A stretch of 64,000 nt of DNA from an uncultured Clostridium sp. (GTDB lineage Bacteria > Bacillota_I > Bacilli_A > RF39 > UBA660): contig CANEGO010000002.1 in assembly GCA_947427095.1 (NCBI GenBank), forward strand, positions 99,810 to 163,809, in the 5' to 3' direction. The notes below the pieces were generated by a model. The model made no database searches and was not told the origin of the DNA. It worked only from the letters and a program-made list of their open reading frames with translations. Below are positions 1 to 64,000 of the stretch, one piece after another; position 1 is the stretch's first letter; each line of letters starts with the position of its first letter. The translations under genes and the position numbers were made by a program.

Positions 1-86
1 AGTTCTCTTAAGGTTTTTTTAGTATCAATTATATAATTAGCTTCATCTAAAATTCTTTGTTCTATTTCTAAAGACAAATCATTCAT
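1..86 (-). CDS. spoIIID: 5' end (start codon at 84-86) of a small HTH sporulation regulator, SpoIIID-like; the 3' part lies outside the window
   Basis: Reverse translation gives MNDLSLEIEQRILDEANYIIDTKKTLRE..., resembling the SpoIIID N-terminus (..ERTIKIGKYIVETKKTVRVIAKEF). A GGAG RBS sits upstream on the minus strand. The order spoIID-spoIIQ-spoIIID matches Clostridial clusters. Confidence 0.45.
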   Translation of the reverse strand, partial: MNDLSLEIEQRILDEANYIIDTKKTLRE

Positions 87-117
87 AGCTCCTTTATAAA
101 TTATATAATTTATACCA

Positions 118-768
118 TTAATTATTTACTAAATCTTTGACGGATTTATCATAATATTGTTCTGGATTGATTACACTACCATTTTTATACATTTCAAAAT
201 GTAGACCTTGTTTTACTTCACTATTTAAAGTACACGTACCACTTTTTGCTATTACTTGTCCTTGAGTTACGTTATCTCCCTTTTTTACCAATACTTCTCC
301 TAAAGATTGATACATAACAATTATTTCATTTGAATTTCTTATTTCAACCGTTTTACCAAGTAAGGTGTCATCGGTTACGTTTGTTACCGTTCCGGTTACT
401 GACGCAACAACATCAAATTGTTCATCTGCTTTATAAGTGATACCAGAATTTTGCATGTATATCCCTTCATGATAAATAATTGAATTTTTTTGTTCTTCTT
501 CGGAAGCATCTTTATCATAAAAATTCTTATAAATGCTTACAGTATCTGCAGTATATGGTTTTACAAATTTTTCTTCCTGGTTTACTACTGGGTAATAACT
601 ATCAAAAATATAATCATTTACGTAAGTAAAATCATCAGTATTTTTTGATACGGTACCTGTTTTACCATCAGTTAAAACAAAAACTGACAATAAACATACA
701 AATAGAAACGTTCCTATAATTGAAACTTTTACAAATGGTTTTAATTTTCTTCTTTTCATTTTTTTCAC
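118..768 (-). CDS. spoIIQ: Membrane-anchored degenerate LytM/M23-domain protein, SpoIIQ-like
   Basis: N-terminal TM helix. The C-terminal M23 fold (..GDNVTQGQVIAKSGT...GLHFEMYKNGSVINP) lacks the catalytic HxxxD and first HxH histidines, as in non-catalytic SpoIIQ. It is adjacent to spoIID and has a GAGAGGTG RBS. Confidence 0.55.
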   Translation of the reverse strand: MKKMKRRKLKPFVKVSIIGTFLFVCLLSVFVLTDGKTGTVSKNTDDFTYVNDYIFDSYYPVVNQEEKFVKPYTADTVSIYKNFYDKDASEEEQKNSIIYHEGIYMQNSGITYKADEQFDVVASVTGTVTNVTDDTLLGKTVEIRNSNEIIVMYQSLGEVLVKKGDNVTQGQVIAKSGTCTLNSEVKQGLHFEMYKNGSVINPEQYYDKSVKDLVNN

Positions 769-812
769 CTCTCATTTTAAGTTTTAACGAAAGACGAAAA
801 AATATACATTAA

Positions 813-1736
813 TTAATTTATTTTTTTTATTTCGCAGTCTTTATAATAATGTTTTAATATGTCTTGGTAATTATAGCCTTCCTTTGCCATTCCGTTTGCA
901 CCATATTGACTCATTCCAACTCCGTGACCATAACCACTAACATTAAAAACCACTTTATCTTCTAAAACATTAATATCAAAACTAGTTGACCTTAGATTAA
1001 AAATAGTTTTGATTTTGCTAGAATCGAAGTTTTTACCATTAATACTTAAACTAATTACCCTTCCAGTATTTGTTTTTTTTATGTTTTCAATTACTATATT
1101 CTCTTTTGTTTCGAGTCCTAAATTAAATAAAAATTCAGCTTTAGAAACTTCACTTTTACTATTAAAAACTGGAGATTCAGTTTTATCCCAAGAAGAAGAA
1201 ACACTTACCAAATATGGTTTTGAAGACGAAAAAACGTTCTCACTATTTTCTGTATAACCATTACTTGTTGAAAAAAACATTGCATCTATTAAGTTATTTT
1301 GATACAAAACAACCTCGCCTTTTGTACCTAACACTGCATTTTTTACTTTTGATAAGTTTTTTTCATAGTTTTCTTGCCATTTTTCCTTCATAATATCGTA
1401 ATTTATATAAACTTGATTTTGAGTACTATCAGTAACATCATAATCATTTTTACTATTTTGCGCGTGATTTAGTGCATATGTTCTAGAAGCAACCGCCTGA
1501 GCTTTCAAAGCTTCATCATTAAATGAAGCAGGCATTTCACCTGCTACAACACCAATTACATATTCTTCTATTGGCACGTTTATTATTTGTCCATCAGCAC
1601 TTTTTTTAACCCTTATTACTTTATTATTATAGCTACCATATTTAATTTTATTTATTATCTCATTAGAATTATTTAATCCAATTATAAATAAAGGAATTAG
1701 TATTATTAATAGTGTAAATAATAAAATTTTTTTCAT
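813..1736 (-). CDS. spoIID: SpoIID/LytB-family lytic transglycosylase (stage II sporulation protein D)
   Basis: Signal anchor followed by the conserved core VIGVVAGEMPASFNDEALKAQAVASRTYAL typical of SpoIID. Confidence 0.8.
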   Translation of the reverse strand: MKKILLFTLLIILIPLFIIGLNNSNEIINKIKYGSYNNKVIRVKKSADGQIINVPIEEYVIGVVAGEMPASFNDEALKAQAVASRTYALNHAQNSKNDYDVTDSTQNQVYINYDIMKEKWQENYEKNLSKVKNAVLGTKGEVVLYQNNLIDAMFFSTSNGYTENSENVFSSSKPYLVSVSSSWDKTESPVFNSKSEVSKAEFLFNLGLETKENIVIENIKKTNTGRVISLSINGKNFDSSKIKTIFNLRSTSFDINVLEDKVVFNVSGYGHGVGMSQYGANGMAKEGYNYQDILKHYYKDCEIKKIN

Positions 1737-1745
1737 TTTTGCTCC

Positions 1746-1955
1746 TTAAAGGAGACTAATGGTACTATATATATCAACAAAAAAATTAACCAATAAATAT
1801 GATAGTATAAGTGATAACGTAAAATAAAATGAATGTATTTGCATTATGCTATTTTTTTTAAAAATTTTATCTAAGTTTGTTGATGTAACTATCCATATGT
1901 TAAATGGAATTATAAGACAGTATAAAATAAGTTTAATACTCATTAGTTTCCTCAT
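1746..1955 (-). CDS. Small hydrophobic membrane protein (69 aa), hypothetical
   Basis: ORF with two predicted TM helices and a GAGGAA RBS. It overlaps the rpiB 3' end by 23 nt. Weak support. Confidence 0.3.
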   Translation of the reverse strand: MRKLMSIKLILYCLIIPFNIWIVTSTNLDKIFKKNSIMQIHSFYFTLSLILSYLLVNFFVDIYSTISLL

Positions 1956-2379
1956 AATTTTCTACTTGCTTAATTCTTATTTTATAACAAGGATCTGAAA
2001 GAAATGTCGAATTAATAAATATTTCTATCATTTCTTTTATTTCTTCTGCACTATGAGATTGTGCACTAAAAGCAAGTACGTTAGCATCATTATGCTCTTT
2101 TGCAGATTTAGCTTCAGCTTTATTATCAATTTTTGCGCATCTTATACCTTTTACCTTATTACAAGCAATCGAAACTCCAATACCGGTTCCACACATTACT
2201 ATTCCTAAATCAACTTCTTTATTTATTACAGCATCACTTAAAGTTAAAGCAAATTTAGGATAATCTATTCGCTCATCAGAATAACAACCATAATCGATTA
2301 TTTCATAATTATCTAATAAATTTTTCAATCTTTCTTTTACAGCATAAGCTCTATGATCGTTTGCAATTCCTATTCTCAT
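1933..2379 (-). CDS. rpiB: Ribose-5-phosphate isomerase B (RpiB/LacAB family)
   Basis: MRIGIANDHRAY...GIVMCGTGIGVSIACNKVKGIRCA matches RpiB motifs. An AAGGAGTGAT RBS is present. Confidence 0.85.
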   Translation of the reverse strand: MRIGIANDHRAYAVKERLKNLLDNYEIIDYGCYSDERIDYPKFALTLSDAVINKEVDLGIVMCGTGIGVSIACNKVKGIRCAKIDNKAEAKSAKEHNDANVLAFSAQSHSAEEIKEMIEIFINSTFLSDPCYKIRIKQVENYEETNEY

Positions 2380-2404
2380 TTTATCACTCCTTCTTTTTAT
2401 TATA

Positions 2405-2431
2405 TCAAAAAAGACCGCTTCAAGTCTTTTA
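2405..2431 (-). terminator. Rho-independent terminator after the N/Q-rich gene, just upstream of the rpiB RBS
   Basis: Hairpin AAAAGAC-N8-GTCTTTT followed by a U-run on the minus strand. Confidence 0.45.
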
Positions 2432-3610
2432 TTTATTTATTTTTATTATCAATTGTTGCATATGTTCAAAATCAAATTCTTCTAACTCTATATCTACTCC
2501 TTGATTTTTCAAATCTTGAATTAACTCTTTTAATTTTAAAACAGAATCGTTAACAGATAACATAGGTTTTGAATCATCATCCGATTCATCTTCATTAATA
2601 TCCATAATATCTAATGTATCTGGTTCATCATACATACCTTCTATTCCTAAATCTGATAAAGTAGATACGTTTTGTGAACTATCGTTCAACTTAGAATCTT
2701 GAATAATAGTATATTCGTTATTAATACCCAAATCCGTTGATTGAGTATTAGTGGTATTATCCAATTCTTTAGTGATTTCATTATCTTCAGTTGAAACTTG
2801 ATTAATATTTAAATTTTCCTGACCTAAAATATTATTTACAATATTTTTATTGTTTTGATTAAATTCATTTTCGTTCACTGAAAAATTAGAATTCGTATTT
2901 AAAACAAAATTTTCATTACTATTAAAAGCGGGTTGATCATTATTAAATTGTGGTACTTGAGATAATTGATTGGGAATTTGTCCAGAAAAAGTACTTGAAG
3001 GTGTACTACTTAACATATTATTATTATTCAAATTAAAGTTTCCATTAGAAGTATCAAAATTTGAAAAAGAATTCATTGACATATAGTTTTGAGGCTGGTT
3101 AATCACTTCCGGATATGAATTATTAATAGACGGATTTGGCATAATAGAAGTTTGAACATTATTAAAATTATTTAAATTACCATTTTCATAATTATCCAAT
3201 GGATCGTTAGCCCTTGCAACTTCAGGCATTACATTCATAGGATCCAAAACTTCCATGGTTGGAGCACTTGCTATGGTTGCATCACTTAAATTTTTAATTT
3301 CACCTAATTCTGGTGGTATATCACCTAAATTTTGACCTTCTAAATTTAAATCTTGATTAACAAAAGAAGGTGCAGAATTTACGTTCATTTGAGGCATTGT
3401 AGTGTTAAAACTTTTATCAAAAACATTATTAGTATCGTATGATCCAGTTTGATAGTTATTTGTATTTTGAACAGGTTGATTGATTTCATTTTGAAAAGTT
3501 TGATATTCACCATTAGCATTTCCTAAAGTATTAGTAAAATCATTTTGAAAAAGCGGTTTTACTTCATCATTGTTAAAATTCCTATTATTATTCATATCAT
3601 TATTAAACAT
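2429..3610 (-). CDS. Asn/Gln-rich low-complexity protein (393 aa) with a short structured acidic/helical C-terminus
   Basis: Uninterrupted 393-codon ORF in AT-rich DNA with an AAAGGGGAA RBS. About 30% N+Q, no TM helix. It sits where noc/parA/parB are found in most Firmicutes. Confidence 0.5.
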   Translation of the reverse strand: MFNNDMNNNRNFNNDEVKPLFQNDFTNTLGNANGEYQTFQNEINQPVQNTNNYQTGSYDTNNVFDKSFNTTMPQMNVNSAPSFVNQDLNLEGQNLGDIPPELGEIKNLSDATIASAPTMEVLDPMNVMPEVARANDPLDNYENGNLNNFNNVQTSIMPNPSINNSYPEVINQPQNYMSMNSFSNFDTSNGNFNLNNNNMLSSTPSSTFSGQIPNQLSQVPQFNNDQPAFNSNENFVLNTNSNFSVNENEFNQNNKNIVNNILGQENLNINQVSTEDNEITKELDNTTNTQSTDLGINNEYTIIQDSKLNDSSQNVSTLSDLGIEGMYDEPDTLDIMDINEDESDDDSKPMLSVNDSVLKLKELIQDLKNQGVDIELEEFDFEHMQQLIIKINK

Positions 3611-3646
3611 ATTATAATTCCCCTTTATCTTTAATTAAATAATACA

Positions 3647-3677
3647 ATAAAAAAGCCACTATTACAATGGCTTTTTC
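3647..3677 (-). terminator. Terminator at the rsmG 3' end
   Basis: AAGCCA-N9-TGGCTT hairpin followed by a T-run on the minus strand. It overlaps the last rsmG codons. Confidence 0.55.
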
Positions 3678-4363
3678 TTAATTTCGCTAAACTTTCTAGG
3701 ATATTTAACACTTGTTCTCACAAGTTTTTCTATTTTTATTAAAGTTCTTGTCCCAGCATTATAAGGTAGTTCAAAAATAATGGTATCTTTTATAACTCCT
3801 CCTAGCGTTTTTACCGCTTTTTCGGCACTTTTTATCTCTTCTTTTGCTTCTGCTTTCATTGAAATAAAGTATCCGTCAGTTTTTACAAACGGAATACATA
3901 ATTCCGATAAAGTATTTAAATTTGCTACTGCTCTTGATGTCACTAAATCAAAACTTTCTCTTTTATTTATAACATATTCTTCTGCTCTAGCATGAATAGC
4001 TTCTATATCCTTTAGATTTAATTTTTCTATAACAGATTTTAAGAACGTAATTCTTTTATTTAATGAATCTACTAAAGTTACTTTTAAATTAGGAAATACT
4101 ATTTTTAATACTAATCCTGGAAAGCCAGCACCGGTTCCTATATCAAGTAACGTTTGATCATCTAATTTTATAGTTTTAACAAGCGTTAAACTATCATAAA
4201 AATGTTTTAAATATACTTCGTTTTCCTCGGTTATTCTAGTTAAATTAGTATGACTATTATAGTCTATTAACATTTTATAATAAGTATCTAAATCACTTAA
4301 CTGTTTATTGGTTATGTCTATGTTTAAATCTTTTAAAGCTCTTATAAACTCTTCTTTATTCAT
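3662..4363 (-). CDS. rsmG: 16S rRNA m7G527 methyltransferase RsmG (GidB)
   Basis: Full-length match to the RsmG pattern (..DIGTGAGFPGLVLKIVFP..). It overlaps mnmG by 8 nt. Confidence 0.9.
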   Translation of the reverse strand: MNKEEFIRALKDLNIDITNKQLSDLDTYYKMLIDYNSHTNLTRITEENEVYLKHFYDSLTLVKTIKLDDQTLLDIGTGAGFPGLVLKIVFPNLKVTLVDSLNKRITFLKSVIEKLNLKDIEAIHARAEEYVINKRESFDLVTSRAVANLNTLSELCIPFVKTDGYFISMKAEAKEEIKSAEKAVKTLGGVIKDTIIFELPYNAGTRTLIKIEKLVRTSVKYPRKFSEIKKKPL

Positions 4364-6179
4364 TGTAAAACCTCTTTAAGTATACCATTAGTATTGCTAT
4401 ATCAGATGGATTAACACCGCTAATACGAGTTGCTTGATCAATGGTTCTAGGTCTTACTTTTTCTAATTTTTGTCTTGCTTCAGTAGCTAGATTATCTATC
4501 TTTTTATAATCAATATCATCTGGTATCTGCTTTTTACCAAGCCTAATCGTTTTCTCAGCTTCTTTTTTAGCTTTTGCAATATAACCTTCATATTTATGAT
4601 TAATTTCTACTTGTTCTAATACTTCTTTATCATAAGTCTTGCTTAATTTATCTACATAATCCGTTATTTTCACTTCTGGTCTTTTCAAATATTCTGATAA
4701 ATTACATTTATACTGTGGAAAAGTAATAGTTTTAATATCTTCTTCTAATTCTTCTATTTGTTTTAATTTATTTAATAATTTATTATGTCTTTCCTCGCTA
4801 AGTAATCCCACGCTGTATGCTTTTTCACTTAGTCTTAAATCAGCGTTATCGCTTCTAAGTAGCAATCTAAACTCTGCACGAGAAGTAAGTAATCTATATG
4901 GTTCAATGGTTCCTTTAGTTACTAAATCATCTATTAAAACACCTATATAAGCATCACTTCTTGATAATATTAATGGTTCTTTATTATCTAGTTTTAAACT
5001 AGCGTTAATACCTGCAATAATACCTTGTCCTGCGGCTTCTTCATAACCTGATGTTCCATTTATTTGACCTGCGGTAAATAAGTTTTCTATTACCTTAGTT
5101 TCAAGTGATGGCTTAAGTTGTAATGGATCTATTGCATCGTATTCTATTGCGTATGCATATTTTAATATTTTAGCGTGTTCTAATCCTTTTAATGAGTGAA
5201 CCATATCTTCTTGAACATCGTGAGGCATAGATGTTGAAAATCCTTGTAAATATATATCATCATAGTACATACTTTCTGGTTCCAAAAATAATTGATGTCT
5301 TTCTTTATCTTTAAAGCGAACTACTTTATCTTCTATTGAAGGGCAATATCTAGGACCAGTACCTAGTTTTTCATAGAACCCACCATACATAGCGGATTTA
5401 TCTAGGTTATCCATTATTATCTTATGTGTCTTTTCATTTGTATAAGTTAAATAACAAGGTTCTTGGTTTTTGTAATCATAGTACGCTATATTATCAAAGC
5501 TGAAGGTTAACTCTTCATCATCCCCATCTTCACGAGATAATTCACTAAAATCAATAGAAGATCTTTCTATTCTAGGAGGTGTTCCTGTTTTTAATCTAAG
5601 TATCTTAAATCCTAACTTTTCTAAGTTATCACTTAAGAAATTAGATCTTTTTTCTCCATGTGGTCCTTCTGGTGTTCTATTATCACCTACTAATATATCC
5701 GCTTTTAAATAAGTACCCGTTGTTAATATACAAGCATCACAATTAATAGTTTCACCATCTTCAGTAGTAATTCCAGTTATTTTATCATTATTAACTAATA
5801 AATCTCCTACTACCCCTTCTTTAATTGTTAAATTATCAGTACTTTCTAATGTCTTTAACATTTCTTTTTTATATGTTACTTTATCTGCTTGGCTACGTAA
5901 AGATCTAACAGCAGGACCTTTAGACGAATTAAGCATCTTTATTTGAAGTAACGTCTTATCAGCATTACGTCCCATTTCTCCACCTAATGCATCTATTTCT
6001 CTTACAACGATACCTTTAGCACTACCACCAATAGATGGGTTACATGGCATATCCGCAATGTTTTCTTTATTAATTGTTATAAGTAAAGTCTTTTTTCCCA
6101 TTCTAGCTGTCGCAAGTGCGGCCTCACAACCGGCATGACCTGCTCCTACTACAATAATGTCATATTTCATACTACTCAC
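4356..6179 (-). CDS. mnmG: tRNA uridine-5-carboxymethylaminomethyl modification enzyme MnmG (GidA)
   Basis: N-terminal FAD motif KYDIIVVGAGHAGCEAA and 607 aa of conserved GidA sequence. Confidence 0.95.
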   Translation of the reverse strand: MSSMKYDIIVVGAGHAGCEAALATARMGKKTLLITINKENIADMPCNPSIGGSAKGIVVREIDALGGEMGRNADKTLLQIKMLNSSKGPAVRSLRSQADKVTYKKEMLKTLESTDNLTIKEGVVGDLLVNNDKITGITTEDGETINCDACILTTGTYLKADILVGDNRTPEGPHGEKRSNFLSDNLEKLGFKILRLKTGTPPRIERSSIDFSELSREDGDDEELTFSFDNIAYYDYKNQEPCYLTYTNEKTHKIIMDNLDKSAMYGGFYEKLGTGPRYCPSIEDKVVRFKDKERHQLFLEPESMYYDDIYLQGFSTSMPHDVQEDMVHSLKGLEHAKILKYAYAIEYDAIDPLQLKPSLETKVIENLFTAGQINGTSGYEEAAGQGIIAGINASLKLDNKEPLILSRSDAYIGVLIDDLVTKGTIEPYRLLTSRAEFRLLLRSDNADLRLSEKAYSVGLLSEERHNKLLNKLKQIEELEEDIKTITFPQYKCNLSEYLKRPEVKITDYVDKLSKTYDKEVLEQVEINHKYEGYIAKAKKEAEKTIRLGKKQIPDDIDYKKIDNLATEARQKLEKVRPRTIDQATRISGVNPSDIAILMVYLKRFYNE

Positions 6180-6789
6180 CTTCTTTTAAATTAACTTCGT
6201 AAATAAACTGTTCTTCTTTTTCTGTTTTAGCTTTATCGAAATAAATTGGCTCTTCGTAAATTTTTTTAAAACCTAAACGTTCATAATATTTATAGTTACA
6301 ATCATCATCAGTTACTATTTTTAGTTTTTTCATGTTATCTTTTCTTGCCAAATTAAAAATCATTTTTAATAGTTCGGATCCATAACCATTTCCTTGATAT
6401 TTTTTATCAACTATGAAAATAATAATATCTCCATCATATTTATTATCAAATTTAGATTCTATTTTATCATACAATTCATTATATCTTGCGAAAGCTTTTT
6501 TATCTTTTATAAAAGGGCCTTTTACTATTAAAGATTTTAAAAATTTATAGAATTTTTTTTTAACCAAAAATTTTTTGGAGTCTCTCTTTTCATATGCACA
6601 AAAACCAATTACTTTATTATCTACTTTTTTTATTATCATCCGCTCTGATTTTGATAATATATCAAATAATAAATAATAAGCACACCAAGGGCCAGTTGTT
6701 TTTGATTCTTCCTCCCCCAATTCCCACTGGTTATGTAAAATATTCATCATTTGCCTTAATTCTTTAATTTTCAAATAAATCACCAACAT
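6172..6789 (-). CDS. GNAT-family N-acetyltransferase (205 aa)
   Basis: Acetyl-CoA-binding motif A (VDKKYQGNGYGSELLKMIF) and YYERLGFKK. The stop overlaps the mnmG start by 8 nt, so it is co-transcribed with mnmG. Confidence 0.7.
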   Translation of the reverse strand: MLVIYLKIKELRQMMNILHNQWELGEEESKTTGPWCAYYLLFDILSKSERMIIKKVDNKVIGFCAYEKRDSKKFLVKKKFYKFLKSLIVKGPFIKDKKAFARYNELYDKIESKFDNKYDGDIIIFIVDKKYQGNGYGSELLKMIFNLARKDNMKKLKIVTDDDCNYKYYERLGFKKIYEEPIYFDKAKTEKEEQFIYEVNLKEGE

Positions 6790-6824
6790 TTCTTTTGGTA
6801 TTATACAATATAATTAAAAAAAAG

Positions 6825-7763
6825 TTAATTCCTAACTCTTTCCATGTTATTTAATTTATAACTTATTAAATAAATCCCATAATCATTTACGTATTGCATT
6901 ATAAAATTATCATTATTTTTTGATATAATTAATCCAATTGTTTTATTATGATATTTCATCTTTAAAGTTTTATCTACTATTTTTCTATATAGCTGTATTT
7001 GGCTAATATCTTTATAATTAGTGTTATTAAGTTTTAATTCTACTGGTATATAACAATTTAGATTGGTATTGAATAACATCATATCAACATAAAAGGGCTT
7101 ATCTAGATACGTTAATTTATACTCACTTCCTGCATATAAAAATCCTGTTCCTAGCTGCAAAAAGAAATCTCTTAACTCTTCTAATATATATTTTTTAAGC
7201 ATCTTTTCACTTAAATTTTTATTGTTTAGAGCTTTTATAATAATTGGATCTAATAACATATCTTTTAAACTATAATCTAATTCTTTATTTGTATCTATTA
7301 GTTTTATATTATTTTTATCTGCATAATATAATCTATCAAAGGCTTTTTCTTTTATTAATTTAATTAGTTCTCTCTTAGACAAATTATTTAAAATACATTG
7401 ATTTATATAATAATTTCTTTCATTTTCATTTTTTATTGGAAGCAGATAACGCCAATGGGTCCAAGTTATGTTAAATTGGTGGCCCGCTGGGCCACCTTTT
7501 TGAGTAACTATTAAAAATTGCCTCATTCTCTTTAAATTAGATATATCATAACCCTTACCATATTGTTCTACTAACTTTTTAGACCAATTCTTAATAAGTT
7601 CATTGCCATATTTAGCCCTTGTTTCTCCACCTTGTGCTTCTACTAATAACTTACCAATTTCATAATAAGCTTCTAATGTATCTTTATTAGATTGTAATCT
7701 TCTTACTCCTTCATTTATTTCTTTATTTTCTATTACGTTTTTTATTTTCTTATAATAATCCAT
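6825..7763 (-). CDS. DUF1016/YhcG-like protein with a C-terminal PD-(D/E)XK nuclease motif
   Basis: N-terminal YhcG-like region and a C-terminal ..FYVDMMLF..IPVELKL.. (D...ExK) motif. It has its own TATAAT -10 and GGAG RBS downstream of the mnmE terminator. Confidence 0.6.
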   Translation of the reverse strand: MDYYKKIKNVIENKEINEGVRRLQSNKDTLEAYYEIGKLLVEAQGGETRAKYGNELIKNWSKKLVEQYGKGYDISNLKRMRQFLIVTQKGGPAGHQFNITWTHWRYLLPIKNENERNYYINQCILNNLSKRELIKLIKEKAFDRLYYADKNNIKLIDTNKELDYSLKDMLLDPIIIKALNNKNLSEKMLKKYILEELRDFFLQLGTGFLYAGSEYKLTYLDKPFYVDMMLFNTNLNCYIPVELKLNNTNYKDISQIQLYRKIVDKTLKMKYHNKTIGLIISKNNDNFIMQYVNDYGIYLISYKLNNMERVRN

Positions 7764-7831
7764 AATATGGCTCCTTTCGAGGCTTTTATTATATGAATTA
7801 TTTTTAAAAAATGAATATTGTAATAAGAAAC

Positions 7832-7864
7832 AAAAAGGTACACCCGTGGCGCACCTTTTTAAAA
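7832..7864 (-). terminator. Bidirectional rho-independent terminator separating mnmE from the DUF1016-GNAT-mnmG-rsmG unit
   Basis: AAAAAGGT-ACACCCGTGGCGC-ACCTTTTT hairpin with a GC-rich core, flanked by A/T runs. Confidence 0.6.
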
Positions 7865-7868
7865 CATA

Positions 7869-9212
7869 TTACTTTCCTAAACAAAATCTACTAAATAAAT
7901 TATCAACAAGTTCTTCTGTATAATTAGCTCCTATTATATCTCCTAATTTCTCCCAAACTAGTTTTAAATCTATTTCTATCATGTCTATTTCTCTTTCTTC
8001 GTTAACTCCTTTTTCTACTTCTTCTAACGATTCTATCGCAGACTTAAGTAATGCTATTTGTCTTGCGTTAGTAAAAAACATCAAATTCTTACTTAAGAAT
8101 GTACCCACGTTAAATAATTCTTTTATTTTATTCTTTACATCTTCGATACCGGTATTTTCTTTAGCACTTATTTTAATAACATCTTTATCATATGTGTTAT
8201 TACTATCCAAATCAGTTTTATTCATTATAACAATTCTTTTTTTATCTTTAGTTTTATCAAGTAAGAACTTATCTTCATCTGATAATTCTTCAGAAGCATC
8301 AAGCACTAAAAGTACTAATTCTGATTCATCTATTAAACTAATACTTTTTTCTATACCTATTTTTTCTACAATATCATTTGAATCTCTAACGCCTGCGGTA
8401 TCAATTAAATTAAGCTTAACACCACTTATTATAATACTTCCTTCAACAATATCCCTAGTAGTTCCTTTAACATCTGTTACAATAGCTTTTTCTTCTTCAA
8501 GTAGTGCATTTAATAAACTTGATTTACCTACGTTTGGCTTACCTAATATAACAGTTTTAATACCATCTTTTAATATTTTACCATCTTCTGATAATTTAAG
8601 TATTTCAAGTAGTTTAGATTTCATTTCTACTACTTCTTCTTTAATTCTATTTATGGTAACAACTTCAATATCTTCATATTCTGGATAATCTATATTTACT
8701 TCTATGTTTGAAATTAGAGCAACTATCTTATCTCTTAAATCAGTAATAAGTTTAGATACTTTACCTGATAACTGATTGATAGCCATTTTTCTAGTAAGTT
8801 CTGTTTCTGAATTAATTAAATCCATTACTCCTTCAGATTCCGCTAAATCTATTCTACCGTTTAAAAATGCTCTTTTAGTAAATTCTCCTGGCTGAGCAAG
8901 TCTACATCCAGAAAGTAATAATACTTCCATTATTTTATTAACTACAGCAATAGAACCATGAGTATTTATTTCTATTACATCTTCCCTTGTATATGTTTTA
9001 GGTGCTTTCATTATAGAAAGTAAAACTTCATCTATTATTTCATCTTTATATATAATGTGTCCATAATTTATCGTATGAGTTTTAATTTTAGTTAAATCCT
9101 TTCCACTAAATAAAGGATTAACTATACTTATAGCATCTTCACCAGATACCCTAATAATAGATATAGCGCCTTCTCCTAAAGCAGTTGAGATTGCAACAAT
9201 CGTATCATTCAT
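7869..9212 (-). CDS. mnmE: tRNA modification GTPase MnmE (TrmE/ThdF)
   Basis: G1-G4 GTPase motifs (GKPNVGKSSLLNAL, DTAG) and a C-terminal ..CLGK. Full length, 447 aa. Confidence 0.95.
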   Translation of the reverse strand: MNDTIVAISTALGEGAISIIRVSGEDAISIVNPLFSGKDLTKIKTHTINYGHIIYKDEIIDEVLLSIMKAPKTYTREDVIEINTHGSIAVVNKIMEVLLLSGCRLAQPGEFTKRAFLNGRIDLAESEGVMDLINSETELTRKMAINQLSGKVSKLITDLRDKIVALISNIEVNIDYPEYEDIEVVTINRIKEEVVEMKSKLLEILKLSEDGKILKDGIKTVILGKPNVGKSSLLNALLEEEKAIVTDVKGTTRDIVEGSIIISGVKLNLIDTAGVRDSNDIVEKIGIEKSISLIDESELVLLVLDASEELSDEDKFLLDKTKDKKRIVIMNKTDLDSNNTYDKDVIKISAKENTGIEDVKNKIKELFNVGTFLSKNLMFFTNARQIALLKSAIESLEEVEKGVNEEREIDMIEIDLKLVWEKLGDIIGANYTEELVDNLFSRFCLGK

Positions 9213-9281
9213 AGATAATCACTTCCTTTTTAATAGGTATTTTAACACATGCATAATAAAATTATAATAATTAATTTAAAT

Positions 9282-10610
9282 CTAAATTAAAGTTACTGAA
9301 CTCTTTTTATTATCTATTTCATTAACTATTGAATTAATAGAGTTATCAAACGAATCTTTAGAAACTTCTTTTGCCATAATATCAGTTTCTTCTACTTCAT
9401 TAACACTTTTCTTCGTTATAACCTTAATATAATTATCATAATATTCCCTTATTATTGTCATATTATCTAAATCTAATGCTGTAGTATCAGAGTTTTTATT
9501 AGCAGATTGAAAAAAAGTTTTTTTATAAAACTTTGGAATTCCTATCTCCTCTATTTTTTTTGAATTAAAATAATATTTAATACCGGAATCGCAATGAGTA
9601 AAGTTTATATTTGATATATATTTGATATGTTCATAAATCATTGGATTTATGAGTTCTTCATTTTCGATAATATCAAAATAGCAATCTCTTAATAAATCTA
9701 TTATTTTAATTCTTAAACTATCAAAGTCAGGATTTTCTTCTTTTCGTTCCCATCTATAATCGTTAAATAAAGCAAATAATTCATCTACCTTTTCTTTTTC
9801 TATTCCTCTATTTACTAAGGCATTCACTAATATATTTATGTCTCCTTTTGCTCTTGTTTCAAACAATATATCTGAACCTACAAATTCACATAAGATTCTA
9901 CAAAAAGTAACTTCAGCATCATACGAAATCAACTCATCATTATATTCATAAGCCAATAAGGCAGTTAGCCCTTCAAAAAACCATGCATTATCCCCTTTAT
10001 AATGTTCTTCCGCATGAAATATTTCATGTGAAATGGAATTATTTCTACAATTATCATTAGCAAAGGTTATTGAATTATCGTAATTATTATATAAACCAGC
10101 TATTCCTTCATCAAGCAAAGCCTCGTCACTTGAATTAATTTTAAAACTTGATAATTTATTATATACATACTCATAATCTAAATATTTATTATCTATAAAA
10201 TACTGTATATAACCAGTTAATTTTTCTTTTTCTTCTTTAGTTAAATACTCATTTTGTAATAATGCGTAGTATAAAGCATATGCTTTTTTTTCATCCATAT
10301 CAGAATTTCTTATTTTATCTACTATGTCTTTAAATGCATCATCACAAATAAATTCATTTGTTTTCACAGCTTGATAATTAGCGATAAAATCGGAACTCAT
10401 AGTAGACCCGGTAAAAGGGTTAGAATTATTTAACTCATATTCTACTCCATTTTTTATAGTACTTAAACAAATAGTTCCTTGAAGTGATAATAAAAGAGCT
10501 AAAAAGGCTGAAGTTATTTTTATTTGCCTATTTTTTAATTGTTCTAATTTACTTATATTATCATTCTTTCTTTTATAAAAATCTTTATCTTTATACAAAT
10601 GTAACACCAC
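9282..10610 (-). CDS. Membrane-anchored putative zinc metallopeptidase (HExxH zincin), 442 aa, family unknown
   Basis: N-terminal signal-anchor TM (IKITSAFLALLLSLQGTICL). HEIFHAEEH is followed by EGLTALLAYE about 20 aa downstream, a gluzincin-like arrangement of a third ligand. Confidence 0.5.
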   Translation of the reverse strand: MVLHLYKDKDFYKRKNDNISKLEQLKNRQIKITSAFLALLLSLQGTICLSTIKNGVEYELNNSNPFTGSTMSSDFIANYQAVKTNEFICDDAFKDIVDKIRNSDMDEKKAYALYYALLQNEYLTKEEKEKLTGYIQYFIDNKYLDYEYVYNKLSSFKINSSDEALLDEGIAGLYNNYDNSITFANDNCRNNSISHEIFHAEEHYKGDNAWFFEGLTALLAYEYNDELISYDAEVTFCRILCEFVGSDILFETRAKGDINILVNALVNRGIEKEKVDELFALFNDYRWERKEENPDFDSLRIKIIDLLRDCYFDIIENEELINPMIYEHIKYISNINFTHCDSGIKYYFNSKKIEEIGIPKFYKKTFFQSANKNSDTTALDLDNMTIIREYYDNYIKVITKKSVNEVEETDIMAKEVSKDSFDNSINSIVNEIDNKKSSVTLI

Positions 10611-10699
10611 CTTAAATTAATTATACAATAAAACTATTATTCAAAAAATAAAATAAATGAATATTCAGTAAAATATCGTAAATAAAAAGAGAAATATCT

Positions 10700-11332
10700 C
10701 TATTCCTCCGTTGGTTTAATAACAACAAATCTATTTGGCTCTTCACCTTCACTTATAGTAGTAACACCTTTAAAATTAGCAAGCGCATTATGAACCAATC
10801 TTCTCTCATAAGAGTTCATACTATCCATTTTAACTTCTACTTTAGTTTTTCTTACGTCTTTTGCTAATCTAATAGCTAGTCTTTCTATATTTTTTTGTTG
10901 TTTTTCTCTATAATCGTTTGAATCTAAAATAACGTTTATCCTTACGCCTAGCTTACTTTGAATAGATTGTCTAAGTAAGTCTTGTAATGACATCATCGTT
11001 CTACCATTTTTACCAATTAAAATGGCCCCATTATCAGAAATCATATTTACTTTTATGTAATTTTCTCTTTTTTGAGTTTCAAATTCAACGTTTATCCCCA
11101 TTAAGTCAGTTACTTCTTTTAAATAAGATTTAATGTATTCAATAACATCTTCTTTTAATACAACGTTAACACAAAACTTTTTAGATTTAAATAAACCTCC
11201 TGACTGTTCTTCTGTTACGTTATAATAAACTTCATTGGTTGATGCATTAAGTTCTGCTAAAGCTTTATTTAATACGTCTTCACTATTTTTTCCTTCATAT
11301 TTATGATTTTTTAATTCTAGCATTATTTCCAC
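10700..11332 (-). CDS. khpB: Jag/KhpB RNA-binding protein (Jag_N, KH and R3H domains)
   Basis: The C-terminal R3H motif (..MNSYERRLVHNALANFKGVTTISEGE..) and its position downstream of yidC match Jag. Confidence 0.85.
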   Translation of the reverse strand: MEIMLELKNHKYEGKNSEDVLNKALAELNASTNEVYYNVTEEQSGGLFKSKKFCVNVVLKEDVIEYIKSYLKEVTDLMGINVEFETQKRENYIKVNMISDNGAILIGKNGRTMMSLQDLLRQSIQSKLGVRINVILDSNDYREKQQKNIERLAIRLAKDVRKTKVEVKMDSMNSYERRLVHNALANFKGVTTISEGEEPNRFVVIKPTEE

Positions 11333-12284
11333 CTCTTTGTACCAATAAGTTTTGAATAACAGTAAATAAACTTGAAGTTATCCAATATAATCCAATTGCA
11401 GTTGATAATTGAAATGAACTTATTGTTATTACAACAACCATTACATTCATCATCATTTTTGTTGAAGCAGCCGCTGGATTTGAGTTATCTGCAACATCAT
11501 TTTTGGTAAATTTAAATGAGAAGAAAGTAACTATAAATACTAATATAGGTAAAATTATGTACCAAAAGTTTCCTTGTGATAAAGCGAACCATGGCGTTGT
11601 ACCTAACTGTAATCCTAAAAAATTACCTTCGAAAATAGCTGGGGTTCTATTAATTGCTTCCAAAAATGCAATAAATAATGGTAATTGTATAAATGCTATG
11701 ATACAACCCGAGAACAATGAAATATTATATTTTTTATATATTGCCATCATTTCTTGACTCTTTTGAATCATTGCTTGTTGATCATCTGCTTTATTTGCAT
11801 ATTTCTTTTCAAGTTTTTGTAATTCTGGTTGAGCCTTCTTTAAATTTTCAGACTGCATAGCGCTTTTTTTAGTCACTGGGTATAAAATTAGTCTTATTAC
11901 AAGTCCTGCAAGTATTACTGCAAGACCAAAATTTTTAACAAGATATCCTAATTTTAATATTATCCAAGCAAGTGGTTTTATAAAAATATTATCCCATAAA
12001 CCTTCACTGGATTTTAACGATGGAGAAAAATTGTTACAATTAACTAATTTATCAGTATCAACACCGTTTTTATTATATATATTATTTAAATCTTTATCGG
12101 TTGGTTTACATAATATATTTTTAGTAAGTGCTTGACCAGTAGCATTTTTCCCTTCATCATATTTAACAACAACTTTTGTCTTTTTACCATTATCATTCGT
12201 TTTTTCAACAACTAATTGTTTTGTACAACCAGTTAATAAAAAAACCAGTAAAAAAACTATAATTATTTTTTTTAGTTTTTCCAT
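11301..12284 (-). CDS. yidC: YidC/SpoIIIJ membrane protein insertase (lipoprotein)
   Basis: Lipobox ..LLTGC and the conserved YidC 60-kDa core (..LQLGTTPWFALSQGNFWYIILPILV..). Confidence 0.9.
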   Translation of the reverse strand: MEKLKKIIIVFLLVFLLTGCTKQLVVEKTNDNGKKTKVVVKYDEGKNATGQALTKNILCKPTDKDLNNIYNKNGVDTDKLVNCNNFSPSLKSSEGLWDNIFIKPLAWIILKLGYLVKNFGLAVILAGLVIRLILYPVTKKSAMQSENLKKAQPELQKLEKKYANKADDQQAMIQKSQEMMAIYKKYNISLFSGCIIAFIQLPLFIAFLEAINRTPAIFEGNFLGLQLGTTPWFALSQGNFWYIILPILVFIVTFFSFKFTKNDVADNSNPAAASTKMMMNVMVVVITISSFQLSTAIGLYWITSSLFTVIQNLLVQRGGNNARIKKS

Positions 12285-12298
12285 TTGGTTTATATCTC

Positions 12299-12622
12299 CT
12301 ATTCATTTGATTTTTTAAGAAGGTTTACTAAATCTTCTTTTAGATTTAAATACTCAGTCCCAACGGCACTTTTCTTTAATATAATTATATAATCTTTACT
12401 ATCAAAATGCAACTTAGATTTGTCAATTATATCCTTTACCTGACGTTTTAATTTGTTTCTAACAACAGCATTTCCTGTTTTTTTTGATATGCATATTCCA
12501 AAACGATATTCTCCCTTTGTATCATAAGTATACAAAAAAGCATACCTAGATTTAGTTTGCCTATTTAGTTTAAAGGCTCTATCAAAATCTTTTTTTTCCT
12601 TAACTATGTTCTTTTTTTTCAT
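12299..12622 (-). CDS. rnpA: RNase P protein component RnpA (start taken at MKKKNIVKEK; the track ORF extends to 12655)
   Basis: Basic protein of about 107 aa with the RNR-like motif NKLKRQVKDI, directly downstream of rpmH. Confidence 0.85.
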   Translation of the reverse strand: MKKKNIVKEKKDFDRAFKLNRQTKSRYAFLYTYDTKGEYRFGICISKKTGNAVVRNKLKRQVKDIIDKSKLHFDSKDYIIILKKSAVGTEYLNLKEDLVNLLKKSNE

Positions 12623-12673
12623 AAATAAGCACCTCTTATTATAACAAAAAACCACTTACCTAAATAAGTGGGA

Positions 12674-12802
12674 TTATGCTGATAACTTTTTACGTCCTTT
12701 AGCTCTTCTTTGATTTAAAATACCAGTACCAGCTAATTTTCTAGCGAAAAAGCCATGATTTTTCTTTCTTTTATGGTTATTTGGTTGAAAAGGTCTTTTC
12801 AT
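12674..12802 (-). CDS. rpmH: 50S ribosomal protein L34 (42 aa; absent from the ORF track, which omits ORFs below 60 aa)
   Basis: Manual translation gives [42 protein letters not shown], the canonical L34 sequence. Confidence 0.9.
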
Positions 12803-12898
12803 ATCTACACCTCCAAGTCTTTATTTTTTCGGTTTTTTTTAACATGACTATTATAAATTTAATTCAGCAAGTTGTCAACCTTTTTGATATACAACTCA

Positions 12899-13276
12899 CT
12901 ATTTTTGAATAAATTCTATATTATTGCCATTAGGGTCATTAATAATAAAGTATTTTTTATTTAAAACCCCTTCTTTTATTAATATATCTTTATCATATAA
13001 ATTATTTTCAATAATATATTTTTTTGCTTTATCTATATTATCCACAGCAAAACCTAAAATTTTATTATCACAACAGGATGGTTTATTGTGAAAACAAGTA
13101 CCATTAAAATGCGATTTCATTTCTAATAATACCTGACCCATTTCTAGAATTATTATTCTTTTATTATCTTTTTTATTACAAATATCATTTACTTTTTCAA
13201 AACCTAGTTTATTATAAAAAAATATACTTTCTTCTACTTTATTAATCCATATATCAACATGATGCAATTCAAACAT
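12899..13276 (-). CDS. VOC/glyoxalase-bleomycin-resistance family protein lying between rpmH and the oriC DnaA boxes
   Basis: FELHHVDIWINKVEESIFFYNKLGF is a typical glyoxalase-I fold N-terminal motif. The first Met of the track ORF was trimmed. Confidence 0.6.
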   Translation of the reverse strand: MFELHHVDIWINKVEESIFFYNKLGFEKVNDICNKKDNKRIIILEMGQVLLEMKSHFNGTCFHNKPSCCDNKILGFAVDNIDKAKKYIIENNLYDKDILIKEGVLNKKYFIINDPNGNNIEFIQK

Positions 13277-13344
13277 ATAAACACCTACCATAATTTAAGT
13301 ATATCATCAGTTTAATTTATAAATATAAATTAAGTCAATATTAT

Positions 13345-13581
13345 TTTTCCACATTTGAGAAAAATAATTTTTTTATTACAAAAAAGATAACCACATACTT
13401 TTCCACAGATTTACACTGTTTTTTTCTATATTTCTTAATAATTACAATAATAATTAACAGTTTGTGGATAACTTTTACATGTTTACTATTTTATTAATAA
13501 TTTATTTTTTGGGGAAAAGTGCATTTTGTCGAAATTTGTTGAAAAATAAGAATTATAATTGTGGAAAACTCTTGTGGAAAA
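13345..13581. promoter_or_regulatory. oriC upstream DnaA-box cluster with the dnaA promoter region (5 boxes)
   Basis: TTTTCCACA at 13345 and 13399, a perfect TGTGGATAA at 13463, and TGTGGAAAA at 13560 and 13573, all immediately upstream of dnaA. Confidence 0.8.
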
Positions 13582-13672
13582 AATATAATTTATCAATATA
13601 CGTTGTTTTTCAACATTTTTTTTGGTAAAATAGATGTAAATAACTCGTTTTATAGGGGGAAAGGAGGTTATT

Positions 13673-15022
13673 ATGAACATAGATAATCTATGGGATAATT
13701 TCCTAGAAAAAATTAAACCAAGAATATCTTCATTATCTTATGATACTTGGTTTAAGAATACAAAACTAGTATCACTAGATAATAATGTTGCAAAAATACT
13801 TGTAGATTCGCCACTTCAAAAGAAAAGTTTACAAGAAACCTGGTATCAAACGATATCCGATGTATTTAGTGAAATAACGAATACAAGTTTCGATTTTGAA
13901 TTTGTTTTTGAAGATGAGGTAAGCATAAATACGAATATTCCTGTGGAAAACATCGGAGTTCCTTTAAATACACCAGAAAAATCAAATCTAAATCCTAAAT
14001 ATACGTTTGATTCTTTTATAACAGGTGATAGTAATAAGTTTGCTTACATGGCTGCGGTTTCAGTTGCAGAAAATCCAGGTAAAACTTATAATCCATTATT
14101 TTTATATGGAAATAGTGGACTAGGTAAAACTCATTTAATGCATGCAATAGGAAACTTTATTATCGAAAATTCAAATAAAAAAGTATTATATGTAACAAGT
14201 GAACAATTTATATCAGATTTTCTTAACCTTAATAAAAAGGATGAAACTGGTACAAATTTTAACTACATAGATAGCTTTAAGAACAAATATCGTGGAGTAG
14301 ACGTACTAATAATTGATGATATTCAGTTTTTAGGAGGCGCTACACAAACACAGCAAGAGTTTTTTAACACTTTTAATAACTTGTATGACGATAATAAACA
14401 AATTATAATCTCATCTGACAGATCACCGGATGACTTAAAAAAATTAGAAGATAGATTAAGAACCAGATTTAATTGGGGTCTTAGTGTAAATATTTATCCA
14501 CCTGATTATGAAATGAGAGTTCAAATTCTTAGAAAAAAAATAATTGGACAAAACATGGATGGTACGATAAATGATGATGTTATTGCTTATATTGCTAATA
14601 ATTGTGAATCGGACGTAAGGCAACTAGAGGGTGCACTAACTAGGGTTATTGCTTATGCAACGATGTTTAATACAAGAGATATTAATTTAACGCTAGCGAT
14701 TGATGCACTAAAAGATTATTTATCAAAATCTTCGTTTACTAAAAATAATATTCAAAAAATTCAGCAAGTTGTATCAGAATATTATAATATAACGGTGGAA
14801 GATTTAAAATCCAAAAAAAGAAAGGCAAGTATAGCGTTTCCAAGGCAAGTAGCGATATATCTATGTAGAACAATGACGGATGAGTCTTTTCCAAAAATTG
14901 GAATACAATTCGGTGGAAGAGACCATTCAACTGTTATACATTCGGTTGATAAAATTGATAATGAAATAAAAACTAATCCTCAATTTAAAACAATAATAGA
15001 TGCATTAAAAAGTAAAATATAA
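13673..15022 (+). CDS. dnaA: Chromosomal replication initiator DnaA
   Basis: Full-length DnaA with the AAA+ Walker A GNSGLGKTHL and the C-terminal DNA-binding domain. A GGAGG RBS is present. Confidence 0.97.
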   Translation: MNIDNLWDNFLEKIKPRISSLSYDTWFKNTKLVSLDNNVAKILVDSPLQKKSLQETWYQTISDVFSEITNTSFDFEFVFEDEVSINTNIPVENIGVPLNTPEKSNLNPKYTFDSFITGDSNKFAYMAAVSVAENPGKTYNPLFLYGNSGLGKTHLMHAIGNFIIENSNKKVLYVTSEQFISDFLNLNKKDETGTNFNYIDSFKNKYRGVDVLIIDDIQFLGGATQTQQEFFNTFNNLYDDNKQIIISSDRSPDDLKKLEDRLRTRFNWGLSVNIYPPDYEMRVQILRKKIIGQNMDGTINDDVIAYIANNCESDVRQLEGALTRVIAYATMFNTRDINLTLAIDALKDYLSKSSFTKNNIQKIQQVVSEYYNITVEDLKSKKRKASIAFPRQVAIYLCRTMTDESFPKIGIQFGGRDHSTVIHSVDKIDNEIKTNPQFKTIIDALKSKI

Positions 15023-15027
15023 TAAAC

Positions 15028-15160
15028 TGTGGATTAAATTAAATTTTTCAACTTAATTTGTGGATTAAAAATATTAGTTTTTCTTTTATTTAATAACAAA
15101 TATTTAACTTTTCCACATTATCCACAGTAATAATAAAAATACATATATATATATAAGGAG
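15028..15160. promoter_or_regulatory. oriC downstream DnaA-box cluster plus an AT-rich DNA-unwinding element between dnaA and dnaN
   Basis: TGTGGATTA at 15028 and 15059, TTTTCCACA at 15109, a perfect TTATCCACA at 15118, then a (TA)7 tract at 15143-15156. Confidence 0.8.
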
Positions 15161-15167
15161 AAATAAA

Positions 15168-16289
15168 ATGAAATTTAGTATTAAAAAAGAAGTATTACTT
15201 CAAAGTTTAAATTCTGTTAGCAAAGCTTTATCTAGTAAAAATTTAATTCCAGTTTTATCTGGTATAAAATTTAATTTAACTAATAATGGATTGTTTTTAA
15301 GTGCTAGTGATAATGATATTAGCATTGAATCTTTTATAGATAAAGATCATCTAGATAAAATAGATAATATAGGAAGTACGGTGATTCAAGGAAAATATAT
15401 TTTAGAAATAATTAGAAAATTAGAAGGTAGAGTAGTCAACATCGAATTATTAGATGGAATTAAAGTATTAATTTCTTGTGGAAATTCAGAATTTAACCTA
15501 AATTGTATGGATGCAGCAGAATTTCCTAATTTAAATTTAGAAGAAAAAAAGGAACCAATAATATTAAGAAAAGAAGAATTCAAAAATTTAATATCTAAAA
15601 CATCTTTTGCTGTTTCATCCCAGGAAACAAGACCAATATTAACAGGAATTAATTTTAAAATAAATGAAAATAAATTAGAATGTATAGCAACAGATTCATA
15701 TAGATTAGCTAAAAAGCAAGTTATTTTAAATAACAAGGTAGATGAAGATATAAATATTGTTATTCCTGGTAAAAACTTAATAGAATTGACTAAAATAATA
15801 GAAGATAATGATACAAATATTGAAATGCATGTATTTAATAATAAAGTTTTATTTAAATTTGATAATACTTTATTTCAAACACGTGTTTTAAGTGGAACTT
15901 TTCCTGATGTAAATAGATTAATTCCTGCATCTTTTGAGTTATCAATTAAAACAAATACCAATGAACTTTATAATGTTATTGATAGAGCGTCGTTATTAAC
16001 TAGTGAAAAAGACAAGAATATTATTAAGTTTGAATGTGAAAAAAGCGAAGTTACTGTTTCTTCTAATTCTCCTGAAATAGGTAAAGTAGAAGAGAAGATA
16101 TCAGTAGAAAAAAATAATGATAAAAATATTAAAATAGCGTTTTCTTCAAGGTTTATGATGGATGCAATAAAAACAGTAGAAAGTAAAAACGTAATATTAA
16201 ACTTTAATAATGATGTTCAACCAATAATTGTATTAGATGAAAAAGATGATAGTTTATTACAACTTATTTTACCAATAAAAACATACTAA
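15168..16289 (+). CDS. dnaN: DNA polymerase III beta sliding clamp
   Basis: 373 aa with a three-domain beta-clamp pattern, directly following dnaA. Confidence 0.95.
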   Translation: MKFSIKKEVLLQSLNSVSKALSSKNLIPVLSGIKFNLTNNGLFLSASDNDISIESFIDKDHLDKIDNIGSTVIQGKYILEIIRKLEGRVVNIELLDGIKVLISCGNSEFNLNCMDAAEFPNLNLEEKKEPIILRKEEFKNLISKTSFAVSSQETRPILTGINFKINENKLECIATDSYRLAKKQVILNNKVDEDINIVIPGKNLIELTKIIEDNDTNIEMHVFNNKVLFKFDNTLFQTRVLSGTFPDVNRLIPASFELSIKTNTNELYNVIDRASLLTSEKDKNIIKFECEKSEVTVSSNSPEIGKVEEKISVEKNNDKNIKIAFSSRFMMDAIKTVESKNVILNFNNDVQPIIVLDEKDDSLLQLILPIKTY

Positions 16290-16315
16290 AATTAGCGTTT
16301 GCTAATTTTTTTATT
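16288..16315 (+). terminator. Terminator after dnaN
   Basis: AATTAGC-GTTT-GCTAATT hairpin followed by TTTTTT. Confidence 0.6.
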
Positions 16316-16352
16316 TGTGATATTATAATTAGCATTTAAAGGAGGACAATTT

Positions 16353-17375
16353 ATGCCTAAGATTTTAGTGGCTGATTTATTTGGTACAATAATTCCAAAT
16401 AATATATTGAATGCTAATTATTTATATGTAAACATAGATAAATATAAAGATATTAATGAAATTTGTTATGATAAAAATCAGCATGAGTATTTGATTGAAA
16501 AATTATGTTTACAATGTGCAAATGATTTAAAAAAATTTTTAAACGATGGTAATGAACTTATAATAGCGTCGGATTTATCGGCTCACGAATTAAATTTAAC
16601 TTTTATTTATGAGGAGATTATAGAAAAAATATTAAAGTATTGTAATAAAAATTTTACTTTATATATGGTAACAAAGGGCGGCGCAGCTAGTTTCAACTTA
16701 GAGGTGTTAAAATCTCATATTACTGAAGAATATAGTGAACATGGTATTGATTATATTGTGTTTGAAGGTTATAAAATAGGTCTTATTGATAGAAAGGAAG
16801 ACATATTTAGAGTAGTTGAAAGTAAATTTAACTTACAAGAATGTGAATTATATTCAATTGGAAATGATTACAAAGATATTCCTATGCTTGTTAGATGTAT
16901 TGAGTTAGGTGGAAAAAGTTCTTTATTAAACTATAATTTATATTCTAACGAACTTCTTTCAAGAACTACGTTAGATAAAGCTATATGTGAAAGGATTCAA
17001 AGAGAAAATCATATATTATTAGAAAAAGAGTTGTTAAAAGACCATCCTGGTTTTAGTTTGTTAGATAAGTATAAATATTTAATGGAAAGAAGGCTAACTT
17101 CAGAATATAATAGATGGTATGAAAAAAGAAAAGAGGAGCTTTATCAAGAAGTAAGAAAAGGTAATATTACGTTAGAACAATTAATTAAAGAAAAATTAAT
17201 TTTTGGACTTTGTCAAACTGCTATTAATCATTGTTTAGAAAGGAAAACATTCATCGAAAATAATTTAGATAAAATAGATATGTATTCTACTTTTAGAGAT
17301 TATTATAATAAAGTACTTAATTGTGATTCAAAAGAAGAAATAAAAAAATCACCCGTAAAATTATTAAAACCTTAA
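16353..17375 (+). CDS. HAD-superfamily (Cof-like IIB) protein with a degenerate motif I and a roughly 130-aa charged helical C-terminal extension
   Basis: Motif IV SIGNDYKDIPML is present and motif I reads ILVADLFGTII (DxD changed to DxF). It has its own TATAAT promoter and an AAAGGAGG RBS. Confidence 0.55.
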   Translation: MPKILVADLFGTIIPNNILNANYLYVNIDKYKDINEICYDKNQHEYLIEKLCLQCANDLKKFLNDGNELIIASDLSAHELNLTFIYEEIIEKILKYCNKNFTLYMVTKGGAASFNLEVLKSHITEEYSEHGIDYIVFEGYKIGLIDRKEDIFRVVESKFNLQECELYSIGNDYKDIPMLVRCIELGGKSSLLNYNLYSNELLSRTTLDKAICERIQRENHILLEKELLKDHPGFSLLDKYKYLMERRLTSEYNRWYEKRKEELYQEVRKGNITLEQLIKEKLIFGLCQTAINHCLERKTFIENNLDKIDMYSTFRDYYNKVLNCDSKEEIKKSPVKLLKP

Positions 17376-17407
17376 GAAAAAAGAAGAATTTAATCTTCTT
17401 TTTTTCA
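17376..17407 (+). terminator. Terminator after the HAD-like gene
   Basis: AAAAAAAGAAG-N8-CTTCTTTTTTT hairpin. Confidence 0.55.
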
Positions 17408-17433
17408 TTATCTGACAATTTTTTTAAAAATAC

Positions 17434-17442
17434 TGTGGATAA
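17434..17442. promoter_or_regulatory. Perfect DnaA box (TGTGGATAA) overlapping the predicted -10 region of the comK-like gene
   Basis: Exact reverse complement of TTATCCACA, 33 nt upstream of the start codon. Confidence 0.4.
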
Positions 17443-17474
17443 TATAGTCAAATATTTTTAAAGGAGGGTTTTGT

Positions 17475-17936
17475 ATGAAAAATTATGAAATTAATAGGCA
17501 AACGTTAGCAATAATATCTTGTGGAAAGGAAAAATCAAAAATAATAGAAGAAAATAATGAGTTTTTTATTGATCAATCTTCTACTAAAATAATTGATGAT
17601 AGTTGTAGGTTTTTTGGTAGTTCATACGATGGGAGACTTAATGGGACTAAAAGTATTTTAGGTGTTTCACACAAAGCACCCATTATTATTGAAGAAAGTT
17701 CTGGTATAATATTTTTTCCAACCACATCTCCTAGATTAGATTGTTGTTCATGGATTTCTTTAAACAATATAGAAGAATACTATAAATTATATGGTGATAC
17801 AATAATAAAATTTAGTTGTGGAAAAAAAATAAAGTTAGAATTATCGTATGGAATAATTGATAATCAAATATTAAGAGCAACGAGATTAGAGGCATTAATA
17901 GCAAAAAGAACTTATAATTTAAAAAAAATAGCTTAA
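17475..17936 (+). CDS. comK: ComK-family competence transcription factor homologue (153 aa)
   Basis: DDSCRFFGSSYDGR and HKAPIIIEESSGIIFFPTTS align with B. subtilis ComK DRSCRFFGSSYAGR and HKPPIMVDPSNQIFLFPTLS. An AAAGGAGGG RBS is present. Confidence 0.7.
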   Translation: MKNYEINRQTLAIISCGKEKSKIIEENNEFFIDQSSTKIIDDSCRFFGSSYDGRLNGTKSILGVSHKAPIIIEESSGIIFFPTTSPRLDCCSWISLNNIEEYYKLYGDTIIKFSCGKKIKLELSYGIIDNQILRATRLEALIAKRTYNLKKIA

Positions 17937-18057
17937 AAAGCTGTTTTTTTATTAAATAATGCTAAATAAGCCTCATTTTGTGCTATAATTAGTATGTATG
18001 TAGTAGTATACTGAAAATAGGTGTAGGTGGTTTATATGGGCTTTAAAATACTGAATT

Positions 18058-19170
18058 ATGTTTTTAAAGAATCTTGAATTAAATAATTTTAGAAATGTTT
18101 CTAAAGTTTCTTTTAACTTTGATAAAAAAATAAACATATTTATAGGAAATAATGCCCAAGGAAAAACTAACGTATTAGAAAGTATCTATTTTCTTGCGAT
18201 TACAAGGTCTCATAGAACACACAATGAGCTTAATTTAATAAGAAGTGATGAACTTTATACTAAAGTAGCGGGTGTTTTTGATGATGATATGGATAATACA
18301 CATGCATTATCTATTCTTTTAAATGAAAAAGGTAAGAAAGTTTCGGTTGATAATCTTGTTCAAAAAAGGATAAGTAATTATTTATCAAGACTTAATGTTA
18401 TTATGTTTTGTCCAGACGATTTAGAAATAATTAAAGGATCTCCAAGCATCCGGAGAAAGTTTTTAAATATTGAACTTTCTCAGTTTAGAAATGATTACGT
18501 TTTTAAATTAAAACAATATAATCAAATTCTTAAACAAAGAAATGAATATTTAAAACAAAAGAGTAATGCAAAATTTGATAAGGCATACTTTAACATAATA
18601 ACGGATAATCTTGTCTTAAAAAATATTGAATTAGTAAAGATTAGGTATGATTTTATTAATAAAATAAATAAATATCTAGAAGGCGTATTTAATAATATTG
18701 CAGGATTTGGAAAGCTTGAAATTAAGTATAAAAGTTTTATTCATGAAGAGGACTTAAAAAAAGACAATTTAAAGGACTTTGTAATGAATAAGTATAATTC
18801 CTTATTTATGAGTGAATTGCTTCAGAAAACGACGCTTTTAGGCTGTCATAAGGATGATTTTAAGATGGTTTTAAATGATTTAGACGTAACTGAATTTTGT
18901 TCACAAGGACAACAAAGATTATCAATACTTAGTTTGAAGTTAGCAGAAATTGAGGTATTTATAAAAGAAAAGAATACAAAGCCAATCATTTTACTTGATG
19001 ATATTTTTAGTGAACTTGATGAAATAAAGAAAAATAATATAATTAATTATTTTAAAGAAGATGTTCAAATATTTATTACTACTACTGACATAAAAGATAT
19101 AAATGAGGACTTAAGGAAAAAATCTGATATTTATGTTGTTGAAAATGGAAGCTTTGAAAAGGAGGAATAG
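18058..19170 (+). CDS. recF: DNA replication/repair protein RecF
   Basis: Walker A GNNAQGKTNVLESIYF and an SMC-like ABC signature. Canonical position before gyrB. Confidence 0.95.
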   Translation: MFLKNLELNNFRNVSKVSFNFDKKINIFIGNNAQGKTNVLESIYFLAITRSHRTHNELNLIRSDELYTKVAGVFDDDMDNTHALSILLNEKGKKVSVDNLVQKRISNYLSRLNVIMFCPDDLEIIKGSPSIRRKFLNIELSQFRNDYVFKLKQYNQILKQRNEYLKQKSNAKFDKAYFNIITDNLVLKNIELVKIRYDFINKINKYLEGVFNNIAGFGKLEIKYKSFIHEEDLKKDNLKDFVMNKYNSLFMSELLQKTTLLGCHKDDFKMVLNDLDVTEFCSQGQQRLSILSLKLAEIEVFIKEKNTKPIILLDDIFSELDEIKKNNIINYFKEDVQIFITTTDIKDINEDLRKKSDIYVVENGSFEKEE

Positions 19171-19173
19171 TTT

Positions 19174-21102
19174 ATGGATGAAAAAAAAGAACATTATGAT
19201 GCCTCGGACATACAAGTATTAGAAGGCTTGGAGGCGGTAAGAAAAAGACCTGGTATGTACATCGGAACAACTAGTTCTGCCGGATTACATCATTTAGTGT
19301 GGGAAATTGTAGATAACGCAATTGATGAATCACTTGCAGGATATTGTGATGATATAGAAATAATAATTAATAAAGATAATTCTATTACAGTAAAAGATGA
19401 TGGCCGCGGTATTCCAACTGGAGTTCACAAAAAAACCGGATTATCAACTGTTGAGACTGTTTATACAGTACTTCATGCTGGCGGTAAGTTTGGTGGTGGT
19501 GGATACAAGGTATCTGGAGGACTTCATGGTGTAGGTGCATCAGTTGTTAATGCATTATCAAGTTGGGTAGAAGTAAAAGTTTATCAGGATAGTAAGGTTC
19601 ATTTTATTAGATTTGAAAATGGTGGGCATACAGTAAAACCACTTGAAGTAATTGATACTTGCTCTCCAGATAGGACAGGAACAACTGTTACGTTTAAGGC
19701 AGACCCAGAAATATTTAAGGAAACAACAGTATATGATTATGAAATATTAAAGACAAGAGTTAGAGAACTTGCTTTCCTAAATAAAGGTTTAAGAATAATT
19801 CTTATGGATGATAGAGAAATTGAACCAAGAAAAGAAATTTTTGTTTATGAAGGTGGAATAAGTGAATATGTTAAGTTCTTGAATAAAGGTAAAACTCCAA
19901 TTCATCAACAAATTATTCATTTATCAGGTGAACAAGATAATATTTCATTAGAAGTTGCTATGCAATATAATACTGGATATACCTCAAATATATACTCATT
20001 TACTAATAATATTAATACTCATGAAGGTGGAACTCACGAAGATGGTGTTAAAAGGGCTTTAACTAGAATTATTAATAACTATGGTAAGAAAAATAAGTTC
20101 TTAAAGGATAATGATGCTCCTTTAACTGGTGAAGATGTGAGAGAAGGTATTACAATGATTATATCTTGTAAGCATCCGGATCCACAATTTGAAGGGCAAA
20201 CAAAGACTAAACTAGGTAATAGTGAAGTAAGAAAAATAGCTGATGATGTATTTAGTGAAGGATTTGAAAGATTCTTGCTTGAAAATCCTGATGAAGCAAA
20301 ATTAATAATGGAAAAGGCGATGACGGCCGCAAGAGCTCGTGTTGCTGCTAAAAAAGCCCGTGAATTAACTCGTCGTAAAGGGGACTTGGACGTTATTAAC
20401 TTTGGTGGAAAACTAGTAGATTGTAAGGATAAAGACCCGTCAGTTTGTGAAATATTCTTAGTCGAGGGAGACAGTGCTGGAGGTAGTGCTATCAAAGGTA
20501 GAAATAGCATGACTCAAGCAATTCTTCCTTTAAGAGGTAAGATATTAAACGTTGAAAAAGCAAGGCTTGATAGGGCATTATCAAATGAGGAAATAAGAAC
20601 GATAATAACTGCGTTTGGAACTGGTATTGGGGAAGATTTTGACCTTAATAGGTTAAGGTATGATAAAATAATCATCATGACTGATGCCGATGTTGATGGT
20701 TCTCATATTAGGGTTTTATTATTAACGTTATTTTATAGATTTTTTAAGCCAATTGTTGAGGCAGGACATGTGTATGCCGCCCAACCACCGCTATTTTGTA
20801 TAAAACATGGTAAAACAATAAAATATGTTTTAAATGAAGAAGAAAGAGATGCTTATCTAGCCGTTTTGGCAGAAAAAAATGCTAAATACGAAATTACTCG
20901 TATGAAAGGTTTAGGCGAGATGGACGCTGAAGAGTTGAATGAAACTACAATGGATATAAACACTCGTGTTCTTCGTAAAATAACGGTAGAAGATACGATG
21001 GCAGCAGACCAAGTGTTTAATGAGTTAATGGGTGAAGAAGTAGAACCTAGACGTAAATTCATTGAAGAAAATGCTGTTTACGTAGAGAATTTGGATATAT
21101 AG
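19174..21102 (+). CDS. gyrB: DNA gyrase subunit B
   Basis: GHKL ATPase, TOPRIM (EGDSAGGS) and a C-terminal region; 642 aa. Confidence 0.97.
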
Positions 21103-21114
21103 GAGGTTTTAGTA

Positions 21115-23583
21115 ATGGATCATAGTAAAGATAGATTAGAACATAATAATATAGTAGATGAAGTAAGATCATCATTCCTAGAATATTCAATGAGTGTAAT
21201 AGTATCTCGTGCATTACCAGACTTAAGAGATGGTTTAAAACCAGTTCATAGAAGAATTTTATATTCAATGTATGAATCTGGTTATACCCCAGATAAACCA
21301 CATAAGAAATCGGCAAGAATTGTCGGTGATGTAATGGGAAAATATCATCCACACGGGGACTCATCAATTTACGAAGCCATGGTTCGTATGGCGCAAGATT
21401 TTTCTTTTCGTTATATGCTTGTTGATGGTCATGGTAACTTTGGTAACATTGAAGGTTATGGGGCAGCAGCAATGCGTTATACAGAGTCAAGATTATCTAA
21501 AATGTCCCTTGAGTTGCTAAGGGATATAAATAAAAATACAGTAGATTTCGCACCTAACTTTGATGAATCTGAAAAAGAGCCTAAAGTATTACCTTCAAGA
21601 TTTCCTAATATATTAGTAAACGGAACTATGGGTATTGCTGTTGGTATGGCAACAAATATTCCACCACATAATTTATCTGAAGTAATAGATGGGTGTGTTG
21701 CTTACATTGATAATCCTGAAATTGATACTTTAGGTTTAATGCAATACGTAAAGGGGCCTGATTTTCCAACTGGTGGTATAATTTTAGGAAATAAAGGTAT
21801 AAGACAAGCCTATGAAACTGGTCGCGGTTCAATCACGATTAGGAGTAGGGCTAAAATAGAAGAAAAAAATGGTAAAAACTATATAATAATTGATGAAGTT
21901 CCTTATGGTGTTAATACTTCAGATTTAAAAAATAAGGTTGCGGAACTTGTTCATAGCAAAGTATTAGATGGCATTTCTGATTACCATACTGACTTAAAAG
22001 ATGGCATTAAAATAACAATTACGTTAAAAAGAGATGCAAATCCTCAAGTTGTATTAAATAATTTATATAAACATACAGCTTTCCAATCAAATTTTGGTAT
22101 TATTTTCTTAATGCTCGACAATGGAACACCAAAAACATTAGGATTAAGAGATATAATTTCAAAATATATTGATTATCAAAAAGAAATAGTCATAAGAAGA
22201 ACCAAATTTGATTTAGCAAAGGCTGAAAATAGAGTTCATATTTTAGAAGGTTATAAGATTGCTTTAGATAACATTGACGAAGTAATTAAGATAATTAAAG
22301 AAGCAGAAAGCGATGTAGTAGCTAAAGAAAAATTAATAAAGAGATTTGGATTCTCACAAATTCAAGCTGATAATATACTAGAATTAAAATTACGTAGGTT
22401 AACAGGTTTAGAAAGAAGTAAAATAGAATCTGAATTACAAGATTTACTTAAATTAATAGAAGAATTAAAGTCTATTTTATCTAGTGATGCTAATGTCTTA
22501 GCAGTTGTAAAAAAAGAATTACTAGAAGTTAAAAATAAATATGGAGATGAAAGAAGAACAACTATTGATATGACAGCGATTGATTTTATCGAGGATGAAT
22601 CTTTAATTCCAGAAGAAGATATTGTTGTTGCATTAACTCATAAAGGATATATCAAGAGAATGCCTACAGATACCTATAAGCTTCAAAATAAAGGCGGAGT
22701 AGGAATAAAAGGAATGTCTACTAACGATGAAGACTTTGTTGAAGTATTGAAGGTAGGAACGACTCATAATCATGTATTATTCTTTACTAATAAAGGTAAA
22801 GTATATAGAATCAAAGGTTATGAAATTCCAGAATTTTCAAGGCAATCAAAAGGCTTGCCAATAATAAATCTACTTCCAATAGAAAAAGATGAGAAAATTA
22901 ATAGCATTTTACTTGACAATGGTGATGAAAATAACAAATATTTAGTAGTAACAACAAAGACAGGCTTAATCAAGCGTACAAATGTTTGTGAATTTGAAAA
23001 TATTAGAAAGAATGGTAAAATTGCTATTACGCTAAAAGAAAATGATGAAGTATTATCAGTTCACTTTACTAATGGAAATGATGATGTAGTAATTGCCTCT
23101 AATAATGGAAGAATGATTAGATTTAATGAAAATGAAATCAGAGTAATGGGTAGAAATGCAAGCGGAGTTAAGGGTATTGAATTATCAAAAGATTGTTATT
23201 GTGTTGGAGCAGAAATAGCTCATGCAGGACAGGATGTTTTAGTTGTAACTGAAAGGGGTTATGGAAAACGTACTGACATAAATGAATATAGATTAACTCA
23301 TCGCGGCAGCAAAGGTGTTAAAACTCTTAATATAACTGATAAAAATGGTGCAATTGTGGCATTTAAGACGGTAACCGAAGATAAAGATTTAATGATAATA
23401 ACGGATCAAGGTATTGTAATTAGAATATCTTTAGATAAAGTTTCAAGGATGAGTAGAGTTACACAAGGTGTGCGATTAATGAATTTGAGAGAAGGTCAAA
23501 AGGTTGCTACTGTATCTGCTGTAGAAAAAGAAGATCAAATTGAAGAAAAATTAGAAGAAGATGAAAAGAAAACTAGTGAATAA
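21115..23583 (+). CDS. gyrA: DNA gyrase subunit A
   Basis: Active-site region ..AAMRYTE.. and C-terminal beta-pinwheel repeats; 822 aa. Confidence 0.97.
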
Positions 23584-23597
23584 CTGGTTTTCTTTTT

Positions 23598-23623
23598 TTT
23601 AATGTTTCACGTGAAACATTAAT
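23598..23623. repeat. Perfect 24-bp palindrome TTAATGTTTCACGTGAAACATTAA (copy 1), between the gyrA stop and the ffs promoter
   Basis: Exact self-complementarity read directly from the sequence. Confidence 0.9.
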
Positions 23624-23671
23624 TAAGTATAATAATTCTTGATTATTTATTAATAATATAATAAAATATAA

Positions 23672-23750
23672 ATGCACAACGGAAATGCTAGAATCAGGTC
23701 AGGGCCGAGAGGCAGCAGCCTTAATAACCTCTTTTCGTGTGTGCTTTTTT
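23672..23750 (+). ncRNA. ffs: Signal recognition particle RNA, short 4.5S-type (ffs/scRNA)
   Basis: The domain IV core CAGGUCAGGGCCGAGAGGCAGCAGCC matches the conserved SRP RNA motif (E. coli CAGGUCAGGUCCGGAAGGAAGCAGCC). The 5' GCACA and 3' UGUGC ends can pair. A TATAAT -10 sits at 23657-62 and a U-run at the 3' end. Its position before dnaX mirrors B. subtilis scr. Confidence 0.6.
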
Positions 23751-23762
23751 AATTTAAAATAT

Positions 23763-23780
23763 ATGTTTCACGTGAAACAT
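23763..23780. repeat. Perfect 18-bp palindrome ATGTTTCACGTGAAACAT (copy 2), in the tadA promoter/5'UTR just upstream of the RBS
   Basis: Exact palindrome, 6 nt upstream of the GGAG RBS. Confidence 0.9.
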
Positions 23781-23794
23781 TATAGGAGAATAAA

Positions 23795-24205
23795 ATGCAA
23801 AAAAAATTTATAGAACTGGCAATAAAGGAAGCAGTAAAAGCATTAAAAAAGGGAGAAGTGCCAGTTGGAGCTATAATTATAAAAAATGGTAAAATTATTG
23901 CTAAAGCACATAATTTGGTAGAGAAGCGAAGAAATGCTACATTTCATGCAGAAATTTTAGCTATGACTAAAGCATACGGAAAAACAAAAAATTGGAGACT
24001 GAATGACTGTGAAATGTATGTTACATTGGAGCCTTGTAAGATGTGTGCTGCCGCAATAGAACTAAGTAGGATTAAAAAGGTCTATTATTTGTTACCTAAA
24101 GATAAAGAAAATATTTTTATTAATAAAGAAAAATATATATTTTTAAAAGATTATAAAAAAGATTCCTTAGATTTGATACATAGTTTTTTTAAAAAAATAA
24201 GATAA
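23795..24205 (+). CDS. tadA: tRNA-specific adenosine deaminase TadA
   Basis: Zinc-binding HAE (FHAEILAM) and PCxxC (EPCKMCAAAI) motifs. Confidence 0.85.
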   Translation: MQKKFIELAIKEAVKALKKGEVPVGAIIIKNGKIIAKAHNLVEKRRNATFHAEILAMTKAYGKTKNWRLNDCEMYVTLEPCKMCAAAIELSRIKKVYYLLPKDKENIFINKEKYIFLKDYKKDSLDLIHSFFKKIR

Positions 24206-24225
24206 TGTTTCACGTGAAACATTAT
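24202..24225. repeat. Perfect 24-bp palindrome ATAATGTTTCACGTGAAACATTAT (copy 3), overlapping the tadA stop codon and upstream of the dnaX promoter
   Basis: Exact palindrome. It may also act as an intrinsic terminator hairpin, since a U-rich tract follows it. Confidence 0.9.
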
Positions 24226-24288
24226 CTTTTAGTTTAAAAATAATAGTTAAAATGATATAATATAAAAGTAAATGAAAGGAGAGATTGC

Positions 24289-25932
24289 ATGGCATATCAA
24301 ACGTTATATAGAAAATATCGCCCAAAGAGTTTTAAACTAGTATATGGCCAAGATACTATAGTAAGAACTTTAAAAAATGTAATTAAAAATAATAAGTTAA
24401 GTCATGCATATCTGTTTACTGGGCCAAGAGGGACCGGAAAAACAAGTAGTGCTAAACTTTTTGCAAAAGCTATAAATTGTTTAAACAATCAAAATGGAGA
24501 TGCATGTAATGAATGCGATAATTGCAACTCATTTAATAATAATAAAAATCCGGATATAATTGAAATTGATGCTGCTTCAAATAATGGCGTGGATGAAATA
24601 AGAGAAATAAAAAATAAGATTAGTTTAGTTCCATCAATGTCAAAGTATAAAGTATATATAATTGATGAGGTACATATGCTTTCTATAGGTGCGTTTAATG
24701 CCCTGTTAAAAACTTTGGAAGAGCCACCAGAATATGTTATTTTTATATTGGCGACTACAGAGCCTCAAAAATTACCCGTAACAGTAATTTCACGATGCCA
24801 AAGATTCGATTTTAAAAACATATCTAAGCAAAATATGAAAGAATGCCTTAAAAATATAATCATGGGGGAAAATATAAATATTAGCGATGATGCATTAAAT
24901 GAAATTATAGATAATTCTAACGGTGGAATGAGAGATGCCATAGGAATGTTAGATCAAGCTTTTGCTTTTTGTGAGAAAGAAATCACTTTAAATGATATTC
25001 AAGAATTATCTGGTAGTATTTCAACTTCAGAAATATCTTCTTTCTTTAAAAATTTAAAGTTAAAATCATACAATGAAATTATAGATATGATAAAAAATTG
25101 GTCAAATAAAGGAAAGGATTTTTTTGTGATATCTCAAAAACTAATTAACATTACTAGAAATGCTATTTTGTATAAGAAAAATGTTGATATAGGAGAAACA
25201 AGAATAAATAATTTAAGTGTATTTGATGAATATAATGAATTAAATTTATATTTAATAATTGATAATTTGACTGAAACACTAAATAAATTACAATTTAGTT
25301 ATCAAAAGGAGTTAATATTTGAAATACAAATGATTAAATTAATTGATCAATTCAATGTTCCACGTGAAACATTGAATAAAAAAATAACAGAGCAATCAAA
25401 GCCTATCATAAAAAATGATGTTCCACGTGGAACATTGAATGATAATACATCTGTAGTTGAAAAATTAGATCAATTTATTTTGAAATTAAAAGAAATTAGA
25501 ATAAATAATATATTAAAAGAGTCTTCACGCAATGAATTAAAATATATAGATGATTTATGGGAAAATATAAATGATTATTTGGTGGAAGAAAAATATAAAA
25601 AATGCGCGGGCATACTATTACAATGTAAACCTGTTGCAGCTTCAAAAAATGGAATTATAATTACACTGCCAGCACAGTCATTGTTAGTGGAGATTGAAAA
25701 AAATTATGACTTTAGCAAAGAAATGATAAAAGAAATATTAAATTCAAAGTATAAAATTGTATATATAACAGATGAGTATTGGAAAAGTATAAGACCTAAA
25801 TATGTGGAATTAGTAAAAAATAATGAATTAGAGATAAAGGATGAACTACAATTGCTTTCTAAAATAAATAAAATTAAAAGCGAAACGTCTGTTAATGAAT
25901 TTGATGAATTAATTGAAATGGAGGAAAAATAA
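24289..25932 (+). CDS. dnaX: DNA polymerase III subunit tau/gamma
   Basis: Walker A GPRGTGKTS, a Zn module CNECDNC, and tau C-terminal domains. Extended -10 TGATATAAT and GGAG RBS. Confidence 0.95.
   Translation: MAYQTLYRKYRPKSFKLVYGQDTIVRTLKNVIKNNKLSHAYLFTGPRGTGKTSSAKLFAKAINCLNNQNGDACNECDNCNSFNNNKNPDIIEIDAASNNGVDEIREIKNKISLVPSMSKYKVYIIDEVHMLSIGAFNALLKTLEEPPEYVIFILATTEPQKLPVTVISRCQRFDFKNISKQNMKECLKNIIMGENINISDDALNEIIDNSNGGMRDAIGMLDQAFAFCEKEITLNDIQELSGSISTSEISSFFKNLKLKSYNEIIDMIKNWSNKGKDFFVISQKLINITRNAILYKKNVDIGETRINNLSVFDEYNELNLYLIIDNLTETLNKLQFSYQKELIFEIQMIKLIDQFNVPRETLNKKITEQSKPIIKNDVPRGTLNDNTSVVEKLDQFILKLKEIRINNILKESSRNELKYIDDLWENINDYLVEEKYKKCAGILLQCKPVAASKNGIIITLPAQSLLVEIEKNYDFSKEMIKEILNSKYKIVYITDEYWKSIRPKYVELVKNNELEIKDELQLLSKINKIKSETSVNEFDELIEMEEK
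25354..25375. repeat. Near-perfect palindrome CAATGTTCCACGTGAAACATTG (copy 4), in frame inside dnaX
   Basis: One mismatch from a perfect palindrome. It encodes ..NVPRETLN.. in the dnaX linker. Confidence 0.85.
25418..25435. repeat. Perfect 18-bp palindrome ATGTTCCACGTGGAACAT (copy 5), in frame inside dnaX
   Basis: Exact palindrome. It encodes ..DVPRGTLN.., 60 nt after copy 4. Confidence 0.9.
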
Positions 25933-26231
25933 TGAATATACAAGCTTTAATGAAGCAAGCACAAGCAATGCAAAAAAATATGATGGATTCTAAAAGAAAA
26001 ATAGAAGAAAAAAACTTTGAAGGTAATTCCGAATTAGTAAGTGTTGTTTTAAACGGAAAAAGAGAGGTTATTTCGGTAAAAATAAAAAATGATGCATCTC
26101 TTGAAAAAGAAGATTTAGAAATATTAGAAGATATGATTGCAATAGCAGTTAATGATGCTATGAAAAAAATTGATAAAGAAATAAATGATAAATTAGGTAG
26201 TCAAGCAGGAGCTTTAGGAAGCTTTTTGTAG
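25932..26231 (+). CDS. ybaB: Nucleoid-associated protein YbaB/EbfC
   Basis: MNIQALMKQAQAMQKNM... is the canonical YbaB pattern. The start overlaps the dnaX stop. Confidence 0.9.
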   Translation: MNIQALMKQAQAMQKNMMDSKRKIEEKNFEGNSELVSVVLNGKREVISVKIKNDASLEKEDLEILEDMIAIAVNDAMKKIDKEINDKLGSQAGALGSFL

Positions 26232-26243
26232 GAGAAATACATT

Positions 26244-26843
26244 ATGAATTATCCTAAATCTCTTCAAAACCTTATTGATTCATTTAAATTACTGCCAGGG
26301 GTAGGTGAAAAAACTGCTGAACGGTATGCTTTTTCTATATTAAAATTAGAAGAAGAACAATTAAATATATTTAGTGATTGTATATTAAATATAAATAAAA
26401 GATTAGTAACATGTCCAAATTGTGGATGTTTATCAGAAACAAACAATTGTTTGATTTGCAATGACTTGAACCGTGACCCTGCTACAATTTGCGTGGTAGA
26501 GAATCAAAAAAACGTGTTTATTTTTGAAAAAATAGGAGTTTTTAAAACAAAATATCATGTTTTAGGTGGATTGATATCCCCTATGGATGGTATTAATCCT
26601 GAAGATTTATCTATCGAAAAATTAATTAATCGTATAAAGACAGAAAATATAAAAGAAGTAATCTTGGCGTTAAGACCGGGTATAGAAGGAAACACAACCT
26701 CTCTTTATATTAGAAAGTTACTTGAAAATATAGATGTAAAAATCACACAAATCGCACAAGGTGTGCCAATTGGAGCTGATATGGAATATTTAGACATCTT
26801 AACATTGGAAATGGCTTTAGAAAACAGAAGTGAAATATCATAA
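26244..26843 (+). CDS. recR: Recombination protein RecR
   Basis: HhH motif, a C4 zinc finger (CPNCGCLSETNNCLIC) and a Toprim domain. Confidence 0.95.
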   Translation: MNYPKSLQNLIDSFKLLPGVGEKTAERYAFSILKLEEEQLNIFSDCILNINKRLVTCPNCGCLSETNNCLICNDLNRDPATICVVENQKNVFIFEKIGVFKTKYHVLGGLISPMDGINPEDLSIEKLINRIKTENIKEVILALRPGIEGNTTSLYIRKLLENIDVKITQIAQGVPIGADMEYLDILTLEMALENRSEIS

Positions 26844-26882
26844 AAAAAATATTTGAACATATTTTTTATTAGAGGTGAAGAC

Positions 26883-27071
26883 ATGTTCAAATTTTTATTG
26901 AAAGTATTGAAAAAAGTAGTTATAGGAATGGTTTTGTTATTTGGTTATAATACGTTTTTATCATCTCTTAATTTGATGATTCCGATAAACGTTGTAACTA
27001 TAGTTGTAGCAAGTCTTTTTGATGTTCCAGGTATAATTGGACTAGCATTATTTCTCCTTTTTAACTACTAA
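26883..27071 (+). CDS. bofA: Pro-sigma-K processing inhibitor BofA-like small membrane protein (start trimmed to MFKF.. after an AGAGGTGAAG RBS)
   Basis: LMIPINVVTIVVASLFDVPGIIGLALFLL resembles B. subtilis BofA IHVPINLVTTAISGILGIPGIAALVVI. The recR-bofA synteny matches Bacillus. Confidence 0.65.
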   Translation: MFKFLLKVLKKVVIGMVLLFGYNTFLSSLNLMIPINVVTIVVASLFDVPGIIGLALFLLFNY

Positions 27072-27086
27072 AAGAGGTGATATAAA

Positions 27087-28010
27087 TTGAATGAGGTAGT
27101 AATTGAAAATCAGCCTATTTTAAGTAGAATATTAACAAAATTAAATAACTCTTTTAATGGTGTCCAAGCATACTTGCTAGTTGGCAGTAACGAGGAGGAT
27201 TTGCAAAAATATGCTACTATTTTTGCAAAAGTTTTAATTTGCCCTAATAATTATTCAAATAATTGCTCTCGTTGTAATATTTGTTTGAGAATAACATCTG
27301 GAAATTTTAGTGAATTAAGTATTATAAATCCGATAAATGGAGTAATAAAAAAAGAGGAAATAATAAAATTGAAAGAAAGGTTTCAAACTAGGTCAATAGA
27401 AGGTAAAAATCAAGTTTATATAATGAACAATGTAGAAAATTTAAATTCTTCTGCTGCAAACTCTTTACTTAAATTCTTAGAAGAACCCGATAGTAATACA
27501 ATCGCTATATTTACAACAACTAACTTAAATTCTGTTATAAATACGATTGTTTCACGCTGTCAAATTATAAAATTAAATAATGATTTACCTAAAAAAGGGA
27601 TGGATTTCGTTAAAATTGTTACAAAAATGAATGATGAACAAATAAATAAAATACTAGATTTCTTATTTGTTCTTGAAAATAATAAAATTAAGGCTGTAAC
27701 ACAATTTAAGGAATTATTTTTAGATGAGTTTGAAACAAGAGAGTTATTGAAATCAGCATTTATGGTAATGCTCTTAGCATATAAAGATGCTTTGAATTAT
27801 AGTATTTTTAGTAAAATGGAATATTTTAATAATGAAACGGGAATTAAAAATATTTCTGAATCTCAATCCGTTGATATATTAATTAAAAAAATTAAATTTG
27901 TTTTAGAAAATATACAAAAATTAGAGTACAATGTAAATATAACATTGTTTATTAGTGATTTTCTGATTGGAATAGGAGAAATAACAGATGGTAAAGGTAA
28001 TAGGAATTAA
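27087..28010 (+). CDS. holB: DNA polymerase III delta' subunit HolB (TTG start)
   Basis: AAA+-like N-terminus (..AYLLVGSNEED..) and SRC motif (IVSRCQII). Canonical position after recR. Confidence 0.8.
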   Translation: MNEVVIENQPILSRILTKLNNSFNGVQAYLLVGSNEEDLQKYATIFAKVLICPNNYSNNCSRCNICLRITSGNFSELSIINPINGVIKKEEIIKLKERFQTRSIEGKNQVYIMNNVENLNSSAANSLLKFLEEPDSNTIAIFTTTNLNSVINTIVSRCQIIKLNNDLPKKGMDFVKIVTKMNDEQINKILDFLFVLENNKIKAVTQFKELFLDEFETRELLKSAFMVMLLAYKDALNYSIFSKMEYFNNETGIKNISESQSVDILIKKIKFVLENIQKLEYNVNITLFISDFLIGIGEITDGKGNRN

Positions 28011-28788
28011 ATTTTTGACTGGTGGTAGAACTTATTATTTTTCTCCAGGTAAAAATAGTGTTAAACTTGGTGACTTCGTTATTGTTGAAACTGAAAAGGG
28101 TTTACAATTTGGACAAGCAGTAACTAATATTGAAGACATAGAAGAAAATAATGTTTTTTTACCTTTAAAAGATGTTATAAGGATAGCTACAAAGGAAGAC
28201 AAGAATTTAAATGATAAAAATTCTAAGGATGCTTTAAAGGCACTAAAATATGCCAAAGATTTAGTAGAAACAGAAAATTTAGATATGAAACTATACGAAG
28301 CTTCTTATACTTTTGATAGAAAAAAATTAATATTTAAGTTTATTGCGGACGAACGGGTTGACTTTAGAGATCTGGCAAAAGCTTTAGCTGCAAAATACAA
28401 AACCAGAATAGAATTAAGACAAATTGGCGTAAGAGATAAAGCAAAAGAAATAGGAGGATTAGGCCCTTGTGGTAGGCCATTATGTTGTAGTGAATTTTTG
28501 ACTAATTTTAATAGTGTTTCAATAAATATGGCCAAGAATCAAGGGATTGCTCTTAACCCTACAAAAATAAATGGATCTTGTGGTAGGCTTCTATGCTGCC
28601 TAAGTTATGAAGATAATGTATATTCTGAATATAAGAAACAATTGCCAAAAGTTGGGGAAACCATTACAGTAAATGGTAAAACGGGTAAAGTAGTTGAAAT
28701 TAATGTACTTAAAAAAAGTTATAAGTTAAAGACTGAGGAATCAGAAGAAATGGAATTCATGGTAGGTAATGATGGAAGTAATAAATGA
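27988..28788 (+). CDS. ricT: PSP1-domain protein RicT/YaaT (stage 0 sporulation / RNase Y regulator)
   Basis: PSP1 C-terminal domain with the paired cysteines GPCGRPLCCSEFL..SCGRLLCCLSYE. Confidence 0.85.
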   Translation: MVKVIGIKFLTGGRTYYFSPGKNSVKLGDFVIVETEKGLQFGQAVTNIEDIEENNVFLPLKDVIRIATKEDKNLNDKNSKDALKALKYAKDLVETENLDMKLYEASYTFDRKKLIFKFIADERVDFRDLAKALAAKYKTRIELRQIGVRDKAKEIGGLGPCGRPLCCSEFLTNFNSVSINMAKNQGIALNPTKINGSCGRLLCCLSYEDNVYSEYKKQLPKVGETITVNGKTGKVVEINVLKKSYKLKTEESEEMEFMVGNDGSNK

Positions 28789-29497
28789 TCTTTTAAATTT
28801 TAATAAATTAAAGATATGCCAAAATTCAGATTGGTTCAGTTTTTCTTTAGATTCTGTCTTACTTGCTGATTTTGTTAAGGTTAATAATAAGATGAAAATA
28901 ATTGATTTTTGTTGTGGAAACGCGCCAATTCCGCTTTTTTTAAGTACTAAAACAAAATCTAATATTATAGGTGTGGAATTACAAACCCAGGTTTATGATT
29001 TAGCCGTTAAAAGTATAGAAATAAACAAACTTGAAAAGCAGATAGAAATTTTAAATATGGATGTTAAAGATGTAGACAAAAGCTTCGAAACTGATTACTT
29101 TGATTTAATCACATGCAATCCACCTTATTTTAAGGTTGACAAAACTAGTAATCTTAATGAAAACAAAGTTAAAGCTTTAGCAAGACATGAGATTTCTATT
29201 AACTTAGAAGATATTTTTAAGTGTGCTAGAAAAATACTTAAAAATAATGGTAGAATTGCTTTAGTTCATAGAACGGATAGATTAGTTGATATAATATCAT
29301 TAATGCGCCAAAATAATATTGAGCCAAAACGTTTAAAAATGATATATCCTTTTTCGGATTCAAAGTCAAATTTGATTTTAATAGAGGGTAGCAAAAATGG
29401 TAAATCAGGACTTGAAATAGAACCAAGTATAGTGGTTCATAATCCTGATGGTACATATACTGACGAGATAAAAATAATATTTAACGGAGGATTTTAA
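28769..29497 (+). CDS. N6-adenine-specific class I SAM methyltransferase, YabB/TrmN6-like
   Basis: Motifs DFCCGNAPIP and NPPYF. Confidence 0.7.
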   Translation: MMEVINDLLNFNKLKICQNSDWFSFSLDSVLLADFVKVNNKMKIIDFCCGNAPIPLFLSTKTKSNIIGVELQTQVYDLAVKSIEINKLEKQIEILNMDVKDVDKSFETDYFDLITCNPPYFKVDKTSNLNENKVKALARHEISINLEDIFKCARKILKNNGRIALVHRTDRLVDIISLMRQNNIEPKRLKMIYPFSDSKSNLILIEGSKNGKSGLEIEPSIVVHNPDGTYTDEIKIIFNGGF

Positions 29498-30072
29498 TGA
29501 AAATAAAGATGGTTGTTGGTTTAGGAAATCCAGGCAAGGAATATCAAAATACCAGGCATAATATTGGTTTTAAAGTATTAGATGAAATAGCAAAAAGATT
29601 AGATGTATATAAATGGAAAGAAAGAGATGGGGCACTTTATTTTGATTGTCATTTAGATATGTGCCGTGTTATTTTTATCAAACCACAAAAGTATATAAAT
29701 TTATCAGGAGATGTAATGATCAAATTTGTTAACTTTTTAGATATTAAAACAGAAGATATAATTGTTGTAAGTGATGATTTGGATTTGCCAATAGGCTCTA
29801 TAAAATTAAAGGAAAAAGGTAGTTCTGGTGGGCACAATGGTTTAAAGAATATAGAAAATAGGTTACAAACAAACGAATATAAAAGAATAAAAATAGGAAT
29901 TTCTAATGATCGCACTATTGATACTAAAGATTATGTTTTAGGTAAATTAAGTAAAGAAGAAAAAAATAAACTTAAACCGGTAATAGAAAAAGCTGCAGAT
30001 GCAGTATTAGAATCTATAGGGCATCCTTTTTCTGTTGTTATGAGTAAATATAATACCAGAATAAAAAATTAA
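29497..30072 (+). CDS. pth: Peptidyl-tRNA hydrolase
   Basis: VVGLGNPGKEYQNTRHNIGF is the canonical Pth N-terminus. Confidence 0.9.
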   Translation: MKIKMVVGLGNPGKEYQNTRHNIGFKVLDEIAKRLDVYKWKERDGALYFDCHLDMCRVIFIKPQKYINLSGDVMIKFVNFLDIKTEDIIVVSDDLDLPIGSIKLKEKGSSGGHNGLKNIENRLQTNEYKRIKIGISNDRTIDTKDYVLGKLSKEEKNKLKPVIEKAADAVLESIGHPFSVVMSKYNTRIKN

Positions 30073-30074
30073 GA

Positions 30075-33000
30075 ATGGGTGATAAAATGCTTAAAAACAT
30101 TTTTAAAAATAAATTTATATATGATAATAATCCGGTGACTGTCTCAGGTTTATGTAAGGGGGTCCAAGCAACATATGTTTGGAATCTTTTTAATGTTACA
30201 AAAGATAACCTTTTAATCGTTACCAATACTTTATATGAAGCAAATAATTTATATAAATCCCTTTCTTTTTATGGAATTAATAATATTTTGTTGTTTCCTA
30301 TGGATGATTTTATTGTTAGTGAAGTTCTTGCAATTTCCCCGGATTTAATGGCAAAGAGAATAGAAACCTTAAATGAATTAACTTTTACAAAAGAAAAAAA
30401 AATAGTTATAACTAATCTTATGGGTTATTTAAGGTTTTTACCTTCAAAATCATTGTGGGAAGCATCATATGTAACACTTAATGAAAATGATATAGTGAAC
30501 CGTGATCTGTTAATAAAAAAATTATCTAAAATTGGATATAGTAAAGAAAGTGTAGTAACTAAAACTGGAGAATTTGCCAATCGGGGTTATATTTTAGATA
30601 TTTTTCCTTATGGTTGTGATAATCCGGTGAGGATTGAGTTTTTTGATAATGAAATAGATGATATTAGAGAGTTTGATCCTTCTAGTCAGTTATCTATTAC
30701 GAAGAAAGATAATATTAAAATAATGCCATTTACTGAGTTTATAAATGAAAAAGAAATAGATGATATTCCTAGCCGACAAAGTTTACTACCAAGGGTAATA
30801 AATGACGTATCATCTTTATCAGAATATGTTTCAGCTGGAGTTCAGGTTTTTATAGATTTAGACGTGTTAACTTTGTCATATTCTAAAATTATGGAAGAAG
30901 TAGTTGAATTTAAAGAAAGTGATACTTTTATAATTGATAAATATATGCATGATTTAAAAGCGCTTGTTCCAAGTAAATATATAAATATTTTATCTGTTGA
31001 TAATTATAATAAAAATATGGTTAGTGTTGAGAATTATGTTTCATCCGAGATAGAAAAATTTAATGGTAATTATAATAGAATTGGTCTTTTTTTAGCCGAT
31101 ATGTTAAGGAAAAACAAAAAGATTATTGTTTATTTAGAAGAAAGTGAATTGATATCTGATTTTATAAGTAGAATTAATCTTAAAACAATATTAGTTCCAG
31201 AAACTGATATAAAAGATAATATAATAAACGTTGTAAAAAAGAATATTCCTAATGGATTTATATTTGATGAATATGTGTTTTTATCTAAAAATGAGCTTTA
31301 TAAAGCTAATACTCTTTCTGGTTATCGCAGCAAATTTAGATATGGTTCTAAAATAAAAGATGTGGATAAATTAAAACCAGGTGATTATGTAGTTCATGCA
31401 TCACATGGTATTGGACGTTATATGGGAATTGTTACTTTGACTGTAAAAGGTTTAAAAAAAGATTTTCTTAACCTAGCTTATTCTGGTGCAGATAAGCTAT
31501 ATATTCCTGTAGAAAAAATAGAGTACATAAGTAAATATTCTTCTAATGAAGGAGTTAAACCAAAATTAAATAAACTTGGTGGTACAGAATGGGTAAAACA
31601 AAAGGCAAGGGTAAAAGGTAGGGTTAAAGATATTGCAAAGGAATTATTAGAAACCTCTGCAAAAAGAAAGCTATCAAAAGGGTTTCAATTTTTAGAAGAT
31701 GATGAGGAACAACTTGTTTTTGAAAATAAGTTTGGTTATGATGAAACTCCTGATCAAATAAGGGCAATAAGAGAAATAAAAGAGGATATGCAAATGCCGT
31801 ATCCAATGGATAGGTTGCTTTGTGGAGATGTTGGTTATGGCAAAACGGAGGTAGCTTTTAGAGCAATTTTTAAAGCTATAAAATCTGGTAAACAAGCCTG
31901 CTTTTTATGCCCTACAACAATTTTATCAAAACAACATTATGATAATGCCGTGTCTAGATTTGATAACTTTGGTATGAACATAGCAGTATTAAATAGATTT
32001 GTTACTCCAAAGAAGAAAATAGATATATTAAATGATTTGAAAACAGGAAAAACCGATTTAATAATAGGAACTCATAGCTTATTAAGCAAGGATGTAAAAT
32101 ATAAGGATTTAGGTCTTTTAGTAATAGATGAAGAGCAAAGATTTGGGGTTTCTCACAAGGAAAAAATAAAAGAATATAAAGAGAATATTGATGTCCTAAC
32201 ACTTTCTGCAACACCAATTCCAAGAACCTTGCAAATGTCTTTAACTGGTGTTAGAGGTTTATCTTTAATTGAAACACCACCGGCTTTTAGATATCCAATA
32301 CAAACTTATGTGCTAAGGGAAAATGATCAAGTAATAAAAGATGCTATTTATAAAGAGTTATCACGTGATGGTCAAATTTTCTTTCTTTACAATAACGTAT
32401 CAAAGATAGAAGATCAGGTAGTAAGAATCAAAAAATTAGTACCAGAAGCGATGATTACGTATATTCATGGTCAAATGAATAGAGGTCAAATCGAAAAAAC
32501 AATGGAAAGTTTTATTAATAAGGAATATAATATTTTGGTTTGCACTACCATTATAGAAACAGGAATAGATATAGAAAATGCCAATACTTTAATTGTTTTA
32601 GACGCTGATCATTTTGGGCTTAGTCAACTATATCAAATAAGAGGTAGAATAGGTCGTAGTAAAAATATAGCATATGCGTATTTAATGTATAATAAAGCTA
32701 AAGAATTAAATGATGTGGCTTTGAAAAGATTAGAAGCGATAAAAGAATTTACCGAATTAGGAAGTGGTTACGCGTTAGCGGTAAGAGACCTTTCAATTCG
32801 TGGAGCTGGAGATATTTTGGGATCTGAACAGTCTGGATTTATTGATACAGTTGGTTACGATATGTATTTAAAAATTTTAAACGAAGAAGTAGAACGCTTA
32901 AAAGGTAATGGGTATGATGAAAAAGATGATTCAACATTAGATGAAAAGTCATTTATAAATGTTGCAACTCATATAAGTGATAAATATGCTGATACCGAAG

Positions 33001-33383
33001 ATTTAAAAATAGAAATCCATAAGAAAATAAACATGATCAATGATTATAATAGTTTTGTTAAAGTAAAAGATGAACTTACTGATCGTTTTGGGTCTTTAGA
33101 TAAAGATATAATAATATACATGTTAGAAGAATTATTTGAAGTTAAAGCAAAAGAAAAAGGTGTATTTAAAGTTGAACAACAGACTAATAAAATAATCATA
33201 TATTTTGACAAAATAATTTCGAAAAGACAAAATGGAGCTAATCTTTTGGCTGGTTTGTTTAAAATAAGTTCCAATTTTGAGGTTAAATATATAAATGATA
33301 TTTTAAAAATAACACTAAATACAAGAAATCTTGAAGATCACTTTCTTTATTATTTAATAAAAATGCTTGATGTTATTGAATAA
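30075..33383 (+). CDS. mfd: Transcription-repair coupling factor Mfd
   Basis: 1102 aa with UvrB-homology, RNAP-interaction and DEAD/helicase domains (DEEQRFGV, TATPIPRTL), and a TRG motif region. Confidence 0.95.
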   Translation: MGDKMLKNIFKNKFIYDNNPVTVSGLCKGVQATYVWNLFNVTKDNLLIVTNTLYEANNLYKSLSFYGINNILLFPMDDFIVSEVLAISPDLMAKRIETLNELTFTKEKKIVITNLMGYLRFLPSKSLWEASYVTLNENDIVNRDLLIKKLSKIGYSKESVVTKTGEFANRGYILDIFPYGCDNPVRIEFFDNEIDDIREFDPSSQLSITKKDNIKIMPFTEFINEKEIDDIPSRQSLLPRVINDVSSLSEYVSAGVQVFIDLDVLTLSYSKIMEEVVEFKESDTFIIDKYMHDLKALVPSKYINILSVDNYNKNMVSVENYVSSEIEKFNGNYNRIGLFLADMLRKNKKIIVYLEESELISDFISRINLKTILVPETDIKDNIINVVKKNIPNGFIFDEYVFLSKNELYKANTLSGYRSKFRYGSKIKDVDKLKPGDYVVHASHGIGRYMGIVTLTVKGLKKDFLNLAYSGADKLYIPVEKIEYISKYSSNEGVKPKLNKLGGTEWVKQKARVKGRVKDIAKELLETSAKRKLSKGFQFLEDDEEQLVFENKFGYDETPDQIRAIREIKEDMQMPYPMDRLLCGDVGYGKTEVAFRAIFKAIKSGKQACFLCPTTILSKQHYDNAVSRFDNFGMNIAVLNRFVTPKKKIDILNDLKTGKTDLIIGTHSLLSKDVKYKDLGLLVIDEEQRFGVSHKEKIKEYKENIDVLTLSATPIPRTLQMSLTGVRGLSLIETPPAFRYPIQTYVLRENDQVIKDAIYKELSRDGQIFFLYNNVSKIEDQVVRIKKLVPEAMITYIHGQMNRGQIEKTMESFINKEYNILVCTTIIETGIDIENANTLIVLDADHFGLSQLYQIRGRIGRSKNIAYAYLMYNKAKELNDVALKRLEAIKEFTELGSGYALAVRDLSIRGAGDILGSEQSGFIDTVGYDMYLKILNEEVERLKGNGYDEKDDSTLDEKSFINVATHISDKYADTEDLKIEIHKKINMINDYNSFVKVKDELTDRFGSLDKDIIIYMLEELFEVKAKEKGVFKVEQQTNKIIIYFDKIISKRQNGANLLAGLFKISSNFEVKYINDILKITLNTRNLEDHFLYYLIKMLDVIE

Positions 33384-33426
33384 AATTGGTAGTTTTATAC
33401 ATTCTAAAAAGGAAGGGAAGAATTGT

Positions 33427-33924
33427 ATGAAAACTACGGGAATAACAAGAAGAATAGATGAATTAGGACGAATTGTAATACCAAAGGAATTAAGAAAAAA
33501 TATGCATATTAAAACAGGGGAATTATTAGAGATTTTTTTAAGCGACACAGAAACTATTTCTCTTAGAAAACATATAACAATAGATAAAAAATAGGAATTT
33601 TTAAACACATATATTAAAATTTTAGCAAATAAGATAAATACTAATGTTTTTGTTGCTAATTTAGATGAAATAGTTTTTTCAAATGTAACTGAAATGATAA
33701 ATATGAAACTCTCACTAGAGTTTGAAAATAACGCTTTTAGTAATATCGGAAAAAATTTAGTTCTTACAAAAGGTTATGAATTAAAAAAATCGCATGAGGT
33801 TTTTCCTATTTCTCCTAATGGGGATTTAGTTGGGTATTTGGTTTTGGAGGACTTAAATTCTAAAAATCAAGAGTTAATCAAGTTTTCTCTTATGTTTTTA
33901 GAAAGTTATTTTGAAACAATTTAA
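33427..33924 (+). pseudogene. spoVT: spoVT (AbrB-N/SpoVT with a GAF-like C-domain) interrupted by a single in-frame TAG at 33592-33594
   Basis: The N-terminal part, MKTTGITRRIDELGRIVIPKELRKNMHIKTGELLEIF, is an AbrB/SpoVT swapped-hairpin domain. After the TAG the same frame continues open for 110 codons (EFLNTYIKILANKINTNVFVANLDEIVFSN...ISPNGDLVGYLVL). This aligns gap-free with B. subtilis SpoVT (DFAKEYADALYDSLGHSVLICDRDVYIAVSG...IVANGDPIGAVVI). Confidence 0.6.
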
Positions 33925-34053
33925 ATATTATAATTGTAAAATTTTGTCTAATTATAAATTTAATTGTCAAAATCGTTTACACGGTCTTTTTTATATGTTA
34001 TATTTTTATCGTTGTGATTGCTGTAAAAACCCTATGAAAGGAAGATAGAGAGT

Positions 34054-34236
34054 ATGCACCATAACGCTTTAACGGATGATAAAAGAAGTTTTGCGTTTAA
34101 GATTGTATTTTTCTTGGTTTTACTATCTTTTATAGCTCTTATGTATTTAGAAAGTGGACTATTAAAAGATGCGTTTTATTTTGCTGTCGTACTAATATTA
34201 TTTATAAAATTTTTAATAATTAAATTATACCGATAA
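34054..34236 (+). CDS. Small two-TM membrane protein (60 aa), hypothetical
   Basis: ORF with hydrophobic helices and a GGAAG RBS. Weak support. Confidence 0.3.
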   Translation: MHHNALTDDKRSFAFKIVFFLVLLSFIALMYLESGLLKDAFYFAVVLILFIKFLIIKLYR

Positions 34237-34265
34237 TATGGTATAATTTTTTTTGGTGATTTATA

Positions 34266-35018
34266 ATGTTAATAGATTCACATTGTCATGTTCTAAAAAG
34301 TGAATATTCCAACCCAGATTCCGTAATAATAGAATCGTTTAATCATGGGGTTAAAAAGATAATTATAAATGGTTATAATATGCAAAGTAGCATAGAGGCT
34401 GTTATTCTTGCCCAAAAATATGAGAATGTTTATGCTGCTATAGGTATAGGGCCACAAAACGTCGATGATTTCGATGATGTTGTTTTTCAAAAACTAGATG
34501 ATTTGGCATCCGCAAATAAGGTGGTGGCAATAGGTGAGGTAGGCTTGGATTACTATTGGACAAAGGATAATAAAAATCTTCAGATTGATGTTTTTAAAAG
34601 TATGCTTACCCTTGCAAAAAAGCATAATTTGCCGGTTATTGTTCATTCAAGAAAGGCTTTTTTAGATACATACAATTTTCTAAAAGAATATAATATAAAT
34701 GGAATACTACATTGTTACTCAGGTAGCTTAGAAATGGCAAAAGATTTTATTAATCTTGGATTTCTATTAGGAATTGGTGGAGTAGTAACTTTTAAAAATG
34801 CAAAGGAATTAATAAACGTTGTAAAGGAAATAGACCTACGTTATTTATCCTTGGAAACTGATAGTCCTTATCTATCTCCAGAGCCTTATAGAGGCAAGCA
34901 AAATAATCCTAAAAATGTTATCTTCGTAGCGCAGAAAATTGCTGAAATAAAAGGTATTTCAATCGATGATGTTATTAGTGTAACCGGAAACTCGGTTTGC
35001 TCTAAATTTGACTTGTAG
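34266..35018 (+). CDS. tatD: TatD-family metal-dependent DNase
   Basis: MLIDSHCHV... N-terminal His motif and the TatD fold throughout. Confidence 0.9.
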   Translation: MLIDSHCHVLKSEYSNPDSVIIESFNHGVKKIIINGYNMQSSIEAVILAQKYENVYAAIGIGPQNVDDFDDVVFQKLDDLASANKVVAIGEVGLDYYWTKDNKNLQIDVFKSMLTLAKKHNLPVIVHSRKAFLDTYNFLKEYNINGILHCYSGSLEMAKDFINLGFLLGIGGVVTFKNAKELINVVKEIDLRYLSLETDSPYLSPEPYRGKQNNPKNVIFVAQKIAEIKGISIDDVISVTGNSVCSKFDL

Positions 35019-35073
35019 TACCATTTATGATATTATTAATAACGACCCCCTAGTAGGGTTATGAGGTGAAAAA

Positions 35074-35688
35074 GTGAAACATTTAAATAGAAAAATTAAG
35101 GGTGCATTATTAATCCTTGTGATTTGTTTAATAGCATTTATTGGTTTTTCAAAGGCCGGAATACTATTTTCGGCTGGTGGCGGTGATGTAATTACTGTTT
35201 CTACCACAAAAAAGACGTTTGATCCTAATAACTATGTTGCTTCGGCATCAATAGTTGCAACTACAACGAAACAAGAGACAACAACTATTACAACCACGAC
35301 AACGAAAGTAATTACAACTACTAAGGTGTTTACAACAGTGGAAACTACAACCGAAGCACCTAAAATAAGTTGGGCTGGAGAAGTTCTTTCTAAATCTAAA
35401 GGTGTTGTTATTGGACCTTCTGGAAAGGAATCTTATTATAACTTAAATATGACAAAAGTAATAAACACCATGAGACGTGCTGGATACTCTGAGGCAGAAT
35501 ATCCTTATTGGGTTCGTGAGGATGGTGTTAAGATGCTAGGCGATTATGTTATGGTTGCCGCAAATTATGATATACGTCCGCGAGGAACAATATTAGAAAG
35601 TTCACTTGGTTATGCCATAGTTTGTGACACTGGAGGATTTGCGAAAACAAATCCAACCCAAATTGATGTTGCTGTTACTTGGAGATAA
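35074..35688 (+). CDS. Secreted/membrane-anchored 3D-domain protein (YabE/YocH/MltA-like) with a poly-Thr linker (GTG start)
   Basis: Signal anchor, a T-rich spacer (TTTKQETTTITTTTTKVITTTKV), and a C-terminal 3D domain (..GYAIVCDTGGF...IDVAV). The position matches B. subtilis yabE. Confidence 0.7.
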   Translation: MKHLNRKIKGALLILVICLIAFIGFSKAGILFSAGGGDVITVSTTKKTFDPNNYVASASIVATTTKQETTTITTTTTKVITTTKVFTTVETTTEAPKISWAGEVLSKSKGVVIGPSGKESYYNLNMTKVINTMRRAGYSEAEYPYWVREDGVKMLGDYVMVAANYDIRPRGTILESSLGYAIVCDTGGFAKTNPTQIDVAVTWR

Positions 35689-35708
35689 TTTTAAATTTAT
35701 GATAAAAT

Positions 35709-35739
35709 AAAAACAAATAAATTTATTTATTTGTTTTTT
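35709..35739 (+). terminator. AT-rich perfect-palindrome hairpin after the 3D-domain gene
   Basis: AAAAACAAATAAAT-TT-ATTTATTTGTTTTT, a 14-bp stem ending in a U-run. Confidence 0.5.
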
Positions 35740-35757
35740 CGTATAAGAGGAGATTTT

Positions 35758-36576
35758 ATGAGTGTTAAAGATATTTTAAATAAAAATGGATTTATTTTTA
35801 AGAAAAAGTTTGGTCAAAACTTTTTGCTTGATAATAATATTTTAAATAATATTGCTGATTTAGGTAATATAACAAAAGATACTCTTGTTATAGAGGTTGG
35901 CGTAGGAGCAGCTGCTTTAACTAAAAAATTAAGCCTTAAAGCAAAGCTAGTATTGGGTTATGAGATAGATATAAATTTGAAAAAACCGCTTGATGAAATA
36001 CTTACGGGCTATGAAAATGTTAATATAATTTATGATGACTTTTTGAATCGTGACGTAAAAAAAGATTTAAGTAAGTATGAATACAAAAACATTATAGTAG
36101 TCGCAAATCTTCCGTATTATATAACGACTCCAATAATAACTAAATTTATTGAAGAAAAAATAAACGTAGAAAAGATAGTAGTTATGGTGCAAAACGAGGT
36201 GGCTGACCGATTTTGTGCAAAAACTGGAACTAAATCATATAACTCTTTAACTATTTTTTTGAATTATTATTTTGATATTAAAAAGGCTTTTACCGTTTCA
36301 AGAAATGTATTTTATCCAAAACCAAACGTTGATTCTGCTGTTGTAGTTTTTACAAAAAAAGAGAAAAAATTAAAGTTAAATGATGAAGCCTATTTCTTTA
36401 GACTTGTAAAAGCAGCATTTACTCAAAAAAGAAAAACTTTGAAAAATAACTTATCAGACTACGACTTAGATAAAATTAATGAGGTATTAAAAATATCAGG
36501 TAAAGATATAACTAAAAGAGCAGAATGTATTACAATAGAAGAATTTGCTAAAATTTCAAACGAATTAACCAGATGA
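35758..36576 (+). CDS. rsmA: 16S rRNA (adenine1518/1519-N6)-dimethyltransferase RsmA/KsgA
   Basis: The ATG is preceded by AAGAGGAG; the track ORF starts upstream at a TTG. Motifs FGQNFL and ..VVANLPYYITTPII... Confidence 0.9.
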   Translation: MSVKDILNKNGFIFKKKFGQNFLLDNNILNNIADLGNITKDTLVIEVGVGAAALTKKLSLKAKLVLGYEIDINLKKPLDEILTGYENVNIIYDDFLNRDVKKDLSKYEYKNIIVVANLPYYITTPIITKFIEEKINVEKIVVMVQNEVADRFCAKTGTKSYNSLTIFLNYYFDIKKAFTVSRNVFYPKPNVDSAVVVFTKKEKKLKLNDEAYFFRLVKAAFTQKRKTLKNNLSDYDLDKINEVLKISGKDITKRAECITIEEFAKISNELTR

Positions 36577-36617
36577 TAGAATGTCTGGTTTTTTCTTTGC
36601 ATATATTTTATTGGGTG

Positions 36618-37370
36618 ATGATATTGTTTAAAGTAGGAGATTTAGTCACTAGGATATCACATGATAATGATGTTGTATTTAAGATAGAAAAAATTGATTC
36701 AGGAATTGCTTATTTGAAGGGTGTAAATGTAAGACTGTGCGCCGATAGCAGTGTAAGTGACCTAATTTTGGTTGATTCAAAGAATAATGAAGAAGACCGA
36801 ATATTTTACGAAAAATTAGAGACGATAAGGAATTTTGAAAGAAGTGATTATTTTTATATTCCTGGTAAAATTCTACATGTGGATGGGGATAGAGAATATT
36901 TAAATAGGTGTTTAGATTTTTATAAAAAAGCTAATGTTTTGGCTTTTGGAGTTTACTCACCGGAAAGTGAAATGGCACAAAATATCGAAAAGTATTTAGA
37001 TGATATTAACCCTGATATTGTTGTTATAACTGGTCATGATTCGGAAATAAAAAAGAACTCAAAGTATTTTTCAGAAGCTGTAAAGGCTTGCCGTAAGTAC
37101 CAAAGGGATTATGATAAATTAATAATAATTGCTGGTGCTTGTCAATCGGATTATGAACACCTTATAAAAGCGGGAGCCAATTTCGCGTCAAGCCCAAAGA
37201 GGATAAACATTCATGCGCTTGATCCTGCAATTATTGCTTTATCCCTAAGTCTGTCTGATAAAAATAAAAATGTTGATTTACTAGCGCTTTTAGAAAAAAC
37301 GAGCAACGGTAAGGACGGTATTGGTGGTGTTAATACAAGGGGTGTTATGACTACCGGGTATCCTAGGTAA
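36618..37370 (+). CDS. yabG: Sporulation-specific protease YabG
   Basis: PGKILHVDGD, IVVITGHD and IIAGACQSDYEHLIKAGANFASSPKRINIHALDP align closely with B. subtilis YabG. The position between ksgA and veg is conserved. The start was chosen at MILFKVGDLV; the track ORF begins at 36573. Confidence 0.75.
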   Translation: MILFKVGDLVTRISHDNDVVFKIEKIDSGIAYLKGVNVRLCADSSVSDLILVDSKNNEEDRIFYEKLETIRNFERSDYFYIPGKILHVDGDREYLNRCLDFYKKANVLAFGVYSPESEMAQNIEKYLDDINPDIVVITGHDSEIKKNSKYFSEAVKACRKYQRDYDKLIIIAGACQSDYEHLIKAGANFASSPKRINIHALDPAIIALSLSLSDKNKNVDLLALLEKTSNGKDGIGGVNTRGVMTTGYPR

Positions 37371-37379
37371 AGGAGAAAA

Positions 37380-37586
37380 ATGATAAACGAAATAAAATGT
37401 AAAATAAAAGCTCTTAAAGGAAAAAAAATTAGAGTTTATGTTGATGTAGGAAGAAATAAAAGTGAAACGTATGAAGGGATAGTTTTGAATACATATAATA
37501 ATATTTGGACGCTTAAGACTGATACTGATATAAAAAGTTTTGGTTATTCAGACGTTTTAATTAATACGGTTGTTATAAGTTCATGA
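37380..37586 (+). CDS. veg: Veg (biofilm/sporulation-associated small protein)
   Basis: 68 aa with IKCKIKALKGKKIRVYV..ETYEGIVLNTY..SFGYSDVLI, similar to B. subtilis Veg. Synteny after yabG. Confidence 0.7.
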   Translation: MINEIKCKIKALKGKKIRVYVDVGRNKSETYEGIVLNTYNNIWTLKTDTDIKSFGYSDVLINTVVISS

Positions 37587-37675
37587 TATATGAACTTTTT
37601 TATTTGTGTTTATTGATTTTTATCCCCATTTGTGGTTAAATTAAAATGTATAAACTAAAATGGGAGGACTATACT

Positions 37676-40600
37676 ATGAACATGGCAAAGTCGAATATTA
37701 AAAGCAGATTAAGTGATTGGTTTCTTATTCAGAGAATTAGAATAACTAATTTTATGAAGGAACATAAGTATGTTTCGGCGTTTATTGGTGTTTTTTTAAT
37801 GTCTTCCTTAATTGCTTTCATAGTTTACGCGGTTGATGCAAACAAGTATGATGGTCAGGTTTCAGTTACGGCTAAAGTTGAGCAAAAAAACGTATCTTCA
37901 AGCGAGGAAATTACACATATTAAAAGCTTTAGCAACATCATATATGATATATCATATGGATTATCAATATCAGACTTACCTGCCAACGAAACGGTTGTAA
38001 GGGAAAAAGTAATAATTGAAGCAGAATTTAACGAAGGTATTGATGCTGAATGGATATTCCAGGACGAGGATGCAACTTATGAATTGTCAGAAGATAAAAG
38101 AAAGTTAACGGTAACTATTTATCAAACTAAGGTTGGGGAACTTAACAGCAAGCAATTGTATTTAAAAGCAAAAAATATACAAAATGGAACAGTTATAAAT
38201 ACGAATATTAGAATAAAGGAATCTACCGCCGCAGATTTTACTGATTTAGGTCAAAAAAGTGTAGTAATAGAAAGTGAAAAAGTTGATTTAACTACTAAAA
38301 TAATATCTGGCACAGCTTATAAATCTTCTGACTATCAAGAAGGACGATTAGCTCCTTTTGGTATATTAGTTGGATTTGATAAAAGTAATCTTAAAACAGA
38401 GAATAAAGATAGTTTAGAGGGGCTTTATTTTGATCCTAATTTGAGTTTAATATTAGAAGCAACTCAGACTGTAAATGGAGTTAATTCTCAAATAGAATTA
38501 AAAAATGATAGTAATAAATTTTTTGGATTATATGATAAAGGATCTAATTTATTGCCATTGATGCCACATCATATAAATAATTATCAATATTATTCAGTAT
38601 ATAATTCCGGTAAGGTTACAAACTTAATCAAGTCAAAAAGTGGGGTTTCCGGTGTTGTTACTGAAAATAAAAATCCAGATTTATATTTAATAGGTGATAA
38701 AACCATGAATTTAGAGCTTGGAGAAAAATACGAAGAATATGGTGTGTCAACAACAAATGGTGGTTCAGCTATTTGCAAAACAAGCAGTTCTTCCTGCACC
38801 CGTGTTATAAAAGATAAAGATGGAAATGAAATCGCTGATAATGACGTTACCAAATCGGTTGGTAATTATATTGTTAGCTATGAATATAATACGGCAAGTG
38901 GTGTTACTAAGGTTAACAGAAATATCAAAGTTGCTGAAAAAACAACGGCTACTTTAAATGATGATGTGTATGAACTAAACGGTAATAAAATCATTACTTT
39001 AGTAAAAGGTACAGCTTATTCTGAAAGTGGAATAATAAAAAATGGTGCTAAATATTATAATTATGAAAGTATCATAACAAAAGATGGAGATGTTATTGAA
39101 AAAATAGACGCAACCATAGTTGGTACCTATGTAATAACTTATAAAATTACTGATGCTACTAGTCAGACGCCAGAAACTGGTGAAGAGACCCTGGCAGAGG
39201 AATCTACCATTAAAGAAGTTTCGTTAACAAGGACGGTTAAAGTAGTTGAAGGCTTGGAGTATTTGAAAGCACAAACGATTACTTCCAGCACTATTTATGC
39301 TCCGTCAGATGGTTCATTTACTAACCCTTTAATAAATCTTGATGGCAAGGATATAGAATGTACAAGCGATAGTGGATGTGAGGTTAAATATTATGATCCA
39401 ATTAGTAAAAAAGAAACAACTATTGATAAACAAAAAGCTGGAACATATAATGCTATATATAAAATAACCGATAAAAATGGATTTGAACTACAAACGGGAA
39501 ATGTTATTAATATTCAAACTAAATATGATTTTAATATAGAGGGAATAAAATCTGATGGAACTATTAATTTATATGGAGACGATTTTGTTGCATTAGGTTC
39601 TTATTTTGTAAATGCGGCATCTCCTAGAGCTCTTGAAGCAAGTGGTGATATTGCAGTTAATCTAAGAATTGGTGATGTAGTATCAGAAAATGTTATTAAT
39701 AAAGTTTATTCGGCAGGAACGAAAACTAATCATTTAACATTTAATACCGATACCTCTGGAATGTTAACAGAGTTGCCAAATGACACTTATTTAGCTTATG
39801 GTGAAGAAGTTATTTTAAGATCGGTATTTAATTATTCTAGTGATGGCGATGATAATATTGGAACTTTAACAACTAGGATTCCGATTGGTACGGCTGTTTC
39901 ATCAGCAAATAATCCGACCGCTCCGTTTACTATGGTTGAGTATAATAATAGTGTGGAGAATGGTGAACCCTATTACGTAAATGAGGAATTAAAAGATAAA
40001 GTAAAAGTTAGCTATTATGCATGTGAAATGGAAGAATCTAAGACAACCTGTATTAGTGAAACCGGAGCAACTTATGAAACTTTTGATACATTAAATGACG
40101 CTTTGAAGAAAAATGATAAATTAAGATTAGCTTATTTAACATACGTGGTTAATGACGTAAGACCTGGCTCTGAAATTGATTTTAGGATTAGATTAGTTGC
40201 TAACGTTGGAAATCATGATGGAGTACTTACAATGACATCAACATCTACATTTGATGAAAAGCAAGAAAATGGAACTAGTCAAAGTAAAAATATATCTGAT
40301 AATAGTACTATAAACGTTACCGCGTTTAAGGCAAGGACTAAAGTGTTTATTGGTAATAGTGAACAAGACGTCATAATAAATGCCGCTAATGTAAATAGCT
40401 CAACGTGGACTATTTATCCGACAATAAGTTTACCAGCAGAGTTAGTAAATACTAATATAGCGGCTATAGATGAACTTTCTAATATTACAATCGTTGTTAC
40501 TTTGCCTGATGGAATTAATTATTTATATAATGAAAATTATGATATTCCTTCAGTAAGTAATAATGGCAAAACCCTAACTTATGTTTTAAAGGGGAAACAC

Positions 40601-42250
40601 GTTAATGAGTGGATTGATCCGATAACGTTTGAGGCTAGTTATGATATAGATATTCCTTCTGGAACAAGAAAGGAAGTTAACGTTTTAATACAAGCAACGT
40701 CAACCAGTGGAATATCTGATGCATCTAGTAAAAACTTAAGAACAACAACGAGAGCAGTGACATATCAAAATAACGAAGTAATAACATATGCACAGTATAC
40801 TCCATATACAGCAATATCTAAAGAGACAAGTTTTAATGTAAGCACTAAATTATACAATAATGATAGTAAAGAAGTAACGCATTCAAATTTAGATATTGTA
40901 ACGCTACTTCCGTATAATGATGTAAGTAACGAAAAAAATAAATATACAGGCACATATACTATATCTAATTTACCTAAGGGAGCTTTATGTACAACTAGTA
41001 TTCCATCCGTAATAAGTGACTCTAAAAAACTTTTATCTGGTGATGAAATAACATGGGAAGATTGTTCTAAATATCAATCTGAGAACTATGTTGGCATTAC
41101 GGCCATTAGGGTTAATGGTATAAGTCTTGCTGCTAGAAAAACTTATGAACAAAGTATAACAATTAATCCAATAGGTAATAAAACAGATGATTCATATCAA
41201 ATTAATTCGTATTTAATCATGGATTCTGATGGTAAAAGGATTGTAAAAAATATTAAAGCTTTAAATATTGATGTTATTAGTAAAAGAATAACTGGTACGG
41301 TTTGGGAAGACTTTGACGCCAACGGTATTATGGATGCACAAGAAAAAAAGGTGTCAGGGGTTACTTTAAAATTATACAATGCGGAAACTGACGAACTTGT
41401 AAAAACTACTACTTCTGATGAAAAGGGTAAATATAGTTTATCTGATTTGATTCCGGGCACCTATTATGTAGTGGCAGAGTATAATACGGCAAAATATGGT
41501 TTATCACCATATCAAGTAACACTAGATAAATCTGTTAGTTCCTCGTTTAATGCAACTAAGGTTAACGAAGATAATATTGACTCTAAAAATAGTAATACAA
41601 AAGATGATATAGTATCTTCCGAATCGACAAAAGAAGATGTAGAATGCACTGGTGATGAGTGTACAGATCTTGACCCCTCTGATAAACTGGAAGAAACTCA
41701 GCCTGTTATTAGGACCGAAAATATAGAAATAAATAGTAATACTAGAATGGTTAGTAATGTTAATCTTGGTCTTGCACTTAGAAAGACATATTCTGTTAAA
41801 TTGACAAAGTATGTAACAAAGGCAATTACGACTAATAATCTTGGTGTATCAACAATAAAAGATTATGGTAATGTTTCTTTGGCAAAATTGGACGTAAAGG
41901 ATATAAATAATTTAGGTATTAAGGTTGTTTATACTTTAGAATTAGAAAATACTGGTTATTATCCTGGTTATATTTATTCTGTGAAGGATTATATTCCAGA
42001 TGGGATGAAGTTTAATGAAAATTATGAAGAAAATAAAGGTTGGGTAATGACTGAATATGGTTATTTGGAAAATAACACTTTATTTGATCAGTTGGTTGCT
42101 GGGGGAGAAAAGAAATATCTTACAGTCGCCTTTGATATCGTAAGAAAAGAAGCTGGCTCTTTTGTTAACTATGCGGCAGTGGATGATGAAGATTTACAAA
42201 TTTTAGTTGTTGCTGGAAATGAAGGAGAAGAAGGTGATAGTAATGAATAA
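37676..42250 (+). CDS. Giant N-terminally membrane-anchored surface protein (about 1525 aa) with a C-terminal CnaB/SdrD-B-type domain and a DUF11 domain
   Basis: Start set at the ATG 8 nt after GGGAGG; the track starts at 37646. A TM helix (VSAFIGVFLMSSLIAFIVYAV) follows a short cytoplasmic tail. ITGTVWEDFDANGIMDAQEKKVSGVTLKLYNAETDELVKTTTSDEKGKYSLSDLIPGTYYV is a classic CnaB/SdrD B repeat. The terminal VVYTLELENTGYYPGYIYSVKDYIPDGMKF is DUF11-like. There is no C-terminal sorting signal. Confidence 0.7.
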   Translation: MNMAKSNIKSRLSDWFLIQRIRITNFMKEHKYVSAFIGVFLMSSLIAFIVYAVDANKYDGQVSVTAKVEQKNVSSSEEITHIKSFSNIIYDISYGLSISDLPANETVVREKVIIEAEFNEGIDAEWIFQDEDATYELSEDKRKLTVTIYQTKVGELNSKQLYLKAKNIQNGTVINTNIRIKESTAADFTDLGQKSVVIESEKVDLTTKIISGTAYKSSDYQEGRLAPFGILVGFDKSNLKTENKDSLEGLYFDPNLSLILEATQTVNGVNSQIELKNDSNKFFGLYDKGSNLLPLMPHHINNYQYYSVYNSGKVTNLIKSKSGVSGVVTENKNPDLYLIGDKTMNLELGEKYEEYGVSTTNGGSAICKTSSSSCTRVIKDKDGNEIADNDVTKSVGNYIVSYEYNTASGVTKVNRNIKVAEKTTATLNDDVYELNGNKIITLVKGTAYSESGIIKNGAKYYNYESIITKDGDVIEKIDATIVGTYVITYKITDATSQTPETGEETLAEESTIKEVSLTRTVKVVEGLEYLKAQTITSSTIYAPSDGSFTNPLINLDGKDIECTSDSGCEVKYYDPISKKETTIDKQKAGTYNAIYKITDKNGFELQTGNVINIQTKYDFNIEGIKSDGTINLYGDDFVALGSYFVNAASPRALEASGDIAVNLRIGDVVSENVINKVYSAGTKTNHLTFNTDTSGMLTELPNDTYLAYGEEVILRSVFNYSSDGDDNIGTLTTRIPIGTAVSSANNPTAPFTMVEYNNSVENGEPYYVNEELKDKVKVSYYACEMEESKTTCISETGATYETFDTLNDALKKNDKLRLAYLTYVVNDVRPGSEIDFRIRLVANVGNHDGVLTMTSTSTFDEKQENGTSQSKNISDNSTINVTAFKARTKVFIGNSEQDVIINAANVNSSTWTIYPTISLPAELVNTNIAAIDELSNITIVVTLPDGINYLYNENYDIPSVSNNGKTLTYVLKGKHVNEWIDPITFEASYDIDIPSGTRKEVNVLIQATSTSGISDASSKNLRTTTRAVTYQNNEVITYAQYTPYTAISKETSFNVSTKLYNNDSKEVTHSNLDIVTLLPYNDVSNEKNKYTGTYTISNLPKGALCTTSIPSVISDSKKLLSGDEITWEDCSKYQSENYVGITAIRVNGISLAARKTYEQSITINPIGNKTDDSYQINSYLIMDSDGKRIVKNIKALNIDVISKRITGTVWEDFDANGIMDAQEKKVSGVTLKLYNAETDELVKTTTSDEKGKYSLSDLIPGTYYVVAEYNTAKYGLSPYQVTLDKSVSSSFNATKVNEDNIDSKNSNTKDDIVSSESTKEDVECTGDECTDLDPSDKLEETQPVIRTENIEINSNTRMVSNVNLGLALRKTYSVKLTKYVTKAITTNNLGVSTIKDYGNVSLAKLDVKDINNLGIKVVYTLELENTGYYPGYIYSVKDYIPDGMKFNENYEENKGWVMTEYGYLENNTLFDQLVAGGEKKYLTVAFDIVRKEAGSFVNYAAVDDEDLQILVVAGNEGEEGDSNE

Positions 42251-44372
42251 AAAAGTTAAAAATATTATATTAGTTATTCTTCTTTCCATTACTACCTTCT
42301 TTAGCTTTAACAACATTTTATTTGCTAAAACAGGGCAAATACACCCTCATAGTAATACGAATTATAAAAATGCAGTATATCGAATGAATGGTGTTAATAA
42401 AGATAAGAACATAGGTTGGGTTGGAATTTATAATATAAATGGGCAACATGCTTATTGTATAGAATTAGGAACACCTCTATCTCCTGGGTATGATCCTAAT
42501 AATAACGTTGATTTTAACGATTATTCATATGGTTTTTTCAAGAATTTAAGTGCCTCAGAACGAGCTGCTAGAAGTACTAGAATCGCTTATATATTAACGT
42601 TTGCTGAAAATATTGGTACTGTTCCGGCAGAGAGTGCCATGAATAAAACTCAAGCGTTAAGAATTTATGCTGCTCAAGGTTTAATTTGGGAAACTATGAC
42701 TGGGGAGAGAACTTCTTTTAATAATTTGTGGCCAGAAAATCATCAGGGAACGGCTTGTAGTTTTTACGATGTTGTTCATAGCAGAAATGGTTGTAATAAG
42801 GGTAATGATATGAGCGTGATCTCCCAAGAGTATGATCGTATTGTAAAAGCAATCCAATCTACGTTTTTAGATAGTAATCCGGGGGAATCTGGTAAAACTT
42901 TTAAACCAGGTGGTAGTGAAAACAAAGTGGCTCTTTCTTGGGATGGTTCAAAATATACTTTAAGAATTAATGATTATAATTTTTCGTATTGGGAAGTAAT
43001 CAAAACCGATGGTCTTCAAGTAGAAAAAGGTTCAAATTATATTACTATTTCAAGTAAAAATCCAATTGATGAAAATGCTGCAAAGCAGGTTGGTATTCAG
43101 ATTATTAATAAAAATAATAGTTCTAATATCGCGAAGGCATATTATCATGATAGTTTGCAAGATCTTACTACTATTGTAGGTACTACATTACAAAGATATA
43201 TTAAGGTATACACACCAAAATATCAGTTAAAAATCACTAAAAAAGCTTCTTTAGATGGAAAGGTTTTAAGTGGAGCAAAATTCAATATTTGTTCAAATAG
43301 TTCCTGTACAAAAATATTAGGTACGGTAACAACGGATAAAAATGGAACTGCAACATTTCAAAGTATCCCATCACCAGGTACTTATTATGTAAAGGAAATA
43401 GTTGCTCCGCCGGGGTATGAACTTGATTCAACACCACGTGCCGTTACTGTTTCATCTTCTAGTATCGCGGGATCATCAAGTTATGGGGTGATAACTTTAA
43501 CTGATGCGAATAAAGTATTTAACTTAACAAAAAAGACAGTTGATGAAAATGGAAACGTTATTGATTTAGATGATGGATGTGGAACAGATAATTATACTGG
43601 TCCAGAATTTGAGATTAAAGAAAACGGAAGTAGTCTTTATTTTAAAGAAATAAAACCAGGTGAATATGATGTTTCAAGTAAGGATGCTGATGGTGCAACA
43701 ACAAAGCTTAGAACTTGCAAAGGAAAATTCAAAGTTTATACTTTGCCAAAGTGTAATTACACCATATCGGAAACTAAAGCTCCAGAAGGACTTACTTTGC
43801 CATCCGAACCAACAAAAGCAATTAACGTTTGTGGTTCTGGGAAAAACGTATCATTTACCAATGGATTTGCAGGTTTAGAATTTCAAAAAAAAGATGAGGA
43901 TGGTAACTTTGTAGAAGGAGGAAAATTTTCTCTCCAAAGAAGGGTAAATAATGTTTATCGTGATATTTTACTAAAACAAGTAGAAGATGGTAGTTATGTT
44001 TACGATGCTAATCTAAAAGAAGAAGACGAAGGAGCTACTTATATAATTCTTACTAATAAAGGTATAGCACGCATTTCAAAATTAGCACCTGGTGAATACA
44101 GGGTGGTAGAAAAAGAGGCTCCAGAAGGATTTGAACTTATTCAAGATAAGGATTCCAAATCTTTAGTTACCATAAAAGATAGTGATAAAGAAGGATATTA
44201 TTTAGTAGAAATGATTGACCAAAAGGTTAGGAAAAATGGAAGTAAATCCTCCGCTGAACTTGTAGTTACGATCACAACTGGTAGAAAGGTTCCAAATTAT
44301 ATACTTATTATTTCTGCTTTAGTTATTATGCTTGTAATAGCTATATTGATAAGAAAAAAAATAAAAAAATAG
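42243..44372 (+). CDS. Secreted adhesin/pilin-like protein (about 709 aa) with a possible thioester-type N-domain, two SpaA-like prealbumin-fold domains, and a C-terminal TM helix with a KR-tail cell-wall-anchor-like signal
   Basis: The ATG overlaps the upstream stop (ATGAATAA), with a GAAGGAG RBS. Signal peptide MNKKVKNIILVILLSITTFFSFNNILFA. YCIELGTP and AAQGLIWE resemble the Cys and TQxA(I/V)W Gln motifs of thioester domains. GTYYVKEIVAPPGYELDSTPRAVTV and KLAPGEYRVVEKEAPEGFELIQ are SpaA-like. The C-terminus is ..VVTITTGRKVPNYILIISALVIMLVIAILIRKKIKK. Confidence 0.65.
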   Translation: MNKKVKNIILVILLSITTFFSFNNILFAKTGQIHPHSNTNYKNAVYRMNGVNKDKNIGWVGIYNINGQHAYCIELGTPLSPGYDPNNNVDFNDYSYGFFKNLSASERAARSTRIAYILTFAENIGTVPAESAMNKTQALRIYAAQGLIWETMTGERTSFNNLWPENHQGTACSFYDVVHSRNGCNKGNDMSVISQEYDRIVKAIQSTFLDSNPGESGKTFKPGGSENKVALSWDGSKYTLRINDYNFSYWEVIKTDGLQVEKGSNYITISSKNPIDENAAKQVGIQIINKNNSSNIAKAYYHDSLQDLTTIVGTTLQRYIKVYTPKYQLKITKKASLDGKVLSGAKFNICSNSSCTKILGTVTTDKNGTATFQSIPSPGTYYVKEIVAPPGYELDSTPRAVTVSSSSIAGSSSYGVITLTDANKVFNLTKKTVDENGNVIDLDDGCGTDNYTGPEFEIKENGSSLYFKEIKPGEYDVSSKDADGATTKLRTCKGKFKVYTLPKCNYTISETKAPEGLTLPSEPTKAINVCGSGKNVSFTNGFAGLEFQKKDEDGNFVEGGKFSLQRRVNNVYRDILLKQVEDGSYVYDANLKEEDEGATYIILTNKGIARISKLAPGEYRVVEKEAPEGFELIQDKDSKSLVTIKDSDKEGYYLVEMIDQKVRKNGSKSSAELVVTITTGRKVPNYILIISALVIMLVIAILIRKKIKK

Positions 44373-44393
44373 CAATAGGTTGCTATTTTTTTT
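44363..44393 (+). terminator. Terminator after the adhesin pair
   Basis: AATAGCAA-TAGG-TTGCTATT hairpin plus T8; it begins at the stop codon. Confidence 0.65.
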
Positions 44394-44445
44394 AATAATG
44401 TGGTAAAATTATATTGTTTAATAATCAACTAAAAGGAGTGTTCAT

Positions 44446-44703
44446 ATGGAAATAACTAGTGTGTCAGTTCAAAAAGAAACTAAGGAAAATTCCAGAATGA
44501 TAGGTTATGCAGAAATAGTTTTTGACGATTGCCTAAAGGTTAATGGAATTAGAATAATAAGGGGAAACTCAAAAATTTTTGCGGCCATGCCAAATAAAAA
44601 GTTACAAGACGGGAAATATAAAGACTATGTTCATCCAATTAATGCCGAACTAAGAAAGAAAATAGATGATGCGATTGAGGAAGCCTATAACAAGGCAGAA
44701 TAA
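44446..44703 (+). CDS. spoVG: Septation/sporulation protein SpoVG
   Basis: MEITSVSVQKETKENSRMIGYAEIVFDDCLKVNGIRII... is the canonical SpoVG sequence. Confidence 0.9.
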   Translation: MEITSVSVQKETKENSRMIGYAEIVFDDCLKVNGIRIIRGNSKIFAAMPNKKLQDGKYKDYVHPINAELRKKIDDAIEEAYNKAE

Positions 44704-44754
44704 TATGCTATCATATTTTTCTTTTTTTTTAATATAATTTATCAGGAGGTAGTT

Positions 44755-45045
44755 ATGGATAAAGATGTTGATAAAATGGAGTTAATAAATCATAACATTA
44801 CGATAACACAGAGGCAAAACGTAACAATTAGTGGCATAACTAAAATAGAGAGTTTTGATAGCGAAGAATTCCTTCTTGATACAAGTTCTGGCCCTCTTGG
44901 AATCAAGGGAAAAGAACTTGAAATAGTAAAATTAGATACCTATGATGGCACGATTGTTATTAAAGGTATTATAGATGGCTTTTCATATCTAGATGCGGGT
45001 AAAAATAAAAAAGAGGATTCAGTAATATCGAGGTTGTTTAAGTAA
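44755..45045 (+). CDS. yabP: Sporulation protein YabP
   Basis: ..HNITITQRQNVTISGITKIESFDSEEFLLDTSSGPLGIKGKELEI.. matches the YabP family. Conserved yabP-yabQ-divIC order. Confidence 0.8.
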   Translation: MDKDVDKMELINHNITITQRQNVTISGITKIESFDSEEFLLDTSSGPLGIKGKELEIVKLDTYDGTIVIKGIIDGFSYLDAGKNKKEDSVISRLFK

Positions 45046-45317
45046 TGAATTTGGAAACCCAATTTAAAGTCATTTTTTATTCGTTTGTGTACGGAATGTT
45101 TTTTATTGCAACTTTTAAAGGATTAAAAATAATAACACTTAAAAAGAATTTTTTTAAAGTGTTATTAGAATTATTATTCTGCTTTTTTCATGCTATTACC
45201 TTTTATTTTTTGTTATATAGGATAGATTATGGGATTCTTAGTTATTATATTATTGTATTTGTAATACTTGGAGGAATCTTTTGTCAATTACTTTACTTTA
45301 AAGACAAAAATACCTAG
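45045..45317 (+). CDS. yabQ: Spore cortex biosynthesis protein YabQ-like small membrane protein
   Basis: Small 3-TM protein whose start overlaps the yabP stop, in the syntenic position. Confidence 0.55.
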   Translation: MNLETQFKVIFYSFVYGMFFIATFKGLKIITLKKNFFKVLLELLFCFFHAITFYFLLYRIDYGILSYYIIVFVILGGIFCQLLYFKDKNT

Positions 45318-45367
45318 AAAAAAACTTTTTTTCATTATATAATATACTATATAATGGAGATGGTATA

Positions 45368-45658
45368 ATGAGTAACAAATTAACTGCAAAAGAACGAAGA
45401 AGAATTGTGTTAACTTCAATATTTTGCTTTTTTATAATAACCTTATCGATTATATCATCCATTGGTAATGTTTTTAAAATAGGAGAAAAAACTAAGGAGA
45501 AAAAACAATTAACGGTTCAGTTAGAAACACTTGCGGAAGAAGAAAAAATACTTTCTGATGACGTAGAAAAGTTAAAAAATCCTGAATATGCCGCAAGGTA
45601 TGCCAGGGAAAAATATTTATATTCTAAGACCGGAGAAAAAATATTAAAAATAGATTAG
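45368..45658 (+). CDS. divIC: Septum-formation initiator DivIC/FtsB family protein
   Basis: Basic N-terminus, one TM helix, then a coiled coil (..LTVQLETLAEEEKILSDDVEKLKNPEY..). Syntenic with Bacillus divIC. Confidence 0.7.
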   Translation: MSNKLTAKERRRIVLTSIFCFFIITLSIISSIGNVFKIGEKTKEKKQLTVQLETLAEEEKILSDDVEKLKNPEYAARYAREKYLYSKTGEKILKID

Positions 45659-45678
45659 CAAGGTTTTCCTTGTTTTTT
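45659..45678 (+). terminator. Terminator after divIC
   Basis: CAAGG-TTTT-CCTTG followed by TTTTTT. Confidence 0.55.
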
Positions 45679-45702
45679 GCGTTTTAATGTGCTTTAATAC
45701 AT

Positions 45703-46092
45703 ATGGATGTGAGAAAAGTGAATATAAATGAAATAAATGCGGGTATTTTAGCATATCTAGGAGATTCTGTATACGAGGTTAAAATAAGAAATTATCTAAT
45801 TGAAAAAAAGTATGGTAATGTTAATGTGCTTGATAAAGAGGCTATAAAATATGTTAGTGCAAATAATCAAGCAATAATTCTTGATAATTTGATATCTAAA
45901 AAAATATTTACGGATGAGGAACTTTATACAATTAATAGGGCCAGAAATTATAAACCAAATTCAAAACCCAAGAATACATCAATAAAGATATATAAAAAAG
46001 CTACTGCATTAGAGGCTTTATTTGGGATGTTATATTTAAAAAAAGATTATGAAAGAATAAGTTATATAATGAAAGAAATTTTAGGTGATTAA
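45703..46092 (+). CDS. mrnC: Mini-ribonuclease 3 (MrnC/YazC), 23S rRNA maturation
   Basis: RNase III-like signature ..LAYLGDSVYEVKIRNYLI.., about 129 aa. Confidence 0.8.
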   Translation: MDVRKVNINEINAGILAYLGDSVYEVKIRNYLIEKKYGNVNVLDKEAIKYVSANNQAIILDNLISKKIFTDEELYTINRARNYKPNSKPKNTSIKIYKKATALEALFGMLYLKKDYERISYIMKEILGD

Positions 46093-46804
46093 TATGCATG
46101 TGTTTGGTAAGAATGTTGCAAAGGAACTAATATTTAATAAAAAAGAAATAAAAAAGGCATATTTATCTAAGAATATGATAGGCTCTGATATTGAGAAAGA
46201 ATTACAAAATTTAAACGTAAAAATAAGTTATTTAAGTAAGTTTGAACTTGATAAAATAGATAGTGGTAATCATCAAGGAATAATACTAGAAATTCCTGAT
46301 TTCAATTATTTAAGTGAAAGTGAAATGTTTGATAATTTATCTTCTAACCCTTTTATCTTAATTTTAGATCACGTAGAGGATCCGCATAATTTTGGGGCAA
46401 TAATAAGAACCGCTGAAGCTGCTGGTGTTCATTATATAGTGATTCCAAAAAACCGTAGTGTTAGGGTTAACTCTACTGTAATGAAAACCAGTGTGGGAGC
46501 TTTAGATAACGTAAAAATAGTTGAAATAACCAACATTAATAACACTATAAAAAAACTAAAGAAACAAGGTGTTTGGATAGTGGGAACTGATATGGAAGAT
46601 AGCGTTTTATATGATAGCATAGATTATAAAATGCCTATTGCTTTAATAATAGGTAGTGAAGGTTTTGGAATGAGTAATCTAGTTAAAAAAAACTGTGATT
46701 TTATTGCACGAATTCCAATGTACGGTAAAATAAATAGTTTGAATGCATCTGTTGCGGCGGGAATAATGATATATGAGGTTGTAAGACAAAGAAATAGCAA
46801 GTAA
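46085..46804 (+). CDS. rlmB: 23S rRNA 2'-O-methyltransferase RlmB (TrmH/SpoU family, YacO); the likely ATG is at 46094
   Basis: SpoU methylase motifs (..LILDHVEDPHNFGAIIRTAEAAGV.., ..GSEGFGMS.., ..NSLNASVAAGI..). Confidence 0.85.
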   Translation: MINMHVFGKNVAKELIFNKKEIKKAYLSKNMIGSDIEKELQNLNVKISYLSKFELDKIDSGNHQGIILEIPDFNYLSESEMFDNLSSNPFILILDHVEDPHNFGAIIRTAEAAGVHYIVIPKNRSVRVNSTVMKTSVGALDNVKIVEITNINNTIKKLKKQGVWIVGTDMEDSVLYDSIDYKMPIALIIGSEGFGMSNLVKKNCDFIARIPMYGKINSLNASVAAGIMIYEVVRQRNSK

Positions 46805-46814
46805 GGGGGATTTA

Positions 46815-47429
46815 ATGAAAAAGCAATATGAGGACGATTTTGAATTGTTATATATGATTTCTGATAGTAATGAGCAAGCAAGCGAAACTATATTTAAGAA
46901 ATACGAAGCTGTTATTGAATATTATGCAAAAAGGTATTCTCCATTTGTTGAGGGGAAGGGAATAGATTATAATGATTTATATCAAGAGGGATTGATAGGA
47001 CTTGATTCGGCAATTAAAGGTTATAAGGATCAAAAGGACATAAAATTCTCTACTTTTGCATTTATATGTATTAAAAGGAAGATAATAACAGCAGTTAAGC
47101 AAGCAAATCGAAAAAAACATAGTATATTAAATGAATCTTATTCCATAGACTATCATAATGATGATGATAAGAATGGTTTTGGAAACGTGGTTTATAATAA
47201 TGATGGTGGAATTGAAGATTTATTAGTGAGTAAAGAAAATACAGAAACCTTTAATAAAAGACTTAGTGAGGAGTTAACACCTTTTGAAAAACAAGTATAT
47301 GAATTAAGATTGTATGGATTTAACTATGATGAGATATCTAAAAACTTAGGTAAAACCACAAAATCGATTGAAAGTGCTTTATTTAGGATAAGAATAAAGT
47401 TGAAAAATATATTAAATGAAATAAATTGA
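46815..47429 (+). CDS. sigH: RNA polymerase sigma factor SigH
   Basis: DLYQEGLIGLDSAIKGYKDQKDIKFSTFAFICIKRKIITAVKQANRKKH aligns with B. subtilis SigH DIVQEGMIGLYKSIRDFKEDKLTSFKAFAELCITRQIITAIKTATRQKH. Region 4 is at the C-terminus. Confidence 0.85.
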   Translation: MKKQYEDDFELLYMISDSNEQASETIFKKYEAVIEYYAKRYSPFVEGKGIDYNDLYQEGLIGLDSAIKGYKDQKDIKFSTFAFICIKRKIITAVKQANRKKHSILNESYSIDYHNDDDKNGFGNVVYNNDGGIEDLLVSKENTETFNKRLSEELTPFEKQVYELRLYGFNYDEISKNLGKTTKSIESALFRIRIKLKNILNEIN

Positions 47430-47509
47430 CTATTTTAAAAGTTTGTGTTACTATTTAATTAGTAAGCACGAAAAGTGTTTTTTATTTTGAAATAATAGGA
47501 GATATTAAT

Positions 47510-47728
47510 ATGGCAAAAAATAATAAAAAAAGAAACATGTTTAAGTTTTTGTCTGATTTTTTTAAAGATGTAAAAAAAGAGGCCGGTAAGGTTATGTGGA
47601 CATCTAAAAAGAACTTGTTTAAGTATTCGATTGCAACACTAGCATTTATGTTTTTCATATGTGTATTTTTTGTTGGAACGGACTTAATTATTGCACTATT
47701 ATCATACGTAAAGGAGTTAGTTGGTTAA
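47510..47728 (+). CDS. secE: Preprotein translocase subunit SecE
   Basis: Small single-TM protein directly upstream of nusG. Confidence 0.85.
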   Translation: MAKNNKKRNMFKFLSDFFKDVKKEAGKVMWTSKKNLFKYSIATLAFMFFICVFFVGTDLIIALLSYVKELVG

Positions 47729-47729
47729 T

Positions 47730-48266
47730 ATGGAAGAAAAAAAATGGTACGTAGTTAATACATATTCAGGTCATGAATCTAAAGTAAAAGAAAAACTAGA
47801 CATGAGAATTAACTCTATGGAAATGCAAGAAAATATATTTAGAGTAATTGTTCCTGAAAGAAAAGAAGTAGAAATAAAAGATGGTAAGAAAAAAGAAAAA
47901 ATAAAAAAATTATTTCCAGGATATGTTTTAGTTGAAATGATTATGTCTGATGAGTCTTGGTATATTGTTCGTAATACCCCTGGTGTAACTGGATTTTTAG
48001 GTTCATCTGGTAAAGGGGCAAAACCAGTTCCATTATATGACGAAGAAGTAGAAAGAATATTTAAAGAAATTGGTTATACTGGCGAAAATGTTGTTGTTAA
48101 TTATGAAGTTGGAGACAACGTTAAGATAACTGATGGTCCGTTTAAAATGCTTGCGGGTAAAATTACTGAAATTGATATCGATAAAGGTATAGCAAACGTT
48201 TCAATTGATTTATTTGGGCAAGAAACGAACGTTGAGTTAGAACTTACAAAGTTCATAAAGGAATAA
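47730..48266 (+). CDS. nusG: Transcription termination/antitermination factor NusG (ATG start; the track ORF uses an upstream TTG)
   Basis: NGN domain (WYVVNTYSGHE) and KOW domain (VGDNVKITDGPFKMLAGKI). Confidence 0.95.
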   Translation: MEEKKWYVVNTYSGHESKVKEKLDMRINSMEMQENIFRVIVPERKEVEIKDGKKKEKIKKLFPGYVLVEMIMSDESWYIVRNTPGVTGFLGSSGKGAKPVPLYDEEVERIFKEIGYTGENVVVNYEVGDNVKITDGPFKMLAGKITEIDIDKGIANVSIDLFGQETNVELELTKFIKE

Positions 48267-48423
48267 AAGTAAAAAAACTATTGCTTTTATCATGTATGCT
48301 GTGATAAAATTAATGCGCAGCTATATTTGTATATAGATGATGAAAGAAAAAAGTGGAAGGCGCGGATTTAAAATAAAAGCTATTTGACCACTCGCGAAAA
48401 AATGATTATAGGAGGTGTTTTTC

Positions 48424-48849
48424 GTGGCAAAAGAAGTTGTAAAGATGATTAAGTTGCAATTACCAGCCGGAAAAGCAACACCAGCTCCTCCAGTAGGAAC
48501 GGTGTTAGGACCAGCAGGAGTTAACTCAGGTGAGTTCTGTGTTAAATATAATGATGCAACTAAAGATAAGATGGGAGATATAATTCCAGTTGAGATTACT
48601 ATTTATGATGATAGAAGTTTTGACTTAAGATTTTTAACTCCACCAACACCATTCTTACTTAAGAAGTATGCTAAAATTAAGGCAGGTTCTGCTAAGGGTT
48701 CTAGTGAGGTTGTTGGAAGTATTACTACAGCACAATTGAAAGAGATTGCTGAAATTAAATTACCTGATTTAAATGCGTACACGGTAGAAGAAGCAATGAA
48801 GAGCATTGCTGGTACTGCTAAAAATATGGGTATCGAAATTAAAGATTAA
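48424..48849 (+). CDS. rplK: 50S ribosomal protein L11 (GTG start after AGGAGG)
   Basis: [34 protein letters not shown] is the canonical L11 N-terminus. Confidence 0.95.
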
Positions 48850-48933
48850 TAAAAAATTAATTACTAAATTAAATATCATATAGATTTATCTATGTGGGAG
48901 GAAAATCCGCTTATACCACAGGGAGGTAAGAAA

Positions 48934-49632
48934 ATGAAAAAGAAAAGTAAAAAGTATACAGAAGCTTTAAGTAAACTAGAAAAAGGTAAACTTTATTCTC
49001 TTGAAGAAGCTGTAAAATTAGTAAAAGAAACTTCTGTATCTAAGTTTGATGGAACTGTTGAGATTGCGGTTAGATTGAACTTAGATACTAAGAAAAATGA
49101 TCAACAATTAAGAGGAGCAATCGTACTACCTCACGGAACTGGCAAAACTAAAAAGGTTTTAGTTTTGGCTAAGGGTGAAGCTGCGAAGGCTGCAGAATCA
49201 GCAGGGGCTGACTTTGTTGGTGATGTTGATATGATTACTAAAATTGAAAAGGAAAACTGGTTTGAGTTTGATGTAATTATAGCAACACCTGAAATGATGC
49301 CACTTTTAGGTAAATTAGGTAAAATTTTAGGTCCTAAAGGTTTAATGCCTAATCCAAAAACAGGAACTGTTACGATGGATACCAAGAAGGCTGTTGAAGA
49401 TGTTAAAAAAGGTCGTGTAGAATATCGTACAGACTCTTATGCAAACGTTCATGCCATTGTTGGTAAAGTTTCGTTTACGAATGAAAAATTAATGGATAAC
49501 ATTAATGCATTTATGGACGTAATCATTAAGTCTAAGCCACAAGCTGCTAAAGGGGTATACTTAAAGAATGTATCTTTAGCATCAACTATGGGCCCAGGAG
49601 TTAAAGTTGATTTAACTTCATTTGACAAATAA
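48934..49632 (+). CDS. rplA: 50S ribosomal protein L1 (ATG after GGGAGG; the track ORF starts upstream)
   Basis: [15 protein letters not shown]... and conserved L1 sequence throughout. Confidence 0.95.
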
Positions 49633-49639
49633 TAATAAA

Positions 49640-49827
49640 TGTTTTAAAATATGAATAGTTATTGCCGGTAAAGCATAACTATATAGTACCAAAGACAGTA
49701 GGAGCAAAACGCATAACTATATTCCTACCGAGGACAAAAATCATAATTAGGATTTTAAGGTCTTTCATGTCTTTGATGTGAAGGCCTTTTAATTTAGGTA
49801 CTTATTACTAAAGAAGGAGGAAGAAAC
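49640..49827 (+). promoter_or_regulatory. rplJ leader (L10(L12)4 autoregulatory leader RNA region)
   Basis: A 188-nt untranslated leader in the position where Firmicutes carry the L10 leader, with structured GC-containing segments in an otherwise AT-rich context. The secondary structure was not verified. Confidence 0.45.
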
Positions 49828-50322
49828 ATGGCAAACCAAGCAATCATAGCTAAAAAAGAAGAAGTTGTTAATGAAATAACAGAACGTGTTAAGAATGCTA
49901 ATAGCGTTGTTTTATTTGATTACCGTGGTTTAACTGATGCTGAGATAGTTGAACTTCGTCGTAAGCTTCGTGAATCAGAATCTTCTTATAAGGTATATAA
50001 AAATACTTTAACAAAAAGAGCTTTTGATAAATTATCTATTAATTTAGATAATTGCTTAGAAGGTCCATCTGCTTTAGCAACATCAGATGATGCTATAGCT
50101 CCAATAAAGGTTTTAGCTGATTTTGCAAAGGATCATCCAGCCTTGGAGTTAAAAGGTGGATATGTAGATGGGAAAGAAACAACACTTGAAGAGTTAAAAG
50201 AGTTAGCAAAAGTACCATCAAGGGATGGATTACTTACAATGTTTGCGGCAGGCTTAATGGAACATGTTAAGAATGTTGCAATATGTCTTGACTTACATAG
50301 TCAAAATCTAGAGGAAGAATAA
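49828..50322 (+). CDS. rplJ: 50S ribosomal protein L10
   Basis: Conserved L10 sequence; GAAGGAGG RBS. Confidence 0.95.
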   Translation: MANQAIIAKKEEVVNEITERVKNANSVVLFDYRGLTDAEIVELRRKLRESESSYKVYKNTLTKRAFDKLSINLDNCLEGPSALATSDDAIAPIKVLADFAKDHPALELKGGYVDGKETTLEELKELAKVPSRDGLLTMFAAGLMEHVKNVAICLDLHSQNLEEE

Positions 50323-50352
50323 TTTAATTTAAAAATAAGGAGGAATTTAAAA

Positions 50353-50721
50353 ATGGCAAAATTAAGTACACAAGAAATAATTGATGCAATTAAGGAAATG
50401 AAAATTCTTGAAGTAAAAGAATTAGTAGACGCAATGAAAGAAGAATTTGGAGTAGATCCAAGTGCTGTAGCAGTAGCTGCTGCTCCAGCTGCTGGAGCTG
50501 TAGCTGAAGAAAAAACTTCTGCAACTGTAGTATTAAAAGATGCTGGAGCAACTAAAATTCAAGTAATTAAGGTAATTAGAGATATTACTGGTTTAGGATT
50601 GATGGAAGCTAAGAAGCTAGCTGACGAAGGTGGTAACGTTAAAGAAAACGCTGCTATGGATGAAGCTAACGACATTAAAGCTAAGCTTGAAGAAGCTGGC
50701 GCTACTGTTGAACTTGCTTAA
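50353..50721 (+). CDS. rplL: 50S ribosomal protein L7/L12
   Basis: An Ala-rich hinge (AAAPAAGAVAEEK) and the C-terminal domain KVIRDITGLGLMEAKKL. Confidence 0.95.
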   Translation: MAKLSTQEIIDAIKEMKILEVKELVDAMKEEFGVDPSAVAVAAAPAAGAVAEEKTSATVVLKDAGATKIQVIKVIRDITGLGLMEAKKLADEGGNVKENAAMDEANDIKAKLEEAGATVELA

Positions 50722-50742
50722 TTTAGTAAATAAGTACTTAGA

Positions 50743-50769
50743 GAATACGAATTATTTCGTATTCTTTTT
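50743..50769 (+). terminator. Strong terminator after rplL
   Basis: GAATACGAA-TTAT-TTCGTATTC hairpin followed by TTTTT. Confidence 0.7.
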
Positions 50770-50827
50770 ATTTGTGTTATAATTAGTTTATTATTAGTTA
50801 TATGCGTTTGAAAAGGAGTTTTTAATT

Positions 50828-51352
50828 ATGGAGTTAACATTAAATTATGTATTATCCCAGATATTTTCTTTATTATGTTTTACATGTTTTGGAATAACAT
50901 TTTTTTCTAAAAACCAGAAAAATATTAGATTTTTAGGAATTCTTATGAATGTTTTTCAAGCAATAAGTTATATGTTTTTAAATGCAACTAGTGGATATGC
51001 TACTCTAATTATAGCTATAATTAGGAATTTAATTTTCTTTAAACTGAACAAACAAGAGTACACAACGTCATATAAATTATTATTATTTGCTTTATTATTT
51101 GTAATAGGAGTTACTGGAATTATAACTTATACTAATTTCTTTAGTTTATTGCCTATATTTGCAATTGTATTATATACTATAGGCGTATGGCAAAAAAGTC
51201 CTAAGATTTATAAATTATTATCTATTCCAAATTGCATATTATGGGTAATATATAATCTTTCAGTTGCTTCATTCATCGCAAGTATTGATGAATTTGTTGC
51301 GCTAATTTTATCAATAATAGGTTTTTATAACGAGGTAAAAGTTAAAAAATAA
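50828..51352 (+). CDS. Multi-pass inner-membrane protein (174 aa; possibly YgjV-like), function unknown
   Basis: 5-6 predicted TM helices. It has its own extended -10 TGTTATAAT and a GGAG RBS. Confidence 0.5.
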   Translation: MELTLNYVLSQIFSLLCFTCFGITFFSKNQKNIRFLGILMNVFQAISYMFLNATSGYATLIIAIIRNLIFFKLNKQEYTTSYKLLLFALLFVIGVTGIITYTNFFSLLPIFAIVLYTIGVWQKSPKIYKLLSIPNCILWVIYNLSVASFIASIDEFVALILSIIGFYNEVKVKK

Positions 51353-51380
51353 AATATTTAATTAGTTTAACGGGGGCATT

Positions 51381-51965
51381 ATGGCACATTATTTTACGAA
51401 TGATGAAAATTTATCTCATGATATAAAAAAAGTAAATGTACTTATCCACAGTATTAATTATTATTTTTATACTGATAATGGTGTATTTTCTAAAGGTGAG
51501 CTAGATTTTGGAACAGAATTACTTTTAAATACATTTGAATATAGTTTTCCACAAGAAAAAGATTTCCTAGACATTGGATGCGGATGTGGTCCAATAGGAA
51601 TATATGCATCAAAATTAGGTTTTACTGTGGATATGTCTGATGTTAACAAAAGAGCGATGGAACTATCTAAAAGAAGTTTAAACGAACAAAAACTAAAAGC
51701 AAATGTCTTTGAGTCAGATGCTTATGAAAGTATAAATAATAAGTATGATTACATAGTATCTAATCCTCCAATTAGGGTAGGCAAAGAAAAGTTATATGAA
51801 ATCATAATGGGAGCTAAAGCTTATTTAAAAGAAAATGGTAATTTGTGGATTGTTGTTAGAAAACAGCAGGGTGCGGAAAGTTTAATAAGGGATATGAAAG
51901 ATGTATATTCTACTGTTGATGTAGTGGAAAAGAAAAAAGGATTTTATATAATAAGAGCAAAATAA
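51381..51965 (+). CDS. Class I SAM-dependent rRNA methyltransferase, RsmC/YbxB-like small MTase
   Basis: Motif I DIGCGCGPIG and motif IV NPPI. The position between rplL and rpoB matches B. subtilis ybxB. Confidence 0.75.
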   Translation: MAHYFTNDENLSHDIKKVNVLIHSINYYFYTDNGVFSKGELDFGTELLLNTFEYSFPQEKDFLDIGCGCGPIGIYASKLGFTVDMSDVNKRAMELSKRSLNEQKLKANVFESDAYESINNKYDYIVSNPPIRVGKEKLYEIIMGAKAYLKENGNLWIVVRKQQGAESLIRDMKDVYSTVDVVEKKKGFYIIRAK

Positions 51966-51977
51966 ACTGGATTTAAG

Positions 51978-52006
51978 CACAAATATTCAATTATTTGTGT
52001 TTTTTT
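51978..52006 (+). terminator. Terminator after the methyltransferase gene
   Basis: CACAAATA-N6-TATTTGTG hairpin plus T7. Confidence 0.6.
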
Positions 52007-52026
52007 GTAATAATTTCTAAAATCTA

Positions 52027-52055
52027 TTGACAATACTAGCTTTTTCTTGTAATAT
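52027..52055 (+). promoter_or_regulatory. Sigma-A-type promoter for rpoBC
   Basis: TTGACA, a 17-nt spacer, then TAATAT, followed by an approximately 70-nt leader. Confidence 0.55.
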
Positions 52056-52125
52056 TTTAAATTGGTACTGTGTCTTTAATTTTAGACATGTTCTTTAAAA
52101 ATTTATAGTTTAGGGGTGGAATTGC

Positions 52126-55100
52126 GTGGCTTATAAGATTAAAAAAGTAAACGAATACCGTGAAAGAAGAGACTTTTCAAGAGTTGAAAAATCATTAGAA
52201 TTAGCAGACTTACTTGAGATACAAACAAAGTCTTATAATTGGTTTATTCAAGATGGAATCAAAGAAGTGTTAGAGGAAATAAGCCCAGTAGAAAATTTCT
52301 CTGGAACATTATCATTAGAATTTGGTGAATACTCATTTGATGAACCAAGACATACGATTAAAGAATGTAAGGAGAAGAAGACTACTTATGCTGCTCCATT
52401 AAAGGTTCAAACTCGTTTGTTTAACAACGAAACAGGTGAGGTTAAGGAACAAGAGATATTCTTAGGCGATATGCCACTTATGACAGATTCAGGATCATTT
52501 ATATTTAATGGTTCAGAACGTGTTATTGTATCTCAATTAGTACGTTCTCCAAGCGTGTATTATGGAAGAGAAATAGACAAGAATGGACGTTCTATAATAT
52601 CATCACAAATTATTCCAACAAGAGGTACTTGGCTTGAATACAAATTAAATAGTAAAGATGTTGTAGATGTTAGAATTGACCGTAATAGGAAGGTTGTTAT
52701 CACTGCTTTTTTAAGGGCTTTTGGTTTATCTTCTGATGAGGAAATACTAAAGTTATTTGGTCAAGATGAATATTTAATTAATACTTTAAGTAAGGATTCT
52801 ACTAAGAATACCGACGAAGCTTTACTTGAAATATATGAAAAATTAAAACCAGGTGAACCTGCTACTTTAGATAGTGCTAAAAACCAACTAATTACAAGAT
52901 TTTTTGATAATTTCAGATATGATTTAGCTAAGGTTGGACGTTATAAATTCAACAAGAAACTTAATGTTGTTGATCGTTTGCTAAATCAAACTTTAGCCGA
53001 GGATATTAAAGTTGATGGTAAAATTGTAATTAAAAGTGGAACTAAAATCACTAATGAAGTAATGGATACTTTAAAACCAATTTTAGCTAATGGTTATGGT
53101 ATGGTTGATGCTACCATGGATAAAGAGCTTGATGATCATACGATGGTTCAAGTTATTAATATTTTCTCTCCAGTAGAGCCAGATAAAATTATAAAAGTGG
53201 TAGGTAACGATCAAAATATTGATGTTAAAACACTTACTATATCTGATATATATGCATCTGTATCATATTATTTGAACCTTTTACATAACGTTGGTTCAAT
53301 TGATGAAATAGATCACTTATCTAATCGTCGTTTAAGACAGGTTGGTGAGTTATTACAAAATCAATTTAGAATTGGTGTTGCTCGTATGGAAAGGGTTATT
53401 CGTGAAAGAATGACAACACTAGATATTGAAACAGCAACTCCAAAAACTTTAATAAATATAAGACCAATTACAGCGGTTATTAAAGAATTCTTTGGATCGA
53501 GTCCATTATCTCAATTTATGGATCAAATAAATCCTTTATCAGAGTTAAATAATAAACGTCGTTTATCGGCTTTAGGACCTGGTGGTTTATCACGTGATAG
53601 AGCTGCTATGGAAGTGCGTGACGTAAATGTTTCTCACTATGGTAGAATTTGTCCTATCGAGTCACCAGAAGGTGCTAACATTGGGCTTATTACGTCTCTT
53701 GCTAATTATGCAAAGGTAAATGATTATGGGTTTATTATGACTCCATATAGAAGAGTTAAAGATGGTAAGTTACAAGACCAAATAGATTATTTAACAGCTG
53801 ATGAAGAAAATGGCCACATCATAGCACAAGCTAAGATAGAAATGGATGGAGATACAATCACTCAAGAGCATGTTCCGGCTCGTTCTAATGGTGAAAATAT
53901 TTTAGCTAAGCCAAGTGAAATAGACTATATAGATGTAGCTCCACAACAAATAGTATCAGTTACTACAAGTTGTATTCCATTCCTTGATCATGATGATGGA
54001 CACCGTGCGTTAATGGGATCTAACATGCAACGTCAAGCATTACCACTTTTAAGAGCAGAAGCTCCACTTGTTGCAACAGGGGTAGAGGCGCAAGCTGCAA
54101 AAGATAGTGGTGTTGCCGTACTTGCAAAAGCAGATGGTGTAGTAGAATATGTTGACGGTAAAAAAATAGTTGTTAAAACTACTAAAGCTAAAGATATTTA
54201 CATTCTTAAAAATTTCGAAGGTTCAAACGCTGGTACGTGTTATCATCAAAGACCAATCGTAAAGGTTGGAGACAAAGTAGCTCGTGGTCAGATAATTGCA
54301 GATGGTCCTTCAACAGATAAAGGTGAGGTAGCATTAGGTAAGAACTTAGTTGTTGCATTCATGACTTATAATGGATATAACTATGAAGATGCTGTAATCC
54401 TTAATGAAAGAATGGTTAAGGATGATGTATTAACATCAATTTACATAGAAGATTATGAAATACAATGCCGTGATACTAAACTAGGACCTGAAGAAATTAC
54501 CCGTGATATTCCTAACGTAAGTGAGGATGCTCGTAAAAACTTAGATGCTAATGGTATTATAAGAATTGGTACAGAGGTAAAAGAAGGTGACATCTTAGTT
54601 GGTAAGGTTACTCCAAAGGGAATGGTAGAACTTACTTCTGAAGAAAAATTATTACATGCAATCTTTGGTGAAAAAACTCGTGAAGTAAGAGATACGTCTT
54701 TACGTGTTCCACATGGTGGAGCTGGTATCGTTCATGATATAAAGATTTATACTAAGAAAGATTCTGATGAACTTCCAAGTGGAGTTTCTAAAGAAATCCG
54801 TGTATACATCGTTCAAAAACGTAAGATTCAAGTTGGTGACAAGATGGCTGGTCGTCATGGTAACAAGGGTGTTATTTCACTTGTTGCACCACAAGAGGAC
54901 ATGCCATACTTACCAGATGGTACTCCAGTAGATATCTTACTTAATCCATTAGGTGTTCCATCACGTATGAACCCTGGCCAAATACTTGAAATGCACTTAG
55001 GTATGGCTGCTAAAAAATTAGGCGTTTATACTGCAACACCAGTATTTGATGGTGCAACATGGCAAGATATTCAGGAAATGATGGCCGAAGCTGGTATGGA

Positions 55101-55764
55101 TCCAGATGGTAAGACTATTTTATATAATGGTAAAACAGGAGAACCGTTTGATAATAGAGTAGCAGTTGGTGTTATGTACATGATTAAACTTGACCATATG
55201 GTTGATGATAAGTTACATGCTCGTGCAACTGGACCTTATTCGTTAGTTACACAACAACCACTTGGTGGTAAAGCACAATTTGGTGGACAAAGATTTGGTG
55301 AAATGGAAGTTTGGGCGCTTTATGCTTATGGTGCTGCTCATGTACTTCAAGAAATACTTACTGTAAAATCAGATGATGTCGTAGGTCGTGTAAAGGTTTA
55401 CGAATCAATTGTTAAGGGAAAACCAATTAATCAGGCTGGAGTTCCAGAAAGTTTCCGTGTTCTTGTTAAAGAATTCCAAGCTTTAGGTTTAAACATAGCA
55501 ATGATTACTGAAGATGGTACAGAAGTTGACGTTAAAACTCTTGAAGAAGAGGAAGAAAAAGAAGTTTCTCCATTGTCGATTGAAGAAATAGATAATGTTT
55601 CAATGGTTAATCCAAAACAAACGGTGGATGTTATTTCTGAAGAAGAGGCTATATCAGAATCAGATGAGCTTGCAAGTGAAGAAGAACAAGATGATTATGA
55701 AGCAGAAATCGAAGATGAGCTAGATGAAATGGATGATGCTTTAATGGAAGGGGATGAAGAGTAA
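52126..55764 (+). CDS. rpoB: DNA-directed RNA polymerase beta subunit (GTG start), with an acidic C-terminal tail
   Basis: 1212 aa of conserved RpoB sequence. The C-terminal roughly 70 aa are strongly acidic (..[33 protein letters not shown]..). Confidence 0.97.
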
Positions 55765-58700
55765 TGTTAGATGCAAATAGATTTGAAGGAATAAAAATAT
55801 CTATCGCTTCACCCGAACAAATTAGAGAGTGGTCATATGGAGAGGTTAAAAAACCTGAAACAATTAACTATCGTACTTTAAAACCTGAAAGAGATGGTTT
55901 GTTCTGTGAGAAAATTTTCGGACCAACTAAAGATTATGAATGTGCTTGTGGTAAGTACAAAAGATTAAGATATAAAGATATAATTTGTGATAGATGTGGT
56001 GTTGAGGTTACTAAAGCTAAAGTTCGTCGTGAGCGTATGGGTCACATCGAACTTGCAACCCCAGTATCTCATATTTGGTTCTTTAAAGGCGTTCCATCTC
56101 GTATGGGATTAGTACTTGATATGTCTCCAAGAGATTTAGAAGAAGTTTTATATTTTGTTTCTTATGTTGTTATCAATCCAGGATCAGCTCCATTAGAGAA
56201 GAAACAAACTTTATCTGATAAAGAATACCGTGCATATTATGAAAAGTATGGTAATACATTTGAAGTAGGCATGGGAGCTGAAGCTATTTTAAAATTACTT
56301 AAAGAAATTGATGTAAAGGCTGAAATAGCTGAGATTGAAAAAGAATTAGAAGATGCTACAGAACAAAAGAGAACAAGATTATTAAAGAGATTAGATATTT
56401 TAGATTCATTTGATAAATCAGGAAATAAACCTGAATGGATGATATTAACAGCACTTCCTGTTATACCTCCAGAATTAAGACCAATGATTCAATTGGATGG
56501 TGGTCGTTTTGCAACTAGTGATTTAAATGATTTATATAGGCGTGTTATTAACCGTAATAATCGTTTGAAGAAATTATTAGAATTAAACGCTCCATCTATC
56601 ATTGTTCAAAATGAAAAACGTATGCTTCAAGAAGCAGTTGATGCTTTATTTGATAACGGAAGACGTGGTAGAAATGTTACTGGTCCATCAAATAGACCAT
56701 TAAAATCAATTTCTTCTATGTTAAAAGGTAAGCAGGGACGTTTCCGTCAAAACTTACTTGGTAAACGTGTTGACTACTCAGGACGTAGCGTTATCGCGGT
56801 TGGCCCAACACTTAAGATGTACCAATGTGGTATACCAAAAGAAATGGCTCTTGAGTTATTTAAGCCTCACGTTATTCATGGTTTAGTAGAAAGGGATATT
56901 GTTCATAATATTAAATCTGCTAAAAAATTAATAGAAAATCAAGATGAAAGGGTATGGGACGTTGTTGAAGATGTTATTAAAGAGCATCCAGTAATGTTAA
57001 ACCGTGCACCAACACTTCACAGGTTAGGAATTCAAGCGTTTGAGCCGAAGCTTGTTAGTGGTAAAGCAATTAGGCTTCACCCACTTGTTTGTACGGCTTT
57101 TAACGCTGACTTTGATGGTGACCAAATGGCTGTTCACGTTCCACTTTCTGAAGCAGCTCAAGCAGAAGCTAGAATATTAATGCTTGGTGCTAATAACATC
57201 CTTTCACCAAAGGATGGAAAACCTATCGTTACTCCATCGCAAGATATGGTTCTAGGTAATTATTACATAACCATGGAAAAAGCTGGTATTGAAGGTGAAG
57301 GAAGGGTATTTAGAAACTCAAATGAGGCGATTGAAGCTTATGAAAGAAGAGAGTTAACTCTTCACGCTAGAATAGCCTTACCAGCTAAATCATTAAAATA
57401 CAAAATGTTTACTGAAGAGCAAAGAGAAATGTATTTGGTAACAACTGTTGGTAAACTTATATTTAATGAAGTGTTACCGGATGGATTCCAATATATAAAC
57501 GAACCTACGGATGAGAATTTTGAAAGTTTAACTCCAATGAAGTTCTTCTTACCTCGTGGAACAAATATTCCAGAAGCAATAAAGAGTATGCCTTTGGTAA
57601 AACCGTTCCCTCAGGGAGCTTTAAAGAGTATCATTGCCCAAATATTTAAACGTTATAAAACTACTGAAACTTCGGTAATGCTAGACCGTTTAAAAGATTT
57701 AGGATTTAAATATTCAACTCTTGCAGGTATTTCAATATCTATCGCTGATGTTGAAACAAGTGAAAAGAAACATGAAATAGTTGAAGAATCACAAAAGATA
57801 GTTGATACAATTAATAAGCAATATAGACGTGGTTTAATAACTGATAGAGAACGTTATGAAAAGGTTTGTGAAATTTGGAATAAGGCAACAAGCGAAGTAG
57901 AAAAGGAATTAAAAGCTAAAGTAGAGGCTCCATCTGATAATCCTATTATGATGATGATGAACTCTAAAGCGCGTGGTAACTTATCTCAATTTAGACAGCT
58001 AGCTGGTATGATAGGATTAAAAGCAAAACCTAATGGTGAAGCGGTTGAAATTCCAGTTACATCTTCATTTATAGATGGTTTATCTGTATCAGAATTCTTC
58101 CTATCTACTCATGGAACTCGTAAAGGTAATGCCGATACAGCACTTAAAACAGCAGACTCTGGTTACTTAACTAGACGTTTAGTTGATGTTGTACAAGATG
58201 TTATCGTAAGAGAAGAAGACTGCGGAACTATTCAAGGTGTTTTAGTTAAAGCTTTCATTGACGAGAATGCTGGAACGGTAATTGAAAGTTTACATGAACG
58301 TATAGTTGGTCGTTATACTAATAAAAAGGTTGTTAATCCTGAAACTAAGGAATTAATAATTGATAAAAATGAGTTAATAACCGAACCAATTGCGGATAAG
58401 ATAGATAAAGCTGGTATTAAGGAAGTTGAAATAAGAACAGCTTTAACATGTAAAACTGAAAACGGAGTATGTAAACATTGTTATGGTAATAACTTAGCTA
58501 CTGGTAACGTAGTTGAAATTGGTGAAGCAGTAGGTATTATGGCTGCACAATCAATTGGTGAACCAGGTACTCAGCTTACCATGAGAACGTTCCATACCGG
58601 AGGTGTTGCATCAGGTGAGGATATAACTCAAGGTTTACCTCGTGTACAAGAGTTATTTGAGGCTAGAATACCTAAAGCAAAATCTACTATTGCTGAAATA

Positions 58701-59396
58701 AATGGTAAGATAACTAAAATAGATGATCTTAACGGAAAATATAAAATAGAAATTACTAATGATGTTGAAGCAAGGGAACATACAACTAACTATGGTGTTA
58801 AACTTTGTGTTCAAGTAGGAGATGAAGTTAAGGCTGGAGATAAACTTAACATAGGTTCTATAAATCCTAAAGAGTTACTTGCGGTAACGGATCCTATTAC
58901 TGCTCAAAATTATATTTTGGCAGAAGTACAAAAAGTTTATAAATCTCAAGGTGTTGATGTTTCTGATAAACATATTGAAATCCTTGCTCGTCGTATGATT
59001 GCAAGAATTAAGATTGTAGATGGTGGAGATACTACACTTGTATCTGGTAAGTTAGTTTCAATGCATGAGTTTACTAGAATTAACAAAGAAGCTATTATAG
59101 AAGGTAAGAAACCAGCTACTGGTAGACCTATAATGCTTGGTATTACTAAGGCGTCATTAGAAACTGATTCATTCTTATCAGCTGCATCATTCCAAGAAAC
59201 TACTAGAATCCTAACGGATGCTGCTATTAAGGGTAAAGTAGACAATTTGACTGGATTAAAAGAAAATGTTATCATTGGTAAATTAATTCCAGCGGGTACG
59301 GGTTCTAAGTTTTACTCTAATGTTAAATATCAGTTAGAAAGTGAAATGGTTGAAGATGATGCGCTAGACGTATTAGAAGATCAATTAACAGATTAA
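55764..59396 (+). CDS. rpoC: DNA-directed RNA polymerase beta' subunit
   Basis: 1210 aa with a zinc-binding CxxC pair, NADFDGD, and the trigger loop. The start overlaps the rpoB stop by 1 nt. Confidence 0.97.
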
Positions 59397-59425
59397 GAAA
59401 GTCTTTGACTTTCTTTCTTTTTTTT
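59397..59425 (+). terminator. Terminator after rpoC
   Basis: GAAAGTC-TTT-GACTTTC hairpin plus a T-rich run. Confidence 0.65.
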
Positions 59426-59452
59426 GTTATTCTTTAACTAAGGGATGATTAT

Positions 59453-59869
59453 ATGAGCGACAAAAAAATTTTAACTATTGTTGGGTCTGGAGATCAAATG
59501 ATGAATGCTTTAATGCAGACTGTTGGTAATAAGGGATTGGACATAGATAAAGATTATTTAATTAGGGAATACATAGAAAAACCAATGACAAAAGAAGAGT
59601 TTATAAAGGGACTTATTTCTAAGGAAGCCTTTGTACACTATATATATGGTAATGTTTCTATAATAGGTTATGATTCAGATAAAGATGAATTAACTGTATT
59701 TATCAATAAGACATCTAATACCATTACATGTAAAATAGGTGATTTAAGAACTATGTCTAAGTATAAAAAATATGAAAGTGTACTTAATTCATTAGCTGAT
59801 GGCAATAAAGAAAAAAATGCGTTCAATTATTTTGAGGATGTAGTTATACCAGAAGCACAGAAAAAATAA
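59453..59869 (+). CDS. Hypothetical cytoplasmic protein (138 aa), no recognisable motif
   Basis: Clean ORF with a weak AAGGGA RBS and an imperfect hairpin plus T-run downstream (59895-59935). It sits where rpsL/rpsG/fusA follow rpoC in Bacillus. Confidence 0.4.
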   Translation: MSDKKILTIVGSGDQMMNALMQTVGNKGLDIDKDYLIREYIEKPMTKEEFIKGLISKEAFVHYIYGNVSIIGYDSDKDELTVFINKTSNTITCKIGDLRTMSKYKKYESVLNSLADGNKEKNAFNYFEDVVIPEAQKK

Positions 59870-59974
59870 ATAAAATTAGTAATTATATATTTAAGATGGT
59901 TATTTTTAACCTTCTTTTTTTATTTTTTTTTAGAATTTTAGGGGAATTTCAAAAGTTTTATCTAATTATAATAT

Positions 59975-59986
59975 GAGAGTACCTAA
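59975..59986. repeat. Left 12-bp inverted repeat GAGAGTACCTAA at the predicted 5' end of the small-ORF transcript
   Basis: Exact inverse match to 60195-60206. Nearby imperfect matches extend it to about 25 bp. Confidence 0.8.
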
Positions 59987-60039
59987 AATGGGTAGTAGCC
60001 TTCCGTCTTTTTATGAAGAATAGAAAGGTGTTGATGTTT

Positions 60040-60165
60040 ATGAAAAGTGAAACAAAGTTTCAAAGAGTAATAATTATCCTTTTGATTTTATTATTAGCAT
60101 TGCTGATTTTTAAAATACAAAAGAAAAAGCGTACTTACCCAGGGGGTGTACGCTTTTTTCATTAA
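60040..60165 (+). CDS. Small hydrophobic peptide (41 aa), type-I-toxin-like
   Basis: MKSETKFQRVIIILLILLLALLIFKIQKKKRTYPGGVRFFH has a polar N-terminus, one TM helix and a basic C-tail. AGAAAGGTG RBS, a TATAAT -10 at 59967-72, and a 3' end inside a bidirectional terminator. It is absent from the ORF track because it is below 60 aa. Confidence 0.4.
   Translation: MKSETKFQRVIIILLILLLALLIFKIQKKKRTYPGGVRFFH
60124..60159. terminator. Bidirectional rho-independent terminator
   Basis: AAAAAGCGTAC-TTACCCAGGGGGT-GTACGCTTTTTT: GC-rich stem flanked by an A-run and a T-run. Confidence 0.7.
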
Positions 60166-60194
60166 AGTGTTAATGGAAAGTTACTAACCTTAAG

Positions 60195-60206
60195 TTAGGT
60201 ACTCTC
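60195..60206. repeat. Right 12-bp inverted repeat TTAGGTACTCTC at the predicted 5' end of a minus-strand antisense transcript
   Basis: Exact reverse complement of 59975-59986. Confidence 0.8.
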
Positions 60207-60215
60207 GCTAATTAA

Positions 60216-60244
60216 ATTATACAGTATTAATACTATTAAGTAAA
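60216..60244 (-). promoter_or_regulatory. Predicted sigma-A promoter on the minus strand, driving an approximately 85-nt antisense RNA that ends at the shared terminator
   Basis: On the minus strand: TTTACT, a 17-nt spacer, then the extended -10 CTGTATAAT. The predicted start lies just upstream of GAGAGUACCUAA. Confidence 0.5.
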
Positions 60245-60332
60245 TAAAAAATTATTTTAAAACTTGACATAATCTTAGATAAGATATGGTATTTTTTTGC
60301 TTTTATGATACAATATACGTTAAGGTGATTTT

Positions 60333-61676
60333 ATGGATTCCGTTAATGAATTTTTAAAAACTTTAAATATAAATAAGAATGATACATTAATTGTTGCTGT
60401 GTCTTTTGGGCCAGATTCTATGGCATTATTAAATATTATAAAAAGAGTGTATCCTAATAATAAAATAGTTTGTGCTCATGTACATCATAATCATAGAAAA
60501 GAAAGTGATATAGAATGTGACGAGTTGAGAAAATATTGTGTTAAAAGCAAGATAGATTTTGAATTTATGAAAATAGAATCTTATAAAAATGATATGTTTA
60601 CCGAAGAGGAAGCAAGAAGTAAAAGATATTCTTTCTTTGATTCTTTGATAAAAAAATATGGCTCTAATTATTTATTTACGGCACACCATGGTGATGATTT
60701 AGTTGAAACCGTATTGATGAGAATAATAAGGGGTTCTTCGCTTAAAGGATATGCTGGAATACCACTTATTAGTAAACGAAAAAGTTATAATCTTATTAGG
60801 CCATTTCTTTTTGTTACCAAAGATGATATATTAAGTTATTGTAATGAAAATAATATTTCTTATGCTGTGGATAAGTCCAATTCGGATGACTCATATACAA
60901 GAAATAGGTATAGAAAATACGTATTACCATGTCTTAAACAAGAAAATCCATTAGTTCACAAACAGTTTTTAAAGTTTTCCACAGTATTAAATGAATATGA
61001 TAATTACTTTGAGAAAGTTATTGATAAGTTATATCCTAGTGTTATAACTCAAAATGAAATAAACGTAAGTGAACTTTTAAAACAGGATGATTTGATTATA
61101 AAAAGATTGATTATGAGGTATTTATACGATAATTATAAAGAAGAAATTACTTACGTAGAAAGTGATAACATCGATTTAGTCCTTTCTCTTGTTAAAAGTA
61201 AAAAAACATGTAGTGAAATTTCTTTACCTAGAAAAAAAACGTTAATAAAGTCTTATAATAAGATATATTTCGATAATGGTTTTAAATATAATGATTATTG
61301 TTTTGTGTTTGATGGTTATGAAAAGTTGCCTAATGATTTTATAATTAATAAGATTGGTAATCTAGAAAATACCACTAATTACGTTACTGCTTTTAATAGT
61401 CAGGATATTAGTTTTCCACTATACATAAGAAACGTTATTAATGGTGACAAAATCGAGGTTCTAGGACTTAATGGTTCAAAAAAAGTACATGATATTTTTA
61501 TTACGGAAAAGATTCCTAAACGATTTAGAGAAGTATATCCATTATTAGTAGATAGTGAAGGTAAAATACTTTGGATACCTGGTGTTAAAAAATCTAAATA
61601 TGATAAGTCAAAACAAGGGAAATATGATATAATATTAAAGTATTACAAGGAGGAAAAAAATGACAGGACAAAATAG
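60333..61676 (+). CDS. tilS: tRNA(Ile)-lysidine synthetase TilS
   Basis: PP-loop (VAVSFGPDSMAL) and a C-terminal TilS substrate-binding domain; 447 aa. Confidence 0.85.
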   Translation: MDSVNEFLKTLNINKNDTLIVAVSFGPDSMALLNIIKRVYPNNKIVCAHVHHNHRKESDIECDELRKYCVKSKIDFEFMKIESYKNDMFTEEEARSKRYSFFDSLIKKYGSNYLFTAHHGDDLVETVLMRIIRGSSLKGYAGIPLISKRKSYNLIRPFLFVTKDDILSYCNENNISYAVDKSNSDDSYTRNRYRKYVLPCLKQENPLVHKQFLKFSTVLNEYDNYFEKVIDKLYPSVITQNEINVSELLKQDDLIIKRLIMRYLYDNYKEEITYVESDNIDLVLSLVKSKKTCSEISLPRKKTLIKSYNKIYFDNGFKYNDYCFVFDGYEKLPNDFIINKIGNLENTTNYVTAFNSQDISFPLYIRNVINGDKIEVLGLNGSKKVHDIFITEKIPKRFREVYPLLVDSEGKILWIPGVKKSKYDKSKQGKYDIILKYYKEEKNDRTK

Positions 61677-63651
61677 TCAAAACATGAAAAAGGGAATGTT
61701 TCCTTATTTTTTACTACTAGCTATTGGACTATCAATATTGTTCTTTTATAGTATGACTAGTGGAACTAATAAGGAATTAACTTATAATGAGTTTAATAAA
61801 GCATTATCTAAAAATAATATAGAAGAGGTTGTAATTACCCCATCTACGGCTGCATATACTTATCAAATCACTGGTAAGTTAAAAGATGCTAAAGAGGGAG
61901 AAACTTTTAGCGTAAAGACTCCGTTATCAGATACAGTAATTAATAAAATTGTAGATGCAAGTGATGAAAAAGATTTTAAAATAGTGTCTAAAGCTGATCC
62001 ATCCGCTAGCCCATGGCTATCATTTTTAATAAATGTAGCTCCTACGCTTTTACTTATAGGCCTTGCTTTTTGGTTTTTTACTAAGCAGCTTAATGGTCAA
62101 AAAGGATCGATGGACTTTGGAAGAAGTAAGGCTAAACTAAATCCAGATAAGGGCAGGATAACCTTTAAGGATGTTGCGGGCCTTCCAGAGGAAAAAGAAG
62201 AATTGCAGGAGCTAATAGACTTCTTAAAATATCCTAAAAAATTCCAAAAATTAGGGGCTAGAATTCCTAAAGGAGTACTTTTAGTAGGGCCTCCGGGAAC
62301 TGGTAAAACATTACTTGCAAAGGCTGTTGCAGGTGAAGCAAACGCACCATTTTATTTTATATCGGGTTCTGATTTTGTTGAATTATATGTTGGTGTTGGA
62401 GCATCTAGAGTTAGAGATATGTTTAAACAAGCTAAGCAAAATGCACCTTGTTTAATATTTATTGATGAAATTGATGCTGTAGGCCGTCAGCGTGGTACTG
62501 GTATTGGTGGCGGGCATGATGAAAGAGAACAAACGCTTAACCAATTATTAACGGAAATGGATGGTTTTGGAGCAAATGAAGGTATTATAATTATCGCTGC
62601 AACCAACAGACCTGACGTACTTGATCCAGCTTTACTTAGACCAGGACGTTTTGATAGACAGGTTACGGTTGCACTTCCTGAACAAAAAGCAAGGGAAGAA
62701 ATTTTAAAAGTACATGCAAGAAACAAAGTGTTATCAAAGGGTGTACACCTAGATAGTATTGCTAAGAGAACAGTCGGATTTTCAGGAGCAGATTTAGAAA
62801 ATCTGCTTAATGAAGCGGCACTTCTTGCAGTTAGAAGAGAAAAAGGGGCTATTACCATGTCAGAAATAGATGAGGCAATAGATAGAGTTATAATGGGCCC
62901 TGCAAAGGTAACTAAAAAGTATACTGCAAAGGAAAAGAAGCTTGTTGCATATCATGAGGCGGGTCATGCCGTACTTGGTATTAAACTTGATGATGCCAAT
63001 GACGTTCAAAAAGTAACAATAATACCTAGAGGTCAAGCTGGTGGTTATAATTTAATGTTACCAAAAGAAGAAAAGTATACTGCTACTAAAACCGAGTTAC
63101 TAGAACAAATAATGGGATTACTTGGAGGTCGAGTTGCGGAAGAAGTGGTTTTCGACGAAATTACGACGGGTGCTCATAATGACTTTGAAAAAGCAACTAA
63201 AATTGCTAGAAGCATGGTAACCGAATATGGTATGTCTACGCTTGGGCCAATACAATTAGAAACTCCAGAAGGAAGTTCTTTCTTAGGAAGAGATTATAAT
63301 AAAAACCGTAATTTTTCTGATCAAGTTGCTCTTGAGATAGATAATGAAGTAAGAAACATAATTAATGATTGTTACGATAAAGCTAAGAAAATTATCGAAA
63401 AAAATAGAGATTTACTTGATTTAATAGCTAATTCTTTGATTGAACATGAAACTTTAACAAAAGAACAAATTGACTATTTAGCAGAAAATGGTAAAATGCC
63501 AGCAGATGATATGTTAGATGATGTTTCACTATCTAAATTAAAAGAAATGGCAAAAGAGAAGAAAATTAAAGGATTTAGTTCTATGAATAAAGATGAACTA
63601 AAGAAAGTTTTAACAGAAGAATTAACTGATAATAATAAGAAAAGCGACTAA
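61660..63651 (+). CDS. ftsH: ATP-dependent zinc metalloprotease FtsH
   Basis: Two N-terminal TM helices, AAA Walker [12 protein letters not shown], and zinc-binding HEAGHA. Confidence 0.97.
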
Positions 63652-63668
63652 TTGTTAGTCGCTTTTTT
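63644..63668. terminator. Bidirectional terminator shared by convergent ftsH and the PBP gene
   Basis: GCGACTAA-TTG-TTAGTCGC hairpin plus T6. Both stop codons lie inside the stem (CTAA overlap). Confidence 0.6.
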
Positions 63669-64000
63669 AGTGGTAGTTTTTTTCTTTTTATTTGTTTTAT
63701 TTACATAACTAGGCTCAGTTCCTTTAATATAATATAAAATCTTTTTAAGCTTTGATTCGTTTGTTGCTACTTCTCCGGTTTGAACATCAGTTAATACTCC
63801 AACAACGTTATCTGGTTTTTCATACCAACTTTGTTTTTTATCCCTTAGGTAACTTTCTATCGCATCTGCCCATATGTTTTTAGAATATTTATATTCTTTG
63901 TTTGATAATTTTCTATTATCATCATACCCAGTCCATACCCCGACTACAATATCTGGATTATAACCAACAGTCCATAAGTCATAGTCTGTCGTTCCACTTT
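63648..64000 (-). CDS. C-terminal end (116 codons, partial) of a penicillin-binding protein / transpeptidase
   Basis: Reverse translation gives ..SGTTDYDLWTVGYNPDIVVGVWTGYDDNRKL.. (the KTG(T/S) region and downstream PBP motif), then a Lys/Thr-rich tail. The 5' part lies outside the window. Confidence 0.6.
   Translation of the reverse strand, partial: SGTTDYDLWTVGYNPDIVVGVWTGYDDNRKLSNKEYKYSKNIWADAIESYLRDKKQSWYEKPDNVVGVLTDVQTGEVATNESKLKKILYYIKGTEPSYVNKTNKKKKTTTKKATNN

Follow-up and report, generated by a model that had tools for sequence, protein, structure and literature searches.

The 64,000-nucleotide stretch of DNA analysed here (the window) carries, between rpoC and tilS, a 300-bp copy of a repeated mini-gene cassette that is found in uncultured low-GC mouse-gut Bacilli and had not been annotated before. 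The copies of this module have in common an antisense promoter, a -10 box for the sense RNA, a hairpin that sequesters the SD, an open reading frame (ORF) of 26 codons, a bidirectional terminator, and an antisense RNA with three stem-loops; because the same set of features is found in 11 further copies elsewhere, they are not due to chance. In our judgement, the module probably works as a type I toxin-antitoxin-like pair. The original prediction had described a type I-like module with convergent transcripts, and this core is strengthened by the comparative data, whereas the Fst/TxpA/BsrG-like architecture that was assigned to it did not hold.

The unit, delimited by comparing the copies, is about 310 bp long (59936-60246). 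Twelve copies were recovered, including that of the window: 11 that were aligned and a divergent one, L021. They show 77–94% identity and are found in about seven different intergenic sites, between rpoC and tilS, uvrC and GH25, gltX and a uvrD-like gene, ABC2 and a dnaB-like gene, rpsP-KH and the next gene, and in other contexts. At least four copies reside in one MAG, so the search for the module elsewhere in genomes that had been suggested earlier revealed a multicopy, dispersed element. Eight of the 12 copies were found using the left half of the terminator hairpin as the search key, and the conservation of that half is therefore by ascertainment; L021 was found independently of the key, and the terminator stem has diverged there. 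In the species-representative genomes the hairpin 20-mer had eight matches (four in MGBC118889, two in MGBC119771 and two in other contigs), and further copies were contributed by JGI and ENA metagenomes. The JGI metagenome_contigs collection gave no match to either the hairpin 20-mer or a 23-mer of the right repeat arm, evidently being without these samples, and an nhmmer search of the window and all loci with the family profile detected no second copy within the 64 kb of the window. The region 59970-60212 folds much better than its shuffles (z = -9.7 for the + strand and -7.5 for the - strand), and the covariation of the whole structure exceeds that of all 500 shuffles and of all slid controls.

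The locus could also be viewed as a mere rpoC terminator region whose ORF is fortuitous and whose promoter-like hexamers arose by chance in AT-rich DNA. The genome has a GC content of 29%, and TATAAT-like strings are indeed frequent in it (14 promoter-like matches vs 8.9 expected in 1.2 kb). Nevertheless, a unit of this length and identity is present in many unrelated loci with its ORF, promoters and structures kept, and rpoC has a separate terminator of its own at 59395-59415, with an ORF of 138 aa intervening. The outcome that would have spoken for this view according to the original prediction was a hairpin kept without its ORF; the contrary was seen, the ORF being under purifying selection across the copies. 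We consider this explanation already refuted by the paralogous copies, and the probability left to it is negligible.

The 138-aa ORF (59453-59869), located between rpoC and the module, had been passed over earlier. This ORFan and the module make up a strain-variable cassette (59432-60280), bounded by the terminator of rpoC and the promoter of tilS. In the conspecific contigs L001-L006, where rpoC is 98.4% and tilS 99.5% identical, the cassette slot holds an unrelated ORF of 131 aa. In the MAG MGBC119771 the cassette is 91–98% identical, while the flanking genes are only 55–90% identical, and an inter-species exchange of the cassette seems to have taken place. The small ORFs of 138, 131 and 130 aa that precede different copies show no mutual homology, and none of them has a family in Pfam, NCBIfam, PHROG or PADLOC. 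Immediately 5' of the module a terminator-like hairpin with a T-run can be read from the sequence (59893-59929, + strand), which may serve as an insulator; a hairpin with a T-run precedes the module in every copy and is homologous in four of them (TTAGAAA..TCTAATTTTTTT).

The family peptide is 26 aa long, with the consensus MKKETKFLKVIIILLILLIALLIFKI. Its short basic or polar N-terminus is followed by a hydrophobic Ile/Leu helix, and it is predicted to be a membrane peptide. In the window, the 26 codons (MKSETKFQRVIIILLILLLALLIFKI) and the family stop position span 60040-60120 of the + strand, and the stop position (60118-60120) reads CAA instead of TAA, as confirmed in three independent assemblies. 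A stop follows ...FKI in 10 of the 11 aligned copies and in L021; the ORF is intact in nine of the 11 and in L021, and it has 26 codons everywhere except in the window copy. There, a read-through ORF of 41 codons (60040-60165, + strand; the longest form has its start at 60013) runs through the terminator hairpin. It does translate as had been stated, and its tail QKKKRTYPGGVRFFH is absent from every other copy. The single TM helix with a KKKR-rich tail, which the original prediction took for the architecture of the peptide, is thus an artefact of the loss of the stop codon (TAA to CAA) in the window copy alone. Since this copy has no stop codon, translation enters the terminator, and the next stop is at or past the likely 3' end of the mRNA. 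The window copy may therefore be attenuated and may give rise to a non-stop message; its antisense half is intact.

The 26-codon ORF is maintained under purifying selection. Its pN/pS is about 0.4 (0 for the closest pairs), and the ATG, SD and stop are conserved among the copies. Ala20 occurs with each of the four GCN codons, Lys and Arg replace one another (AAG to CGT among the changes), and the changes in the helix are limited to swaps among I, L, M and V. The peptide nearly escapes gene callers: among 5.8 billion proteins just two clusters contain it, and these exist solely because of in-frame upstream extensions. Compared with Pfam and NCBIfam, it matches no toxin model even at E <= 10.

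Coding selection, promoters and RNA structures demonstrate a peptide gene and an antisense RNA, not toxicity, and they would also suit a harmless small membrane protein family, each member with a cis-antisense regulator, that has been duplicated in the genome and has no toxin-antitoxin behaviour. Many bacterial single-helix peptides of 20–30 aa are non-toxic, which counts in favour of such a family. We nevertheless regard it as rather unlikely. A genome may hold at least four near-identical paralogues, the presence or absence of the module differs between strains, and the cassette has apparently been exchanged between species. The decayed copies have a nonsense codon (L014), a frameshift together with a damaged terminator (L018) or a lost SD (L015), and all of them have kept the antisense half. 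In addition, the locking of the SD in a hairpin and the far stronger antisense promoter suggest that expression must stay off.

The sense strand of the module begins with a conserved box, TTTTAGGGGAATTT (59936-59949, + strand), which even the divergent L021 has kept, as have all other copies, and which is a possible regulator or alternative-sigma site. It is not a sigma-70 -35 at 16–18 nt from the sense -10, and no other such element is present at that distance. The latter, TATAAT at 59967-59972 (+ strand), occupies the same column in all copies, with the variants TATAAT, TATAAG, TATAAA, TAGAAT and ATTAAT, and the adjoining bases vary; the sense promoter has no recognisable -35, and the promoter scan did not list it. 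Both this box and the predicted RBS upstream of the ORF (GAAAGGTG at 60023-60030) were found as described originally. The SD (GAAAGG, 60023-60028) is contained in a hairpin at 60004-60030 of the + strand, helix 4 of the consensus, in which five of the 11 pairs are changed on both sides and which is present in the MFE folds of nearly all copies. Judged from the -10 and the terminator, the sense (peptide) RNA is predicted to extend over 59978-60162, about 185 nt of the + strand. A candidate mini-ORF with its start in the conserved upstream box was discarded: it occurs in only about eight of the 12 copies, varies in length and sequence, lies 3' of a terminator, and is promoterless.

The opposite strand carries the near-consensus promoter that had been predicted, and it was the best match of the scan (10/12; 60244-60216, - strand): TTTACT at 60244-60239, a 17-nt spacer ending in TG, and TATAAT at 60221-60216. 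In all 11 aligned copies a -35-like hexamer (TTTACA, TTTACT, TTGAAT or TTGTAT) stands exactly 17 nt from TATAAT (TACAAT in the decayed L018), and the spacer sequence is unrelated. Such an asymmetry, a strong antisense and a weak sense promoter, is as expected of an antitoxin and a toxin. The predicted antisense RNA (60118-60210, - strand) would be about 90 nt long, and its consensus fold consists of stem-loop 1, stem-loop 2 and the terminator, with some G.U pairs forming on the minus strand only. Stem-loop 1 (60176-60206, - strand) has G.U pairs in the minus-strand RNA only and a swap of C-G to U-A. Stem-loop 2 (CATTA/TAATG; 60160-60175, - strand), which is helix 10 and 100% paired, has a hypervariable loop with an identity of only 0.55; three of its five pairs are changed on both sides, with covariation of the kind AU:7, GC:2, UA:2. 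Together with the antisense -10, stem-loop 1 (60173-60221) is the most conserved portion of the module that was not ascertained, with an identity of 0.94–0.98.

The strong bidirectional intrinsic terminator at 60124-60159, common to both transcripts and conserved in all copies, has a perfect stem of 11 bp (AAAAAGCGTAC/GTACGCTTTTT, 60124-60134 and 60148-60158) and A/T tracts on both sides, in agreement with the original prediction. The predicted antisense RNA would converge on it as proposed, but the suggested overlap with the last 40 or so nucleotides of the ORF is not a property of the family, in which the overlap comprises the terminator and 3'UTR. The sense and antisense RNAs are complementary in the terminator region only, where the cofold gives an intermolecular duplex of 47 bp (60118-60164). 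Duplex energies of the antisense 5' domain with the sense 5'UTR/SD region were within about 1 sd of those of the shuffles, and trans pairing of the par-like or SprA1AS-like kind was rejected accordingly.

These elements suggest the following scheme. The weak promoter, consisting of a -10 only, would produce the mRNA of about 185 nt for the 26-residue peptide, with its SD locked in the local hairpin, and the near-consensus promoter of the opposite strand would produce the antisense RNA of about 90 nt with its three stem-loops. Both RNAs would converge on the one bidirectional terminator and share perfect complementarity of about 47 nt at their 3' ends only; pairing of these ends would most plausibly cause the duplex to be cleaved and the peptide mRNA to be degraded, in the manner of the Bacillus subtilis 3'-overlap systems. 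The analysis shows the anatomy of the module, its conservation, the coding selection on the ORF and the covariation in the RNA structures; we infer here the transcription of both RNAs, the toxicity of the peptide and its neutralisation by the antisense RNA. As in type I systems generally, the module encodes a hydrophobic peptide of fewer than 60 aa with a predicted membrane helix under selection, and a predicted sRNA that is complementary in silico to the peptide mRNA. Several points speak against the type I reading: the complementarity is confined to the terminator and the conserved 5' domain of the antisense RNA has no significant mRNA target; the peptide has neither the Fst signature (Trp, PXXXG, charged C-terminus) nor a match to a toxin model; and the sense promoter has no recognisable -35. 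Furthermore, the ORF is in the same direction as the flanking genes at essentially every locus, which is not obviously required of a purely selfish module.

The type I model also assigns no role to the inverted repeat. A perfect repeat of 12 nt (59975-59986/60195-60206) had been reported, and for a 12-mer of this kind the expectation is 0.25 occurrences in the entire window; the repeat was confirmed, but 12 nt is not its full extent, as the arms are imperfect and about 30 nt long, with one compensatory column. The left arm (59975-60004, + strand) is the region of the 5' stem-loop of the sense RNA and pairs with 60176-60206 in the full-length + strand fold, and the right arm corresponds to stem-loop 1 of the antisense RNA. 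Because the repeats are inverted, both RNAs carry a homologous 5' stem-loop and are not complementary to each other there.

Arms of this kind may be the functional ends, or a DNA or RNA hairpin, of a MITE- or REP-like mobile repeat in which the ORF and promoters are incidental. Besides the arms with their compensatory column, the multicopy, intergenic and strain-variable occurrence is compatible with such an element, and so are the recombination between paralogous copies (L007 vs L009) and the breaking of assemblies inside module copies. However, the copies are homologous for about 40 nt past each arm, up to the two promoters, and hence the unit does not terminate at the arms; no inverted repeat is formed by its outer ends, and no target-site duplications were seen at either boundary. 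Codon-level substitutions, a conserved ATG, SD and stop, and a promoter with a variable spacer would not be expected if the repeat were passive. Neither blastn nor tblastn detected a copy in the phage and plasmid collections, and viral contigs scanned with hairpin, right-arm and RBS/start patterns gave nothing or three chance 17-mer matches in phage coding genes. A mobile repeat of this type is therefore improbable.

The two arms can form a helix of about 30 bp, with energies from -36 to -44 kcal/mol in most copies, and this pairing is more stable in the + strand RNA in 10 of the 11 copies. The strand bias hints at read-through transcripts, that is, at some sense transcripts passing the terminator, and would suit a cis-regulatory leader in which the position of the ribosome on an Ile/Leu-rich leader peptide controls read-through to the downstream gene, here tilS. 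The stop codon 8–9 nt before the terminator, the co-directional downstream gene in 10 of the 11 copies, the downstream gene beginning at the edge of the module in L018 and L020, and a weak, sub-threshold resemblance to the Rfam Phe_leader are in line with a leader. Nevertheless, conspecific strains with an identical TilS are without the module, the genes downstream of the copies are mutually unrelated, and tilS possesses promoter-like sites of its own 3' of the module. The consensus fold contains no antiterminator competing with the hairpin, a sequestered SD is the opposite of what a leader peptide needs, and neither the strong, conserved promoter of the antisense strand nor the structured RNA made from it would have a role. 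We thus consider a leader function very improbable.

Comparison with known RNA families did not point to another function. With permissive thresholds, the best Rfam match in 59300-60500 reached 25 bits vs a gathering score of 90, and none passed; SR6_antitoxin scored 17.2 bits vs 55, which is at chance level. The weak Phe_leader, SR6 and ctRNA matches were dismissed as terminator-driven noise. At gathering thresholds, the L10 leader and SRP RNA alone passed in the whole window, and a search for tRNA or tmRNA found none. A 6S- or SRP-like structured non-coding RNA was considered because of the long closing stem, and was ruled out by the missing Rfam match and by the conserved ORF and promoters.

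Within the type I reading, the inverted repeat might be the heart of a regulatory design that type I systems are not known to have, an idea that we put forward as a doubtful one, in two forms. As a translation-coupled read-through switch, a ribosome terminating 8–9 nt before the terminator stem would suppress termination, the read-through mRNA would then cross the antisense promoter, and it would fold back into the 5'-3' helix of about 30 bp, perhaps as a lock or as a substrate of RNase III. As a mimic, the antisense RNA would be a decoy of the toxin 5' UTR for a common protein or RNase, beyond its action by base-pairing.

If the module works as proposed, it represents a new family of type I peptides and RNAs in uncultured low-GC gut Bacilli, where none has been annotated. 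The 12 natural variants, with a lost stop, a lost SD, a nonsense codon and a frameshift among them, make it easy to test which parts matter. As dispersed repeats, the copies break assemblies and mark recombination and the exchange of cassettes between species near rpoC and tilS.

Among the described systems, hok and aapA1 have full-length mRNAs that are kept inert by fold-back. Should the sense RNA read through, the 5' arm of the module would likewise pair with its 3' arm, as in hok/sok and aapA1/IsoA1; however, a strong terminator lies between the arms of the module, the helix does not cover the SD, and the antisense RNA overlaps the 3' end and not the 5' end. The type I toxins ShoB (26 aa) and Ibs (18–19 aa) of E. 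coli start with a small number of polar or charged residues and are hydrophobic without interruption thereafter, and the module peptide resembles them in size and layout. They differ in being controlled by divergent or trans-acting sRNAs (OhsC, Sib), in belonging to Gammaproteobacteria, and in having no sequence similarity to the module peptide. The module shares with txpA/RatA, bsrG/SR4, bsrE/SR5 and yonT/SR6 of B. subtilis an antisense RNA of about 100 nt whose complementarity to the toxin mRNA is limited to the 3' end or 3'UTR, and in these 3'-overlap systems the antitoxins act mainly via RNase III-dependent decay (PMC5848175). In contrast to the module, their toxins have 38–59 aa and show no sequence relationship to its peptide, the overlaps extend further (about 65–120 nt) and are not limited to a common terminator, they are single-copy and mostly prophage-borne, and no inverted repeat has been described in them.

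The par locus (fst/RNA II of Enterococcus faecalis pAD1), which has chromosomal relatives in the Fst/Ldr family, has convergent promoters, a bidirectional terminator and a 5' stem-loop that sequesters the SD (PMC7472228). The module is like it in having convergent promoters and a common bidirectional terminator with stem-loops that are complementary and pair. In both, the SD of the toxin or peptide mRNA is sequestered by an intramolecular stem-loop on the 5' side, the extreme 5' end is structured, the peptide is small and hydrophobic, and, as is known of par in Firmicutes, there are multiple chromosomal copies (PMC7472228). The peptide of the module is, however, of opposite polarity to Fst, with a charged N-terminus and a hydrophobic C-terminus, and has no Trp, PXXXG, charged tail or HMM match of the Fst/Ldr type. 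Through the direct repeats DRa and DRb, the two RNAs of par can pair with each other where the SD and start codon lie, whereas the repeats of the module are inverted and provide no such complementarity, and the contrast between the two layouts raises a concrete question of mechanism.

All the features that the original prediction had named between rpoC and tilS were found in place. The peptide ORF lies at 60040-60165 (longest form from 60013; translation MKSETKFQRVIIILLILLLALLIFKIQKKKRTYPGGVRFFH), with a ribosome-binding site, GAAAGGTG, at 60023-60030, 5' of its ATG, and a -10 hexamer, TATAAT, further upstream at 59967-59972. A perfect 11-bp stem, AAAAAGCGTAC/GTACGCTTTTT, is formed by 60124-60134 and 60148-60158, and since A and T tracts flank this stem (60124-60158), the predicted terminator is bidirectional. 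The minus-strand promoter (TTTACT-17-TATAAT, 60244..60216) was the best promoter-like site of the region, and the 12-nt inverted repeat GAGAGTACCTAA is present at 59975-59986 and 60195-60206; it continues as imperfect arms of ~30 nt, the left at 59975-60004 (IR-L) and the right at 60176-60206 (IR-R). The fold of 59970-60212 had z = -9.7 on the + strand and -7.5 on the - strand, and no Rfam family, tRNA or tmRNA accounted for the module region. The sole Rfam families above threshold in the window were an L10 leader (49671-49801, 66 bits) and a small bacterial SRP RNA (23666-23757, 52 bits). The neighbourhood, with named genes assigned by Pfam, includes, in this order, rpoB, rpoC (55764-59396, its own terminator at 59395-59415), a 138-aa ORF (59453-59869, + strand), the module, tilS (60333-61676) and ftsH; the 138-aa ORF directly after rpoC is unannotated and had been passed over in the original prediction.

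A search for the peptide in 5.8 billion proteins returned a single match, P0001, on JGI metagenome contigs in another context (after nusB, a HAD hydrolase and a 130-aa ORF), where DNA homology spanned window positions ~59938-60246. When the hairpin 20-mer was used as a query on a collection of species-representative genomes, eight loci were recovered: four in the MAG MGBC118889 ('uncultured Bacilli bacterium', mouse gut), two in MGBC119771, and two on contigs of 27% GC from Muribaculaceae bins. All eight align to the window over ~300 nt with 77-94% identity. In the Muribaculaceae-labelled contigs (L014, L019), GC is 26-27% and the Bacilli-type element lies beside Bacilli-like genes; their placement in Bacteroidota MAGs is probably a binning error. 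Another diverged member, P0002, on locus L021 (peptide MKQEMKFLKVVVILLILLLVILIFKI), emerged when 1.8 billion representative proteins were searched exhaustively with HMMER, and its recovery was independent of the hairpin. Because only two protein clusters among the 5.8 and 1.8 billion proteins represent the peptide, it is effectively unannotated. The copies sit between housekeeping genes, namely rpoC and tilS (three genomes), uvrC and GH25, gltX and a uvrD-like helicase, an ABC transporter and DnaB_2, and rpsP-KH and the next gene, or follow a 130-aa ORF that precedes various genes; no second copy was found within the 64-kb window. Three independent Logan assemblies (L022-L024) match the window base for base, including CAA at 60118-60120, and all end on the same base inside the hairpin loop, window 60148, a break typical of a dispersed repeat. 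Judged from these alignments, the module is a multicopy unit rather than a local accident, with four loci in MGBC118889. The paralogues rule out a chance ORF in the terminator region of rpoC.

In conspecific strains (contigs L001-L006), the rpoC and tilS of which are 98.4% and 99.5% identical to those of the window, 59432-60280 (the 138-aa ORFan and the module) is swapped for an unrelated 131-aa ORF. In MGBC119771 the same segment is 91-98% identical, and the flanking rpoC and tilS only 55-90%; a cassette identity so far above that of the flanks indicates a likely recent exchange of the cassette between species. The module alone occupies the slot in MGBC118889, a third species; the intergenic slot between rpoC and tilS is a site of variable cassettes. 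The 138-aa ORFan had no family in Pfam, NCBIfam, PHROG or PADLOC, is represented by one cluster in the 5.8 billion proteins and is 97-98% identical in DNA between two species; the 131-aa ORF of the alternative cassette is likewise without family assignment. Two other copies, L007 (4949-5265) and L009 (645-961), are identical from the left flank through the element's left half and differ from mid-ORF on, with a methyltransferase and an engB-like gene, respectively, on the right flank, which suggests that they were rearranged by recombination between paralogous copies. That the dispersed element is a MITE is unlikely, as its conservation extends ~40 nt past both arms, up to the promoters, its outer ends are not inverted and target duplications are absent.

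The family peptide is 26 aa long (consensus MKKETKFLKVIIILLILLIALLIFKI), since TAA follows ...LLIFKI directly in 10 of the 11 aligned copies and also in L021, the most diverged one; CAA replaces it in the window alone. The KKKR-rich tail of the original prediction is a read-through into the terminator confined to the window, and the analogy to known type I toxins that had been drawn from this tail was an artefact of the window copy. The read-through stop, TAA at 60163-60165, is reached via the hairpin and coincides with or lies past the likely 3' end of the mRNA, and therefore the window copy may yield a non-stop message or a 41-aa variant. An ORF lost in relatives that keep the hairpin had been named as a refutation of the original prediction; nine of the 11 aligned copies, as well as L021, have an intact reading frame, and its substitutions look like those of coding selection. 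Ala20 is encoded by GCA, GCC, GCG and GCT across copies, Lys and Arg interchange (including AAG -> CGT), helix substitutions are limited to I/L/M/V swaps, and pN/pS of the ORF is ~0.4 overall and 0 for the closest pairs. L014 (767-1078) has a peptide stop at codon 4, and L018 (2807-3126) has a frameshift, has lost the in-frame ATG and, in part, the terminator; the ortholog L015 (3545-3858, - strand) keeps the frame and has lost the Shine-Dalgarno (SD) sequence (GAAAGG -> AAAAAC). Despite these differing peptide-side lesions the antisense half is still conserved in all three, and it is retained in the window copy, the stop of which is lost, as well.

In all 11 aligned copies the antisense promoter comprises a -35 (TTTACA, TTTACT, TTGAAT or TTGTAT), a spacer of exactly 17 nt with a terminal TG, and TATAAT (TACAAT in L018), and the spacer sequences are unrelated from copy to copy. 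Such a combination of fixed hexamers and variable spacers gives the predicted promoter the classic signature of a working one. On the sense side, the -10 (TAnAAn) is retained across copies and a sigma-70 -35 is absent. A box, TTTTAGGGGAATTT (59936-59949, + strand), lies ~18 nt 5' of this -10, in the same column in all copies and perfect even in L021; it is not a sigma-70 -35 and might serve as an operator or as the site of an alternative sigma factor. The box is loosely similar to the sigma-H -35 (AGGAWWT). L007 carries a SpoIVB-like gene, which is suggestive of a spore-former.

Within the 11-copy alignment 94.8% of cells pair, and 12 pairs have changes on both sides, compared with 5.0 ± 1.7 in shuffles; the observed pairing values were matched by none of 500 shuffles, and slid controls were only 42-58% paired. 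Among the best-supported helices are an SD-sequestering hairpin (60004-60014/60020-60030, both-side changes in five of 11 pairs) and a small hairpin between the terminator and IR-R (60160-60164/60171-60175, 100% paired, three of five pairs changed on both sides, hypervariable loop). The latter is 3' of the terminator on the + strand, yet within the predicted minus-strand RNA, the predicted folds of which share an architecture of two stem-loops (SL1, SL2) 5' of the terminator hairpin; some G.U pairs are unique to that strand, and one C-G -> U-A swap was found. Conservation peaks in the helix-coding part of the ORF (0.92-0.96) and at 60173-60221, covering IR-R and the antisense -10 (0.94-0.98), and is lower in IR-L (0.69-0.81). 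The G-run of the terminator loop (60142-60146, same column in all copies) has five to seven G by copy, which alters loop size. The sequestered SD and the absence of an antiterminator structure make a leader-peptide attenuator of tilS unlikely, as do downstream genes that vary by copy and conspecific strains that have an identical TilS and are missing the element.

The inverted repeat puts the same 5' sequence on both RNAs, and either arm is able to form its own stem-loop, a layout that a toxin-antitoxin (TA)-like model does not explain. In 10 of 11 copies IR-L and IR-R pair more strongly in + than in - strand RNA (mean ~6 kcal/mol), with 27 G.U versus 6 A.C cells and one column containing C-G, U-A and G.U. 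This bias hints that some sense transcripts continue beyond the hairpin and form a 5'-3' helix in the manner of hok and aapA1. The family stop codon is 8-9 nt 5' of the GC stem, and therefore a terminating ribosome could disturb termination. At all ~7 independent loci the peptide ORF runs in the same direction as the gene upstream of it, and in 10 of 11 copies it shares the direction of the downstream gene too; in L018 and L020 the latter gene begins at or within the right edge of the element. The biased pairing, the position of the stop codon and the co-directionality leave room for a cis-regulatory or read-through role, which we consider a minor alternative to the TA-like mechanism.

The TA-like mechanism itself appears moderately likely. 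Under it, we infer transcription, toxicity and neutralisation alike. Both predicted RNAs would meet at one common terminator, and the antitoxin excess to be expected agrees with a sense promoter that is weak and an antisense promoter that is strong. Less probably, the module is a non-toxic small-protein gene with an antisense regulator. The peptide had no match in Pfam or NCBIfam even at E <= 10, and the element had none in phage and plasmid collections. Of the type I module originally proposed, the unit stands as real and TA-like, with repeated and conserved copies, and the tail analogy does not; we regard the module as a candidate for a new family of type I TA systems, unusual in the layout of its inverted repeat.

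Three features of par (PMC7472228) have counterparts in the module: convergent promoters, a terminator that serves both directions, and a 5' stem-loop in which the SD is held. However, the two defining features of par/Fst, direct repeats and the Fst signature, are missing, and the module was for this reason not assigned to that family. Perfect sense/antisense complementarity is limited to ~47 nt at the terminator (60118-60164), and duplexes between the antisense 5' domain and the sense 5'UTR/SD, as in a par-like or SprA1AS-like mode, had energies within ~1 sd of shuffled controls; the layout therefore fits those type I systems of B. subtilis that overlap at the 3' end, in which the antitoxin pairs with the 3' end of the toxin mRNA, leading to RNase III-dependent decay (PMC5848175). 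These systems have no sequence in common with the module and are the closest to its predicted way of working.
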